From Geosiphon pyriformis uo1 (Eukaryota; Fungi; Glomeromycota), in NCBI GenBank assembly GCA_016748015.1, contig JAAOMT010000254.1, forward strand, positions 1-64,000: DNA of 64,000 bases. Reading direction: 5' to 3'. The position numbers and the translations under genes are program-made. How positions within the stretch are numbered: position 1 is the first letter of the stretch; every line of letters starts with the position of its first letter. Below are positions 1 through 64,000 of this stretch, piece after piece. Below the pieces are notes generated by a model. It searched no databases. It had not been told where the DNA came from and worked only from the letters and a program-made list of their open reading frames with translations.

Positions 1-1
1 C

Positions 2-1553
<1,552 letters not shown>

Positions 1554-3026
1554 CATTGAGTGAAAAAGAAATTTTATATTGATATTGATCATTTATTTAT
1601 TTTAGAATTTTTTGATCATTTATCATTGTATTTATAATTTTTCGGTCGATTTGGAGTTTGTCTAATAAATAATTAGCCATAAATTTTTTCAACTTTAAAT
1701 TTAATTAAAAAATTACTCTCATCAATTTCATTGCCCTGATAATCAAAAAAGCTGTTCTCATGATTTTTGTGTAAAAAGAATTCTATTAATTTCTTCAGGA
1801 TACTTTATTTTTAAATGAAAGAAATGAAAAAATAAAATATGGGACCAATATATTTATACAAATAATTTCCAAGTAAAAATATTTTTAAATCTAAAGTTTT
1901 ATTTTTATTTTTCGAGCCCCGTGTTTAGATTTATTAAATTTATTCACTATGTAAATATTTAAAACCAAATTTTGTAAATTCTACTTGCAAAATTTCCAAT
2001 TGGTGTACAATTTAAATGCAATGATGTAATCTTTTGCTCATAAAAACCAATTGAATTTCAACCAAAGGTTAATTTGATAATAGCTTTAAGCTCAGTTTCC
2101 TGTTGAAATATATGACAATTAAAATAATAAAAAAACAATCCGCTATAATCGTTTTTTGGAGTATTTTATGATTTTCATCTCATCAAAGGCTATGAGACTT
2201 AACCACGTTCCCTAGATTCTCTCAATCAAGGTTTCTTTCAAAAAATTTCACTTGTAAAGAATGAATAGGCTCAAAGGTATATTTTTTCCTGTGGTAAAAA
2301 ATTTAACCTTATCAATGATCATAAACTTTCATGACTTTGGAGATTATCACTGGTTTGTGTGAGTGCCCAAGACATCCTTATTTCTTTGGCTGCTCAATTG
2401 CTTATTGGATATAATGTTCTTATGTAAAAAAAAAAAAAAAAAAAAATTTCTTTGCTGTCTCATAGCACCAAGTTTATTGCCAGAAACTTTTTTTTATACA
2501 AGAAATAAATAATGCAAAAAAAATTACCTTGATCCATTAGATTTCTGACGTCTCCAAGATCATTTAGAGGTTCCAAAGGGAAATCAAAAATGTGAGGTAA
2601 TATGGCTGATAGCAAGGTTAAAAAAAATTTTATTCTGTGTCTAAAGTATGAACGTGGGTGATACTATTCCAGATTTGGTACTTACAAATTACTCCGACAG
2701 TTATAGTGATAAAACCAACCGCGCCCTTTCTAAATAGTTAACTGATTAAAAAATTGAACGTGTCTGTTTACCAATATTGAAAATTCTCGCGTCAGCTGCT
2801 AGAATTCTTTAATTAAAGATCTACATCATTTTTACTCAGCTAACATGTATTTAATTCTAATCACCATCAGTTACTTCTCCCTTGATTTTTAAGTTCCCTC
2901 TGGACGATAAAATTTATTGTGAACAAGCTACTTGATTATACGTGTTTTCATTAAACTTTATACTTTTTGCCATTCGTATATACGATACCAATACCCCAAG
3001 TTGCCTAGCTTTTGAATTTAGAAAAA

Positions 3027-4691
3027 ATGTTGAATCAACGACCGAAGCCTGACAAAGGTTTTCGCTCATGGAACGCCAAAGCTCTTGGATATCAATCCGT
3101 AAGTCTTTTATCAGTAAATGAAATATAAATACAATAAATTGAAAGTCTTTTTATATCCAGGACTTTCAACCACAACCGAGTATGCAGTCGCAGCCTCGAC
3201 CGCATCCTCCCTCTGTGAAACGGTTCACCGTCGCTGAAGTCACCGGAAAGACCGAATCCAAAGTCGCTGGGTATCGCTTTAGCAATGCTGTCGCATTGGG
3301 AAAGCTTTCACCAGCTCTTCCCCCTTTTGATCCTTCTGCTAAGATTTCACAACTACCTCTTCAAGAATCAGTTACTACGATTTCACAACTATCTCTTCAA
3401 GAATCAGTTACTCGATTTACATCGAGCTTCAAAAACTCTACTACAATTTCTGGTCCTCAATATAACAATGAGATGACCAAGCATTTTCTGGAAGGATCGA
3501 ATACACTAGCAGAGCAAGAAATTAAAAAACGAGAACAAGTTTGGGCATCGGAAAGTTCTACCAATCTATCGGGTTCAATGCCACTAAATGATACATGGCC
3601 CATGGAAGAAGAGTCATTTGTGTTGGAAGAGACGGCACCTGTGAATGCAGATCAATTCAACAATAAAAATGTTTGTGATCTCGATTGAAAACTTTCCCCA
3701 GAGTTGATGATTTGTCATATTTATTTTTTATTTGATTGGATTATTTTAATTGAAAGGATCATTTTAATAATTCTTGGGATAAGAGGATTGATCAATATGA
3801 CGAGGAGATGGTCGACGGTTGGGAAAATTTAATCAAAACGAATAATTCGGGGACAGGAATAGGAATAAGGACAAGGACCTCTTCACAAATAGTACCTATC
3901 AAATTTGATCAATTTTTTTGCCAATCAAGGTTGGCTCTGAAAATTTTTAAATTTTAAATTTTTCGAATACTTAGACCTCACAGCCCTCAGGCGATCAGGC
4001 TAAAGTCTTTTACACTGAAGTTGGGCAATTTCAATCAAACATATCTTACTTTAGCCAAGATTATCAAGTTCAAAATCCAATACCAGATCCCACTCAATTC
4101 ATCGATGTTCCACAAGCTATATTTCATTCTACTCAAATTAAACAACCTCAAACATCCGTACCTAACCCTAATCAAACCATCTATGTTCAAATCATTCCTG
4201 AATCAAGTAACGGTCCCCAGACTCGACAAATCGTAACCAATTTTAGCTGCGGTATGATCAATCAGCCTCCGATCCCTGTTTCAACGCCTCAGGTAAATTT
4301 CATCTAAAGGTTAAAAGTTTACAATATTTAACTAAGAATTTATTTATATCTATTCAATTAGGACCCAAATCTTCTGATCGATTTGTCGGATACACCTACT
4401 CCAGAGCAAATTCGGCCACCAGCACTAACTACCTTCCCACCACCAAGAACAAATTCCGCTCAAGGAAGGATAAGTGAACTATTATCTATACTGTCAACAA
4501 TAGATTGGAAAAGTTATATAGCACAAGCGCATCAAGACAAGATGGAGGCTCTCCGGGCAGATAGGGTTTGTTTTTTCATGAGTATTTTTTATATTTTACT
4601 TACTTTATTCATTATGAAAATTTCTTTTTTTTGATAGCCCAAAGACCCAGAACCACCTCGAACCGATTACCAAAATTTAGATTTCCTCTAA
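3027..4691 (+). CDS. Unknown low-complexity (Q/P/S/T-rich) protein, 6 exons (approx. 3027-3098, 3161-3670, 3757-3891, 3975-4292, 4362-4566, 4638-4691)
   Basis: Five short GT..AG introns, all phase 0, give one continuous frame from MLNQRPKPDKG to PPRTDYQNLDFL*. It contains a 36-bp tandem duplication (ISQLPLQESVTT/ISQLSLQESVTR). No recognisable domain. Confidence 0.7.
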
Positions 4692-6512
4692 GTGACAAAA
4701 TCTTCATTAGAGAAATCTTTCATTCATCTATTGACAGAGGAACCATATTTTTCAAAATGACCAGCAATTAGGAACCTTAAAATAATACATGTATTCATTA
4801 AATAATAGAAATTTAATTCCCAAATAATCAAATCTCTAATTACTTGGAAGAGCAATAACAGCAAATGGTTGTTTTTGAACTACGCAATCTACAAGGCTGA
4901 AATAAGTCATTATGCGCGATTAGATTTAGCGCAAGTCCAGAATCCAAGTTCCAAAAGATAAGGAAAAGCCCGTTAAAAAGGTGTGTCAATCAAAATCAAA
5001 GCTTTACAACTTTTTAGTTCCAGTCATTTCGTTTAAAGAGTGTCCTATCGAGCATTTAATATTGAACAAAATATATCACAATTAACCCACTCTCTTCATC
5101 TTAATCAAATTCGCAAAATTATCAAAGTTTCTATTATTAGAACAATTCAAGACCTACTATTCAATGGCCTCAGGGTGAGAATAAAAATTATATTCAATTT
5201 GTACAAAAAAAGAAAACACCAGTCTGTTATAGGAGCCTGGAAATTGAAAAAAAAAACAAAAAACAAAAAAAAACAGGGCAATGAAAACAACTTAAACTAG
5301 TAAATTTAAATCATATCTATTGAAAATTTTAAACTCAAATTATTTATATAAAATTACTATTAGTCAATATTGTTAATTGAACTTGCAAATAATTATAATC
5401 ACATTTATGAAACAAACAATCATGATACAAGCTTTTTATTATAAAATGTAAATAGTTTTGAAGTTTAATAATTTAAAAAATTAATTGATTTTTAGAGTTT
5501 ATGAATATTAAGTGTTATTTGAGATTTTTTATTTAAATATTTTTTGAATTTGGAAATTTTTCAAGTCAGATTTTTTTTTTAAGACTTTTTTCGATTAATG
5601 AATAAAATAAATAAAAAATATTTATTAAAAAATATGTCAAATGTTTTAATTAGTGGGAAAAGACAAATTAATATTTTTTTACAAATTGAATTCGAAATTT
5701 TAATACTATTCAAATAATTTATTTTTATAAAATTTGTTCAACCATTAATAATACAAAAATTACCAAATCCTTTGTTATATTAACTTTAACTGCTAAGCCG
5801 AAAGAACTAACCAGAAAATCAGTTAAAATTTTTCTCTGAATATTGACAGTGAACCAAGTTTAAGTTTGTTCCGTGATTTTGAGATAAGTATAATATTAAA
5901 AATCAAAGACCCGAATTTTTTTATCAGAGAATTTAAAATAATTTTCCGATTCAATTTCCTTTTTTAATCAGAAAGCTTTTCAAAGCTTTAGCTTAAATTT
6001 TAAATCTCTTAATATTTAAAACGTATCACATTTTTCCAATTTCCAAAAAAAGGGATCTTATTCATATATTTTATTTTCAAAAGTATTTTTATTTTTTTAG
6101 TTCTTATACCCCCCCCCCCCATAAACCTGTTAATTTCAAGATTTTTGCTGATCCGTTGTGGAAAAATGAACATGGATCCGGGACATCAATATTTTATTAT
6201 GGAAAGCATTTAAAATAATTTATCTCATCTCTGAGTTTATTGGCGATTTACCCGAAGACTATTCTCCAAATACCTATATACACGTAATACATGGAGTCTT
6301 TTGGAAGGTACTCTCGATGATATACCTTTCAAAAAATTTTAATTAATTTATACCCAATAATCAAACGAAACAATCAAAGATCAAAATATTATCATCTAAT
6401 ATTGATCTCATCAAAACATATCTATTTAAAAGGAAACACCCAGCAACATCTGTGAGAAACCTTTTCAATCAATCAAAACTTTCAATTTCTTCAATGCGAT
6501 AAACGTCTCAGT

Positions 6513-7956
6513 ATGCCATTCAGAAATTTTGGGTTATTTATTATTGTGATATGGACTTGGCAGCTATGGTTTAATGGATTCAATAAATTTGAAAATCAAA
6601 TTCAGATTCATTCGTTACGAAATTTGACGAGAAATTTGAGACTTTATTCAAAAATAATCACTCAAAGATCTCAAGAACTTTTATCAAAAAAAAATCATAA
6701 AAGTTTAAAAAATATATATGACAATTCCGATCTTTTTGATTCAAAGAAATCAGTGAATACTGGTGAATTCAATTTGGCAAATAAAAATTTGGATAATGAG
6801 GATATTGAAAATCAATTGTGGCCTCTAAAGGTACTTCGACAAGATCGGCCCTTATTTTTAGCTTTAGCAAGGTATGCTCGGTATGCGAATTATGGTTATT
6901 GTATGCCGAATAATGACATTGGGAAATCTGTTTCGAATGTTATTGGTTAGATATTTTCAATTATACTTAATCGGAAAAAGTTGTATATAACTTAAGTTTT
7001 TAACAATTTTAATTTATTTTTCTATTCAGCTGATGCAATTATATCGTCGAAGCCAAAAGCAGTTATAGTATATTTCAAAGGAAAAAAATTTTCAGTTCAG
7101 AATTGGTATGAATGGGACTCATCACTTGTTGAATACCCAAAACTTCCATCAAAAGTTGATAAAGTAATGCTTGACCATGTGCAAGCAATGAAACCAGCCC
7201 TTACGGAGAAAATAAAACTTTTATTACAAAAAGATCCCGAGACTTTGGAACGGGTTAGATTTGTAGGACATGGAATTGGTGGTGGTAGGTTTAATGATTG
7301 TTTTAATTCCAAGATTTTTAATATTGAAAATAAACTTTTCTCCAAATAAATTATCTACAGCATACGCAGTTCTAGCGGCCCTACTAGTAAAAGACGAATT
7401 TCAGGAAACAGTATTTGCACGCACAAATATAGTAGTATACACATTTGGCCAACCGCGTATTGGAAATGAACATTTCTCAAAATACGTGAGCGATAATCTC
7501 AAAGTTTTTCGATTCACACACACAAATGACATTCTAACTCGATTCCCGGTATATGATCGTGGACTTCGACATCCTGAAACCGAATTTTGGATTGCAAGTA
7601 GAGATTGTAATTGTCCCCCGTCGATTTTCAAGATTAATGACAATTATCTAGAGTTTGATTATGATCTTTGGATGTGTCGGGTTTACCAGCCTGAAACTGG
7701 GCATTTGAAGGTTCAGGATCATCCGGTATGTAATATAATGTCTAAAGATTAGCTATAAACTTCTGTGTGTTGATTATTTTTTTTATTTTTTTTTACTTAA
7801 AAAATCTAGAAATGCAATGCCGGAGAAATTGTGGATATTTCATATCAAAGTGAAAACGATAATCCTCACAATGGACCTTATTTCAATGTTTTAATGGGTA
7901 AATGTAATTCTATACTACAACCTGATATTTTTCAAGACCTACCAGCTATGTATTAA
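6513..7956 (+). CDS. Class 3 lipase-fold protein lacking the catalytic Ser (GHGIGG); exons 6513-6945, 7030-7284, 7361-7725, 7810-7956
   Basis: Hydrophobic N-terminus; ARYANYGYC; FVGHGIGG|AYAVLAAL; YTFGQPRIGN; RFTHTNDILTRFP; HPETEFWI; CNAG...PHNGPYF. Canonical GT-AG introns keep the frame. Confidence 0.88.
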
Positions 7957-8369
7957 TATTCAGGAATTTAAGATTTGTATCGTGATATCTTTTTTGCAAA
8001 GATGATCACCAAGCAAATTATGAGGATTTTCGTCAAAACGTTAAAAATCAAAATTTTTGGCCAAAATTTTTTTTTTGTGAATATTTCCAACTGTGATACC
8101 TTGTAATGCTAAAAACTCGTTTTATGATTTATGTAAACATTGTAAGACTGTTTTGTCATATAAATAGTTATTAAAGGGATGGAAGCTAAATATCGAGTTT
8201 TAGCAAAATCTAGATATATCAGAAACCCTTTAAGATAATTATGAAGAAAAATGTATCATGTTTAATGAAATAGAAACTCTCATTACATGAATTTGCGTTT
8301 TAATAATTTTAATACTTGTCATTTATTCGGCATTACCTATACACCAGTATTTATTTACTGCGTCTCGAT

Positions 8370-10340
8370 CTACTTAATTTTTTGGAACTTTTAACGGGTG
8401 TTGACTTTATCTGAATAAATATCACTAAATTTTCTTTTTAAAATCTGAATTCTATTATTATCATTTTTTACTTCCAGTCTTTTCCAACTCTGCTTTAATA
8501 ACCATATAAAAAAAAATTAATTTAGAATGGATAACTGAAAAATCAATCAAAAAAAAAGTAAAAAATAAATAAAGTTACAATAAATTCCTGTAATTTTAAT
8601 ATTCCTGACTTCATTTTATGAATATTGTTCGGGTGGGAGGCTATGGTAAGACTTCCAAACTCTTCATATACATATAAACCATCCTTCCACATAATTAACA
8701 TCTTGATTTCAAACAAATACCCAAGTATTCCGATTACAGCCCGATTATTGTAATCAACGCTTCCAGTTTCCATTGCTTTTAATATCCGAACATTCACACA
8801 ATCCCTTAATTTTCGACACAATTTGAAAAAATCCATTGAAAGCTTTGTTAAAACAGGCTTAGTAGGAGATCCTGCCTGTTCTCCAACAAAAATTTCTTCA
8901 CCCGTTTCCCAAGACCAAGCCAACAGATCAGCAGATTTTCCTTCAACTACTTTGTGTATTGTAGGATCAAGTCCATAATTTTTTCTGTATATAGATGCCA
9001 AGTACAGGAACTTTTAGACTGAAAAAAATAAAAAAATAAATTTCAATAAGATATAATTAAAAAAAATAAAATAAAATCTTAGCTAAGTCTAATACTTACG
9101 CTCGTCAATCTAAATTTGTAAATTCCTGTAAAGCATTAGAAAAAAAACGATGTCCCAATAATGATGTTCACTACTGTTTGAAATATCTGGAATAGATTTA
9201 AGAAATGATTCGATCCTACAATATAAAATAAAAAATGAAACATTAATTACAACAGGTGACGAATCAATAAAACCTTAATTAATACTTATAAATGTAACAT
9301 TACTCTATATAAATACTTTTTAAGTTTTGTTGTTACTTCTTCAAATATCTTTTAACTAAAATCAATGAGAATCCAATCAGAAATGGTTTTCTTTGGTCCA
9401 CCTTCAGTTAAGAATTACTAATTAGTAATCATTTTAAATAACAAAAATAAACCATGTTATTACCTTATAATAATCCTCTATAACTTCACACCGGTAATCC
9501 GGTAACATTATATCGCTTTTTGGTTTTACAGAAAGCAGTTTTATGTATTGATCAAATGATGCTTTGATAAACACCTCATTCTCTACTTTTTTATTCTCAT
9601 CTTCATAATCGTCCTATAGTATTAATGACAAGAAACAAACGTTGAATAAAATTCTTTGACTTGTAATGTAACTCGTTTACTAAAAGTTCTAAAATTAATC
9701 ACTTGCCTTTTCCACTTTTTTTGATGCAATTCGATATTTGGAAGACCAAATCGCTTTGTTGAGTTCGTTGTTTTTGATAGTCTACATTAAAAAAAAAAGC
9801 ATTCAATAATGATCTAAGAGGTTTAATAAATACACTTAGGTGTGAAGGAAGTTCACAAAAAGCCACAAGTTGTTTAGACATTACGGCCTTGCCCAGCGTT
9901 TTTATGGCCACGTGCCCACGGCACTACCCATCGGTTTTATCCACGGCAAAATCCTTCTCAACCCACAGCTGCTGGATTGACCATAGAGTACGCTGGCACC
10001 ACCTGTAAACTGCATCAAGTCACTAATATCACTAGATACTTTCCTGTAATTCATCCTGAAATACACAGGCCTTCTTATAGGCATGATGGGTATCTTGATA
10101 CTTTTGCATCAAGTAACTCAGCTCATGAGCCAAAGACTTATATGAGTTGTGTTTACTGATAGGTGTTATTAAATGTTGCTGTTGTTCGATCCAATAAAGA
10201 TCCTAATCGTTTACGCCCCATGTTTTTTGGATCACGGCTCCAATAATCTACCAACGGAATGTTCAGACTTGCATTTTTCAATGTGAAAATACAAAGTAAC
10301 TTACCTGAGTATTTTAACTTTGAGTTTTCTGTTAACATCG
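8370..10340 (-). pseudogene. Disrupted multi-exon gene of a Glomeromycotina-type hypothetical family with a possible restriction-endonuclease-like (PD-(D/E)XK-like) C-terminal domain
   Basis: Fragments include DYWSRDPKN, MAIKTLGKAV and the 8543-9001 ORF with KSADLLAW...GEEIFVGEQAGSP...K. Intron-like GT/AG breaks are present, with frameshifts/stops in the first and last exons. Fold assignment rests on motif spacing only. Confidence 0.5.
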
Positions 10341-10575
10341 AAGATCAGCTATTGATAGCTGATCTTTTCATCGTAAACTTTATTTTCCTTTAATAGGAAT
10401 TTGCAAAAACTATTACGTGTTTGATACATTGCAATCTAAATAAAACGATTCAAATTTTTTCTATTGACAAATGAGATAAATGTTTGCAAGTACCAAAATA
10501 TATTTCAAATGATTGGCTCAAAAAATAACTTTCTTTAACCAAAGATGTGGAGACATTTAATTCGCGAAATTTTTT

Positions 10576-12100
10576 TTAAACCATCGCAGGACAATCAGAC
10601 ATTATATGACCAAAATATGGCCCAAAATGAGCAACTAATGGGTTTAAAATATCATTATCTGTGGTACCTGCGTTACAAAACTTTATAAGAAGAATGAGAG
10701 TGATTAGTTCCGAAATTTCTTTTTTGTTATAAAAATTTGAAAGTAACCTAAAAATCAAAAAACTCACCATTGACTCCTCTAACAATCCATCAACAACTCT
10801 TTTTCCCACTGGACACTTGTATAGTACTTTATTAGCCTCAACCTTATTAGCTTTAACCTTTTTCATTTTAATATTTTTCTCTCTCCCTTTTATTTCTCCA
10901 ACACAATCACAATTATCATCTGCTAGGCCAATCCAATACTCCTTCGGATGATGAAGGAAGGGTATTTCCGGAGTATATGTGGGAAATCTTGGAACCCAAT
11001 CGTTCATATTTGTAACACGAAAGATATTTCCTTCCAGTTTTTGATATGCATAGTTTGCGAATTCGATGTTTCCCATTCGTGGTTGACCGAATGTGTACAC
11101 TTCCACTCCTGAACGAAGGTCGAGCAGATTGGGCAGCTTTGGTGACCAATATTTATCACGCTTAAATGCTAAAGCTGCGAATATAGCAAATACTTTTTTA
11201 TAGATCATAAATTTTGAGGTAAGCAAAAGTTGCACATTTTTTAAAAATGGGTTTTTTTTTTCCAAATTTATTCTCAATACTATGGACAAAAAATTAATAA
11301 TACCTCCAGCTAACCCATGCCCTAGAAATCGCGGCGTCATTACCCCATTATCAGCATAGCGTGTTCTGTCAGCATACAATCTTTTCAATATTGGCCATCC
11401 TTTCAAAAATTCATTATAAAATTCTTCATCAACCATTGTACCAGGATAAGGGCAGGGGTACGGTATCAACCTCCGAGGTAAATATCTGGATTTAACTTCT
11501 AGATTTCTAGCTCGAATTAAAATACGTAGCTGTTTTAATCGTAAAATGTATATGATTTGTGCTGTTCGATATTAGTTATGTAAATTCTTAATATACAGAA
11601 ATTTAATTATAGCAAGAAATCATCGCTACCATAGAAGTTTTCGGTGATTTTAATGACTTTACCACGAGCATGTGGGGATATCCCCTGGACCAGACATGAT
11701 GCAATTTTTGCTGATGATGCCATATCTTGTATTTTTAAAACAGTTTCATGGTTATTTGGTAGTGGGATCTTTTGTTTTTCCTCTTTTGATCTTGGTATTA
11801 ACTTTTTCGAGGTTAATTTGGTAGGAGTTGGTGAAAGATTTTATTAATATTTTTTTTCTTTTATGTGAATCTCATAAAATTAGTATAGATTCAAGGTACC
11901 TTTTTTCTTATGTAAGGATCAAAAAATGTTTTTGGTGTTGAATAATTCGAATCTTGAATATTAGGAGTTATCATAGCCGTTTTCCATGATATTTCTTCTC
12001 CAAGTAGTTTATATTCTAAACAAATTTTATCAAGTGAATAGAACAAAAATATTGATGTTGTAACGAAGATAATTTGAAGTAATTTGAAGTAAAAATCCAT
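10576..12100 (-). CDS. Class 3 lipase-fold protein lacking the catalytic Ser (GHGLAG); 5 exons, first intron acceptor ambiguous
   Basis: N-terminal hydrophobic segment (MDFYFKLLQIIFVTTSIFLFY); AKIASC; FLGHGLAG|VFAIFAAL; YTFGQPRMGN; RVTNMNDWVPRFP; HHPKEYWI; CNAG...AHFGPYFG. The ORF track reads through two stop-free introns. Confidence 0.82.
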
Positions 12101-12394
12101 ATGGAGGTAGTAAAATTTTGAGTTTTTTATATTGACATTTTTATGTATAATAGAAAGTCCCTATGATAACCCTATCAATACTTTATCCCGTTATTTCATT
12201 TTTACCGTTTCATGATTGGCTTTTGCTTTTACTTTACTGCTGTTCCACCTTACAAAGATTTGAAAAGTTTAACAGGGTTTTTGTAAAAACAAAAAAATTA
12301 GTTTGAAAATAGATTTGCGAACTATTTACTTTTTCTTTGAAATTTTCTCATCATATGTATTTATACTATTTAATATTAATGGTAAACTATTTCC

Positions 12395-13796
12395 TCAGAC
12401 TTCATTCAAATCAATATCAATGTCAATAGGACAAGTTCCCATTATATATCCGAAATAAGGACCAAAGTATGCTTCTTTTTTTGGTGGTCTATTGTAAAAT
12501 TGTGCATTACATCGCTACATATGTGAATTAAAAAGAAATTTGTGATTTAATAAATATATATAGATTCTTAAAATTTGTAACCACCATGTTACTTAGCTTA
12601 CCGGATTATCTTTATAACCCTGATTAGATTTCAATTTTGGAATCCATTCATTAGGACACTCATAAACGGGGTATTCGTTACAAACACAATCCAGAGTTTC
12701 TTGGATCCAATATTCTATTCCGTGATGATTATAAGATTTAGGAAAAGAAGGAACGTAATCATCGAAATAAGTTATACGATTAACAGTAATAAAGGTTTGT
12801 ATATGACGAGCTAGCTCGCCATTACCAAGGCGTGGTTGTCCGAATGTTGTAATGGTAAAAAGTGCCTTGGATTCTATCGCTGTTAAATTCTTTTCTTTAA
12901 TGTATTCCACAGCCGTTAAAATTGCCCAAACTGAAAAGGAAAATTTTTTTTAAAGATCTTTCAAATATGTATAATTCAGAGAATAGATATGTAATAATAA
13001 TAACCACCACCAAGCCTATAACCCGTGAAAAAGAAGCCAAAAGTTGAATTTTGAGGATTCTCTGTTAAAGAATTTAATTTTTCAAATATTTTTTGTTTTG
13101 CCAGTCTGAATTGTCGATAAAATTCTGAATCAACTGATTTTCCTTCTAGCCCTGGATATCCCATGATTCGATTTTTACGTTGACGATTCCAAAAATCATA
13201 ATTAAATCTGTTGATTCCATTGAAATATACGATATAGCCTGGAATTTTGGAGTGGCTTAAAGTTGTTGGCCAATACAATTCTTTATCAGCTCGAACTTTA
13301 ACGTTATTATTATGATAAAGTCAAATAGAACATTAGGATTAAAAAATAAAATTTTCAAAACTCACAATTATTAAAACTTTGAATTACCATAGATTTCTTT
13401 TGAATAACTATCAACTAATTTGAAGAGACATGAAGCTTCTTGAGCTTTTTCGGCCATTTTACTAAAAAACTCCAAGGTGCCAGGATTCGTAACCGGAATT
13501 CTCTGAACACTATTACTTTCACTTCGAGACCATAAAGAATTGAATTCTTTACTTTGAAACTGACCATATGACCTTCTGTACCCTTTAATACTGTTATCAA
13601 CTGACTTTTTTTCGAGTTCATTTATAACATAATTTAATTGACCGAAATTAATAGATGCTTCTGTAGGCGATGAATTGATTAAGATATTTTCTCCAAGGGA
13701 AAATAGCATTAAAAAAGAATTTGTTAAAATATTTAAAAAGAGTAAATACGCAGTCCATTTTCTTTGATACCAATATAGAATTGAAGAAAAATACAT
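12395..13796 (-). CDS. Class 3 lipase-fold protein lacking catalytic Ser and His (GYRLGG; AYFGPYFG); 4 exons
   Basis: ORFs 13371-13796, 12976-13278 and 12593-12910 plus a last exon RCNAQFYNRPPKKEAYFGPYFGYIMGTC...EV* are joined by GT-AG introns. Motifs: TTFGQPRLGN, RITYFDDYVPSFP, HHGIEYWI. Confidence 0.85.
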
Positions 13797-16700
13797 ATTA
13801 TAATTAAAAACTTTTCGTTAATCGAAACTTTTTTTTTTTTTTGAAATTTTAATTCAATTACTCCTTAAACATTTGCTCAAGGCCTTTAATGAACTCATGA
13901 TCACCAATATTTTCATTTCTCCTTATTCATTTCCTGATCCTTCAGGTAAATGTTTTATTGGGATGATACATGATTAATTTTGCCAATAAATACGAAATTA
14001 TGTGATATTTGTAGTTTTTAACTGGCCCTGGTTACTCCTTAACCTGTCTCAGCGGACTGCCCACCCCCCCCCCCTTATCCTCCCCCATAGCCTGAGTGAA
14101 ATAACGCTCAAGATTAGAGTCTAATTAATTAGTTCTAGAATTTGTTTTAATTCAAACTTCCAATTCGAGAATAAAATTTCAGATGGTTATTAGGAAGATC
14201 GATACTTGAAATGGACCTAGATCCGATTTGTTTGTAGATTGTCAGAAACTTATTCAAAGTTCAAGTATTTCAAGATGGCACACATAAAATTATTTTTTAG
14301 CTTCAAAACTCTTTGGGCTTTTGTGAACAATACATCAATAATGATTATTTCTAGTTTAAAATAATTTCAAATTGAAAGATTTTATAGGTAAAAATATCCT
14401 ATAAATTCAAAGAGACATTATTAAAAAAGTAGGTCTAAAAAGAAAAATGTCAAAGAATTCATTTTCTTGAGTTCCCAACTAGGAACGGCAAATTGAATGG
14501 TTTTTTCCAAAAATTAATAATAATATAATCCGTTAGGTACAGATGCTTATGTCGATATGATCGAGAAGTTGGAAATGATTCACTATCCAAATTTATAGCT
14601 TCTCATGAAATGAAAGTAATCAATTTTTTGTATTTTAATAATTATAATAAAATGGGTCAAAGTTAATTTCTTTAAAAAAAAAGCTAATTATCTAAATAAG
14701 TTTATTCAACTGAATATTTCAAAAAGAGACGAACTGATAACTTCATCTGAAAATCTATACTGAAGAATTTTTCAAAGATTTTTAACTTTTGCAACAATTC
14801 AAAAGTCTAAAATATGTGATTATTTAGAATTACCTACCATGATCATTATGTTCTTTTTTTTCCCAAAAAAGGAATGACTACTTGTCATTATAGAAATGAG
14901 TTTTGGATATATGCGTTGTATGATTGTAGTGACCTCAATTATGAAACTTATATCAAATAATTTCCTATAAATTTTCACTATTCATTTTATTTCTAGTTTG
15001 ACTTGTTAAATTTTGGAAAGGTAATTTTGATATTTTTTCAATTGAAATAGTTTTGCACAAAATTGGTTACCTAAAAAGCTAGATTCAAAGAATGTATCGA
15101 GCATCACTGCACATAATTTTATATATTTTAAAAGTAAGACTTTCTTAAAATATTAATATCTAACTTTTTCACTTTTTTATTATAAGTAAATAAAGAAACA
15201 GTCTGACCCTAGAAAATTTTGAATAATAATGCTTCAATTGGAACTTGCAAAATATTTTAATTATCCATATATTAAGAAAAATATAATTTTTCTGGCTTCT
15301 AACATTGTTAAATGTAGAAATGTAGAAATTTTTAAATGAACTATTCCTTACCGATCAAGTAGTCATTTTATTTGAAAACATATTTCCAGATTCAATTTTA
15401 CAATAGAAAAATCTTTTAATTGTAATTCTTTTAATTAAACAACTTATATTAGAAAATTTTGAAAATGTTCAGTTAAAAAGAAACCAATTTAATATTTGGG
15501 ATTATGAAAGTGAAATTGCATAAACTAATCAATTTAAAAGGAAAAATTTTTCAGTCATTGTAACATTCTATAAAAAGTTAGTCATATATATTTTGAATTA
15601 TTAAACTTTGTATTAAATTAATTAAATCATATTTTATATATTAAAAATTGATTATTAAACACAAAATTTTATAAGTTTTTATTTTTACTGATTAAAACAT
15701 TATGAGCCATAAAACATTCTCTTTACTGATATATTTTTTGCCTATTTAATTTTTTAATTAGCTTCTTTTTTTCCATTTAAAATAAATGTAATCCAGGAAA
15801 TTTTTTCGTTGGATGTATTCTTTTCCGTTTAGAAAGTTATAAAAACGATGATGATGTATAGATTCGGGTTTTCATTTTTCCATGGCTCATCTTTAACCAA
15901 TTAAAAATCATGACACTGGGAAAAAGTTTGATGACCCATTTCAAGATTTCTATTTGATTTTGTAAATCTTTCTGACGAGCTTCTCTAGGATATTTATCAA
16001 GTAAGTTTTTTAAAAAAATTTTCACAAAAAAGAGTTTGCTATCTTACCGGTTCAGTTTACTCGTTGCCAGTCATGCTTGAAGATGAAACCATGTGTGCAA
16101 CTGTCCAGTGTTTAGTGAAGACAGATTGCTTCCTTCATTCTTTTTATTACGCTTGCCGAGTCTTTTATTGAGGGTTATGTGGGGAAAGTTTTTTTTTGAA
16201 AAATATACTTGATAATTTAATCAATAAAAATTCTCTTGAACCTTCTCTTGTTCAAGGCTTTTTATTCATAGATCTTGATATATGAAGAAAACTAATCTTT
16301 TTACAAAAATTTTATTTCAGCGGCAGAGGTATCCACATCTATGGATGGGTAGATTACTATTTTCCAAGTTTTAGAGGTTAGGGCGTCATCTTTTCTTATT
16401 GATTTCCCTCTATTCTTTTCACTACCTCCCCCTTTGACCTGTTGTAATGATGTTGAGAAATAAAAAAAAAATGATTTAATGAGTTTGAATAGTGAGATTA
16501 GACACCTCACTCATGAAACAAAATCGCATCTCTGAACAACGAAAAACGATTAATGAAAATTTTTCGTGTTTGTTTTTAGATCACATTATTATTATTAGCT
16601 TTATGCTAAAATTAATATCTAATCATGTTATATTTTTTCTTTCGATAACAGTAAGGAGAAAAGAAACAAGAAACAAAATGGCTCTCGATTGATTTGATTT

Positions 16701-16949
16701 TTGGATAAGGTAAATTTTTGAGGTGAACTATTATTTGAGAACGTCTTTACTGGTTTATCTTGTTAATTATAAAAATAGAGTGCTATTTAACTGCTAATGT
16801 ATTTCAAGTTATCCACATTAATTATAATATCTTTAATCTATTATGACATATAAAATGTTTTTGTGGCCAAGTAACCACATTCTTTGCATCAAATACAGTT
16901 AATTACAATTATTAAAACCATTTTTATTTTATGCATCTGACAAATTCAT

Positions 16950-18058
16950 GTTGTTTATGTAAAAAAAAATATATTAAATATTGTGAATAATATTTTGATA
17001 TTAAAAAAAAATGTTTCAAATTTTTATTTAATTGTAATTTTAAAAATAATATTAAATAAATAAATATTATTTTTTATTTATTATTTTTTTACTATCTATT
17101 ATGATACAATAAATAAAATACTTTAAAATAAATGTAATTTATGAATTTCTACACATAACCAGTTATTTAAACTAATTAAGAATATATTGTATTAAAATTA
17201 TAAAAATAAATTTAACCAAAACAGTTATTTTATGTATAATTACAACTAAACTATTAATATTAAATAATAAAAAGCTTTATTATTGGTTTATTATCAAAAG
17301 TTTTTAATAATAACAATTATATTAAGATTAATTTTAATTAATTACTTAAAAAAACTTCTATTTAAACCCAAAAATAATGTTTTAATAGCAGTTAAAAAAC
17401 TATTTTAATTCTATATTACTGAAAAAAAAAATATTTTAAAAGAGTATTATTTAATTGTTTTTATTTTAAGAAAAAGTTTTAAGTATTAAAACTAATAAAA
17501 AAATATCAAAAATAAAATTTATAATTTGTTTTAAATATAGTTATAAAATATTTATTATATTATTTAACTTATTTTTTTTTATAAATATAATTTGTAATTG
17601 TGTTAATTTTTTTGTAAATTATATTATAAAATTAATTATAATTAATTATAATTAAAACTAAATTTTGAATTTAAGTTTTTAAAAATTATATTTTTATTAA
17701 TAAATATTAATAATATAGTAATTTAATCAATAATTTAAGCATATAAAATGAAAATAACAAATTAATTTAATAAAATATTTTTTTTTAAAAATTATTTAAT
17801 GAATAAAATATTTTATTAAAATTAAAAAAAAATTTTATAAATAAAAACAAGTAATTTAAATTTTAATATTTGTAATAATATTAATAATTAAAATTTTTAA
17901 TTTTTAAAAGTATTAATTTTAATAATTATAATATATTAAAAACTTTTTAATTTACAAAATAATAATTACATATTTTTAATAATAATCAAAATTAAATAAA
18001 TAAAAATAAGGCAAATTTAATTATAAATTTAATTAATTATATTTTTAATCTTAATAAA

Positions 18059-18090
<32 letters not shown>

Positions 18091-18950
18091 ATTTTTAATA
18101 AATAATAATTTAATTATTTTGTAAAATTTACAAATTCATAAAATTAAATTTAATAAAAAAACTATAAAAATTTAAATAAAAAAGTTTGTTTAAATAATAA
18201 AATTAATATAAAAAACTATTTTTAATACTTAATTTAATATATTTTTAATATAAATTTATATAATTTTTAATGTATAAAAAATTTATAATTTATGTTTTAT
18301 TTCAATATTTTTTATAATTAATAACAAATATTATTGTATTTTTTAATTATAACTTAATTTAATAAATTACAAAAATAAATAAACAGTTTTTTACAATATT
18401 AAAAATAAAAAATAAAAAATAAAAATAAAAATAAGTAATAAAGTACAATAAAATTCAATAAATAATTATTTTATTTATTATTTTGATCTTATATTTGAAT
18501 TTTGTTATTAATTGTTTTTTCTAAAAAAAATTTTTGTTTATATAATTATTAAAAAAATTATTAATTAGTTAATAACTAAATTAATAATCTGATTAATAAT
18601 TAAATTAATAATTAAATTAACAACTTTATTTAAAAATTAAATAATTAATTATATAATATTAAGTAGCTAATACATGTAATATTAATAAAAAATATGAGTT
18701 TTAGTCATAATAATATATATATATTAAAACTTAAAACTTAAATTTTATATATTAAAAGTTAATATTTATTTTTAAAAATACTTATTGTTAAATTTATCTT
18801 TTTTTAAAATATTTAATTTCTTAATTTTAAAAATAGATCAAATTTTAATAAATTAATCAATAATATTTTACAAAAAATCAGATTACATTTTTATTATACA
18901 TTATAATTATTGAATTATCTCAAAATTAATTAGTTAAATACCTTTGAATT
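16950..18950. other. Ultra-AT-rich desert, probably a terminally mutated repeat
   Basis: Almost devoid of G/C, with no ORFs and fairly sharp borders against normal intergenic DNA. Confidence 0.6.
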
Positions 18951-19434
18951 TGTTGTTATTAAATAGCTTACAATAGTCAATTATTTTTATATCACTCACT
19001 TTTCTTCTATTAATACCTTTACTAATTTTAAATCTCGCATAAATAATAATCACTTTTTAAGAGTAAAAGGAAAATTAATCTTGAATAATGAATCCAACAG
19101 TTATGGTATAAACTCTAATTTTAACTCAGTATCAACAAATTTTTGCTGTGTAACTATTAATAGATCGTTTCAGAAGACGCCAAATTAAAACTGCCATTTG
19201 TTATTTTATTTACTTTTTTATGACTCCTTGAAACAATCCCCCCCCCCCATATCATCCGTTATTCAACGGAGTGGTTTGTTTACATTATAACCAGGATTAT
19301 CACGAAATTAATGTCATATTAATTAAATCTGTTTATGAAATCCAAATAAAATAAAAATGTAAATCTAAGATGAGAACAATTAAAATAATGCAAGAATTAC
19401 GAAGCAATTTGATTCAATTACTTTTGTTCCCAAA

Positions 19435-20095
19435 TCAATGACGCTTTCGAAAAGTGACATTTTTCGATTTCTTCAATAGCTTCTCTTCTGACCCAGCAAA
19501 ATTCCCATTCTGATTAACTGATCCCAATTTTTCGCTCACTTTTGAATTGCTGTTTGTATCATTAAAGTCTTTATTTATTCGCTGAACTTTGCTGAATTCT
19601 CTTTTGGGAAACATTTGGCTAGCATCAAGAGATCTATTTTCATGATTTGTAACTTGCCAGACCAAACATAAAATTTAAATTTTAGGTCTTTCCAATATAG
19701 CAAGTCTAATTTGAAAAGTGAGGAAAAACTTATATAAATAGATGTTTACCAGTTTTTGGGACCTTACACTTTTTCGAATTATAGGTTTGTGAGGAGTGAT
19801 GGGCAAGCGAAAAAGGTAAGGCTGGTCCTGTCGCTATCAGGCTTCTGGTATCAAAGAGCCTTTTGGGTACAATCCAACCTCGCAAGTCGCACCCGCCGCG
19901 TGGGAACCAATGTTGAACCTCATCAGTGAAACAACTGTTATTAATTGATTTTCCAGGAGTCGGGGTATCCCTAGAGAGACGAGAAGGACTTGAAGCATAT
20001 TGTTTAGGACAAGTACGTAAAGCTCGATTTCTATGACAACGAGCGGGTATGTATCGCCAGGCCTCGGTTACAGCTTCGCAAAAGGGTGATTCCAT
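19435..20095 (-). CDS. Possible small two-exon hypothetical protein
   Basis: GC-richer island with a 121-aa ATG-started ORF and a GTAAAC donor near 19749. I could not find an acceptor that cleanly joins the 19435-19665 ORF. Confidence 0.4.
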
Positions 20096-21448
20096 TCTTT
20101 AAGTGAAATGGAATGTTTAAGTGACTACTGTTTGTAAAAGGATTTTTAAAAAGCACGCTAATACGAATCGCGTTTGAATGATGAGAGATAAGAGATGTCT
20201 GATAAGATACACGACATGATTATTAACTGAATAATGTTTAATATAAATAATTTAACGATCTGTTTTTGAAAACTCATTTGCATAAAATTAAAAATTAAAT
20301 TTTTTTTATTTTACTTATAATATAATAAATTGAGATTATTATTATTATTATTATTAGTTATAAATTTCAAGATTTTTTGGTAAGAATAAAATTTATGAAA
20401 AAAAAGCTCAATATTTTATGAAAAAATTCTTAAGAATATAAAATCGACATTTTTATTTTTATTTTTTTATGTGAAATTTTACTTTTATTAATATCAACTT
20501 ATTTTTTTAGAATCATATCACTTATTTAAATCGAAAAATATTATATCTCGTAATTTTATGCTATTTATTTTTTGAATTAAATTAGTTTTAAACTATTTTT
20601 ATCATTATTATTTTTTTGATCTAACCTTATAAATAATAAATAAAAATAAGTAATTATTAATATATTATTAATCTATAATATCATAATACAAATTCATTTA
20701 TTTATTAAATATTTATAAATTTAAAATATTTTAAATTTAAAAAATAATTTAATTATTTGAATAATACAAAAATTATTACGATTTAGCTAATAACCAAATT
20801 TGATTTTAATTAAATTCACTAAATTCAAAATTTGCAATAACAAACATATTGCTTAAAAAAAGGTTTCACATCATGAATATTTATGATAATAATAATGGAT
20901 ATCATCAAATCAATATTTAAAATGTGTATCTTTTTAAAGATTAATCTATTTGATTTAAAACCTTTTACGAGAATTTATTTATCCTATTCTCAAAATGGTG
21001 AAACATTAAAGGTATGAAGGGATTTGCATTGTATAAAGTTATATTATTTTGGCTAGAGTTTATTTAGAGTTATGGTGCTAATGGCCAAAATTACTAAAGT
21101 TCATCTTAACCATGTCAAGATTGTCACAGGTCAGCCAAACAGACATAAAGAGAAGAAACGTTTGACAACTTCTCCCGACTGATTTTCAATCTTACTATTA
21201 ATAGAGATCCAGTGAAGGATTAAGATTTTGAAGCAGAAAGTTTTAAAGCTCTCTTTTATCTTATCCCTTTTTAATTTGTTTTTTTTTTAGGGAAACTAGA
21301 AAAAGTGATAGACAAAAACTTATAAAATAAGTTGATGAAATTTTTTGTATTATAGTAAAAAAATTTCTCGAGAAAAAGGTCGGCTCAGAAACCGTCAAAA
21401 TTCGGAGAAAAAGGCTGAAGTTTTTGAAACGCATACACCTACTCAATC

Positions 21449-22108
21449 ATGTCAGACACATACACCTTATTAACACTCTTATTGGTCTTCGTACCGATAA
21501 TGATCGGTGCTCCGACCATCTGTTGTTGTTTATGTCGTCGTTGTTTTAAGCGTGACTCAAACGGTTTACCTAGACAATATGCAATTGGTGCACCAAGAAG
21601 AGATAATGGACCTCCGTCGTTGCCTGCTGAAGACTGTCTTGTCTACGTTTACCAATATAACCCAGACGGTGAATCATCTTTATTAGGTTCAGAAGGTGGT
21701 CAAGGCGGTACACCACAAGCCGCGTATGGCATTAACGGACGATACTATGTACCTCAATTACCTTTAATACCACATTCCCCATATTATGATGATGCACCGC
21801 CAAAATATGAAGATATTGTTGATTTATCTGTTTTGGATAATAATCAAATAAGTCAACAACAACAACAACAAGAAAGATTGGAACCCTACCGAGATGAAGT
21901 GAATTATAATGAACATGTGATAGTTTACAATGAAGAAGGGGAACGAGTGACACCCTATCAACTTGACATTCCTACTTCAAATCATCCGGAATCATCTCAA
22001 CAAATACATCAATCAAATGAATCCTCTTCACTAGATGAAGTAAGTCATTCGGAACCATTGGTTAATATCGATGATGAATCAGACCCTACAAATAATACTA
22101 GGTTTTAG
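21449..22108 (+). CDS. Single-pass membrane protein with juxtamembrane Cys cluster and PPxY motif (Rcr1/WBP1/VOPP1-like architecture)
   Basis: Intronless 219-aa ORF with an N-terminal hydrophobic helix, CCCLCRRC, APPKYED and an acidic disordered tail. Confidence 0.8.
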   Translation: MSDTYTLLTLLLVFVPIMIGAPTICCCLCRRCFKRDSNGLPRQYAIGAPRRDNGPPSLPAEDCLVYVYQYNPDGESSLLGSEGGQGGTPQAAYGINGRYYVPQLPLIPHSPYYDDAPPKYEDIVDLSVLDNNQISQQQQQQERLEPYRDEVNYNEHVIVYNEEGERVTPYQLDIPTSNHPESSQQIHQSNESSSLDEVSHSEPLVNIDDESDPTNNTRF

Positions 22109-23699
22109 TAAGAAAATTTTGGTATTTTTCCTCTCCTTTTTCCTTTTTCCTTTTCTTCTTTCTTTCTTGATTTGACATCAGCAGGTTTGATTGGATTTTG
22201 TAACAATAATAAAATTGTAAAAATTTATACGCATCTTTATTTAAACTCATTTCATTCAAGACACCGCCTGATGAATTATATGAATAAAATTTCTTGTAAA
22301 ATTTCCTTTTGGATTTCGTGCCCAAGAAATTTCCCTTGAATTTAACATTGACCAACATCAATCAATTTTACACAAAAACGAATGGATGGTATATCGAAGA
22401 GTGGGCTCAGAAAAGAGACATTTTCTCTTTGAATCTTGAGAAATATTACGTTGAATAGACAATCTAATTTTGTTGAAATCAAAAATTTGGAATTGTTTTA
22501 TTTCTTATTAAATTTTATCAAAAGTTTTGCGCTGAAGTGGTAAGGTTCATTTGACATGATATCATCATCCCAAATTGTACACAATAAATTTTAAATGGTT
22601 TTGATTACTCTCCAAGTTGGCGCTCACTTAGCATATCGGATGATTATCACGAATCTTGGAACTTTTCTTGGTTGTTGAAAGCGCACCGGATGATTCCCCT
22701 TCCGCGATACATATGTGCTCCCAAATAGGAAAGCGAAAGGAGATGAAGATGTTACATCTTATTGATATATTACTTTGAGGCTAATATAACTTTCAGATGT
22801 AATAATATGCTACATTGGTGGCTCATCTTTTAATTGTAATTTTTATATAAGAAATTACATACATTATTGCTTTTTTTGTTGACAACCATTTAAACATTAT
22901 AACAATAAATTGATTTTTTTGGTTTACATATATAATTTCATAATTTTTTTAATTTTTAATTAATAATAAAGTTTACAATAATTTTTAATAATTATATTTT
23001 GTTATATTATTTAGTAAATATTATATATTTAAAATTTTTTTAATGAAAATTTAAATTAAACTACATAATAACCAGTTTAAAAATTAAAAATTTTTTAATA
23101 TAATTTATTAAAAAGTGGTTTTATGTTAAAAGTATTATTTTATTAAAGTTATTATTGCTTTGTTAAAAATTTTAATATATATTTTTAATATTAATTTATA
23201 AAACAATATAATATAAAAAATTTAATTTATTTGTTAAAAATCAATCAATAAATATTATTTAAATGTTTATATATTTATTTTAACTATTTTTTTAAAATTT
23301 ATTAATAAAAATAAAAATTCTATTTTTTAAAAAACTATAAAAATTTGTTTTATATAATATTAAAAATTTAAAAATTATTATATAGTTTTTATTTTATATA
23401 TATATATAATTATAAATTAAAATAAAAATATTTCTTAATTTTCTAAGATTTTTTATATCTAATTTAGTTAAATAATTAAATTATATTATATCTTTTTGTT
23501 ATTATTGAATTGATTTTTTATTTTTTATTTGCTGGCTGATTTTATTAATTAAATATGATAATATAGGTTTTTTTACATGATTTTAATGATAATTTTTATA
23601 ATATATATTGTAATTTTTGCATTAAAAACTATAAAAATCTGCTGATAATACTAAATAAAAAAGCTTTTTACACTATATTGTTACCAGATTTTTGTTCTT

Positions 23700-26600
23700 A
23701 ACTCTCTAATATACTTGATTTTAAAAAGTTTCAGTAATAAAAAAAGACTTAATAAATATTAATATAAATATTATCAATATTTATATAAATAATTTTTTGT
23801 AAAATTTGGATATTTTTATTATAAATATAATATTGTTATGTTTTTTATTAATTTGAATCTAATTATTAAAGTTAAAGTTAAAAGCATGGTTTTTTCTATA
23901 TTAATAAAACTATAAATAATTGTATTAATTTTAAAATATGTTTTTAATTTTAATATTATTGTAATCTATTTAGATAATTAAGCTGTTTTAAATATTTGTT
24001 TATCTAAATTAAAATTAGATTTATCTAACTTTTACAATTATTGTTGGCTAAAAAAATATTATATTAAAAATATTATTAAAAAAAAAACTGGTATATTATT
24101 TAATTAAAAGTTAAAAGTTATTTTAAAATTATAAATAAGATAATTAATAAATTAACTAGTATTGTATTTTATTCAGATTTTGTGTTTTTTATTTATATTT
24201 ATAAAAAATATATTTATAAAAAAAAAATTTATATTAATAATAATGTTTAATATTTTATTCATAATATTTTTAAATCTGTTTATTATGTTTAATAAAAAGC
24301 TAAATTTAGTATTGTAATTATGAAAAAAATTTTGCTTAAAAATATTAATTGAATTTGTTTATTGTTAATTTGGTATTCTAATTCTTATATAATTACTAAC
24401 TATATAAATAAAATCTATAATAAATCTGTATTTTTACTACATAAAATTTTTATATTATTGCTTATTTGTTGTGGTTTATAAATATTTATATAATAAAAAA
24501 TATTTAAATATTTTATATTTATATTATAAAAAAATCAAGTTTTCTGACCACTTTTTTTTGCATAATAAATTTTAATTTTTACAAAAAGTTGTTAATATTA
24601 TATATTATTAAATAAAAGTTTATGTTAAAATTAATTTTATTATTATTTTGTGTCTTATAGTTATTTTATTTTATATGTTTAATAAAATACTATATATTAT
24701 TATATATAAAAATTCTGTTTTTAAGAAATAATATTATAAAACTGTATTAATTTTTAATAATACTAGATTGGTTGCTAAAAAGTTGATTAATTTTGTATAT
24801 AAATTAGGAAAATGTTATCAAAAAAAAATTTGAATTGTTAGATCTAAATTTTGAGCAGCTTTAAAGAAAAATATTTCAATTTTTTATGTTGGTTTCATAT
24901 TTTTTATTGTTTTTGGTCTTTTTTTTTACTTTTTAATAATATTGTAAAGTTAGTTGGTATTGCTAAAATATTTAGTATTTATTTTAGTATATACAAATTG
25001 TGTATATTTTTTTCTGATATTAATTATAATATTATTATTAAAATAGATTTATAATATTGTTTTAATTAGTCTAAATAACTAATTACATATAAAAAAAGAA
25101 TAATTTATATTTAATTTATATTAGTTAATTTGATATTTTGTATTAAACAGCAATTAAATCTTATTTATAAATTAATAAAAAAATCATTATTATTATTTTA
25201 TATCTAATTAAATTAAAAAAATTAATCACTAATTTATTTAAAATTTTTCAAATATTACATAGTTATTTTATTAATTATTAATAAAAAACACCAAATATAA
25301 ATAGATTAAAGTTATTTGTTAATTTAAAATAATAACTTATAAAAATCTCAATTTTTATTTTTTAAATTATAATAAAAAATAACAAATATATTAAAAACAA
25401 TATTTAAAAATAATTTTATTATAATATAAATTAAGTAATAATAATATATATTAATAAAAGTTTATATAAAACTCCAAAATTAAAATATTTAACTGTATTA
25501 AATAATAATAATATAAAAAAATATTTTAATTAAATATTTAAATATATACAAATTACAAAAAATTAATATTATTGTTTATAAAAATACTATTAAAAAACAA
25601 ATATATTAAATAAAATATAAAATTATTATTATTTAAATACAAAAAAATTATAAAAAAAATGACAATATTAATAATTTATTATAAATAAAACAAATATAAA
25701 AAGTTATTATTAAATTTTAAAATTAAAATAAATAATTAAACATATTAATAACAAAAATTTTATTAAGAAAACATATAACTTAATAAAAATTCTAAAAAAC
25801 AAAAAAAATTAATAATTAACAATATTAAAATTAAAAATAAAATATTAGTATATTATATTAAGACAATATTTTTTATTTTATTATAATTAATAAGTAAGAC
25901 TTAAATATTATTTAATATAATATATCAAACTAAATAATTTAAATTATGTATTAATTATATACTTTCTATATATAACTAGCTATTTAAGCCAATTAAAACA
26001 ACATTATAAATTTATCTTAACAGAAACATTACAACTAATTTCAAAAAAAAACACAAAACTTATATATATCAAAACCAATATTTTGTATCTTTACAATTTC
26101 AAGCAATTTGACAACACTATTGAAAAGCAAAAATATTAAACTATATATTATTAAAGATATAAAACTATTACAAAAAACTAAACTATTTTTCTTTAAGACT
26201 ACTTTATGTTTAAATTGTATTAACTATATCTTTTCATAGTAAGTAATACCTAAATCATACACAAAATTAACAATATTTTTAATGGCAATTTGAAAGCAAC
26301 CAAAAACAGATAAAGTTTTAAATACTATTATTTAAACATCACATTTTTATACAAAATAGTATAAATAGTATTATCAAATACATATAAAAAAACAATTATA
26401 AAACACAAAAAAACAACAGACCTAAACACAAAAAAAAATTTTACAAAGCTATATATGACTTGATTAATTTTTTACAAACAGCAAAATCTGATTTATATAT
26501 AAAAAAATGATCAAAAAACTCTATTTATTTACAATAAAGGCACAAAATACTAAAATAATTTTTGTTATATAAATATTTATAAATAGTAATAAACAAGCAA

Positions 26601-27350
26601 TGATGTAAAATTTTTATAAAATATAAATACAAATCAGTAAATATTTTATTAATAAAACCAAAGACTATATATAAATTAAATTATTAAACCAAAACAGTCT
26701 AATTTTAGTTAATATTCTTAATAATATTAGTATTTACAATACCAAAACTAAGTCCAATTTCTTACAAGCATAATAAACAGCTCTAAATATATTACAAATA
26801 AAATACCAAGCATTTTTAAATACTACTATATTACTAGTTTTAATATACTTTTTACAGATATAAATAAAAAACACTAAACCTAAGAAAGTAATACAAACAA
26901 CTAATTTGTTAATATGTTTATTATCTAAGACACTCAAATGGTTTTTAATTTTAAATCAAATAATACCAAGATTTTTATTTCTAATAAAATTCACAATATT
27001 ATATCTTTTAAGCCAATAATAGTTGTAAAAATCTGGCAAAACCAGATTTAGCTTAGCCAAACAAACATTTAAAACAGTTTAATTATTTGAATATATTATT
27101 ATAATATTAGAAACAGGAACACACTCAAGAACTATAGCAATTACAAACAACTTTATTAATATTAACACTTATATCTAAATTTAAATCAATAAAAAATATT
27201 GCTGTATTCTATTTTAATTTAAATATATTCAAATTTTTCAAAAATCTATTTGTATAAACATTAATAATATTTAAATTAATATTAAAAAAATAATTTTTAA
27301 TTACAAAAAAATTGTTAGAACTATGAACATCTAAGGAACAGAAATTATTA
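23700..27350. repeat. Degenerate inverted pair (arms ~23700-25250 and ~25800-27350)
   Basis: The reverse complement of 24900-25190 aligns by eye to 25860-26140, 23900-24060 to 27000-27150, and 23760-23870 to 27170-27280. Coordinate sums stay near 51040-51050, so the arms are colinear around ~25520. Confidence 0.7.
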
Positions 27351-27399
27351 TTTATATATTAATTTACTTAATAAAAGACATTATTAACCAAAAATTTAG

Positions 27400-27870
27400 A
27401 TGCTAACTTAAATCAATCAAAAACTAAATCTTTAAGATTGAATTTTTTCCAATAACAAAAACTTTTTCAATCAAAAATTAACTTTTTTTTAATATAAAGC
27501 TGTTTAATAAAGACAATAACAAATTTTTTAAGAGAACAAAAAATATTATAAAAAACTAAATCTCTTAAAACAAACAATATTAGAATGTCATTAGAAAAAC
27601 AAAATACAAATAGTAATAAATTTGTAAAAAAAATTTCATAATTTAGGAAGATTTTTACTTTGTTAACCAAAAAATTATTAACTAAACAAATTTTTAACTT
27701 TATAAAACACAGCAAAAATACTTAAAAAACCAAATTAATATTTGTAAATTCAACAATCTGTAATTAAATAAATGACTAAAAATATCATTAGCATTTAAAA
27801 ACTTATTATTATAGTTACTATTATAAATAAACTTGATAAGATATAATAATAAAGTTTAGTGTTCTATATT
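27400..27870 (-). mobile_element. Highly mutated LINE ORF2 fragment
   Basis: Minus strand reads D*KSFCYWKKFNLKDLVFD*FKLAS, matching DWKTFHCWKRLDPCGPVPHWF of the LINE at 63660-63725. Confidence 0.65.
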
Positions 27871-29059
27871 TAAGTAAAAAAGCTTAAAAGTTTTTTTTGT
27901 TTATTATAAATATTAAGTCAAAGTAATTAGTCTTTAAAGATTTTTGATATATGTAAATTTATTTATGAAATTCTTTAATTATAAAATATAAAAATATGAT
28001 TTAATTATTTGCAATTAAGTATATATAAGCTATTTTTTTTAAGCTAATTAAGTACAATTGTTAAGGTCTGACATTGTTTTTTTGCCCTTTTAATAAGCTA
28101 ATAAGATAAAGTTAATATTTAAATCTAAGAAAAGCTTTTTTTTTTACCAAGTTATTATAAAATTTATTTTCAAATAGTTGATTTTCTTAATATTATTGTT
28201 CTATCAGAAAAAAAAAGAAAATTCAAAAAAAAATGAAATTAGTATTATTAATTACTATAATTAAAAGTAATTGATTTAAGTTGTTAAGATTTTAAAGCTG
28301 TTTATGTTAATAATATTAGGTTTGAAATAAAAATAAAAGAAATAATCAATTTGATTTTGATAATACAAATCTAAGAGTCATATATAAATGTATTAAACAA
28401 TATTTTTATTTAATTGTAAATATAAAAACATAAAAAAAATAAGATAAAAAAGTTTTAAAATTAAGATATGTTTTTAAGAAAATGAGTTTTTATTTTTTGT
28501 TTATCTTTTTTATCTGCTAAAATTATTCATTTTTATATATATTTTCTAGTTTTATAAGATTGTTTTTGATTATTAATTATTATTAGCTATTATTTGCTAT
28601 TTTTGTTATTGCTTTATTTTTTATACTATAATTAGTTATTCTATGTTATAGCTAATTATTTTGTGCTATTTCATATTATTGTGTATTATCTTGTATTATT
28701 TTGAGTTATTATATATTATTTTATATTATTTTGTATTATTATGTTTTTTTTATATTATTATATTTTAATTACATTTTTTTTAATAGTTTTTGGATTGGTT
28801 TTTCTACTCAAGTAACTTTATTTTATTTTTTATTTGAACTTATTTAAAAGTCTTTAAGCCATATAAGCACAGATAATAAACAGCTTTACTAAAAAAATTT
28901 CTTAATAAAACAACTTTTATTTTTAAATTTTTTCTAATTAATGTATTTTATTTGTTGTATATATTTTTAAAAACAAAACTAAACTGGATTCTATAATTAA
29001 TAATAAATTATAGCACAAATGAAATCAAATAAAGAAACTATTTGTCTAAGATTAAAGTT

Positions 29060-30420
29060 CTGATGTTTGGTCTGGTTCAGTTCAAGTTCAATTGAACCAC
29101 TAAATTAAACTGAACTTAAACAAAAATTTGGCAAAATTTGGAACTTAAACTTAAACCAAACTTAAAATTGCTGAACTTGAACCAAACCCAAACATATGTA
29201 ACAAGTCTGGTTTAAGTTTGGTTTAAAGTTTATAAATATGTTCAAATTTGACTATTAAAAACATTATATTATACTATATTATTATTTAATTTTCTTTTTA
29301 ATGATTTCTGTATTCATAATTAAAGATACTATGCTGCTCATATAATTTTAGGCACTAAGCAAGACTTCATATTTGTAATCATATTTTTACCTATAGAAAA
29401 AACATATTTAGAAGCAATTAATAATTTTTAGATTGTCAAATAATTACAAACCATATATATAAGACAAAAAAATTGTGTTTAATGTACCTAAATATTAAAT
29501 TATTAATAAAATATTAATTTAAATAAATATTTTTTGTAATATATTTTCTATTATGCTATTATATTTATTTTCTTATTGGTCAATTTTTCAAAAATATAAC
29601 AATTAATTTTATCAAGTTTTTTTTATTATTATTATTAAAGTCTGTTTCTAATATAGATTATATAACTAATACTATAATATTATTAAAATTGCTATTTAAC
29701 AAAAAATTGTTATTTGATGTTGGTATAATATTCAACATATATTCTATTTCAAAGAAAATATATATTCTAAAGAATTATTTATTATGTGAAAGTTAAAAAA
29801 TAAAACTGTTTAAATAAATTAATAACTTACAATTCTTTTGTTTTATTAATATTATCATTAAAAAATTCTCTTTTTGTAAAATAATAAAATTTTTTTCTTG
29901 GATCTAATGCAGTATAAAGCATTATAATTGTATTTGTTTTAAAGTAATATTCAACCAACTTTCTTTTTGTTGTCTTAGCTGTTATAATAAGTAATAGCTT
30001 TAATATTAAATATGTTAAATAAATAACTAAATAAATACAATTAAAATTATAATGCTTTATCAGATTTATTATTATCAATTGTGTTTTTAACATAATTAAA
30101 AATTATATTAAAGAAAAAAATAATTGAGAAAACAGTATTATTTAAATTGATTGATATTTTAATTATAATATCCTTAAATAATTCAAGAAATTTAGCAATT
30201 TTATTAAAGACAGTTTATTGATTATATAAAATGGCATATTAATAGAAGTTAATATAAATGCTAGTAAAAGTATTTAATGTCTATAAATTTACAGTTAGAA
30301 TTTTTGTATTTAAAATATATGGAATCAGAAATAAATAACTTGCTGATTTAAAAAATAACTTATTTTTAATTATGTTATAAGTAAAATTTCACCAAATAAA
30401 ACAATTCAGAATAAGTTTAT
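29060..30420 (-). mobile_element. hAT DNA transposon remnant (3' half of transposase plus terminal region)
   Basis: LDPRKK motif in the 29827-30093 ORF. A degenerate C-terminal dimerisation domain lies at 29330-29455 (MVCNYLTI...ASKYVFSIGKNMITN...LVPKII, cf. MARDYLAI..ASERAFS). Clustered GAAC(C/T)(G/A)AAC-type subterminal repeats occur in both orientations at 29065-29230. Confidence 0.75.
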
Positions 30421-32559
30421 AATATTTAATTTGATATGTATTACAGATAATAAACAAAAACACTTAAAAATAGATTGCTATTTACAGTCAAGTAATCAAT
30501 AATCAGGAAATCAATATTAAAACTCCAATTGTAGATTCCAAACTTTAAATTACTACTTGAATTAAGATTAATATCAGTTTCATTATATCTTAATAACACA
30601 ACAGGCAATATACTTACTATTAATTTATTAAATTCTAGCATTGGTAATATATTAATCACAGCCACAAGTTATTTATTAATATCAATTATTTCAAATACTG
30701 CCATAAAACTCAGCTCAAATAACATCCAGAAACCAGAGACCAAGAATTATTCATATTCAACAAAACTGAAAATTGGCAATAGTTATGTACCAACTGATTT
30801 TCAGTTCATCAAATTAAACATTAGGATTATACTAGCAAAGTTTGAGAACTAAATACAACCAAAACCCAAATTCCCAAAATTATTTAAGTTTCTTAATTAT
30901 TTCAGAAAATGCCCAATCCAACAAACAAAAACCCAATTAAATCCAACTATTCACCAACAATATTCCATCAGCAATCATTATAGAAGACAAATTACTTGCC
31001 ACAATATTCTTTTTTGAAATAGAAACCTCATTAGAAATACTATTATTCAGTAGAACTGTTCTTAATACCAAACCAATCATCATAATATATATTAATGCTA
31101 AAGTCAATAGCCACTTTATTAAGCTAATCTTTAATAGTGATTCAACAAACAGCATTATTATATAACAACTTATGGACCAATTAGATTGCCAAGTTAATTG
31201 CACTGTTAGTGTCAAAATTATTACTACTAATAAAGCAACAAAAATGCCCATTAGTAAGATTAACAACTTTTTATTCAAAGTTAACAGCATCAAAATACTA
31301 ATTAAAATATTGGTAATAGAAGTCATATAGTACTAAGCTCTTATTGATAATAACTGACTGTTCAAAACCAATGTGGTGCTCAATTGAAATATCTAAAAGC
31401 TACAACTTAATTATAATAATTTGCAAACTCAGATATTTGCTACCTGTGGCCACTTCTGAACAAACACTACTATACTAGCACTGCCACTAATCAAATTGAA
31501 AGAAGAAGAAAAGAAATCTACTTGGAAAGTATATCAAATATTATGGACTGAAAAAGACTATAATGAGTTACTACTAATCCTATTATGAAACAACAAAGGA
31601 AAGAAAGAAAAAAAAATGAATTACAAGCTACCATTAATATTAGTAAAACTGCCAACAGTTGACACATACTGTATTTAGTAGACATAAAGAAAAAACCACT
31701 CTACATTTTTCTTAAGTGTATTGACTACAAAAAAAGCTTTCATTTATAGAAGCTTGAATAGTGCCAAACAAAGACTACTGAACACATACCTGTTATTACT
31801 GTAAACTGTACTACTGAAAATGTTTTGGTTATCCAAAATAACAAAGAAAGTAGAACAGTAAACCATGTCTTGCTTATAGAAAAATAATTGATGAAGAAAT
31901 ATGAAATAGCATTTCTGGTCAAAAAAGAATGTGCAATGTATTGTGTTAATGCACAATCTTTATTAGTAATTAGGTAAGTTGAGAAACACTTTTTAATGCT
32001 ACATAGAACTAAGTATTCTTATGCTTAAATAGTTATTCACACAATGAAAACAAAATTTGGCAAATGATAAGTGCCAAAGTCAAAAATACTTTATTCAGTA
32101 AAATATTGGCAATTAAAAACAACCTATCAGAACCAGTTGAAACTGTTCTTATTTCAAATCCAAATGCATTTTTTGATATTTTAAGTAATCCAAAACAATT
32201 TTATAAACATTATTAAGACTTAGCATTTACTAAAGAAAAACAAGAACAGTGTTTGGAACAATTAAATACAAAACTGTGTAAACATTATCTAATTTCCAGT
32301 GACTTCAATTATTGTGATGATTGTGATCTCATTTATAATCTACCATTACCATACATGATTTATTCGATTCTCAAAAAAAAAGAACCAATCAGTAAGTATA
32401 CAGTTGAATTAGAATTAAAATTTAATTCTAATTCAGATTTTAATAATGATGACAACAAAAGTTCTAACTCTGTTTACTATGGCAATAACAATAATAATTC
32501 AAACTCTAATTATAACTCTGAATAATATATAGTGCTTTCAGATTTATTAATGAAACAGG

Positions 32560-32945
32560 AACTAAAATGGTTCAGCAATAATAATGAATGTATTATGCCA
32601 AAATATGCACATAATACTAATACAGAGTTTGATCTTAGATACTCAGAGAAAACTGCCATCAGATTGAAACCACATTTACACACCAGTATAAATCTAAAAA
32701 TAACACTAAAGATTTCAGCAACAACAATAATTTAACTAGCATTTAGATCTAGTCTAGCAAAAAAAAAATTAATATCAGAAGAGGAATAATTGATGCAGGA
32801 TATGTAAGAAATATTATTACAATGCTATAAAACGACTCAAAAAAGAGATATATCATTGAATTAAATGAAAAAATAGCACAGACAATATTCCTACTTTTGA
32901 TGAAAGTAGCTTATTTAGTATTAGTAAGAACAAAAGAAGAATGAA
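32560..32945 (+). pseudogene. dUTPase domain of Gypsy A
   Basis: AHNTNTEFDLRY (motif I), FRSSLAKK (II), GIIDAGY (III) and KIAQ (IV) are present. Motif V has been removed by the adjacent insertion. Confidence 0.8.
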
Positions 32946-34879
32946 CAACTTTCAATAAAAAGAAATAAGAAACAGAATTGAACAAACAATATTAAAAAAA
33001 AAAGTAATGAATTTAATTCAAAGTGAAAATTTTAACAAAGCTCAATATTAAAAAAGAGGAAATAATATTACTTATAAAAATTACAAAGAAAGAAAACTAA
33101 GAAAACAAATAAGAAAATAGACCAATAGGAGAATAGTATTTAACACATAAGCACAATATTAAAAAACCATAACATATTGCTAATGTATTATAACATACTG
33201 CTTAGCAATATAAACAATATCAGTAAATTATAACACACTGCTCAACAATATGAGCAATATCAATAAATTAGGGCACATTGCTCAGCAATATAAGTATTGT
33301 TAATAAATTAAGGCACATTGTTCAAGAAAATATGAGATCTTGTAAAACAAAAAAATATGTATATATAGTAAAAATATTAAAAGCAGAAAAGACAGAATTC
33401 ATCTAAAAATTAATATTAGAATTCAGTTTAGAATTAATACTCACAATTTATTAATTATATTATACTTTTTCTTTCAAAAGATAGCTTTTTATAACTTTAA
33501 GCAGTGTTACAAGTGATTATTTGGAGTCTGGAAACAAATAACAAATCTGTAACTTGGTGCTTAATATTTAATATGGTTGGTAATATCTGAAGATTTTGGT
33601 TGAGTTCTTTGTATAATGGACAAAAATTCAATAGTGTTTTGTTAATAGTCTCTTAGAATTATAATTCCATCAAATTTTTTTCTCAGCTTAATAGCAAGTA
33701 ATCTCTTAGTAAGTTATCCTCAATTTCTGAGTGTTTATCCTTATTTTTGGGTTTTTTATTAGTTTCTTTGATGTTAATAATTTTACATGTTTTAATTTTT
33801 TAATTAATTAGTAAACAATATAACAAAAAAAAATAAAAATAAATAAAAAAAGAAAATAAATAAATAAAAAATTAGTATTTTATCAATAGCCATAATTAAG
33901 AACTATTGTTTTAGTATAGTTAAGTGTTGAATTCTATCAACATAAAGTGTTGATAGAACAGAGCTGATTAGTTATCTTTTAATCAAGTAATAATAACATA
34001 GATTTAAGTAATAATTAATAATTTATTGATATATAATGTAAATTTGGAACTTTTCTTTTAACTGGATGTTTTAGTTGTGAATTCTGTCTTTTCTGTTTCT
34101 AATACTTTTATTATATATACATAATTGATGTTCTATAAGATTTTACACATTTGTGAACAATGTGCCATAATTTACTAATATTGTTCATATTGTTGAGCAA
34201 TATGTCATAATTCATCAGCAATGTTCTTATGTGTTTAATACTATTCTCTTATTGGTCTATTTTTTCTATCTGTTTTTCTTACTATTTTTCTTGTGCTCTT
34301 TTCTATAAGTAATAGCAGAATCAAATTACATATTAATAAATATTAATTACTACTTGAATCCATATTATCATTGCTTAATTAAAGAAATATTAAACTCTTC
34401 TATTCTATCAATACTTCATGTTAATAAAATCTAATACTTGACTACACTAAACCAATAACTCTTGATTATAGCTATTAATAGAATATTAATTTTTTATTTT
34501 TATTTTATTTTATTTTATTTTGTTTTGTTGTGTTGTTTACTAATTAATTAAAAAGATTAAAGTACTAAGTTATTGACATTAAAAATAGTCTGGTAAAAAA
34601 CCCAAAAATAAGAATAAAGAACTCAAAAATTAAGAATAGCTTACCAGAAAAGCACAACTGCCAGAATAAACTGGCTACTATGCTGAAAAAAAATTTGACA
34701 GAATAACTATTCTAAAAGACTACTAAACAATTATTGAATCTCTGTTTATTATACAAAAAACTTCACTAAAACCTTCAGATTATAAAAAATTTTAGAAATT
34801 ACCAACACTACTTAGCTATTAAATACCAAATTACAGGTTTGTTATTTGTATTAACATCCCAAATAATTATCTGTAACAA
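32946..34879. mobile_element. Nested LTR-like fragments of another family in both orientations, inserted in Gypsy A
   Basis: TGTTACAAGTGATTATTTGG at ~33505 and its inverse CCAAATAATTATCTGTAACA ending 34879. 33065-33350 is the inverse of 34130-34315. A ~36-bp tandem array (CACATTGCTCAGCAATAT core) lies at 33165-33325. Confidence 0.65.
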
Positions 34880-37800
34880 TACTCTTTTCTCAAATTTAAA
34901 TATTCTGCCTAGTACTAAAAACTAGTATTTAATTAAAGAAAAACTTTCTAGAATCAACATAAATCCTCTAAAACTCCAACAAAAAAGACAATTAAAATAG
35001 TTAATTGTTAAATATATTAATATATTTACCAAAAACAACAATAACTTTAGAAAAACTAATATTGTGCAGCATCAAATTTACATAAAAGATATTTTACTAA
35101 AATGCCAACAAACTTATTAAATTCTATTTGTCAACTACCAATTCATTAGAGAAAAAGTGCAACAGATGTTTAATAATAGTTTTATCTGGTTATTAAGAAG
35201 TTTTTAGGTCTTGCCAGTAGTTTTTGTAAAAAAAAATAGCAAAATTAAATTTTGCATAAATTATTGTCAACTCAACAATGTAACAATTAGAGATGTATAT
35301 TTCTTTCTAAGAATTAACAATATGCTAAATACTCTTAAAAAAGCCAAGTTTTTTTTAACATTAGACTTAAAAAGCAAATATTGGCAAGTCAAAATGAATT
35401 CAAAAAACCACTCCAAAACAGTATTTACTACACAGAAAGAAAACTACAAATTTAATATTATGTTTTTTGAATTCTGTAATACACCAGCAATATTCCAGAA
35501 ACTAATGAATATTGTTTATAAAAGATTTCTATGGCAATCAGTAATTGTTTATCTCGATAATACTAATATGTACTTTCTAACATTCAAAGCTTATTTAATT
35601 TATCTATAAGAAGTTTTTTAATAATTAGAAAAAGCAAGATTAAAATTAAACATTGAAAAATGTTATTTTGGAAAAACAAATTTGATCTTTTTTGAACACA
35701 TTATTAACAAAAATAAAGTTCAATCCAATTCAGAAACAATTAGTGCCATTAAAAACTTTTAAATTTTCCAAAATATCACAAAATTAAGAGGATTTATCAG
35801 ATTAGCTTTCTATTATTAAAAGTTTATTAAAAAATTTTTTAAAATTGCCAAACCACTTAACTACTTAATCAACAAAAATGTTAGAAACAATAGACTTAAA
35901 CCCAACAATAAGTATTTAAAATTCTCAAAGAAAGACTTATTATAACTCCAATTTTTGTCTATTCTGACTTCAGTAAAAAATTCCAGTTAGCCACTAATGC
36001 TTTACATATAGTCTTTAGTATTACTCTATTACAATTAAATAATAATGGCAATAAATAAGTAATTGTTTATGTTAGCAGAACTCTTAAACCAACTGAATTC
36101 AAATATGGTTTAACCAAATTAGAAGCAGCAGTTATTATCTAAACTTTTAAACATTTCTAATAATATCTCTAAAATAAATTTCAATTTAATATTATTACTA
36201 ATAATATTAGCCTTAAATGGCTTAATAAAAAGAGTTTTAAACTTAGTGTAAAACAATTCTAATAAACTAATTTTCTTGCAGATTACAAATACATTATATA
36301 TTACAAATCAAGAAAACTATATACCAATATAGATAGCCTTTTAAAAATGAGATAAAATTAGAATTAACATTTATAATTCAATAATTTAATAATAACAAAC
36401 AATTAATAAACAATAAATTCCAAAAATTACAACATTAAAAATTATTTGGAAACTCTTATTATGTTAGAAAACTGGTTTCCAATTGAAAAGTAGTAATTAC
36501 AACACCAATCAAAGCAATACTTTATCCATTACAACAAAATCTATTATCAAAATTGTAAAAACTTAACAAATTTATTCAGATTAGTTCAACAAAATGAAAA
36601 AAAAACCATCTTATATAACATATACACAGATTTTTTATCAACATACTTAAGAAAAAATAATATAATTCAAAGAACACTTGAATATTATGTTTGGTTTCAC
36701 ATGCACAAAAATATTTGACAATATATAAAATTATGTGATAGTTGTGAAAAAAGAAAAAGAACTCTCTTTACTGAATCTTTAAATTCAATTAAAATTAGAC
36801 AATCTTTTAACAGAGTGAAAATTAATTTAGTTAGACCACTACTTATTACAATTTAAGAAAACTGTTATATTGTAATTGTAATAGATTATCTTATTAAATG
36901 GCCCAAAATCAGAGCCATTTAAAAAGCAAACACAAAATTAATAGCAAATTTTATATATAAAAACATTATTTTAAACATAGATATCCAATTGAATTCTTAT
37001 CTAATTAAGAAATACATTTTGTGAAAAACTTAATACAAAAAATTTGTAAATAGTTTAATATTAAACAATCTTTATTATTACTATATTATCTATAAACAAA
37101 CAGATTAGTAAAATGTTTTAACCAGACATTGTGTGAATTTTTAGCCAAAATTTTAACCAATTTTGAACAGGAATGAAATATCTTTATTCTATTAGTATTA
37201 TTAGCTTATAAAACACTAAAACAAAATATCATAAAACATATGTTATTTAATTTTACTTATAGAAAAACAGCAATATTACCAATAAACTTTACTGTAAAAA
37301 CATATTCAATACAATCAATTACAGAAAAAAACTTTTAAAAGACACTCTAATAAAGAGTCTACATCTTTCTTAATACATTGAAAAAAAAACAAATAGCAGC
37401 AACTCATATTGAATACTTTTAAGCTCAATAAAAAAAATAGCATAACAACAAATTACTACCAATTACCAATAAATTTAAAATCAGAAACAAAGTTTTTTTA
37501 CACAAAATTAAGGCTAAAAAACAGTGAAATAGAAAATTTGAACATAAATAAAATGAACTATTTTATATTCACGAAATCTTAGACAATAGATTATATAAAT
37601 TAAGACTTGCTAACAAAGTTCTAGCCAAAATTGCACATAAAGATTAATTGAAACACTATTATTCCAAAAAAAATCTTGAATTATTAATTTCACAAATTGG
37701 TATACATTCTTTTTTAATTAATCTTGAAGATATTTTCTGAAATTTAGAATTAATAATTGTAATAAAACAATAAACAAACCTAAACATTTAATTTATTTTA

Positions 37801-39066
37801 TTAGTATTTCTTTTAAAATAATATAGAAACATTAAAAATAGTAAAATAATTACCAAAAAATATCCAAACCAAAAATATGTAAAACCTCTATACTAAAAAT
37901 AATTTCTTTTTTTGTTTTTACAAATTTAAATAATTTTCATTCAATTTTATAATACTTATTTCCTAAAACATTTAATAAATATTCCAAAAATTAATGATAG
38001 CATTATAAATACTTCCAGATTTATCTATAATAGTTAATAGAAATCAAATTAATTATACTCAAAAAGAAACTACAGCCTTAATAGTAAATAATTTTCAGAA
38101 ATATCACCCTTATAGAAAAAACACAAAAAATTATTTTGGAAGTCAATTACCAGAACTTTTGAAACAAGTTTTAAAAAAAAACTTATTATTTACATCCATA
38201 AACATTTTTCTAAATGCCACAATACAACAAAAACTTCAAATGTATTTTAATGATAACAGTAAATATATTCTTAGTTATAAATATTTCCAAATTGGAAAAA
38301 CACTGTACCAACAAAAACTGAAACTTGAAGCAACTAATCTTACTTCTAAAGCTATACAAAAGTAAATACATAATAAATTCAAAACAACAACTGGACTAAC
38401 AAATGTTTAATATAGACTTAGAACAGCTTTTAAACTTTACATATTTAATATGTGTAAAAATGTTCTACAAAATCCAATACTTCAATCAATAAAAATTTAA
38501 TATATTGGCAAGCTTACAAAATAAAAATTTCAACAATTTTTGGACCAAATCATTTCAATAATTTTGGATCACTATTTCAAAATCACAGATAGTGCTTGGA
38601 TTTTAATGGAGCTCAGTTTTAAAGAAGATTATATATTATCAGTAGAATTTTAATCATTAAATTAGCATGAAATTACTTTTATAATTTCTATTATTAATTA
38701 GCATATATTAATATTATTTCAATTATCACTTATTAACTTAATCAAATTATCAAATATTATTATTTAATTAATAATCTAAGTTGTACAATAGAAATTAAGA
38801 TAATTAAATTACACAATACTCCAAATTATATAATATTTAAAAATTTATTGAAATTTGTAAAAATTTGCAAAATATTTTAATAATTTACTGAAATTGGTCA
38901 TAGTTTATAGAAACAACTTGTAGTTTGTCAAAATATATTTTTAGTTTATCAAAATGATAGCAAAGAGAAAAGTTTAAGTTTATAAACTAGTATTATAACA
39001 AGTTATATAAAAAAAACTTCTCTAAAAAAATGTATCTTATTCAGAATTATATTATTTACAATATAT

Positions 39067-39701
39067 TGTTATGGGTTGGAATAATACACTAATAGATAGC
39101 AAGAGAGAACAAGATTGTAGAGTGATGAAAATAATCAAAAAGAGTGTTACAATAAAAATATGAATTAAATGAGTAAGGATTCAATATACATGATCAGTCT
39201 TATAAAAATTACAGTTGTAAATCTTTTCTAAAAATCTGAAAATAGAAAAATAGTCCATGATTGTCAACAAAATAACATTACTGCTATTATTCTATCCCTC
39301 AACTCGACAATTTTTAGAATCAATAATAAGTATTATTGTGTTTTTCAATTATTTTTTTATTCAATGAATTACAAGAGTAAGCAATTGCTTTTTAGGCTAA
39401 TTCTAACAAATACAAATCAAAAAGAGGAAAAAATAAGATATGTAAATACCAACAAGTAATCTTTTATCCTAAGATATTCAGATACTTAAAGATAGAAAAA
39501 AAGAATAAGTGATATGAGAGAAAGTAATTAATAGTGTTTTATTTCATTATCTTGATCATATCTTTCTACAGTTAAGAAACTCATTGCTTATATAGCTATT
39601 AAAAGTGGTTAATGATTAGATCAACAGTCAGATCATTGATTAAAAATAAGGTGGCTAATATATGTAATAATTAATAAAAAGTATGAGTTTTAACTATAAC
39701 A
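39067..39701 (-). repeat. 3' LTR of Gypsy B
   Basis: TGTTATGGGTTGG...TAACA; direct repeat of 54660-55393. Confidence 0.92.
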
Positions 39702-42086
39702 TTATTTTTTTTAAAGAGATTGAACTCTAATAAAATCAAGCTATTTATGAGATAATTTATTTAAAGTTTTATTTAACTCAAAGCTAACTAGTTTATTAAA
39801 GTCTTTAGTAAATAAGATATATAATATTTGAGACAAAATGAGTTTTGTATAAGTGTTTTGGCTCTTCTAGCAATAGTTAAAACTCTTGAAATATCTAATT
39901 ATATAATGCCCAAAATTTCTGCCTATATCTCTAAAGTTGTTTTTTTTATTAGTTTTATATCCTCTATGATTTTACCAAAATAACTATAAAGTTCTAATTG
40001 CCTTCCATATAACAAGTTTTTGTCTATAGGCAAGATTTTTTAAAGTGTTTTTCCAATTGTGCTAGAAGATAGAAGTATAGCTGTTGTTATACTTTTCAAC
40101 AAATATTTATCTATTTTGCTACCAATTTTTTCTTTTCTGGTAGTGGTGTTTTTGGATTTAATAACAGTATGTGTTCTATTGTTATCAGTTATGGTAGTCT
40201 GTTTTTTAATGGTCAAAGTAACATTTAAATAGTTTTTGATCCAATATTCATAGAAAGTATAAAAGACATTTTGAATGGTTTGATCCAAAAAATAATTGTT
40301 TATGTTGATTGAAAATATTTCTGTTTTGAAAATAGTGTATTTATTTATACCTAATTTTTGCTGATTATTTGGGTCAGTATTACCATAACAGACAAGCAAT
40401 TAAGTTGTTTATAATATTTTTTAAGTTGTGTACTATAACCAAAACAATCATTGAAGATTGTTCCAAATTAATTTTGTAGAATATAAGAATTATTGTTTAA
40501 AACTTTGTTGACTAAAAAGAGTTCTTTTTACTGGTTAGAGAATTTATTACTATAGATATTGTCTCTGTCTGAATGATATTCCAATACTAAGTTACTAATA
40601 TTTAAGAAAAATGTTTTATAAGTTTTCTTTTTCTTAAGTTTTTCTTGGAACTGTTTTATTTTTTTAAAGGCAATTATTTATGTTTCTACTAATAAGTCAA
40701 GAATAGTACCAAGTTTTTTTTGCAAAATGTCTTTATAATTCTCTATTGTAATTTTTTTAAAGAATATTGTTTCAATATTAGTTTCTATTAGTAGTATTGC
40801 CATGTATTCATAGAGCAGATAAAAAGATTTATAACTTGTTATGTCATGATTTACAGTTCTATAAGCAAACAAAACTGAAAGCAGTACTTTGTTTTATAAG
40901 TTTGTTTCTTTACTGGTTTTGGTTAAGGTTTTACATAGTATTCTATTGAAATATTCTATTAGACTATTTGTTTGAGAGTGGTAAGGAGAGGAAAGTTTAT
41001 GACATATTCCCATTTTTTTACAAAGTTTTTTAACCAGTGTACTAAGAAAAGCTTTTTTTTATTAGATAAAAGTTTTTTGGGGCAGCCATAACAGCAGATA
41101 ATATCTTCATAAATAAAATTGGCTATTGAGACTGCTGTTTGATCTAAAATAGCTCTTGCTTCTACCCATTTTGTAAAATAGTTGGTAGCTGTAATAATGT
41201 ATTTATTGCCATCAGAAGTTATTGTTAAAAGTCCAACAACATTTATACTAATTCTGTTAAATAATTGGTCAATAGAGATTAGATAAATATTTTTTTTTCA
41301 ATTGGGGGGTTTTTTTTTAACAAGTATTACAGGTTTTAATGTATTTAGCAATGTTTTTTCTTAAGATAGACTAATAATAATAAGCTATAATTTTCTGTAT
41401 TGTTTTTGTTTTTTCAAAGTATTTAATTAATGGATCAATATGCATGTTATAGATTACAATTTCTCTTTTTTCAAATTTAATAACTTTCTGGGGGTGGTTA
41501 TAATCTTTTTTATTTCTTTTGTAAAGTTGGTTTTGGCAAATTAAATAAAAATTTGATTGTTTGTGCAAATGTTTTTTTTGCTGTTAAGTGTATTTTAATG
41601 GATATTGTCTTTTAGCCAAAAATTCTATTAATGCAGAGTAGTTGTTTAAGTCCATTATCATGTTTGTTTGTAAGAGAGTTACTAATAATTAAGTTGGTTT
41701 GGTTAAAAAGTTGTACTATCACTGAATGGTAAGTCTAGAAAAAGCATCAGTGTTTTGATGATTTGCTTTTTTGTGGTGTTGAATATTATAGTCAAATTCA
41801 TCCAAGTGGAGTATTCAGTAAGTTATTTGTTTGTGTTCTAACTTCTTTTTATTGTGCTGTCAAACCAAGGCTTGATGATCTGTTATCACTAGGAATTTTA
41901 CACCAAAAAAATATTGATCCCAATAACTAGTAGTTCAGACTACTATTAAGCATTCTTGTTCAGTAACTGAATAGTTTTTTTCTGTTGGTGTGAGAGTTTT
42001 ACTGGTATATATTATAACATATTCTTTGCTATTTTCATTTTTTTGTGAAAGAATAGCACCAAGTCTATAGCCAAATACATTAGTGT

Positions 42087-43069
42087 TGTTACCGGAGGTT
42101 TTTGGTCTCTTTTCTTAAATGTTGTCGATGCTTGTTTGCTGTGAATTCACGTTTTCTGGATGTGGTTGAACCTCCAATAACTGAATTTATCTTCAAATTA
42201 TCTTCTATAATTTGAACTGCTGGGCTTATAAGTGGAATAGCCAATTTTGTGCCAGTTGCTTTATGTAGTTATATTGTAGTAAACGTCAACTTTTTCCCAG
42301 AAAATGCTTGTCTGGAAGCTCACTAAAAAAAATGTGTAGTTACTTTGCTGTAAAAGTCAACTCTTCTACAGAAATTTTGTCTGTAGACTATCCTAATGAT
42401 TGTAATAAGAAAAGAAAAGAAAAATAAAAAAAATGTAAAAAAAATAGAATTTTATCAAGGGAAATGTTTTCTATCCAGGCCTGGAGTCACTAACAGTTTA
42501 CTGAAATTGGTAGCTAATCAATTTCAAAACGTTAGTTGGGTTTTGGGGATTTTCCAAGTGCAATAATTAAAGAATTTGGTTTTTCAAATTATTTGATATT
42601 TATTTCTTTGTGTGTGTGTAGAAATGGTTCTAAGTGATAAATCTAAAGTAAGATACATTTTCTTGAAGAGAGATGCTTTTCTTTTATATAACTTGTTGTA
42701 ACACTATTCTATAAACTTGAACTTTGCTATTTTCTACAATTTCGCTGAACTAAAGATACATTTTGGCAAACTACAAATTATTTCTGAAAATTATTAGATA
42801 TTTTGGTGAACTATCAATTATTTCAGTGAATTTCTACAAATTTTGGCGAACTTTTTGAATGTTACATAGTTTGGGGTATTGCATGATTTGATCATCGCAA
42901 TTAGGTTACATTTGTGTTGTGTACAAATTGGATTATTAATTAAATGATAATTTCGGACATTTTGCTAATGTAATAAGTAATAATTTGAAACAATAATATA
43001 TGCTAATTAATGATAAGATTTATAAGATAATTTTATGCTAAATAATATCTCTAATTTTGTCTGGTAACA
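42087..43069 (-). repeat. 3' LTR of Gypsy C
   Basis: Direct repeat of 51122-52104. The polypurine tract (minus strand TGAGGAAGAGGTTA) is adjacent at 43070-43083. Confidence 0.96.
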
Positions 43070-43149
43070 TAACCTCTTCCTCAAGATTGAGCTTTGTCGA
43101 AGTCCAAGTACTGTCTGTAATTTCCAGATAGTAATCCACAATTATTGAA

Positions 43150-43960
43150 GAAATTTGGTCTGAAAATTGTTGAAATTTCAGTTCTGTGAGCTTTCCAATG
43201 TATTGAATCTTTAAAGGTCATAAAATTGGGTTTTGTAGAACATTTTCACAGGTGTGGAACAAGTCATAAAGTCTAAGAACAGCTCTGAGCTTGTAGCGAC
43301 TGTTTGTTGGTCCAGTTGTTGTCTTGAATTTGTTGTGAAGTTGTTTCTGAATAGCTTCTTTTGTGAGGTTTGCTGTTGTAAATTCAGTTTCCGTTTATAG
43401 AGTGTTTTTCCAATGTGAAAATATCTATAGATTGGAGGATATTCAGTGTTTTTCTCATTGAGACACAGTTGAAGTCTTTGTTGAATTGTAGCATTTGGTG
43501 AAATACTAATTGGAGTGAGCATTAGGTTTTCTCTTAAAGCAAGCTTTAAAAGTTCTGGCAAGTAAATTCCAGAATAACTTCTTGTGTTCTTCTTATATGG
43601 GTGATATTTTTGTGAATTTAGGGCTAAATTTGTAACTACTTCTGTTTGGGTATAATTAATGTGGTTTCCAGTAACAGTAATGGATAATTCCTGTCTCTTA
43701 TACACATCAAGTTCTGGCAAGTAAATTCCAGAATAACTTCTTGTGTTCTTCTTATATGGGTGATATTTTTGTGAATTTAGGGCTAAATTTGTAACTACTT
43801 CTGTTTGGGTATAATTAATGTGGTTTCCAGTAACAGTAATGGATAATTCAGGTATTGTTTTTAAAGCTAACATTAGTTTTTGGGATAATTGTTGAATGTT
43901 TTAAGGAATAGACATTATAAGAGATTTGAAAATAAAAGAAAATTATTTTTGGTGTATGGG
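43150..43960 (-). pseudogene. Extra ORF (ORF3) of Gypsy C between integrase and 3' LTR; unknown function
   Basis: 220-aa ORF 43211-43873, of which 53 aa are artefactual. A homolog sits at the same position in element A (38159-38365, YFQIGKTLY). Confidence 0.75.
43691..43708 (+). other. Nextera/Tn5 mosaic-end adapter contamination
   Basis: CTGTCTCTTATACACATC, 18 of the 19 nt of the Tn5 mosaic end, lies between two identical 141-bp copies. Confidence 0.95.
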
Positions 43961-44039
43961 TTTTTATGTTATTTTTTTTTTGTTTTGATTGTTTCTAAAT
44001 TATAAGGGAATAACTAGTAAAATTAAATTAAGTGTTCAG

Positions 44040-47000
44040 GTTAGAAGGTTGTTTAATGACAACTATTGGTTTTAAGTTTTGGGGAATATCTTCAGGATTG
44101 ACTAAAGGGAAATATGTACCAATTTATGGAATTAATGGTTTAGGATTGTTTCTGGAATAATAGTGTTTTAAACAATCTCTATGTGCAACTTTTGCTAGGA
44201 TTTTGTCATTAAGTCTTAGCTTGTATGATCTATTGCTTAGGACTTCATGGATAAAGAATGGTCCATCCCATTTATTTTCAAATTTTCCACTCCATTGTTT
44301 TTCAGCTTTAGTTCTGTGTAAGAGAACTTTGTTTCCGATTTTAAATTCATTGGTAACTGGAGGCAATTTGTCATTATGCCATTCTTTTTGTCAAGTTTGG
44401 GAGTGTTTAATATGGATGGCTGCTATTTGTCATTTTCCTTCCAATGTGTTAAGCAGAGTGTAGGCTCTTCACTAAAGCGTTTCTTGGAAATTGTTTTCAT
44501 CGATTAGTTGTGCTGGGTATGTTTCTACTGTGAAACTAATTGGTAATGTTGCTGTCTTTCCGTAAGTTAAATCAAATAGTGTGTGTTTTGTGGTATCTTG
44601 TTTTAGTGTTCTGTATGCTAGCAACACTGATGGAATAAAGATATCCCACTCTTGCTCAAAATCGGTTGAGACTTTGGCTAATGACTCACACAATGTTCTG
44701 TTAAAACGTTCCACAAGTCCATTTGTTTGTGGATGGTAGGGCAAAGACAAAGGTCTTTTGACATTGAATTGTTCGCAAATTTCTTGTATCAGATTGTTCA
44801 CAAAGTGCATCCCCTGATTGGATAAAAGTTCAATTGAACATCCATGTCTACAAATGATGTCTTCGTAGATGAAATTTGCTACTGATTTTGCATCTGCTCA
44901 TTGAATGGCTCTGGTTTCGGGCCATTTAGTAAGATAGTCTACAGCTACTACAATATAACGGTTTCCTTGAGTGGTAATAGATAGTGGTCCGACTAAATCG
45001 ATACCAACTCAGTTAAAGAGTTGTCCAACTTTAATTGGATTTAATGATTCAGTAGGGTGTGTTCTTTCTCTTCTTTGACTACTATCACAAGATTCAACAT
45101 ATTCATGAATGTCTTTTCTCATTTGAGGCCAAAAATAGTATTCTAGTGTTCTTTGGGTGGTGCCATCTTTTTCGAAGTGTGCTGATGAAGGATCTGAGTG
45201 CATGTTGTATAATATAGTCTCTTTTTTTTGTTCTTGTATTAATCTGAATGGTTTGTTTGGGTTTTTGAAATTTCAATGATAAATAATGTTGTTGTGTAGA
45301 AAATATTGTTTGGCTTGTTGTTGTAGTTGATGTTTTTCATCTGGAGACCAATCTGTTGGGATTGTTAATGTTTCCAAATATTGCTTGAGATTGTTGTAGT
45401 TTTTTGAATTCATTGTTTGTTGGCTCTTTTGGTTGGTTAAGTTGAGTGTTGGTTTTTGTGTTTTCTAATCTTGTCTCATTCTGGAGAGACAGTCAACATT
45501 GGTGTAAAGTTTTCCTGGTTTGTGATGTACTATGTATTGATAGTTTGCTAGAAATCCTGTCCATTGGGTTTGTTTTACATTCAGCTGAGTATTTTTGTTC
45601 TGAAGCCATTTGAGTCCAATATTATCAGTGATAATATCGAATTCTTTAGGCCTAAGATAAAGGTTAAAGTGGTGTAGGGCCCAAATTACGGCTGCTGTTT
45701 CTAGTTCTGTGGCAGGATAATTCTTCTCAGCTGGTTTTAATGTTCTGCTGGCATAGGCGATTACTCGCTCATTTCCATTGTCATCCAATTGTAATAGGAT
45801 AGCACCAAAGACAGTATAAAAGGCATCTGTTGCTAATCGGAATCGGTTGCTGAAATCCAGGTAGGCAAGGATTGGAACTGTTGTCAGTTTTTCTTTGAGA
45901 ATTTCAAAAGCTTTTTGGTATTCGGTAGTTTATTTGTATTCAACGTTTTTGGTGATGAGCTGGTTGAGGGGTTTGCAATTTTTAAGAATCCTTTGATAAA
46001 CTTCCGATAGTAGGATGCTAATCTTATGAATCCTCTTAGTTCTGTAGTGTTTTGAGGAGTTTTGAAGTTTTTGACAATGTTGATTTTTCCAGGGTCTGGT
46101 TTGATTCTATCTTTACTAATGATATGACCAAGGAAGGCCAGGCTTGTTTTTCCAAAGTAGCATTTTTTGACATTAAGTTTTAGTCCTGCTTTTCGTAATC
46201 GTTGAAAAACTTCTTACAGGTGTTTTAAGTATAATTCGAATGATAGAGAATAAACATCAGTATCGTCAAGATAAACGACTACTGACTTTCAAAGAAGTCT
46301 TTGGTACACAACATCCATTAATCTCTGAAACATTGCTGGTACATTGCATAATCCAAAAGGCATTACATTGAACTCATAATTTTTGCCTTGGGTGGTGAAT
46401 GCTGTTTTGGGTGATCTTTGGAGTCCATAGCAACTTGCCAGTAACTGCTTTCTAAATCTAGTGTTGAAAAGTATTTGGATTTTCCAAGAGCATCTAACAT
46501 GTTATTGATTCGGGGAAGGGGGTAGGCGTTTCCAATTGTAATACTGTTGAGTTGTCAATAATCAACACAAAATCGGATCTTTCCATTTTTCTTTTTAACT
46601 AGCACTACAGATAAAGCCCAAGGACTCATAGAGGGTTGGATGAGTCTATTGTTAAGCATTCATTGTACTTCTTCTCAGATAAATTGGTGGCTTTCTGGAG
46701 CAACTTGATATGCTTGTTGTCTTCTTGGTTTGGCATCTCCTGTATAAATTTAGTGTTGGACCAAATTGGTTCTTCCTAAGTCATTGTTGTTTTCAGCGAA
46801 GATATTGGCAAATTCTATAATTAGCTCTTTGAGCTGGGTCTGTTGTTGTGGTTCAAGTTGTCCCATGTTGATTCGAGATAGTTTTTCTATGACAACATAA
46901 TAGTTTTCGGAGCTGGGGTTTGGGTTGATTTTTGGTAATGAATGTCCAATAATTTCAGAGAAATCGGAAACTGTTTGGGGTAATTCTTGTTGAAATATAT

Positions 47001-50000
47001 TACTGTGAATAACTCCAATTTCTAAATTATTTAAGAAAATTATGAGGTAATTATTGGGGTTGTAAAAAGTAACTCGGACTTTTTTTGTTCTTTCTGAAAT
47101 ATAAATGTTTGGGATCAAAATATTATGTTCCAAGCAAACTTGTTCATTGGACTCAAAAATTTGTTGTGTGGCTGTTGGCTTTAGGCAGATGTAGATTTCT
47201 GGATGTTCTCCAAAGGGTGAAATGGTAATCAGTTGTGGAAGTCTAAGAATCTGGTGGGATTCGTTCTATATGTTAAGAGCTATATTAACTGGAACTGTGA
47301 ATCATCCAGTTGAACCAAAATCTTGGGTTCTTCTATCACTTTTTCCTAATTGTTCTCTTTGATTGACTAGTTGCAAACCCGAAATGTTGATTAAGGGTAG
47401 GTAAATAGCTTGGGCAATTTTTTCAGCATGTTTGATCTTGAATGGTTTGTCAGTTTCATTTTAAAGCATCACTGTAATGTCTTCAGTATATCTAGCATCA
47501 ATTATTTCTCTTTTAACATTGATTCCTTTGCTTGCCAAAGAAGACCGGGAGATGATTTGAACCATTGCTCCTGGCGGGATTTCAAGTGCAATTTTGAGGT
47601 TGATTTTTGTGAGAGATTTGGGTTTGAGAACAAGTGTATCCTTGCCTGGATATCTTAGGTCATATCCAGCATCAATTTCGTGTGCTTTTTCAGGTTTTAT
47701 TCCTTGTCCATTGTTTTTGAAGTATTTAAGTTGTAAGGCAGGCTGATTTTTAATAAGATAGATGGGTGTTGCTTCAATTTTTTCTGTTGCTTCAGGTTCT
47801 CCAAATTTAATTTTGTTCTCATCATTTTCACTGGGCAAGGGGATACTAAGAGCATAGCATTCAGGACATTACTGTTCATCACAAGGCATAATGTATTCTT
47901 CACATAACCTAATGTTCATTTGCTCTAATCATTGAATTTGAGCTTCTTGGGTTGGGTAGGTATAACTTGCAATTTGGTGGTAGACTTCTATTTCGTCTTC
48001 GTAATCGAATCCAGCTAATTCTATGGTGTATTCAATGTATTCTGCTTCTTTTATTTGACGAACATCTTTTTTGGTAGCTCCATTAATTAATGCCATTGCT
48101 AGGTTGAAAATCATCTTAGCATCATGGGGGTAGTGATAAAGTTTGTTGAGAGCACTGTTGTATGCTGCATTAAAGGGTGTTTCTCTTTTTACTTTTTCTG
48201 AAATTAATAAAGCATATTGGCAGGTCTGATCACAAACTCCTCCTCTCATGGCTACATCAATTCAATCGCATTCTTCCAGTAGCATATTTCCACAAGTTAA
48301 ACAAGGAGTGTTATTCTATTTTCTGCTCTTTTTTATTAGATGGCTCCATCGTTCTCTGTGACAAGCCTTGCAGTAATAACAAGTATGATTTTCATATTCT
48401 TTTTCAGATGAAATGCAGGCTCCCATTGATAATAGTTTCTTGTGGCAGTCCTTACATTTAAGGGGAATATAGGGGTGTTGTTTCCTTGGTTCGGGTTTTA
48501 AGTAAGGGATATTCTATCCAGAGGTTTTGGGTTCAGAGTGTGGGGTAAAATGTTCTTGTTCTGTTTTATCAGCCCAGTTGGACATTGATCCAAAAGCCAT
48601 GAATGTTTTAATGAGGGGTTTTTCCTCTTCTGGTTCGAATTCAAAAGCTGGGGCTTTTTCAGAGCGTTTGTTGAATGTACTACAAGTGGCAGGTACCCGG
48701 ACGTGTTGTCCTTGGTAGGAGATTGTTAACTCTTGTGTTTCCCAATTCAGATTAGCATTGGCTTTTTGAAGCCAATCATTTCTGATGAAAGCTTGGTACT
48801 GGAGTGCATCCATTATAAGAACTTTGACTGGAATGGTAATTCCATCAAGAGTGAACGGAAAATTGTCAATTTCTCCTACTAGGGTCTTTTTTATGTCATT
48901 GGCAGTAACAATTACTGATTGAGCTGGTTGGTCGACATTTCTCTTCAACTGTTGCATTAACTGGTAGGTGATAATGCTTCTGGCGAATTTATTGTCTAGG
49001 ATCAAGCGAATTGTCTTTCCTTTGACTTCTGCTTCAGTGTATATAGCTGTGATTGCTTTTTGTTCATTGACGGCTGCATTGCTAAGCAAGAATGGTAATT
49101 CATTTGCTTTAAACTCAAAAGGTAATATATTTAAAAGGTTAGCATTTTCAGCAATTCTGGCTAGTGGGATTGTGGTGAAAGTATAGGAAGGGTTTTGTTG
49201 TTGTGCTGCAGCTCTATCTTCCGAGAGTGCAGTATGGTGAAAATCCTGTTCTTCTGGCATTGTTAAATAACTGGGTTAAGTGTAGTAGTGGTTGGGTCTT
49301 GGTTGAGTGGAATTTTGGGGAACTAATTGGTTGTTCGAACTGATTCTATTGTTGTTTACTTGGTATCAGTTTTATGGTGTAAATTGATTTTGTGTAATCA
49401 GTCTTCGAGCAGGTACTTGATAATGTTGTATGGGTGGTTGTTGGTACTGCTGTTGGATTGGCTGTGGGATGGGCTGATAATAGTTATTTTGGTATTGGGA
49501 TCTTGGTGGATAGTAAGCTGGTGGTGGTGATTGATAATAAGATTGCTGTGGTAGAGGGTAACGTTGATTACTCCTATTTTGTTGGTCTCATTGTAGCTTT
49601 CTGCAATCTTTTTTCTAGTGGCCAGAAATTCCACAGTAATGGCAATTCTGAGGCTGGTTATTGGAAAGTGATACAAAGTTATTTTGATTTTGTCTTTGGA
49701 GTGGTTGATATCTTTGGGGTTGCTATTGTTGTTGATTGGTGAAATAGTTTTCAACCTTTTTTGTGAGTTGGTCAATTTTTTCCTTAGCTGCTGAGCTGGT
49801 TTTTCCAATTGCCAAATTTACAAGTTTTGTGCAATTGGCCTCTTCCATAGCCATTTCATATCTTTTCGCATGCTGTATGGCAGAGTTTAAATCTTCTGGC
49901 ACATGTGGGCAAACCTTCTTAATTAGTTTATCTTTTAGACCAGCGATAAATTGATCCAAGATTTGAGCATCGGAATAATAATTGTTTGTTTTGAGTTGGC

Positions 50001-51076
50001 GAATTTGTCTGAGAAGTTTGTTGAATTTCCCAATATAAGTTATAACAGATTCAGAGGGTTCTTGTTTGATATTTCGAAAATGATTACGAAGGGTGATGGA
50101 GGTATTATTGTTGGTGAACTGTTCAAGAAAGGCTGCTTTGAAAGCGTTCCAATCATTGAATAGGACAGCCAAGTTTTCAAACCCCTGCTGTTCCTTTGAG
50201 AAAGTAGGAAATTGTTCTTAACATTCTGGCAGCATTCCATCCATTTGCATCTCCAGCTTTAGTAACTTGGTCGAGCTATTCTTGGGGACTGGTCTCAATA
50301 TCTTTTCCATTAAATTCAGAGATTTTTGTGATGTATGTTGTCATTTTGTCTTCTTCGTTTTCACTGTCTATTGATTCTTTTTCAGTTATTTCAGAGTTGT
50401 TTTCTTTATTTGCTGCTGTCTCAGAGTGTTCACTTTGATTTTCAGCTAGAAAATCAAGGAGATTGGAATTAGTTTGAAGGAGTTCTTGTTGTCTGGTGAG
50501 ACTTCTGAGTGATGTAAAATCTTCTGGTCTTGCAAATTGATTCAAGGGTGAATTAGGTGTTTGTGCTTGTGCAAGTGAAACTAGAAAAGGTGTGATAGTA
50601 AGTGGAAGTTTTGAACTGGTTCCTTGTTCAGGTGTTTGTAAATAGTTGGCAGTTGTTTTTGGTAGTGTTGGAGTATTTGGAGTGGTTTTTGAGTATTGTT
50701 TTAATTTGTTTTTGTCTTTGTTGCTTGTTTCTGTTTCCAATTCAAAATCAATAGTGTATTGAGACTGCACTGGATATGTTTCTTCACAGTATTTGATAAT
50801 GTTAAAATTAAGTTCGTGAAAGTAAGTGGCAAGTGTTTTACTGTTAAGGTCTTCAGTTCCCAACTGTAAATAGTGTGCTAAATTATTGTAAAGGTTGCTT
50901 TTAACTTCTGAGATATTGTAATTTCTAAAAAGATAATTGTTGATGTGGTTTTCAATGTATTGGTATACTGATTTCTTGAAAACTTCAATTCCGTCTGAAA
51001 TGTTGAATCTTTGCTTGCAGTGGGTGTAAATTGACTGGTAATACTCTAGAGTTGTTGCATCTGGTGTGGTCGCCAC
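44040..51076 (-). pseudogene. gag-pol polyprotein of Gypsy C, broken by stops and frameshifts
   Basis: Retrotransposon gag (49723-50270); knuckle CHYCGISGH*KKDC (~49600-49645); protease LILDNKFARS (48514-49260); RT with VYLDD (~46260-46280); RNase H (ERVIAYASR..EKNY..ELE); integrase (GIDLVGP, NGLVERFNRTL, WDGPF). No chromodomain seen. Confidence 0.95.
47303..47715 (-). pseudogene. dUTPase domain within pol of Gypsy C
   Basis: All five motifs are recognisable: DAGYDL, SRSSLASKG, IIDARYTED, IAQA, RTQDFGSTG. Confidence 0.92.
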
Positions 51077-51107
51077 TTTGAATTTGTTGTTGCTGTGTTA
51101 TTTCTGT

Positions 51108-51119
51108 GGGAGAGCACCA
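51108..51119 (-). promoter_or_regulatory. Primer-binding site of Gypsy C
   Basis: TGGTGCTCTCCC lies 2 nt inside the 5' LTR boundary and is complementary to a tRNA ending ...GGGAGAGCACCA (possibly elongator Met; inference). Confidence 0.8.
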
Positions 51120-51121
51120 AA

Positions 51122-52104
51122 TGTTACTGGAGGTTTTTGGTCTCTTTTCTTAAATGTTGTCGATATTTGTTTGCTGCGAATTCACATTTTCTGGATGTGG
51201 TTGAACCTCCAATAACTGAATTTATCTTCAAATTATCTTCTATAATTTGAACTGCTGGGCTTATAAGTAGAATGGCCAATTCCATGCCAGTTGCTTTATG
51301 TAGTTACGTTGTAGTAAATGTCAACTCTTTCCCAGGAAATGCTCGTCTGGAAGCTCACTAAAAAAAATGTGTAGTTACTTTGCTGTGAAAGTCAACTCTT
51401 CTACAGAAATTTTGTCTGTAGGCTACTCTAATGATTGTAATAAGAAAAGAAAAGAAAAATAAAAAAAATGTAAAAAAAATAGGATTTTATCAAGGGAAAC
51501 GTTTTCTATCCAGGCCTGGAGTCACTAACAGTTTACTGAAATTGGTAGCTAATCAATTTCAAAACGTTAGTTGGGTTTTGGGGATTTTCCAAGTGCAATA
51601 ATTAAAGAATTTGGTTTTTCAAATTATTTGATATTTATTTCTTTGTGTGTGTGTAGAAATGGTTCTAAGTGATAAATCTAAAGTAAGATACATTTTTTTG
51701 AAGAGAGATGCTTTTCTTTTATACAACTTGTTGTAACACTATTCTATAAACTTGAACTTTGCTATTTTCTACAATTTCACTGAACTAAAGATATATTTTG
51801 GCGAACTACAAGTTATTTCTGCAAACTATTAGATATTTCGGTAAACTATCAATTATTTCGGCGAATTTCTACAAATTTTGACGAACTTTTTGAATGTTAC
51901 ATAGTTCGGGGTATTGCATGATTTGATCATCGCAATTAGGTTACATTTGTGTTGTGTACAAATTGGGTTATTAATTAAATGATAATTTCGGACATTTTGC
52001 TAATGTAATAAGTGATAATTTGAAACGATAATATATGCCAATTAATGATAGGATTTATAAGATAATTTCATGCTAAATAATATCTCTAATTTTGTCTGGT
52101 AACA
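51122..52104 (-). repeat. 5' LTR of Gypsy C
   Basis: Direct repeat of 42087-43069. Confidence 0.96.
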
Positions 52105-54659
52105 ATGTATAGGATAAAAGATTGATTCAAATCAGATTGTTTAAAGATTGGTTTAGTAACAAGTTTTTTCTTTAAAGTTTTAAAAGCTTTTTGTTAATAA
52201 GTGTTCCAGTAATAATTGACATTTTTTTTGAGTAGCTAATTGAGAGAAAAAGCGATTTTGGAGAAATCCTTGATAAATTTGCAATAGTAAAAAGCCAAAC
52301 CAAGAAAAAAACATAGTTTAGGAACATTTATTAGTTGTCTAATGTTCTGGACTTTTTCAATTTTAGCTGGATCAGGAAAAATTCTATCTTTTGTAATAAG
52401 ATGACCAAAAAACTGGGTGGATTGTTATCTAAAAAAAAATTTGATTGGGTTTATCTTGAGACCAGTATTTCTTAGAAGGTCAAAAATCTTTTGTAAATGT
52501 TCTAAATGTTCATTTCAAATTTTTAAGTATACTATTATGTCGTCCAAATAGACCAGAACAAAGTTTTTTTTACTGATTTAAACACTTTGTTTATTAAGCA
52601 TTGAAAAGTGAAAGGGGCATTGATAAAACCAAAAGACATGACTGTGAATTCATAAGTGTTATACTTAGTAATAAACACAGTTTTTTTTCTGCTTTCTGGA
52701 TCTATCTTTACTTGCCAGAATTTAGTAGTTAAGTTAATAATTGAGAAAAAAGCAGCACCATTAAATTTATCTAGCATTGCATCAATTTTGGGAAGTAAAT
52801 ATATGCCTCTTATAGTAATAGCATTTAATTGACAATAGTCAACACAAAAGTGTAGGGTTCTACCTTTTTTAGATACCACTACAACTAAAAAAACTCATTT
52901 ATTCTTGGTTTTTTGTATGAATTCAAGATTTTTTATTTGGGTTATTTCTTTTTTAATAAACTTATTATTGTGCTAATTAGATTAATAAGACTTTAAATGG
53001 ATGAGGCAAATTTCTCTGTAAAAAAAGTTTTTTTCTGGTTGGCTTGCACTTTTACTCTTTGAAGGTGTGCCTACTAGTTTAAAGGCTAATAAACAGTGAC
53101 TTCAACTAAAAAATTCTTTACAAAGAAATTGATGTTGGCATGATTAGATCTTTAATTAAGGACATTGTTGTTGTTAATTTTGTTGTTCTGGTTATCATTA
53201 TTTCTAGGAGCTGGAAAAGACAAAAGAGGATTGTTGCAATCTCTGGAAAAATGTCCAGTTAATCTATAATGATAACACACAGGTGGGCCATAATTTTGTT
53301 GTTTTTAATAAGAGAGTTGCTAAAGCTGATTAAAATGAGATTCAAATCTGAATCTTTGTGGTTGCTAATTATTTCTAACTGCTTGGGCTAAGAGTTTTAA
53401 TAACCAGATAAAATTGGCTATAAGTCTATCTATTAACTGTTCATTTGGGTCTTGTGTTTGAACAGTAAAAGAAGTAGCAGCTATTTAAGAAACAGAAGCC
53501 ATAACAGGAGCAGAAGCAAAAACTAGAAGTGTGGATTTTAGGTGTATTCTTTGATTGTTTTCTATTCTCTGGACAAGTTCAATAGTCATATCTATTGTGG
53601 GATTATTTTTTAGAGCCAAGAGGGGCCAAAAAGCATAGGAAAAATTAGTTTTCAATTCTTTTGTAAAGAAATGAATTTTTTGCTTTTTTGTCCAGTTTTT
53701 TTTAAAGTCTACTTGTTTAATTAACTTTTTGATTGCTTTGGCATACTTAGTTACAATTTCACTGGGATTTTGGGTTTTTCTTTTTAATTTTATGTGCCAT
53801 TTGAATATTAGAATAGGAGTTTTAAATTTAGTTTCAAACTGGTTTGTAAAAAAGATGTTTTTTTTTAGCATTTGTTAATAATTTTTTTAAGCACTAGCAT
53901 CAGTTTCTTGTAAAAACCAAGTAATAAAAGAGCTTTAAAGATACTTACCAATGATTTATAACTTATACTCAGCATCATATTGATTGGCAGTAGCTGTTTT
54001 TTCAAAATTATCTAACCATTTAATTAGGTCTTGTACATTATTTCTGAATAAAGATAATAGAGTATTGTTTCTTTGCCTTAAAGCAGTTTTTATGCCTTGA
54101 AAGGCAGCCAGAATGTTTTGTTGTATAGAGTTATTAGTTATTGATTCAGGAGTAGCTGTTTGTGTGAAATGTTCTAATTCATTTGAGAAAAGATCAAAAA
54201 CAAGAACAGTTTGATAGCTTTCTTCTTCTGTTTCAAAGAGTGTTTTAGCTAGCTAATGGACAGCAATCCAAATGTGAATTTGATGATTTAGGTATTCAGA
54301 ATTAGGAGGCTATTGTTCAAAGATTGTGGAATATAAAAGCTAATTAATACTGTTGTTTTTTTCTTTAAAGTTGTCTTCAAAATAAGCTTAGTCAAAGTAA
54401 TAGATTGTATAAGCTATGTAGATTTCAGCTAAATGCTCATTCAAAAACTAGTTCTAAAAGTCTTAAAATTGTCTACTAGATTGTTTTTCAATAGAGAAGC
54501 AAATTAAACAGAAGGGCAAAGGGTTAAGTTCAATAAAGTTTAGATTGTTTTTGTTGTGTGCTTTAAAGTGTTCTTCTGATTTTTGTGGCAAGTATAAATA
54601 ATTATCCATATAATAGAAAAAAAAATGGATTTTAACAATTTTACAGAAAACACCATTTA

Positions 54660-55393
54660 TGTTATGGGTTGGAGTAATATGCTAACAGATAGCAAGAGAA
54701 AACAGGATTGTAAGATGATAAAAATAATCAAAAGAAGTGTTATAATAAGGGAGCAAATTGAATAAGTAAGAATTTAATATGCATGATCAGTCTCATAAAA
54801 ATTACAGTTGTAAATCTTTTCTGAAAATCTGAAGATAGAGGAATAGTCTGTAATTGTCAACAAAATAACACCACTGCTATTATATTATACCTCAACTTAG
54901 CAATTCTTAGAATTAATAATAGGTATCATTGTGTTTTTTAATTATTTTTTTATTTAATAAATCACAAAAACAAGCAATTGCTTCTTAGACTAATTCTAAC
55001 AAATACAAATTAAAAAAAAGAAAAGATAAAGTATGTAAATGCTAACAAGTAATTTTTTATTCCAAGATATTCAGATACTTAAAGGTAGAAAAAAAGAATA
55101 AACAATATGAGAAGAAGTAATTAATAGTATTTTATTTTGTTACTTTAATTATGTTTTTTTACAGCTAAGAGATTTATTACTTATATAGTTATTAAAAGTA
55201 GTCAACAACTAGGTCAATAATTAGGTCAATAATCAGATTAATGATTAGATCATTGATCTGATCAATAATTAGGTTAATGGTCAGGTTATTAATCAGGTCA
55301 ATAATCACTATTTAAAATAAGATGGTTAATTATGTAACATTAGTGGCTAATATATGTGATAATTAATAAAAAATGTGAGTTTTAACTGTAACA
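54660..55393 (-). repeat. 5' LTR of Gypsy B, with an expanded ~13-bp tandem array at ~55200-55310
   Basis: Direct repeat of 39067-39701. Extra (GGTCAATAATTA/CA)-like units account for its greater length. Confidence 0.9.
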
Positions 55394-55924
55394 ATATCTT
55401 TATTATTATTATTCAAATAAAAACATACTTTAAAAACCAATTTTTTAATTATTTGTACTTAAAATTTCTAAAACTTAATTAATATTTTGAAATTGATTAG
55501 CTATCAATTTCAGTAATTTATTATTGACTTCAGATCTAAATAGAAAATAATTTACTTGACAAAATTTTATTTTTTTTATAATTCTTTTATTTTTTTTTAT
55601 TTTTTTTATTATAATTATTAAAATAGCTTATAAACAAGATTCTTGTAAAAGAGTTGACTTTTACTACAAAAGTAACTAAAAATTTTAGTAAGCTTTTAAA
55701 TAAGCAATTCTTGGAAAAAAGTTAATATTTACTACAATGTAACTATACAAAGTAATTGGCATAGATTGGCTATTTTATTTATAAGCTTAGTAATTCAAAT
55801 TATAGAAGATAATTTGAAGATAAATTTAGTTAGCAGAAGTTTAACTACTTTCAAAAAATGTGAATTTACAACAAATAAATATTAACAACATTCAAAAAAA
55901 AAGACCAAAAACCTCCAGTAATAA

Positions 55925-57190
55925 TACTCAATAGCTGTTTATATAATATTGGCTTTGTTAAGAAGTATTTTATAAAAAAAGAATCTAATAAAGTTTTTAT
56001 TTATATGGATAAATCAGTCAAAAATTTGGGATTTATAAATGCTCAATATAGTGTTACAGCTTGTTTTTTAGACACTGCCATAAGTATAAAAGTTAGAGTT
56101 TATGGCTTGCTTTTCTTAATTTTCATAGAATTGCAGATTATTATTCTTGTTTTAGACTGTGTTTCTGCATCCAATTTAGTAGTATTGTTTATGAATAATT
56201 AAGTGTCATTAGATATGTGTGTTTTAATTATAAAAAATGTCAAACCAGACTTTTACAATAAATTTTAGATAAAAAAAGAGTATATTTGTTAAGTTATTGT
56301 GTCAAAAAATCTGTTAATTAACTGAAACAAAGTCAAAGATTATTCTGAATTGTCAATAATAAGCATGCAGATTTTTTTGTTAATGCTACTACTATGTCTA
56401 ATTTTACACTGTCTACCAGAATATTATACTATTTTTTTGTTATAAAAGACAAAACTGTCTTTGAAAATGTCTGTTATTTTGTTAAAAGTTTGTTTAAGAC
56501 CATTAATTTTGTTGGTTAAAAATTTAAGCATGCAAATAGTATTGTAAATAAATCTTTTTGTAATTTTTTTGATATATATCAGACTTTTAATATATGATAT
56601 TTTAATAATTAAGTTCAATCTGGTTTTACAAGCTCTGCTTCTGCAATATTTCAGTTCTATTTTATAAAAGTCTTATACTATAGACTGTTTGTAACCAAGA
56701 AGAAAAAATTATATAATCTAAATTATCCTAGTGTTTTGTGCATTTGATGTAAACTAATAAAAAACTCAGACCATATGTTTTTATGTATACACAATAATTA
56801 TGCCAAAAAAGATCTGATTTCAGATATTATTAGAGAATAAACTGGTTTGTTAAGTGTCTATGTTGCTAACTGTAAGATAATTTATTCTTTTTATAAAGCT
56901 GAATTTTTAAATTGTTTATATATATTATTAGCTAAAAGTTTTATGATAAAAAATTAGATAATTAATATGATAAATTTATTGAAAAACAAATTAAACAATA
57001 GATTATTAGTTATTAATTTGGTTTGGTATTTTGCTAAGAGTCATAGATCTGTTATATGATTCTTAACAGCCAAATTGAAAGCACATTATAAGAAACATAA
57101 CTTATTATTACATGATGAATTTGTGATTTTAGTCATGATTAGTTTAATTTTTATGTAGTCCCATAAAATAATTCACAACTTTGACATTAA
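55925..57190 (+). mobile_element. Degenerate LINE 3' end (RNase H plus C-terminal zinc knuckle)
   Basis: KVK.HS.I..NKHADFF-like RNase H end at ~56330-56390; YPSVLCI*CKLIKNSDHMFLC at ~56720-56790. Confidence 0.75.
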
Positions 57191-57349
57191 GCTGGGTATT
57201 TATATTTGTTTTGATTTATATCTTTGTTTAATTAGTATACAATTTAGTTTCTTGTATAATTTTTTTGTAATAGATAATTTAAATATATAATACTGTTTTA
57301 ATTAGTCCAAATATTTCGTTATATGTAAAAAAAAGCATAAATCATACTT

Positions 57350-58680
57350 AATATAAAATTTTATATAATTATATGTTTTTAAGTAGTAGTTGGACTATAT
57401 TTATTAAATTTTAATAAAAAAAATAATAAGTTTTACTAATATTAATAATATTTTTAACAAATTATTTACTTATTATTTTTTAAATCTGTAAATTATAAAT
57501 TAGATATTTAAAAATTCATTACAGTTTTTTATAAAACTATATATTAATTTTATAAATAATTTTTTAATTAGAATTATTAAAATATTTTTAGATTATATTA
57601 TTTTTTTTATAAATAATTTTTTTAATATATTTTAATTTATTTCTAATATTTTTATGTTAAAAGTTTTGAAAAATAATTTTTATTATAAAGTATTTTTTTT
57701 GTTAAAAAATTTTAAAGTAGTATATATAAATTAATTAATAAACAAACATAGTTTTTGTTTATTTAAAAATTTTTTAACATTAAAAAAAATTAATTTAAAG
57801 AGTTTAGTATTTAAATAATTTAATTTAACAATTAATTTTATTAATAATAAAAATCTTAAAAATAATAACTTTACTTATGTTTTTTATTAATATATAAGTT
57901 AAATAGTTTTAAAATTATATATAATAGTTTTTATAAAAAAACTTAAAAGTTATTAATATATTTATAAATAAATTATTAAAAAATCTGGGTTTTTTATTAT
58001 TATTAATAATATCATAATATATTTTAAAGATTTAAATTTAAAGTTAAATATTAAGATATATAAATAATTTTTTTTAATATTAATTAAATTATAAGTAATT
58101 ATTTTGGTTTTAAAATATATTTTATTGTTTAACAATATTATTATGTATTTATATAATTAAGTTATATTAGATATTTGTATTTTTAAACTGGTTTTGTATT
58201 GTCAGATTTTTGTAATTATTATTGGTTTAAAAAACAGTATATATTAAATATAATAATTAAAAATAATCTTTTAATTAAAAATTAAAAATTATTTAAATGT
58301 TTTTAAAAATAAATTTATTAATAAAATTACTTTTTTTGGTCTTATATTTTTTATTTTTATTTTAAAATATTATATTAAAATATTACTTTACTCATTAATC
58401 TCGTAATAATAAAAAATATATTATATTAAAACTATTAGTTTAACTATATTTAAAAATATTAAGCATTTTATTTATAATATAATATCTTAAATTGTATATA
58501 ACAACCGGTTTACAAATAATTTTATAGTTAAGTTATATATCTACATAATAAAAATAATTTATAAATAATTATTAATAATAATTAAAACTTTTATTTTTTA
58601 GTTTTATTTATTTATTTATAATTAATTATATATATTAACTACTAATATTATTATTTAGCTATTTTATTTTTAGAAATAAT
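57350..58680. other. Ultra-AT-rich desert
   Basis: Near-complete loss of G/C, ending abruptly at the LINE 5' UTR. Confidence 0.6.
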
Positions 58681-58825
58681 TGTTAGACTAACAAAAAAAC
58701 TCTTTCTTTCGTTGATCCTCTGGTCACAACGAGAGCTTTGAGTTGTCATTGAAATAGCCTTCCTTTTCCCTTTTCCCCTTCATCTTTCTCCAGTTATTTC
58801 TTCAGACATTCCCCTTTTTGTAGCT

Positions 58826-60778
58826 ATGAAACCGGTGGGCTTTGCTGCTGGTGGTTCTGGGTCCGTTTCGGCTGGGTTGGGGACCCGGTCTGGTGTCAAA
58901 AATAAGTGTTCGGTTGGTCCTCAATCTCGCGGTGCGTCCTATAAGAAGCCGAAGAAACCTGTGGCAATTGGCAGTTTGGTGGAGTCGTCTGCTGGTGTCT
59001 CGAACATTATGGATGAAAGTGGTGACGGACCTAACATTAGACGGTCGTGGGCTAGCGAGGTCAACAGCGAAGTGGACAGCGTAAGTGGCATCTTGGACTT
59101 GGATAACTTGAAAAACGTCATCACTGAGGAAACTAGCTATGCAGAATCAGATGCAGGTTTGGATGACGACATGAATGATGCCACGCCAAGGAAGATGCGT
59201 ACCCGCACCTATGTTCTAAACAGTAAGCTGCCACCTCTCTCTTTCAATGTTCTAAGTGATGGTGAAGACACTTTGCCTCTTCCGAGTCCTAAATTTTGTG
59301 GGTCCAATCGCCTTCCTCCAGTCGGGTCACGTGCACCAGAGAAACAGAGTTTTAATTTGTCAAAATCGTTTGCATTGGACATTGAGCTATCTGCCGTGCC
59401 TGGCAAAACTAATGGTGATAAGTTGGTTTCAATCAAAAAAATTTTTTATTGTGTTGATGGATTTGGGGGAGCCTCAACTCCCTCAAAATTCCCAGGGATC
59501 ATCAGATCCTCTTTTACATCTGAAATTAGTTTGAATAAGGCTAGGAAAATGGTGATTGGTGAGAAAATTTTGGTAAATGATGATCTAAGAAAAGTAAACA
59601 GCTGTTCAGATCGGGAGGTGATCGTCAAAGAAATCCCAGTAGATCTTCCCAAATTGGCAATTGAGACGGTGTTTTCCAGGTTTGGCAAGATTGTTTCAAT
59701 CAAAGTGCAGCTTATTGGTCTTTGGCAAAAGGCCCTGGTAGAATATGAATCATCTGAGATAGCTGATTTGGTCGCAGCTAGATGGTCTGTGCTCATGGGA
59801 AAGGATTCGGTCTGAGTGGCAAAAGCAAATATTGATAAACAAACATGAGTATCGAGGGATCAGCATCAGGCTTTACTTTATACTCTTCCAGTTGGCACTA
59901 ATGCTCATGACCTCTCCAATTTGTTGGAATCATATGGTGGGAAGACTTGTTATATCGGCTGTAACCCTAGTTCATATGTTCGTGATAGATGTGCTGTAAT
60001 TTGTTTTAGTGATGAGGCATCCAAATTGGCTGCTATTGGTACCGTTCCAGTTTTCAGGAATGTGAGTTTGCATTGGGCTGGTCTTTCTTTGGCCAGTTGT
60101 GCTCATTGTAAACAATTTGGTCATGTTTCGGTCAATTGTTCCTTGGGTATGTATTCTGGTGTTCAAGGAAGAAAGATGGTTTCTGAGCAAGATCGGGTTC
60201 ATCTAGCTGGGATATATAAGAAGAAGTCGGCCCCTGTCACTCATCCAGTTTCTTTTGGTGAGAAGACATGGGCCCAAGTGGCAGGCAGTTCCCTTTCTCG
60301 CGTTGTCTCTTCAGGTGCTCCTGGTGTCAGTTTGGTCTCTGGTTTGATGGCTTTCCCAATGGATTCCTCCTCGTCTAGTGCCGCTGATCTAGGTGGTCGC
60401 CTAGCTGTGCTAGAACGCTCCGTGGAAATTCTCTTAGACCAAGTCTCACTCATTTTAAAGAAGTTAAGTTTCGTTGACTTGGTGCCATTGGCATCTTCTC
60501 CCTCAGCTCTTCCTTTGGTGTCTCCGACTGCCGTTGTTTCAGATATGGACCCGGGTTTGGAGTTGGATGGCACGTTGTTGTCATCTGTCTCTTTTTCTTC
60601 CAATGTTGGTGGGTTGGTTGTTGATTTCAGTCTGAGCAGTTCTAAGGTTTTGACTGCCAAGATTGGCAGTTTGGAATCAAATATAATGGCTCTTGAGGCT
60701 TTAGTTTGCTTAGTCTTGGATAAATTGGATCATCTGCATTCTGGATCGGGTTCGTTGGCTTTTCCTCCGTCTCAATGA
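58826..60778 (+). pseudogene. LINE ORF1 (RRM-like plus CCHC knuckle), with two in-frame TGA stops near 59813 and 59846
   Basis: VIVKEIPVDL...FSRFGKIVSIKV (RRM-like); CAHCKQFGHVSVNC; coiled-coil-like C-terminus. ORFs 58826 and 59921 share a frame. Confidence 0.88.
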
Positions 60779-63700
60779 GTAGTTTGGTTTGGAAATTTGC
60801 TACGTGCAATGTTCGGGGTATCAATGTTTCTGCGAAACAAGCGGATGTTGTTCGTTGGCATGTGAACTTGGGAAATATGGTTTCTTTTATCACTGAGACT
60901 AAGTTGAGGTCCTCTTCTGGGCCGTGAATAAAGGATAAGTTTGATGGAGTGCGAGTATTTTCTTCTGGCTTGGATAAGGGTTTCATGGGTGCTAAGGTTG
61001 CGATTGTTATGAACACTTCTTTGGCCCGTCATGTATCTAAGGTGGAGGAGATTCCTGGTCGGGTTATTTCTGTTCGGCTCCTGTTTAAGGGCAAGCTCTC
61101 GGTTACTTTTTTGGGGTTGTATGCTGGTGCCTCCTCTGGGGCTAGATTTGGTCAGGCTTTTGAAGTTAACACCCTCATTGCAAAGGCAGTCAATTCCAGC
61201 AATTTTGTTGTCTTGGGTGGGGACCTTAATGAGAATGGATCTGGTAGAAGTGCTAGTTTCAAGTTTTGTTTGAGTTTGGGTTTGGTCAATTCATTTGTTG
61301 GTCATCATTTGGCTAATTCTTATATGTGAAGCAATTCGAGAGGGGTTGGGAAAACGATTGATTACATTTTTGTTGGTGGTAATTTGTCTTCTGCTGTTGC
61401 TGGTCATCAAGTTGTCTCTGTTTCGGATTTTTTTGACACCGATCACAAGGCAGTTGTGGTTTCAGTCGGTTTGGGTGGACTTCTAGATGTACAATTGAAC
61501 AGTTTGCGCAAGCAGGCAAATAAGGATNNNNNNNNNNNNNNNNNNNNNNNNNNNNNNNNNNNNNNNNNNNNNNNNNNNNNNNNNNNNNNNNNNNNGAATG
61601 GATCTGGTAGAAGTGCTAGTTTCAAGTTTTGTTTGAGTTTGGGTTTGGTCAATTCATTTGTTGGTCATCATTTGGCTAATTCTTATATGTGAAGCAATTC
61701 GAGAGGGGTTGGGAAAACGATTGATTACATTTTTGTTGGTGGTAATTTGTCTTCTGCTGTTGCTGGTCATCAAGTTGTCTCTGTTTCGGATTTTTTTGAC
61801 ACCGATCACAAGGCAGTTGTGGTTTCAGTCGGTTTGGGTGGACTTCTAGATGTACAATTGAACAGTTTGCGCAAGCAGGCAAATAAGGATTGTTGGAAGT
61901 TCAAAATCAGGAATGCTGACTGTGTTGGATGGGCTAAGTTTAAGGATCTCTCGTCAGCTAAACTTTTGTCTTTGGNNNNNNNNNNNNNNNNNNNNNNNNN
62001 NNNNNNNNNNNNNNNNNNNNNNNNNNNNNNNNNNNNNNNNNNNNNNNNNNNNNNNNNNNNNNNNNNNNNNNNNNNNNNNNNNNNNNNNNNNNNNNNNNNN
62101 NNNNNNNNNNNNNNNNNNNNNNNNNNNNNNNNNNNNNNNNNNNNNNNNNNNNNNNNNNNNNNNNNNNNNNNNNNNNNNNNNNNNNNNNNNNNNNNNNNNN
62201 NNNNNNNNNNNNNNNNNNNNGCCCATTGCTTTGATTGAGACTGCCAGGAAGATTCTTTCCAAGATTCTGTCTGACCATATTTCAATGGCTTGTAGCAAGT
62301 TCAATGTTCTTCAGGGTGACAACTTTTTGGTGCTGAAGGGTACATCAACGCAATCTCTGGTGTTTGCTGTCAGTTCGGTAATTGAGGATGCCATTGAAAA
62401 GGATAGGGAGTTATGATTGGTCTTGCAAGATATGCAGAAAGCTTATGATTCAGTTGGGTGGCATCATTTAAGAGCTAGTTTGCAGCGTGTCAAGATGTGT
62501 GAGAGGTTCATAAGGTTTTTTGGTGGTATTCATGAGGATAGAGTTAATAGGGTAATGACTGACTTTGGTTTGTCTGGTGGTTATAAGGTGCATGATAGGT
62601 TGGACTAGGGTGAGGTCTTTTCACCACTTCTTTGGAGGATTTTTTACGATCCACTTTTGTGTGAGGTTAAAAGGCACGAACAATTGTGTGGATACCGAAT
62701 TGATACTAAGTTTGTTTAGAAATCTGGCAGGATTGAGGGCAGTGGTGGTTTGACATCGTATTTTTCGGCTGGTGCGTTTGTTGATGATACGATCTGGGTT
62801 GGAAATTGTCAGGCTTCTACTCAATATGCTCTGAATATTGCCAGTGATTTTTTGTGATCAATGACATTTCTATCAATAGTGAGAAGACGGTGGCTATTCC
62901 CATCAATCAGGGCATTAAAGTTGCTTCACTGAACATTTGTGGTCAGCCAATCTCTATTGTCAAGAAAGGGGAAACACATTGGTATCTGGGTATTTTTCTG
63001 TCGACTGAAGGGCTCTCCAAGCTGAGTGTTGTCAAGGCTCATGCGGATGTACGTTTCTTCATCAATGTTGTGCTTAGGAAGGCTATTACGGACAAACAAT
63101 TCTCGTATCTGGTGTCAGCTGTTTTGCAGCCTATTGTTAGCTATCGTACTCAGTTCAGTTTTGTCTCATCTAATGTTTGTCGCAAGTGGGATGTCTTGGT
63201 TAGAAAGGGTCTTAGGTCCAAAGCTTGTCTCCCCCATGATTTTCCTGACACTGCTTTGCATCATCCCTCATTGTATGGACTAAAGCCTTTTGAGCAGGTG
63301 CAGTCTGAAGGGAAGATTGCTGCTTTGATGGCGTTCTCTAATGCTTTTGGCATTCTTGGACGTTTGTTTAGACATAGGTTTTTGGACCTACAGGTTCTTG
63401 GTTGGGCTTCTTTAGATCCTTTGCAGTTTTCAGTCAGGTTGCGTGTTAGTCCAGTGAACAATTTTTTGGCTGGGATGGTGAAGATCTTTCTGGGCAGTGA
63501 GCTTACTTTGGTGAACAACCTCCCCACTGCATTTCGTAATCCTGGTCGGTTCCCATTGTCCTCTGTTCTTGGAAAGTCTCTGTATTTTGATTCGGTCAAA
63601 TCTCTTAAGCGTTTTGGTGTCGCTTTTGGTAATCGGCTTTTTGATAAGAAAGGTGTTTTGTTGGATTGGAAAACTTTTCATTGTTGGAAGAGGTTGGATC

Positions 63701-64000
63701 CATGTGGCCCTGTGCCTCACTGGTTCATGGTTTCTTCTGAGTTTTTGAAAGGTCAGGGTTACTCATTTTCTGGTTCTGTTGGCTCAGCAGAGAAGCTGGG
63801 TTTGGACATTTTGGGGTCTGGGGAATTTTCTGCGGTTAAAGATGGATTGCATGACATTTGGTCAGACTCTTTTGAAGTTTTCACGGATGGGTCTTTGAGA
63901 AATGCAGGCTCTGTTGAGGTTGCCTGTGGTGCTGCTGTGTACTTTCCGGTCTTGGATATAAGTATTGGTGTCGCTGTTCGTGGTCTTTTGTCATCTACTA
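60775..64000 (+). pseudogene. LINE ORF2 (APE endonuclease, reverse transcriptase, RNase H)
   Basis: APE: ATCNVRG, TETK, GGDLN, IDYIF, TDHKAV. RT: LQDMQKAYDSV, GEVFSPLL, FVDD. RNase H: VFTDGS near 63880. Confidence 0.93.

Follow-up and report, generated by a model that had tools for sequence, protein, structure and literature searches.

Three intact serine-less lipase-fold genes of Geosiphon pyriformis from a very large, probably non-hydrolytic family

Three Lipase_3 genes lacking the catalytic serine

Positions 6513-13796 of the window, the whole 64,000-nucleotide stretch of contig JAAOMT010000254.1 that was analysed, contain three intact multi-exon Lipase_3 (PF01764) genes of Geosiphon pyriformis. 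Gene 1 (G9A89_002389, KAG9300511.1, P0081) lies on the forward strand at 6513..7956, and its exons (6513-6945, 7030-7284, 7361-7725 and 7810-7956) encode 399 aa. Gene 2 (10576..12100, reverse strand; exons 12100-11900, 11801-11630, 11561-11304, 11192-10768 and 10680-10576; 386 aa) corresponds to the lipase part of G9A89_002390 (KAG9300512.1), namely residues 1-266 of P0053, while gene 3 (12395..13796, reverse strand; exons 13796-13388, 13295-13005, 12930-12602 and 12514-12395; 382 aa) corresponds to G9A89_002391 (KAG9300513.1, P0071). A frame and splice check found the ATG-to-stop frames open over 399, 386 and 382 codons, with all introns running GT..AG at 68-111 nt; at the local base composition, about 385 stop-free codons would arise by chance with P ~2e-15.

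The annotated proteins score 80.1 (gene 1), 52.5 (gene 2) and 50.2 bits (gene 3) against Pfam Lipase_3, for which the gathering cut-off is 22 bits, and this is the sole domain found by Pfam over their 341-399 aa. Matches of individual exons, which were searched singly, likewise point to Lipase_3 homology. Whole-protein searches and folding used the annotated proteins P0081, P0053:1-266 and P0071, and concatenation of exons was confined to stop counting and to comparison with those proteins. Pfam had no match for ten further long ORFs of the window.

The nucleophile elbows were read from the DNA exactly as the initial annotation had given them. In gene 1 the elbow GHGIGG (7266..7284, forward strand) carries Gly (GGA, 7272-7274) in place of the catalytic Ser and is directly followed by a phase-1 intron (7285-7360); the triad Asp (GAC, 7528..7530) lies in the THTNDILT loop and the triad His (CAC, 7867-7869) in HNGPYF. 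The elbow of gene 2, GHGLAG (11304..11322, reverse strand), also has Gly (GGG, 11314-11316), with the triad Asp at 10999-11001 and the triad His at 10627-10629. Gene 3 reads GYRLGG (13005..13023, reverse strand), in which Tyr (TAT, 13018-13020) stands for the elbow His and Arg (AGG, 13015-13017) occupies the nucleophile position; its triad Asp is kept at 12758-12760, and the triad His before xGPYF is indeed replaced with Tyr (TAC, 12467-12469), so that all three genes keep the Asp of the triad but only genes 1 and 2 its His. The oxyanion segments FKGK, IRAR (Ala at 11509-11511, reverse strand) and FNGI, also as first reported, have lost the FRG(S/T) motif. Thus neither the Ser elbow nor F-R-G-(S/T) of active class 3 lipases is present in any of the three genes.

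The surrounding architecture is retained, in line with the claim that frames and motifs were kept. TFGQPRxGN, the Asp loop, HxxxE(Y/F)WI, CNA and GPYF occur in all three genes, together with a CxC motif (DCNC, NCDC and DCVC, respectively). Three intron positions are shared, as had been noticed: two in phase 1, of which one precedes the oxyanion strand and the other directly follows the elbow, and one in phase 0 ahead of xCNA; an additional intron interrupts the N-terminal region of gene 2. The reported hydrophobic N-termini begin all three ORF-based models, but in public annotation the start of each gene lies further downstream or at another site (residues 6-341 of the annotated gene 1 protein equal model residues 64-399, and the annotated gene 3 protein equals model residues 30-232 plus 234-382). 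Among annotated relatives with long N-termini, a hydrophobic start occurs in only 26 of 82. The putative signal peptides rest on ORF starts absent from public annotation.

In a profile alignment with the lipase of Thermomyces lanuginosus (E 2e-26), the Gly falls opposite Ser146 and the Asp opposite Asp201. The AF2 model of gene 1, the modelling that had been proposed for this locus, adopts a lipase fold (pLDDT 84.9, pTM 0.84), and its top Foldseek matches are 6QPP, 1TIB, 1UWC and 3TGL (E 1e-14 to 1e-12, TM by target 0.63-0.74), the leading two (E 1e-14) being 6QPP, a lipase-propeptide complex from Rhizomucor miehei, and 1TIB, the lipase of Thermomyces lanuginosus.

Both in sequence and in fold, the closest matches thus belong to the fungal class 3 lipases (PF01764), represented by the enzymes of Thermomyces lanuginosus (1TIB/1DT3), Rhizomucor miehei (3TGL/6QPP) and Rhizopus (1LGY). 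Fold and motif order are alike, running from the AAYC helix through the oxyanion strand, the elbow, xxGxPRxGN, the D-x-V-P loop and E-x-W-I to H-x-x-Y-F; the terminal disulfide cysteines are common to both, and, like Mucoromycota prepro-lipases, the Geosiphon proteins have a long N-terminal region ahead of the core. In contrast to these lipases, the Geosiphon proteins have Ser replaced with Gly (Arg in gene 3), the Ser/Thr of FRG(S/T) with K, R or I and, in gene 3, the triad His with Tyr, and their copies number in the hundreds rather than a handful.

The Ser-less family in the Geosiphon genome

Word-indexed protein searches returned 5-13 matches each, of which the strong ones came from Geosiphon only, and were too insensitive for a family count; an exhaustive profile search was used instead and recovered 231 close representatives. 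The elbow residue was tabulated as had been suggested, at the DNA level by 62 distinct post-elbow exons together with whole-genome pattern counts, which gave 301 GHGxGG elbows (10 for the reversed-pattern control) versus 48 GHSxGG. Every family-type protein whose source was looked up belongs to G. pyriformis, so the Ser-less lipase-like family of about 300 genes so far appears specific to Geosiphon. A literature search that did not cover the Geosiphon genome paper (Curr Biol 2021) found no description of such a family.

Across 181 annotated domains, the nucleophile position is occupied by G in 136, S in 15, A in 6, D in 5, R in 5, C in 1 and E in 1, and all four GGN codons are used for the Gly across copies. 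The triad Asp is present in 169/171 and the His in 136/155 of the annotated domains, and the G-D-H combination in 106/119 of those of the Gly type. In the Ser-less domains the Asp is the fourth most conserved of 245 positions (99%), whereas the triad His (87%) falls below the neighbouring G-P-Y (93-98%) and is replaced, mostly with Asn, in 13%. No constraint is seen on the residue that follows the oxyanion Gly (conservation rank 146 of 245), while six Cys positions are 87-98% conserved.

All three window genes show the family features of a non-Ser elbow, TFGQPRxGN, the GPYF segment, six Cys and the phase-1 post-elbow intron, and the family profile matches their annotated proteins at 172-191 bits. 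In the trees they fall inside the radiation, in three different subclades, gene 2 within an all-Gly clade of seven members (support 99%). Identity of the three genes to their nearest paralogues, all of them on other contigs, amounts to no more than 41-59%. Accordingly, the description of the locus as a cluster of three paralogues without the catalytic Ser holds for the loss itself but not for a loss as a trio, the genes being distant members of a family with ~300 GHGxGG copies. The radiation is star-like: terminal branches have a median length of ~1 change per site, and many copies stand in arrays. Canonical FRGT/GHSLGG lipases are encoded in the same genome and branch closest to the outgroup, and in the poorly resolved trees Ser and Gly copies are interspersed, a pattern compatible with either repeated loss or reversion.

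Selection, decay and transcription at the locus

The proposed dN/dS comparison gave no usable omega for the window genes, as dS to the nearest paralogues is saturated (>1.7 or undefined) at dN 0.35-0.56 and makes pairwise values unreliable. The codon-position contrast, used in its place, bore out evolution as coding sequence: codon positions 1+2 are 60-68% identical to the nearest paralogues versus 33-47% for position 3, demonstrating long-term purifying selection on the three genes. Elsewhere in the family, one close Gly-type pair has a dN/dS of 0.33 at dS 0.42, and the few measurable pairs show omega values of 0.33-0.69 with no sign of positive selection.

True decay at the locus is pictured by a fourth, dead lipase-like copy at 14823..14939 (forward strand), which stands in contrast to the three intact genes. 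Only the stretch from the Asp loop through EFWI to DC is recognisable (family HMM 17.2 bits, E 1e-3, profile positions 254-293), the surrounding frames are broken, and no further piece of a copy is detectable around it.

The initial annotation had held that the loss of Ser could not stem from C->T/G->A decay. This stands for Ser to Gly, since AGY to GGY is an A>G transition, but not for gene 3, whose Arg codon AGG could arise from Gly GGG by a single G>A step and whose two His>Tyr changes (CAT>TAT and CAC>TAC) are both C>T. The additional losses of gene 3 are therefore of the AT-biased type of change, and with both His gone and a bulky Arg in the elbow, decay may be under way in this gene, the weakest of the three cases.

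RNA evidence came from the one public run found with this sequence, a small one whose type is not on record; it was compared over a 6,000-base span of the window that takes in neither exon 1 of gene 1 nor the 5' portion of gene 3. In the contig of public run X1, gene 1 is spliced as modelled at 7284|7361 and 7725|7810 with 0 mismatches and the Gly codon unchanged. No RNA of genes 2 and 3 was seen in the same 6,000-base comparison from this one small run, which is not proof of silence. Of the splicing and symbiosis-stage expression that had been named as a check, splicing and transcription are demonstrated for gene 1.

Candidate function and alternative explanations

As gene 1 is transcribed and spliced with its Gly unchanged, and the genes are intact homologues from which the Ser and the oxyanion Ser/Thr are gone, the best reading is a non-hydrolytic pseudo-enzyme, which was also favoured at the outset. 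Absence of hydrolytic activity is inferred because the Ser is missing. With a probability of about 0.58, all three genes are functional and belong to a very large, seemingly Geosiphon-specific family of lipase-fold pseudo-enzymes that serve as ligand-binding secretory proteins. On this reading they are selectively maintained, probably follow a secretory route and probably bind a hydrophobic ligand.

Descent would be from secreted class 3 prepro-lipases of the Mucoromycota type, kin of the lipases of Rhizomucor and Thermomyces. What remains is the alpha/beta-hydrolase core with its strained elbow, the Asp loop and the GPYF segment, the six cysteines and, in most members, the His, whereas the Ser nucleophile and the oxyanion-supporting Ser/Thr are gone, which would preclude formation of an acyl-enzyme. 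Gly now fills the strained elbow, being the residue easiest in that backbone conformation once a nucleophile is unneeded. The proteins most likely enter the secretory pathway, and the retained pocket would bind, carry or sense a hydrophobic ligand with no hydrolysis, lipid being the natural guess; membrane anchoring and a part in symbiosis, both raised at the outset, are candidate properties.

Non-catalytic use of related folds has precedents. The plant immune proteins EDS1, PAD4 and SAG101 employ a class 3 lipase-like domain in the non-catalytic manner proposed here; they are distant matches (sequence E 1e-5 to 6e-10; fold ranks 48-50), form cytosolic heterodimers and bear a C-terminal EP domain, and EDS1 and PAD4 keep Ser-Asp-His, whereas the Geosiphon proteins are single-domain, cysteine-rich and ~380-400 aa long, with no EP domain found by Pfam. 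Neuroligins, cholinesterase-like adhesion molecules with an alpha/beta-hydrolase fold, naturally carry Gly for the active-site Ser and act in extracellular binding, but they are animal transmembrane proteins of the carboxylesterase type B family, and their families are small. CGI-58/ABHD5 and the lipase-derived yolk proteins of Diptera, which bind lipids or regulate lipases without the nucleophile Ser, are members of unrelated subfamilies with intracellular or storage roles, and no comparable lineage-specific radiation has taken place among them.

The initial annotation had assumed an arbuscular mycorrhizal setting, which does not apply. Geosiphon pyriformis, although a close relative of arbuscular mycorrhizal fungi, does not colonise plants but hosts Nostoc cyanobacteria, and it is, to our knowledge, the sole fungus with cyanobacteria inside its cells. 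Like arbuscular mycorrhizal fungi, it reportedly has no fatty-acid synthase of its own. The family is an obvious candidate for handling of partner-derived lipid or for partner recognition. A bolder and rather improbable extension is that hundreds of pseudo-enzyme binders extract, shuttle or recognise lipids or surface glycolipids of the intracellular Nostoc; if true, this would give the fungus, which reportedly does not make its own fatty acids, a family-scale means of acquiring lipid or recognising its partner. The other form of this extension is that the conserved His-Asp dyad performs a new Ser-free reaction. About 300 selectively kept, at least partly expressed serine-hydrolase-dead proteins would rank among the largest fungal pseudo-enzyme radiations known. 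The window genes are intact, well-defined representatives of three distant subclades, with transcript backing for gene 1 and with gene 3 showing that loss of even the His is possible, and they can be cloned for a direct comparison of hydrolysis and binding.

Among the alternatives, the one that survives best, though unlikely, is a non-catalytic recognition or decoy repertoire rather than lipid carriers, which might bind partner surface molecules or act as a sink for inhibitors or substrates of the ~50 Ser-bearing lipases. The extreme star-like radiation, the arrays, the placement of the three genes in three subclades and the coexistence of canonical lipases would all suit such a repertoire, but the measurable pairs bear no mark of positive selection.

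Less likely still, the proteins could remain enzymes in which the His-Asp dyad acts as a general base on water or a substrate group, or in which another residue serves as nucleophile. The near-invariant Asp, the 87% His and the frequent G-D-H combination could reflect dyad chemistry, the entire active-site scaffold is kept (elbow, TFGQPRxGN, HHxxEYWI and GPYF), and alpha/beta-fold enzymes exist in which Ser is not the essential nucleophile. However, the His is less conserved than the structural G-P-Y beside it and is Tyr in gene 3, the oxyanion-supporting position is free to vary, A, D, R, C and E are all accepted at the nucleophile position, and the six Cys fit three disulfides with no free thiol.

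Least probable is that one or more of the genes, chiefly gene 3, are young pseudogenes still without a stop codon, as might be suggested by the single C>T or G>A steps that separate gene 3 from the consensus at its two lost His (elbow and triad) and at the small residue of the elbow, by the lack of RNA support for genes 2 and 3 in one small run, by the decayed copy 1 kb away and by the stops in some family exons elsewhere in the genome, but this is opposed by open frames far beyond chance, by splice sites, structural motifs and cysteines that are all kept, by the long coding history in the codon-position contrast, by the correctly spliced transcript of gene 1 and by the recurrence of Arg at the nucleophile position in four other annotated family domains besides gene 3.

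Gene models, annotation and transcripts

Gene models of the three lipase-like genes were rebuilt from direct reading of window positions 6000-14400. Gene 1 is on the forward strand with exons at 6513-6945, 7030-7284, 7361-7725 and 7810-7956 (399 codons), and the reverse strand carries gene 2 (12100-11900, 11801-11630, 11561-11304, 11192-10768 and 10680-10576; 386 codons) and gene 3 (13796-13388, 13295-13005, 12930-12602 and 12514-12395; 382 codons). The introns, each GT..AG, have lengths of 68-111 nt; three intron positions and their phases are common to the three genes, and the exons, searched one at a time, match Pfam Lipase_3 (PF01764). The frames, initially described as largely intact, contain no internal stop at all, the chance of about 385 codons staying open at 27% G+C composition being P ~2e-15.

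The nucleophile elbow, GxSxG in active class 3 lipases, reads GHGIGG in gene 1 (Gly codon GGA, 7272-7274), GHGLAG in gene 2 (GGG, 11314-11316) and GYRLGG in gene 3 (Arg codon AGG, 13015-13017), and the oxyanion segment, canonically FRG(T/S), reads FKGK, IRAR and FNGI, respectively. TFGQPRxGN, the Asp loop, HxxxE(Y/F)WI, the CxC motif, CNA and GPYF are kept in all three genes, and the triad His is replaced by Tyr in gene 3. On rereading, the elbows, oxyanion segments, motifs, His-to-Tyr change and three shared introns listed in the initial annotation were all found as described.

The three genes are consecutive in the public annotation as G9A89_002389 (KAG9300511.1, protein P0081), G9A89_002390 (KAG9300512.1, P0053) and G9A89_002391 (KAG9300513.1, P0071), each a hypothetical protein of Geosiphon pyriformis, with Lipase_3 scores of 80.1, 52.5 and 50.2 bits; these annotated proteins were the queries wherever whole proteins were compared. 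Annotated and rebuilt models have the same exon structure through the lipase core and differ at the ends. P0081 starts at a tiny exon, 6291-6305 (MESFG), from which splicing bypasses the hydrophobic ORF start at 6513, so a signal peptide in gene 1 hinges on which of the two 5' structures is correct; P0053 and P0071 both start at an internal Met. The hydrophobic N-termini reported earlier thus hold for the ORF starts but not for the annotated proteins, which begin elsewhere. P0053 is also fused to an unrelated downstream gene. Rebuilt gene 2 terminates at the family-typical C-terminus, GPYFGHIMSDCPAMV-stop, and the annotation reads past this stop into a multi-exon gene between genes 1 and 2 (8711-10266, reverse strand; P0053 residues 267-560), which is single-copy in the genome and has no Pfam match; the fusion is probably an annotation merge.

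Regarding transcripts, a 473-nt contig of one public run covers 7221-7852 of gene 1 with zero mismatches, including the Gly codon, and both introns are removed exactly at the modelled junctions. The type of this run is not on record, and it was taken as RNA-derived because no intronic or intergenic sequence was found in it over the 6 kb of the region compared. Transcripts of gene 1 are therefore made and spliced as modelled, without restoring Ser; genes 2 and 3 were not seen in this one small run, which is no measure of silence.

A class 3 lipase fold with a replaced nucleophile

A profile built from four proteins of the family, that is, Geosiphon lipase-like proteins with the GPYF signature and mostly Gly at the Ser position, matched the Thermomyces lanuginosus lipase with an E value of 2e-26, aligning the family Gly on Ser146 and the family Asp on Asp201; the top match was 1GT6, the structure of an S146A mutant. 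The structure modelling proposed at the outset gave an AlphaFold2 model of P0081 with a pLDDT of 84.9 and a pTM of 0.84 (61-sequence family alignment), whose best structural matches were the Rhizomucor miehei lipase-propeptide complex, the T. lanuginosus and Rhizopus lipases and feruloyl esterase A, with EDS1 and PAD4 far down the list. On this evidence, the family proteins are bona fide class 3 lipase folds. The EDS1 family features an EP domain, whereas the Geosiphon proteins have none and are thus not EDS1-family members. Ahead of the core, their long N-terminal region resembles the prepro arrangement of Mucoromycota lipases.

Compared with active class 3 lipases, the Geosiphon proteins are alike in Lipase_3 sequence and fold but are missing both the Ser and the oxyanion motif. 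Judged from their sequences, they lack the nucleophile as well as the Ser/Thr helping the oxyanion hole, and an acyl-enzyme mechanism would be very unlikely because neither side chain is present. The predominance of Gly would fit a release of strain at the elbow once the nucleophile is unneeded, as suggested by what is known of alpha/beta-hydrolase geometry.

The elbow tabulation called for initially gave, over 181 annotated family domains, Gly in 136 and Ser in 15, followed by Ala (6), Asp (5), Arg (5), Cys (1) and Glu (1), and the residue following the oxyanion Gly is unconstrained. The near-invariant Asp (169/171) and mostly kept His (136/155) may allow residual or new chemistry; against this, the triad His is less conserved than the adjoining G-P-Y and is dispensable, being replaced in 13% of the domains and in gene 3. 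The retained pocket scaffold, the six cysteine positions (87-98% conserved), which probably form three disulfides, and the hydrophobic ORF starts all suggest putative secretory-pathway proteins binding a hydrophobic ligand. Given the lifestyle of the fungus, a candidate role in Nostoc lipid uptake or recognition is attractive. By analogy, the Geosiphon proteins may functionally resemble other Ser-less alpha/beta-hydrolase pseudo-enzymes, among them the neuroligins, in which Ser is naturally changed to Gly.

Family size, phylogeny and selection

The genome searched comprises 128.3 Mb in 792 contigs, and the published G. pyriformis assembly is 129 Mb in 795 scaffolds with 29% G+C (PMC9453076). 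It contains at least 171 Lipase_3 matches (783 first-look candidates). The back-translated GHGxGG elbow occurs 301 times, against 10 for the reversed-pattern control, and GHSxGG 48 times (38 AGY and 10 TCN codons); since the GHGxGG pattern leaves genes 2 and 3 uncounted, 301 is a minimum number for Ser-less copies. The initial view of a cluster of three Ser-less paralogs therefore stands as to the genes themselves but not as a private trio, their nearest paralogues lying on other contigs with 41-59% identity even in the best-conserved exon.

When 1.84 billion representatives were searched exhaustively with a profile, 231 proteins reached E<=1e-30. The family GPY signature is present in 146 of the best 150 matches, and every GPY-bearing match whose source was looked up or seen named is from G. 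pyriformis, each a singleton cluster. The remaining four, from Coemansia, Paraphysoderma, a fly and the ichthyosporean Chromosphaera, are canonical multi-domain lipases or lipase-like proteins. New features of the family are its scale of ~300 copies and its confinement to a single fungal lineage, and no published description of the Ser-less Geosiphon family was found in the literature searched, which excluded the original genome paper. P0135, a 1467-aa protein of the ichthyosporean Chromosphaera perkinsii (EukProt), bears three lipase-like domains with the elbows GFSSGA, GYGVGG and GYGLGG; Gly thus takes the place of the nucleophile in class 3 lipase folds outside fungi too.

In a tree of 144 domains, genes 1-3 each belong to a separate subclade, with gene 2 in a well-supported all-Gly clade of seven. 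In a second tree, of the post-elbow exon and rooted on non-Geosiphon lipases, the canonical FRGT/GHSLGG Geosiphon copies adjoin the outgroup and genes 1-3 all lie inside the radiation of Gly-type copies; both trees are poorly resolved. Ser-bearing copies are scattered across this radiation, where at least five changes follow from well-supported branches, repeated loss and reversion being indistinguishable because AGY and GGY are one transition apart. Five sampled loci (L004, L005, L007, L008 and L009 on contigs C787, C729, C710, C637 and C376) carry canonical FRGT, GHSLGG and Asp, with His-x-GPYF wherever the last exon was located, and branch beside the non-Geosiphon lipases; they are probably the true active class 3 lipases of G. 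pyriformis. Loci L049-L053 (contigs C25, C228, C604 and C640, partly very short) constitute a young Ser-bearing subfamily with GHSIGG, a TCA Ser codon and an IKGP oxyanion segment; with dS of only 0.25-0.44 between copies, it is the sole clearly recent duplication burst in the loci sampled.

Between genes 1-3 and their nearest relatives, NG86 dS is saturated (>1.7 or undefined) at dN 0.35-0.56, so that the dN/dS comparison suggested initially yields no omega for these genes. It does reveal a codon-position contrast, with positions 1+2 60-68% and position 3 only 33-47% identical, which indicates that these sequences, gene 3 included, have long evolved as coding DNA. One close Gly-type pair elsewhere in the family has a dN/dS of 0.33 at dS 0.42. 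Across copies, each of the four GGN codons is used for the elbow Gly, and the residue has therefore been held through synonymous turnover.

The initial argument that the Ser replacements cannot result from C>T or G>A decay is valid for Gly, since an A>G transition turns Ser AGY into Gly GGY, but fails for the Arg of gene 3 (AGG from GGG, G>A). Counting also the elbow Tyr (TAT from CAT) and the triad Tyr (TAC from CAC), each of the three special changes of gene 3 lies one C>T or G>A step from the family consensus. This gene has thus moved further in the direction of AT bias, and of the three genes it is the likeliest candidate for relaxed constraint, although nothing is missing from its frame, splice sites, cysteines or structural motifs.

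A decayed copy and the surrounding sequence

Roughly 1 kb past gene 3, a single 39-residue piece of a fourth lipase-like copy (14823-14939, forward strand) persists among broken frames, reading FRITYHDHYV..FP...H..EFWI..DC with His at the triad Asp position; no other parts of this copy were detectable around it. It shows how a dead copy appears in this region, in contrast to the intact genes 1-3. Long ORFs (168-329 aa) at 164-1553, 3182-3688, 21449-22108, 43211-43873, 48514-51076 and 58826-60778 matched no Pfam family at E<=0.001. Homopolymer C tracts of ~12 bases lie on either side of the three-gene region, at 6108-6120 and 14063-14075.
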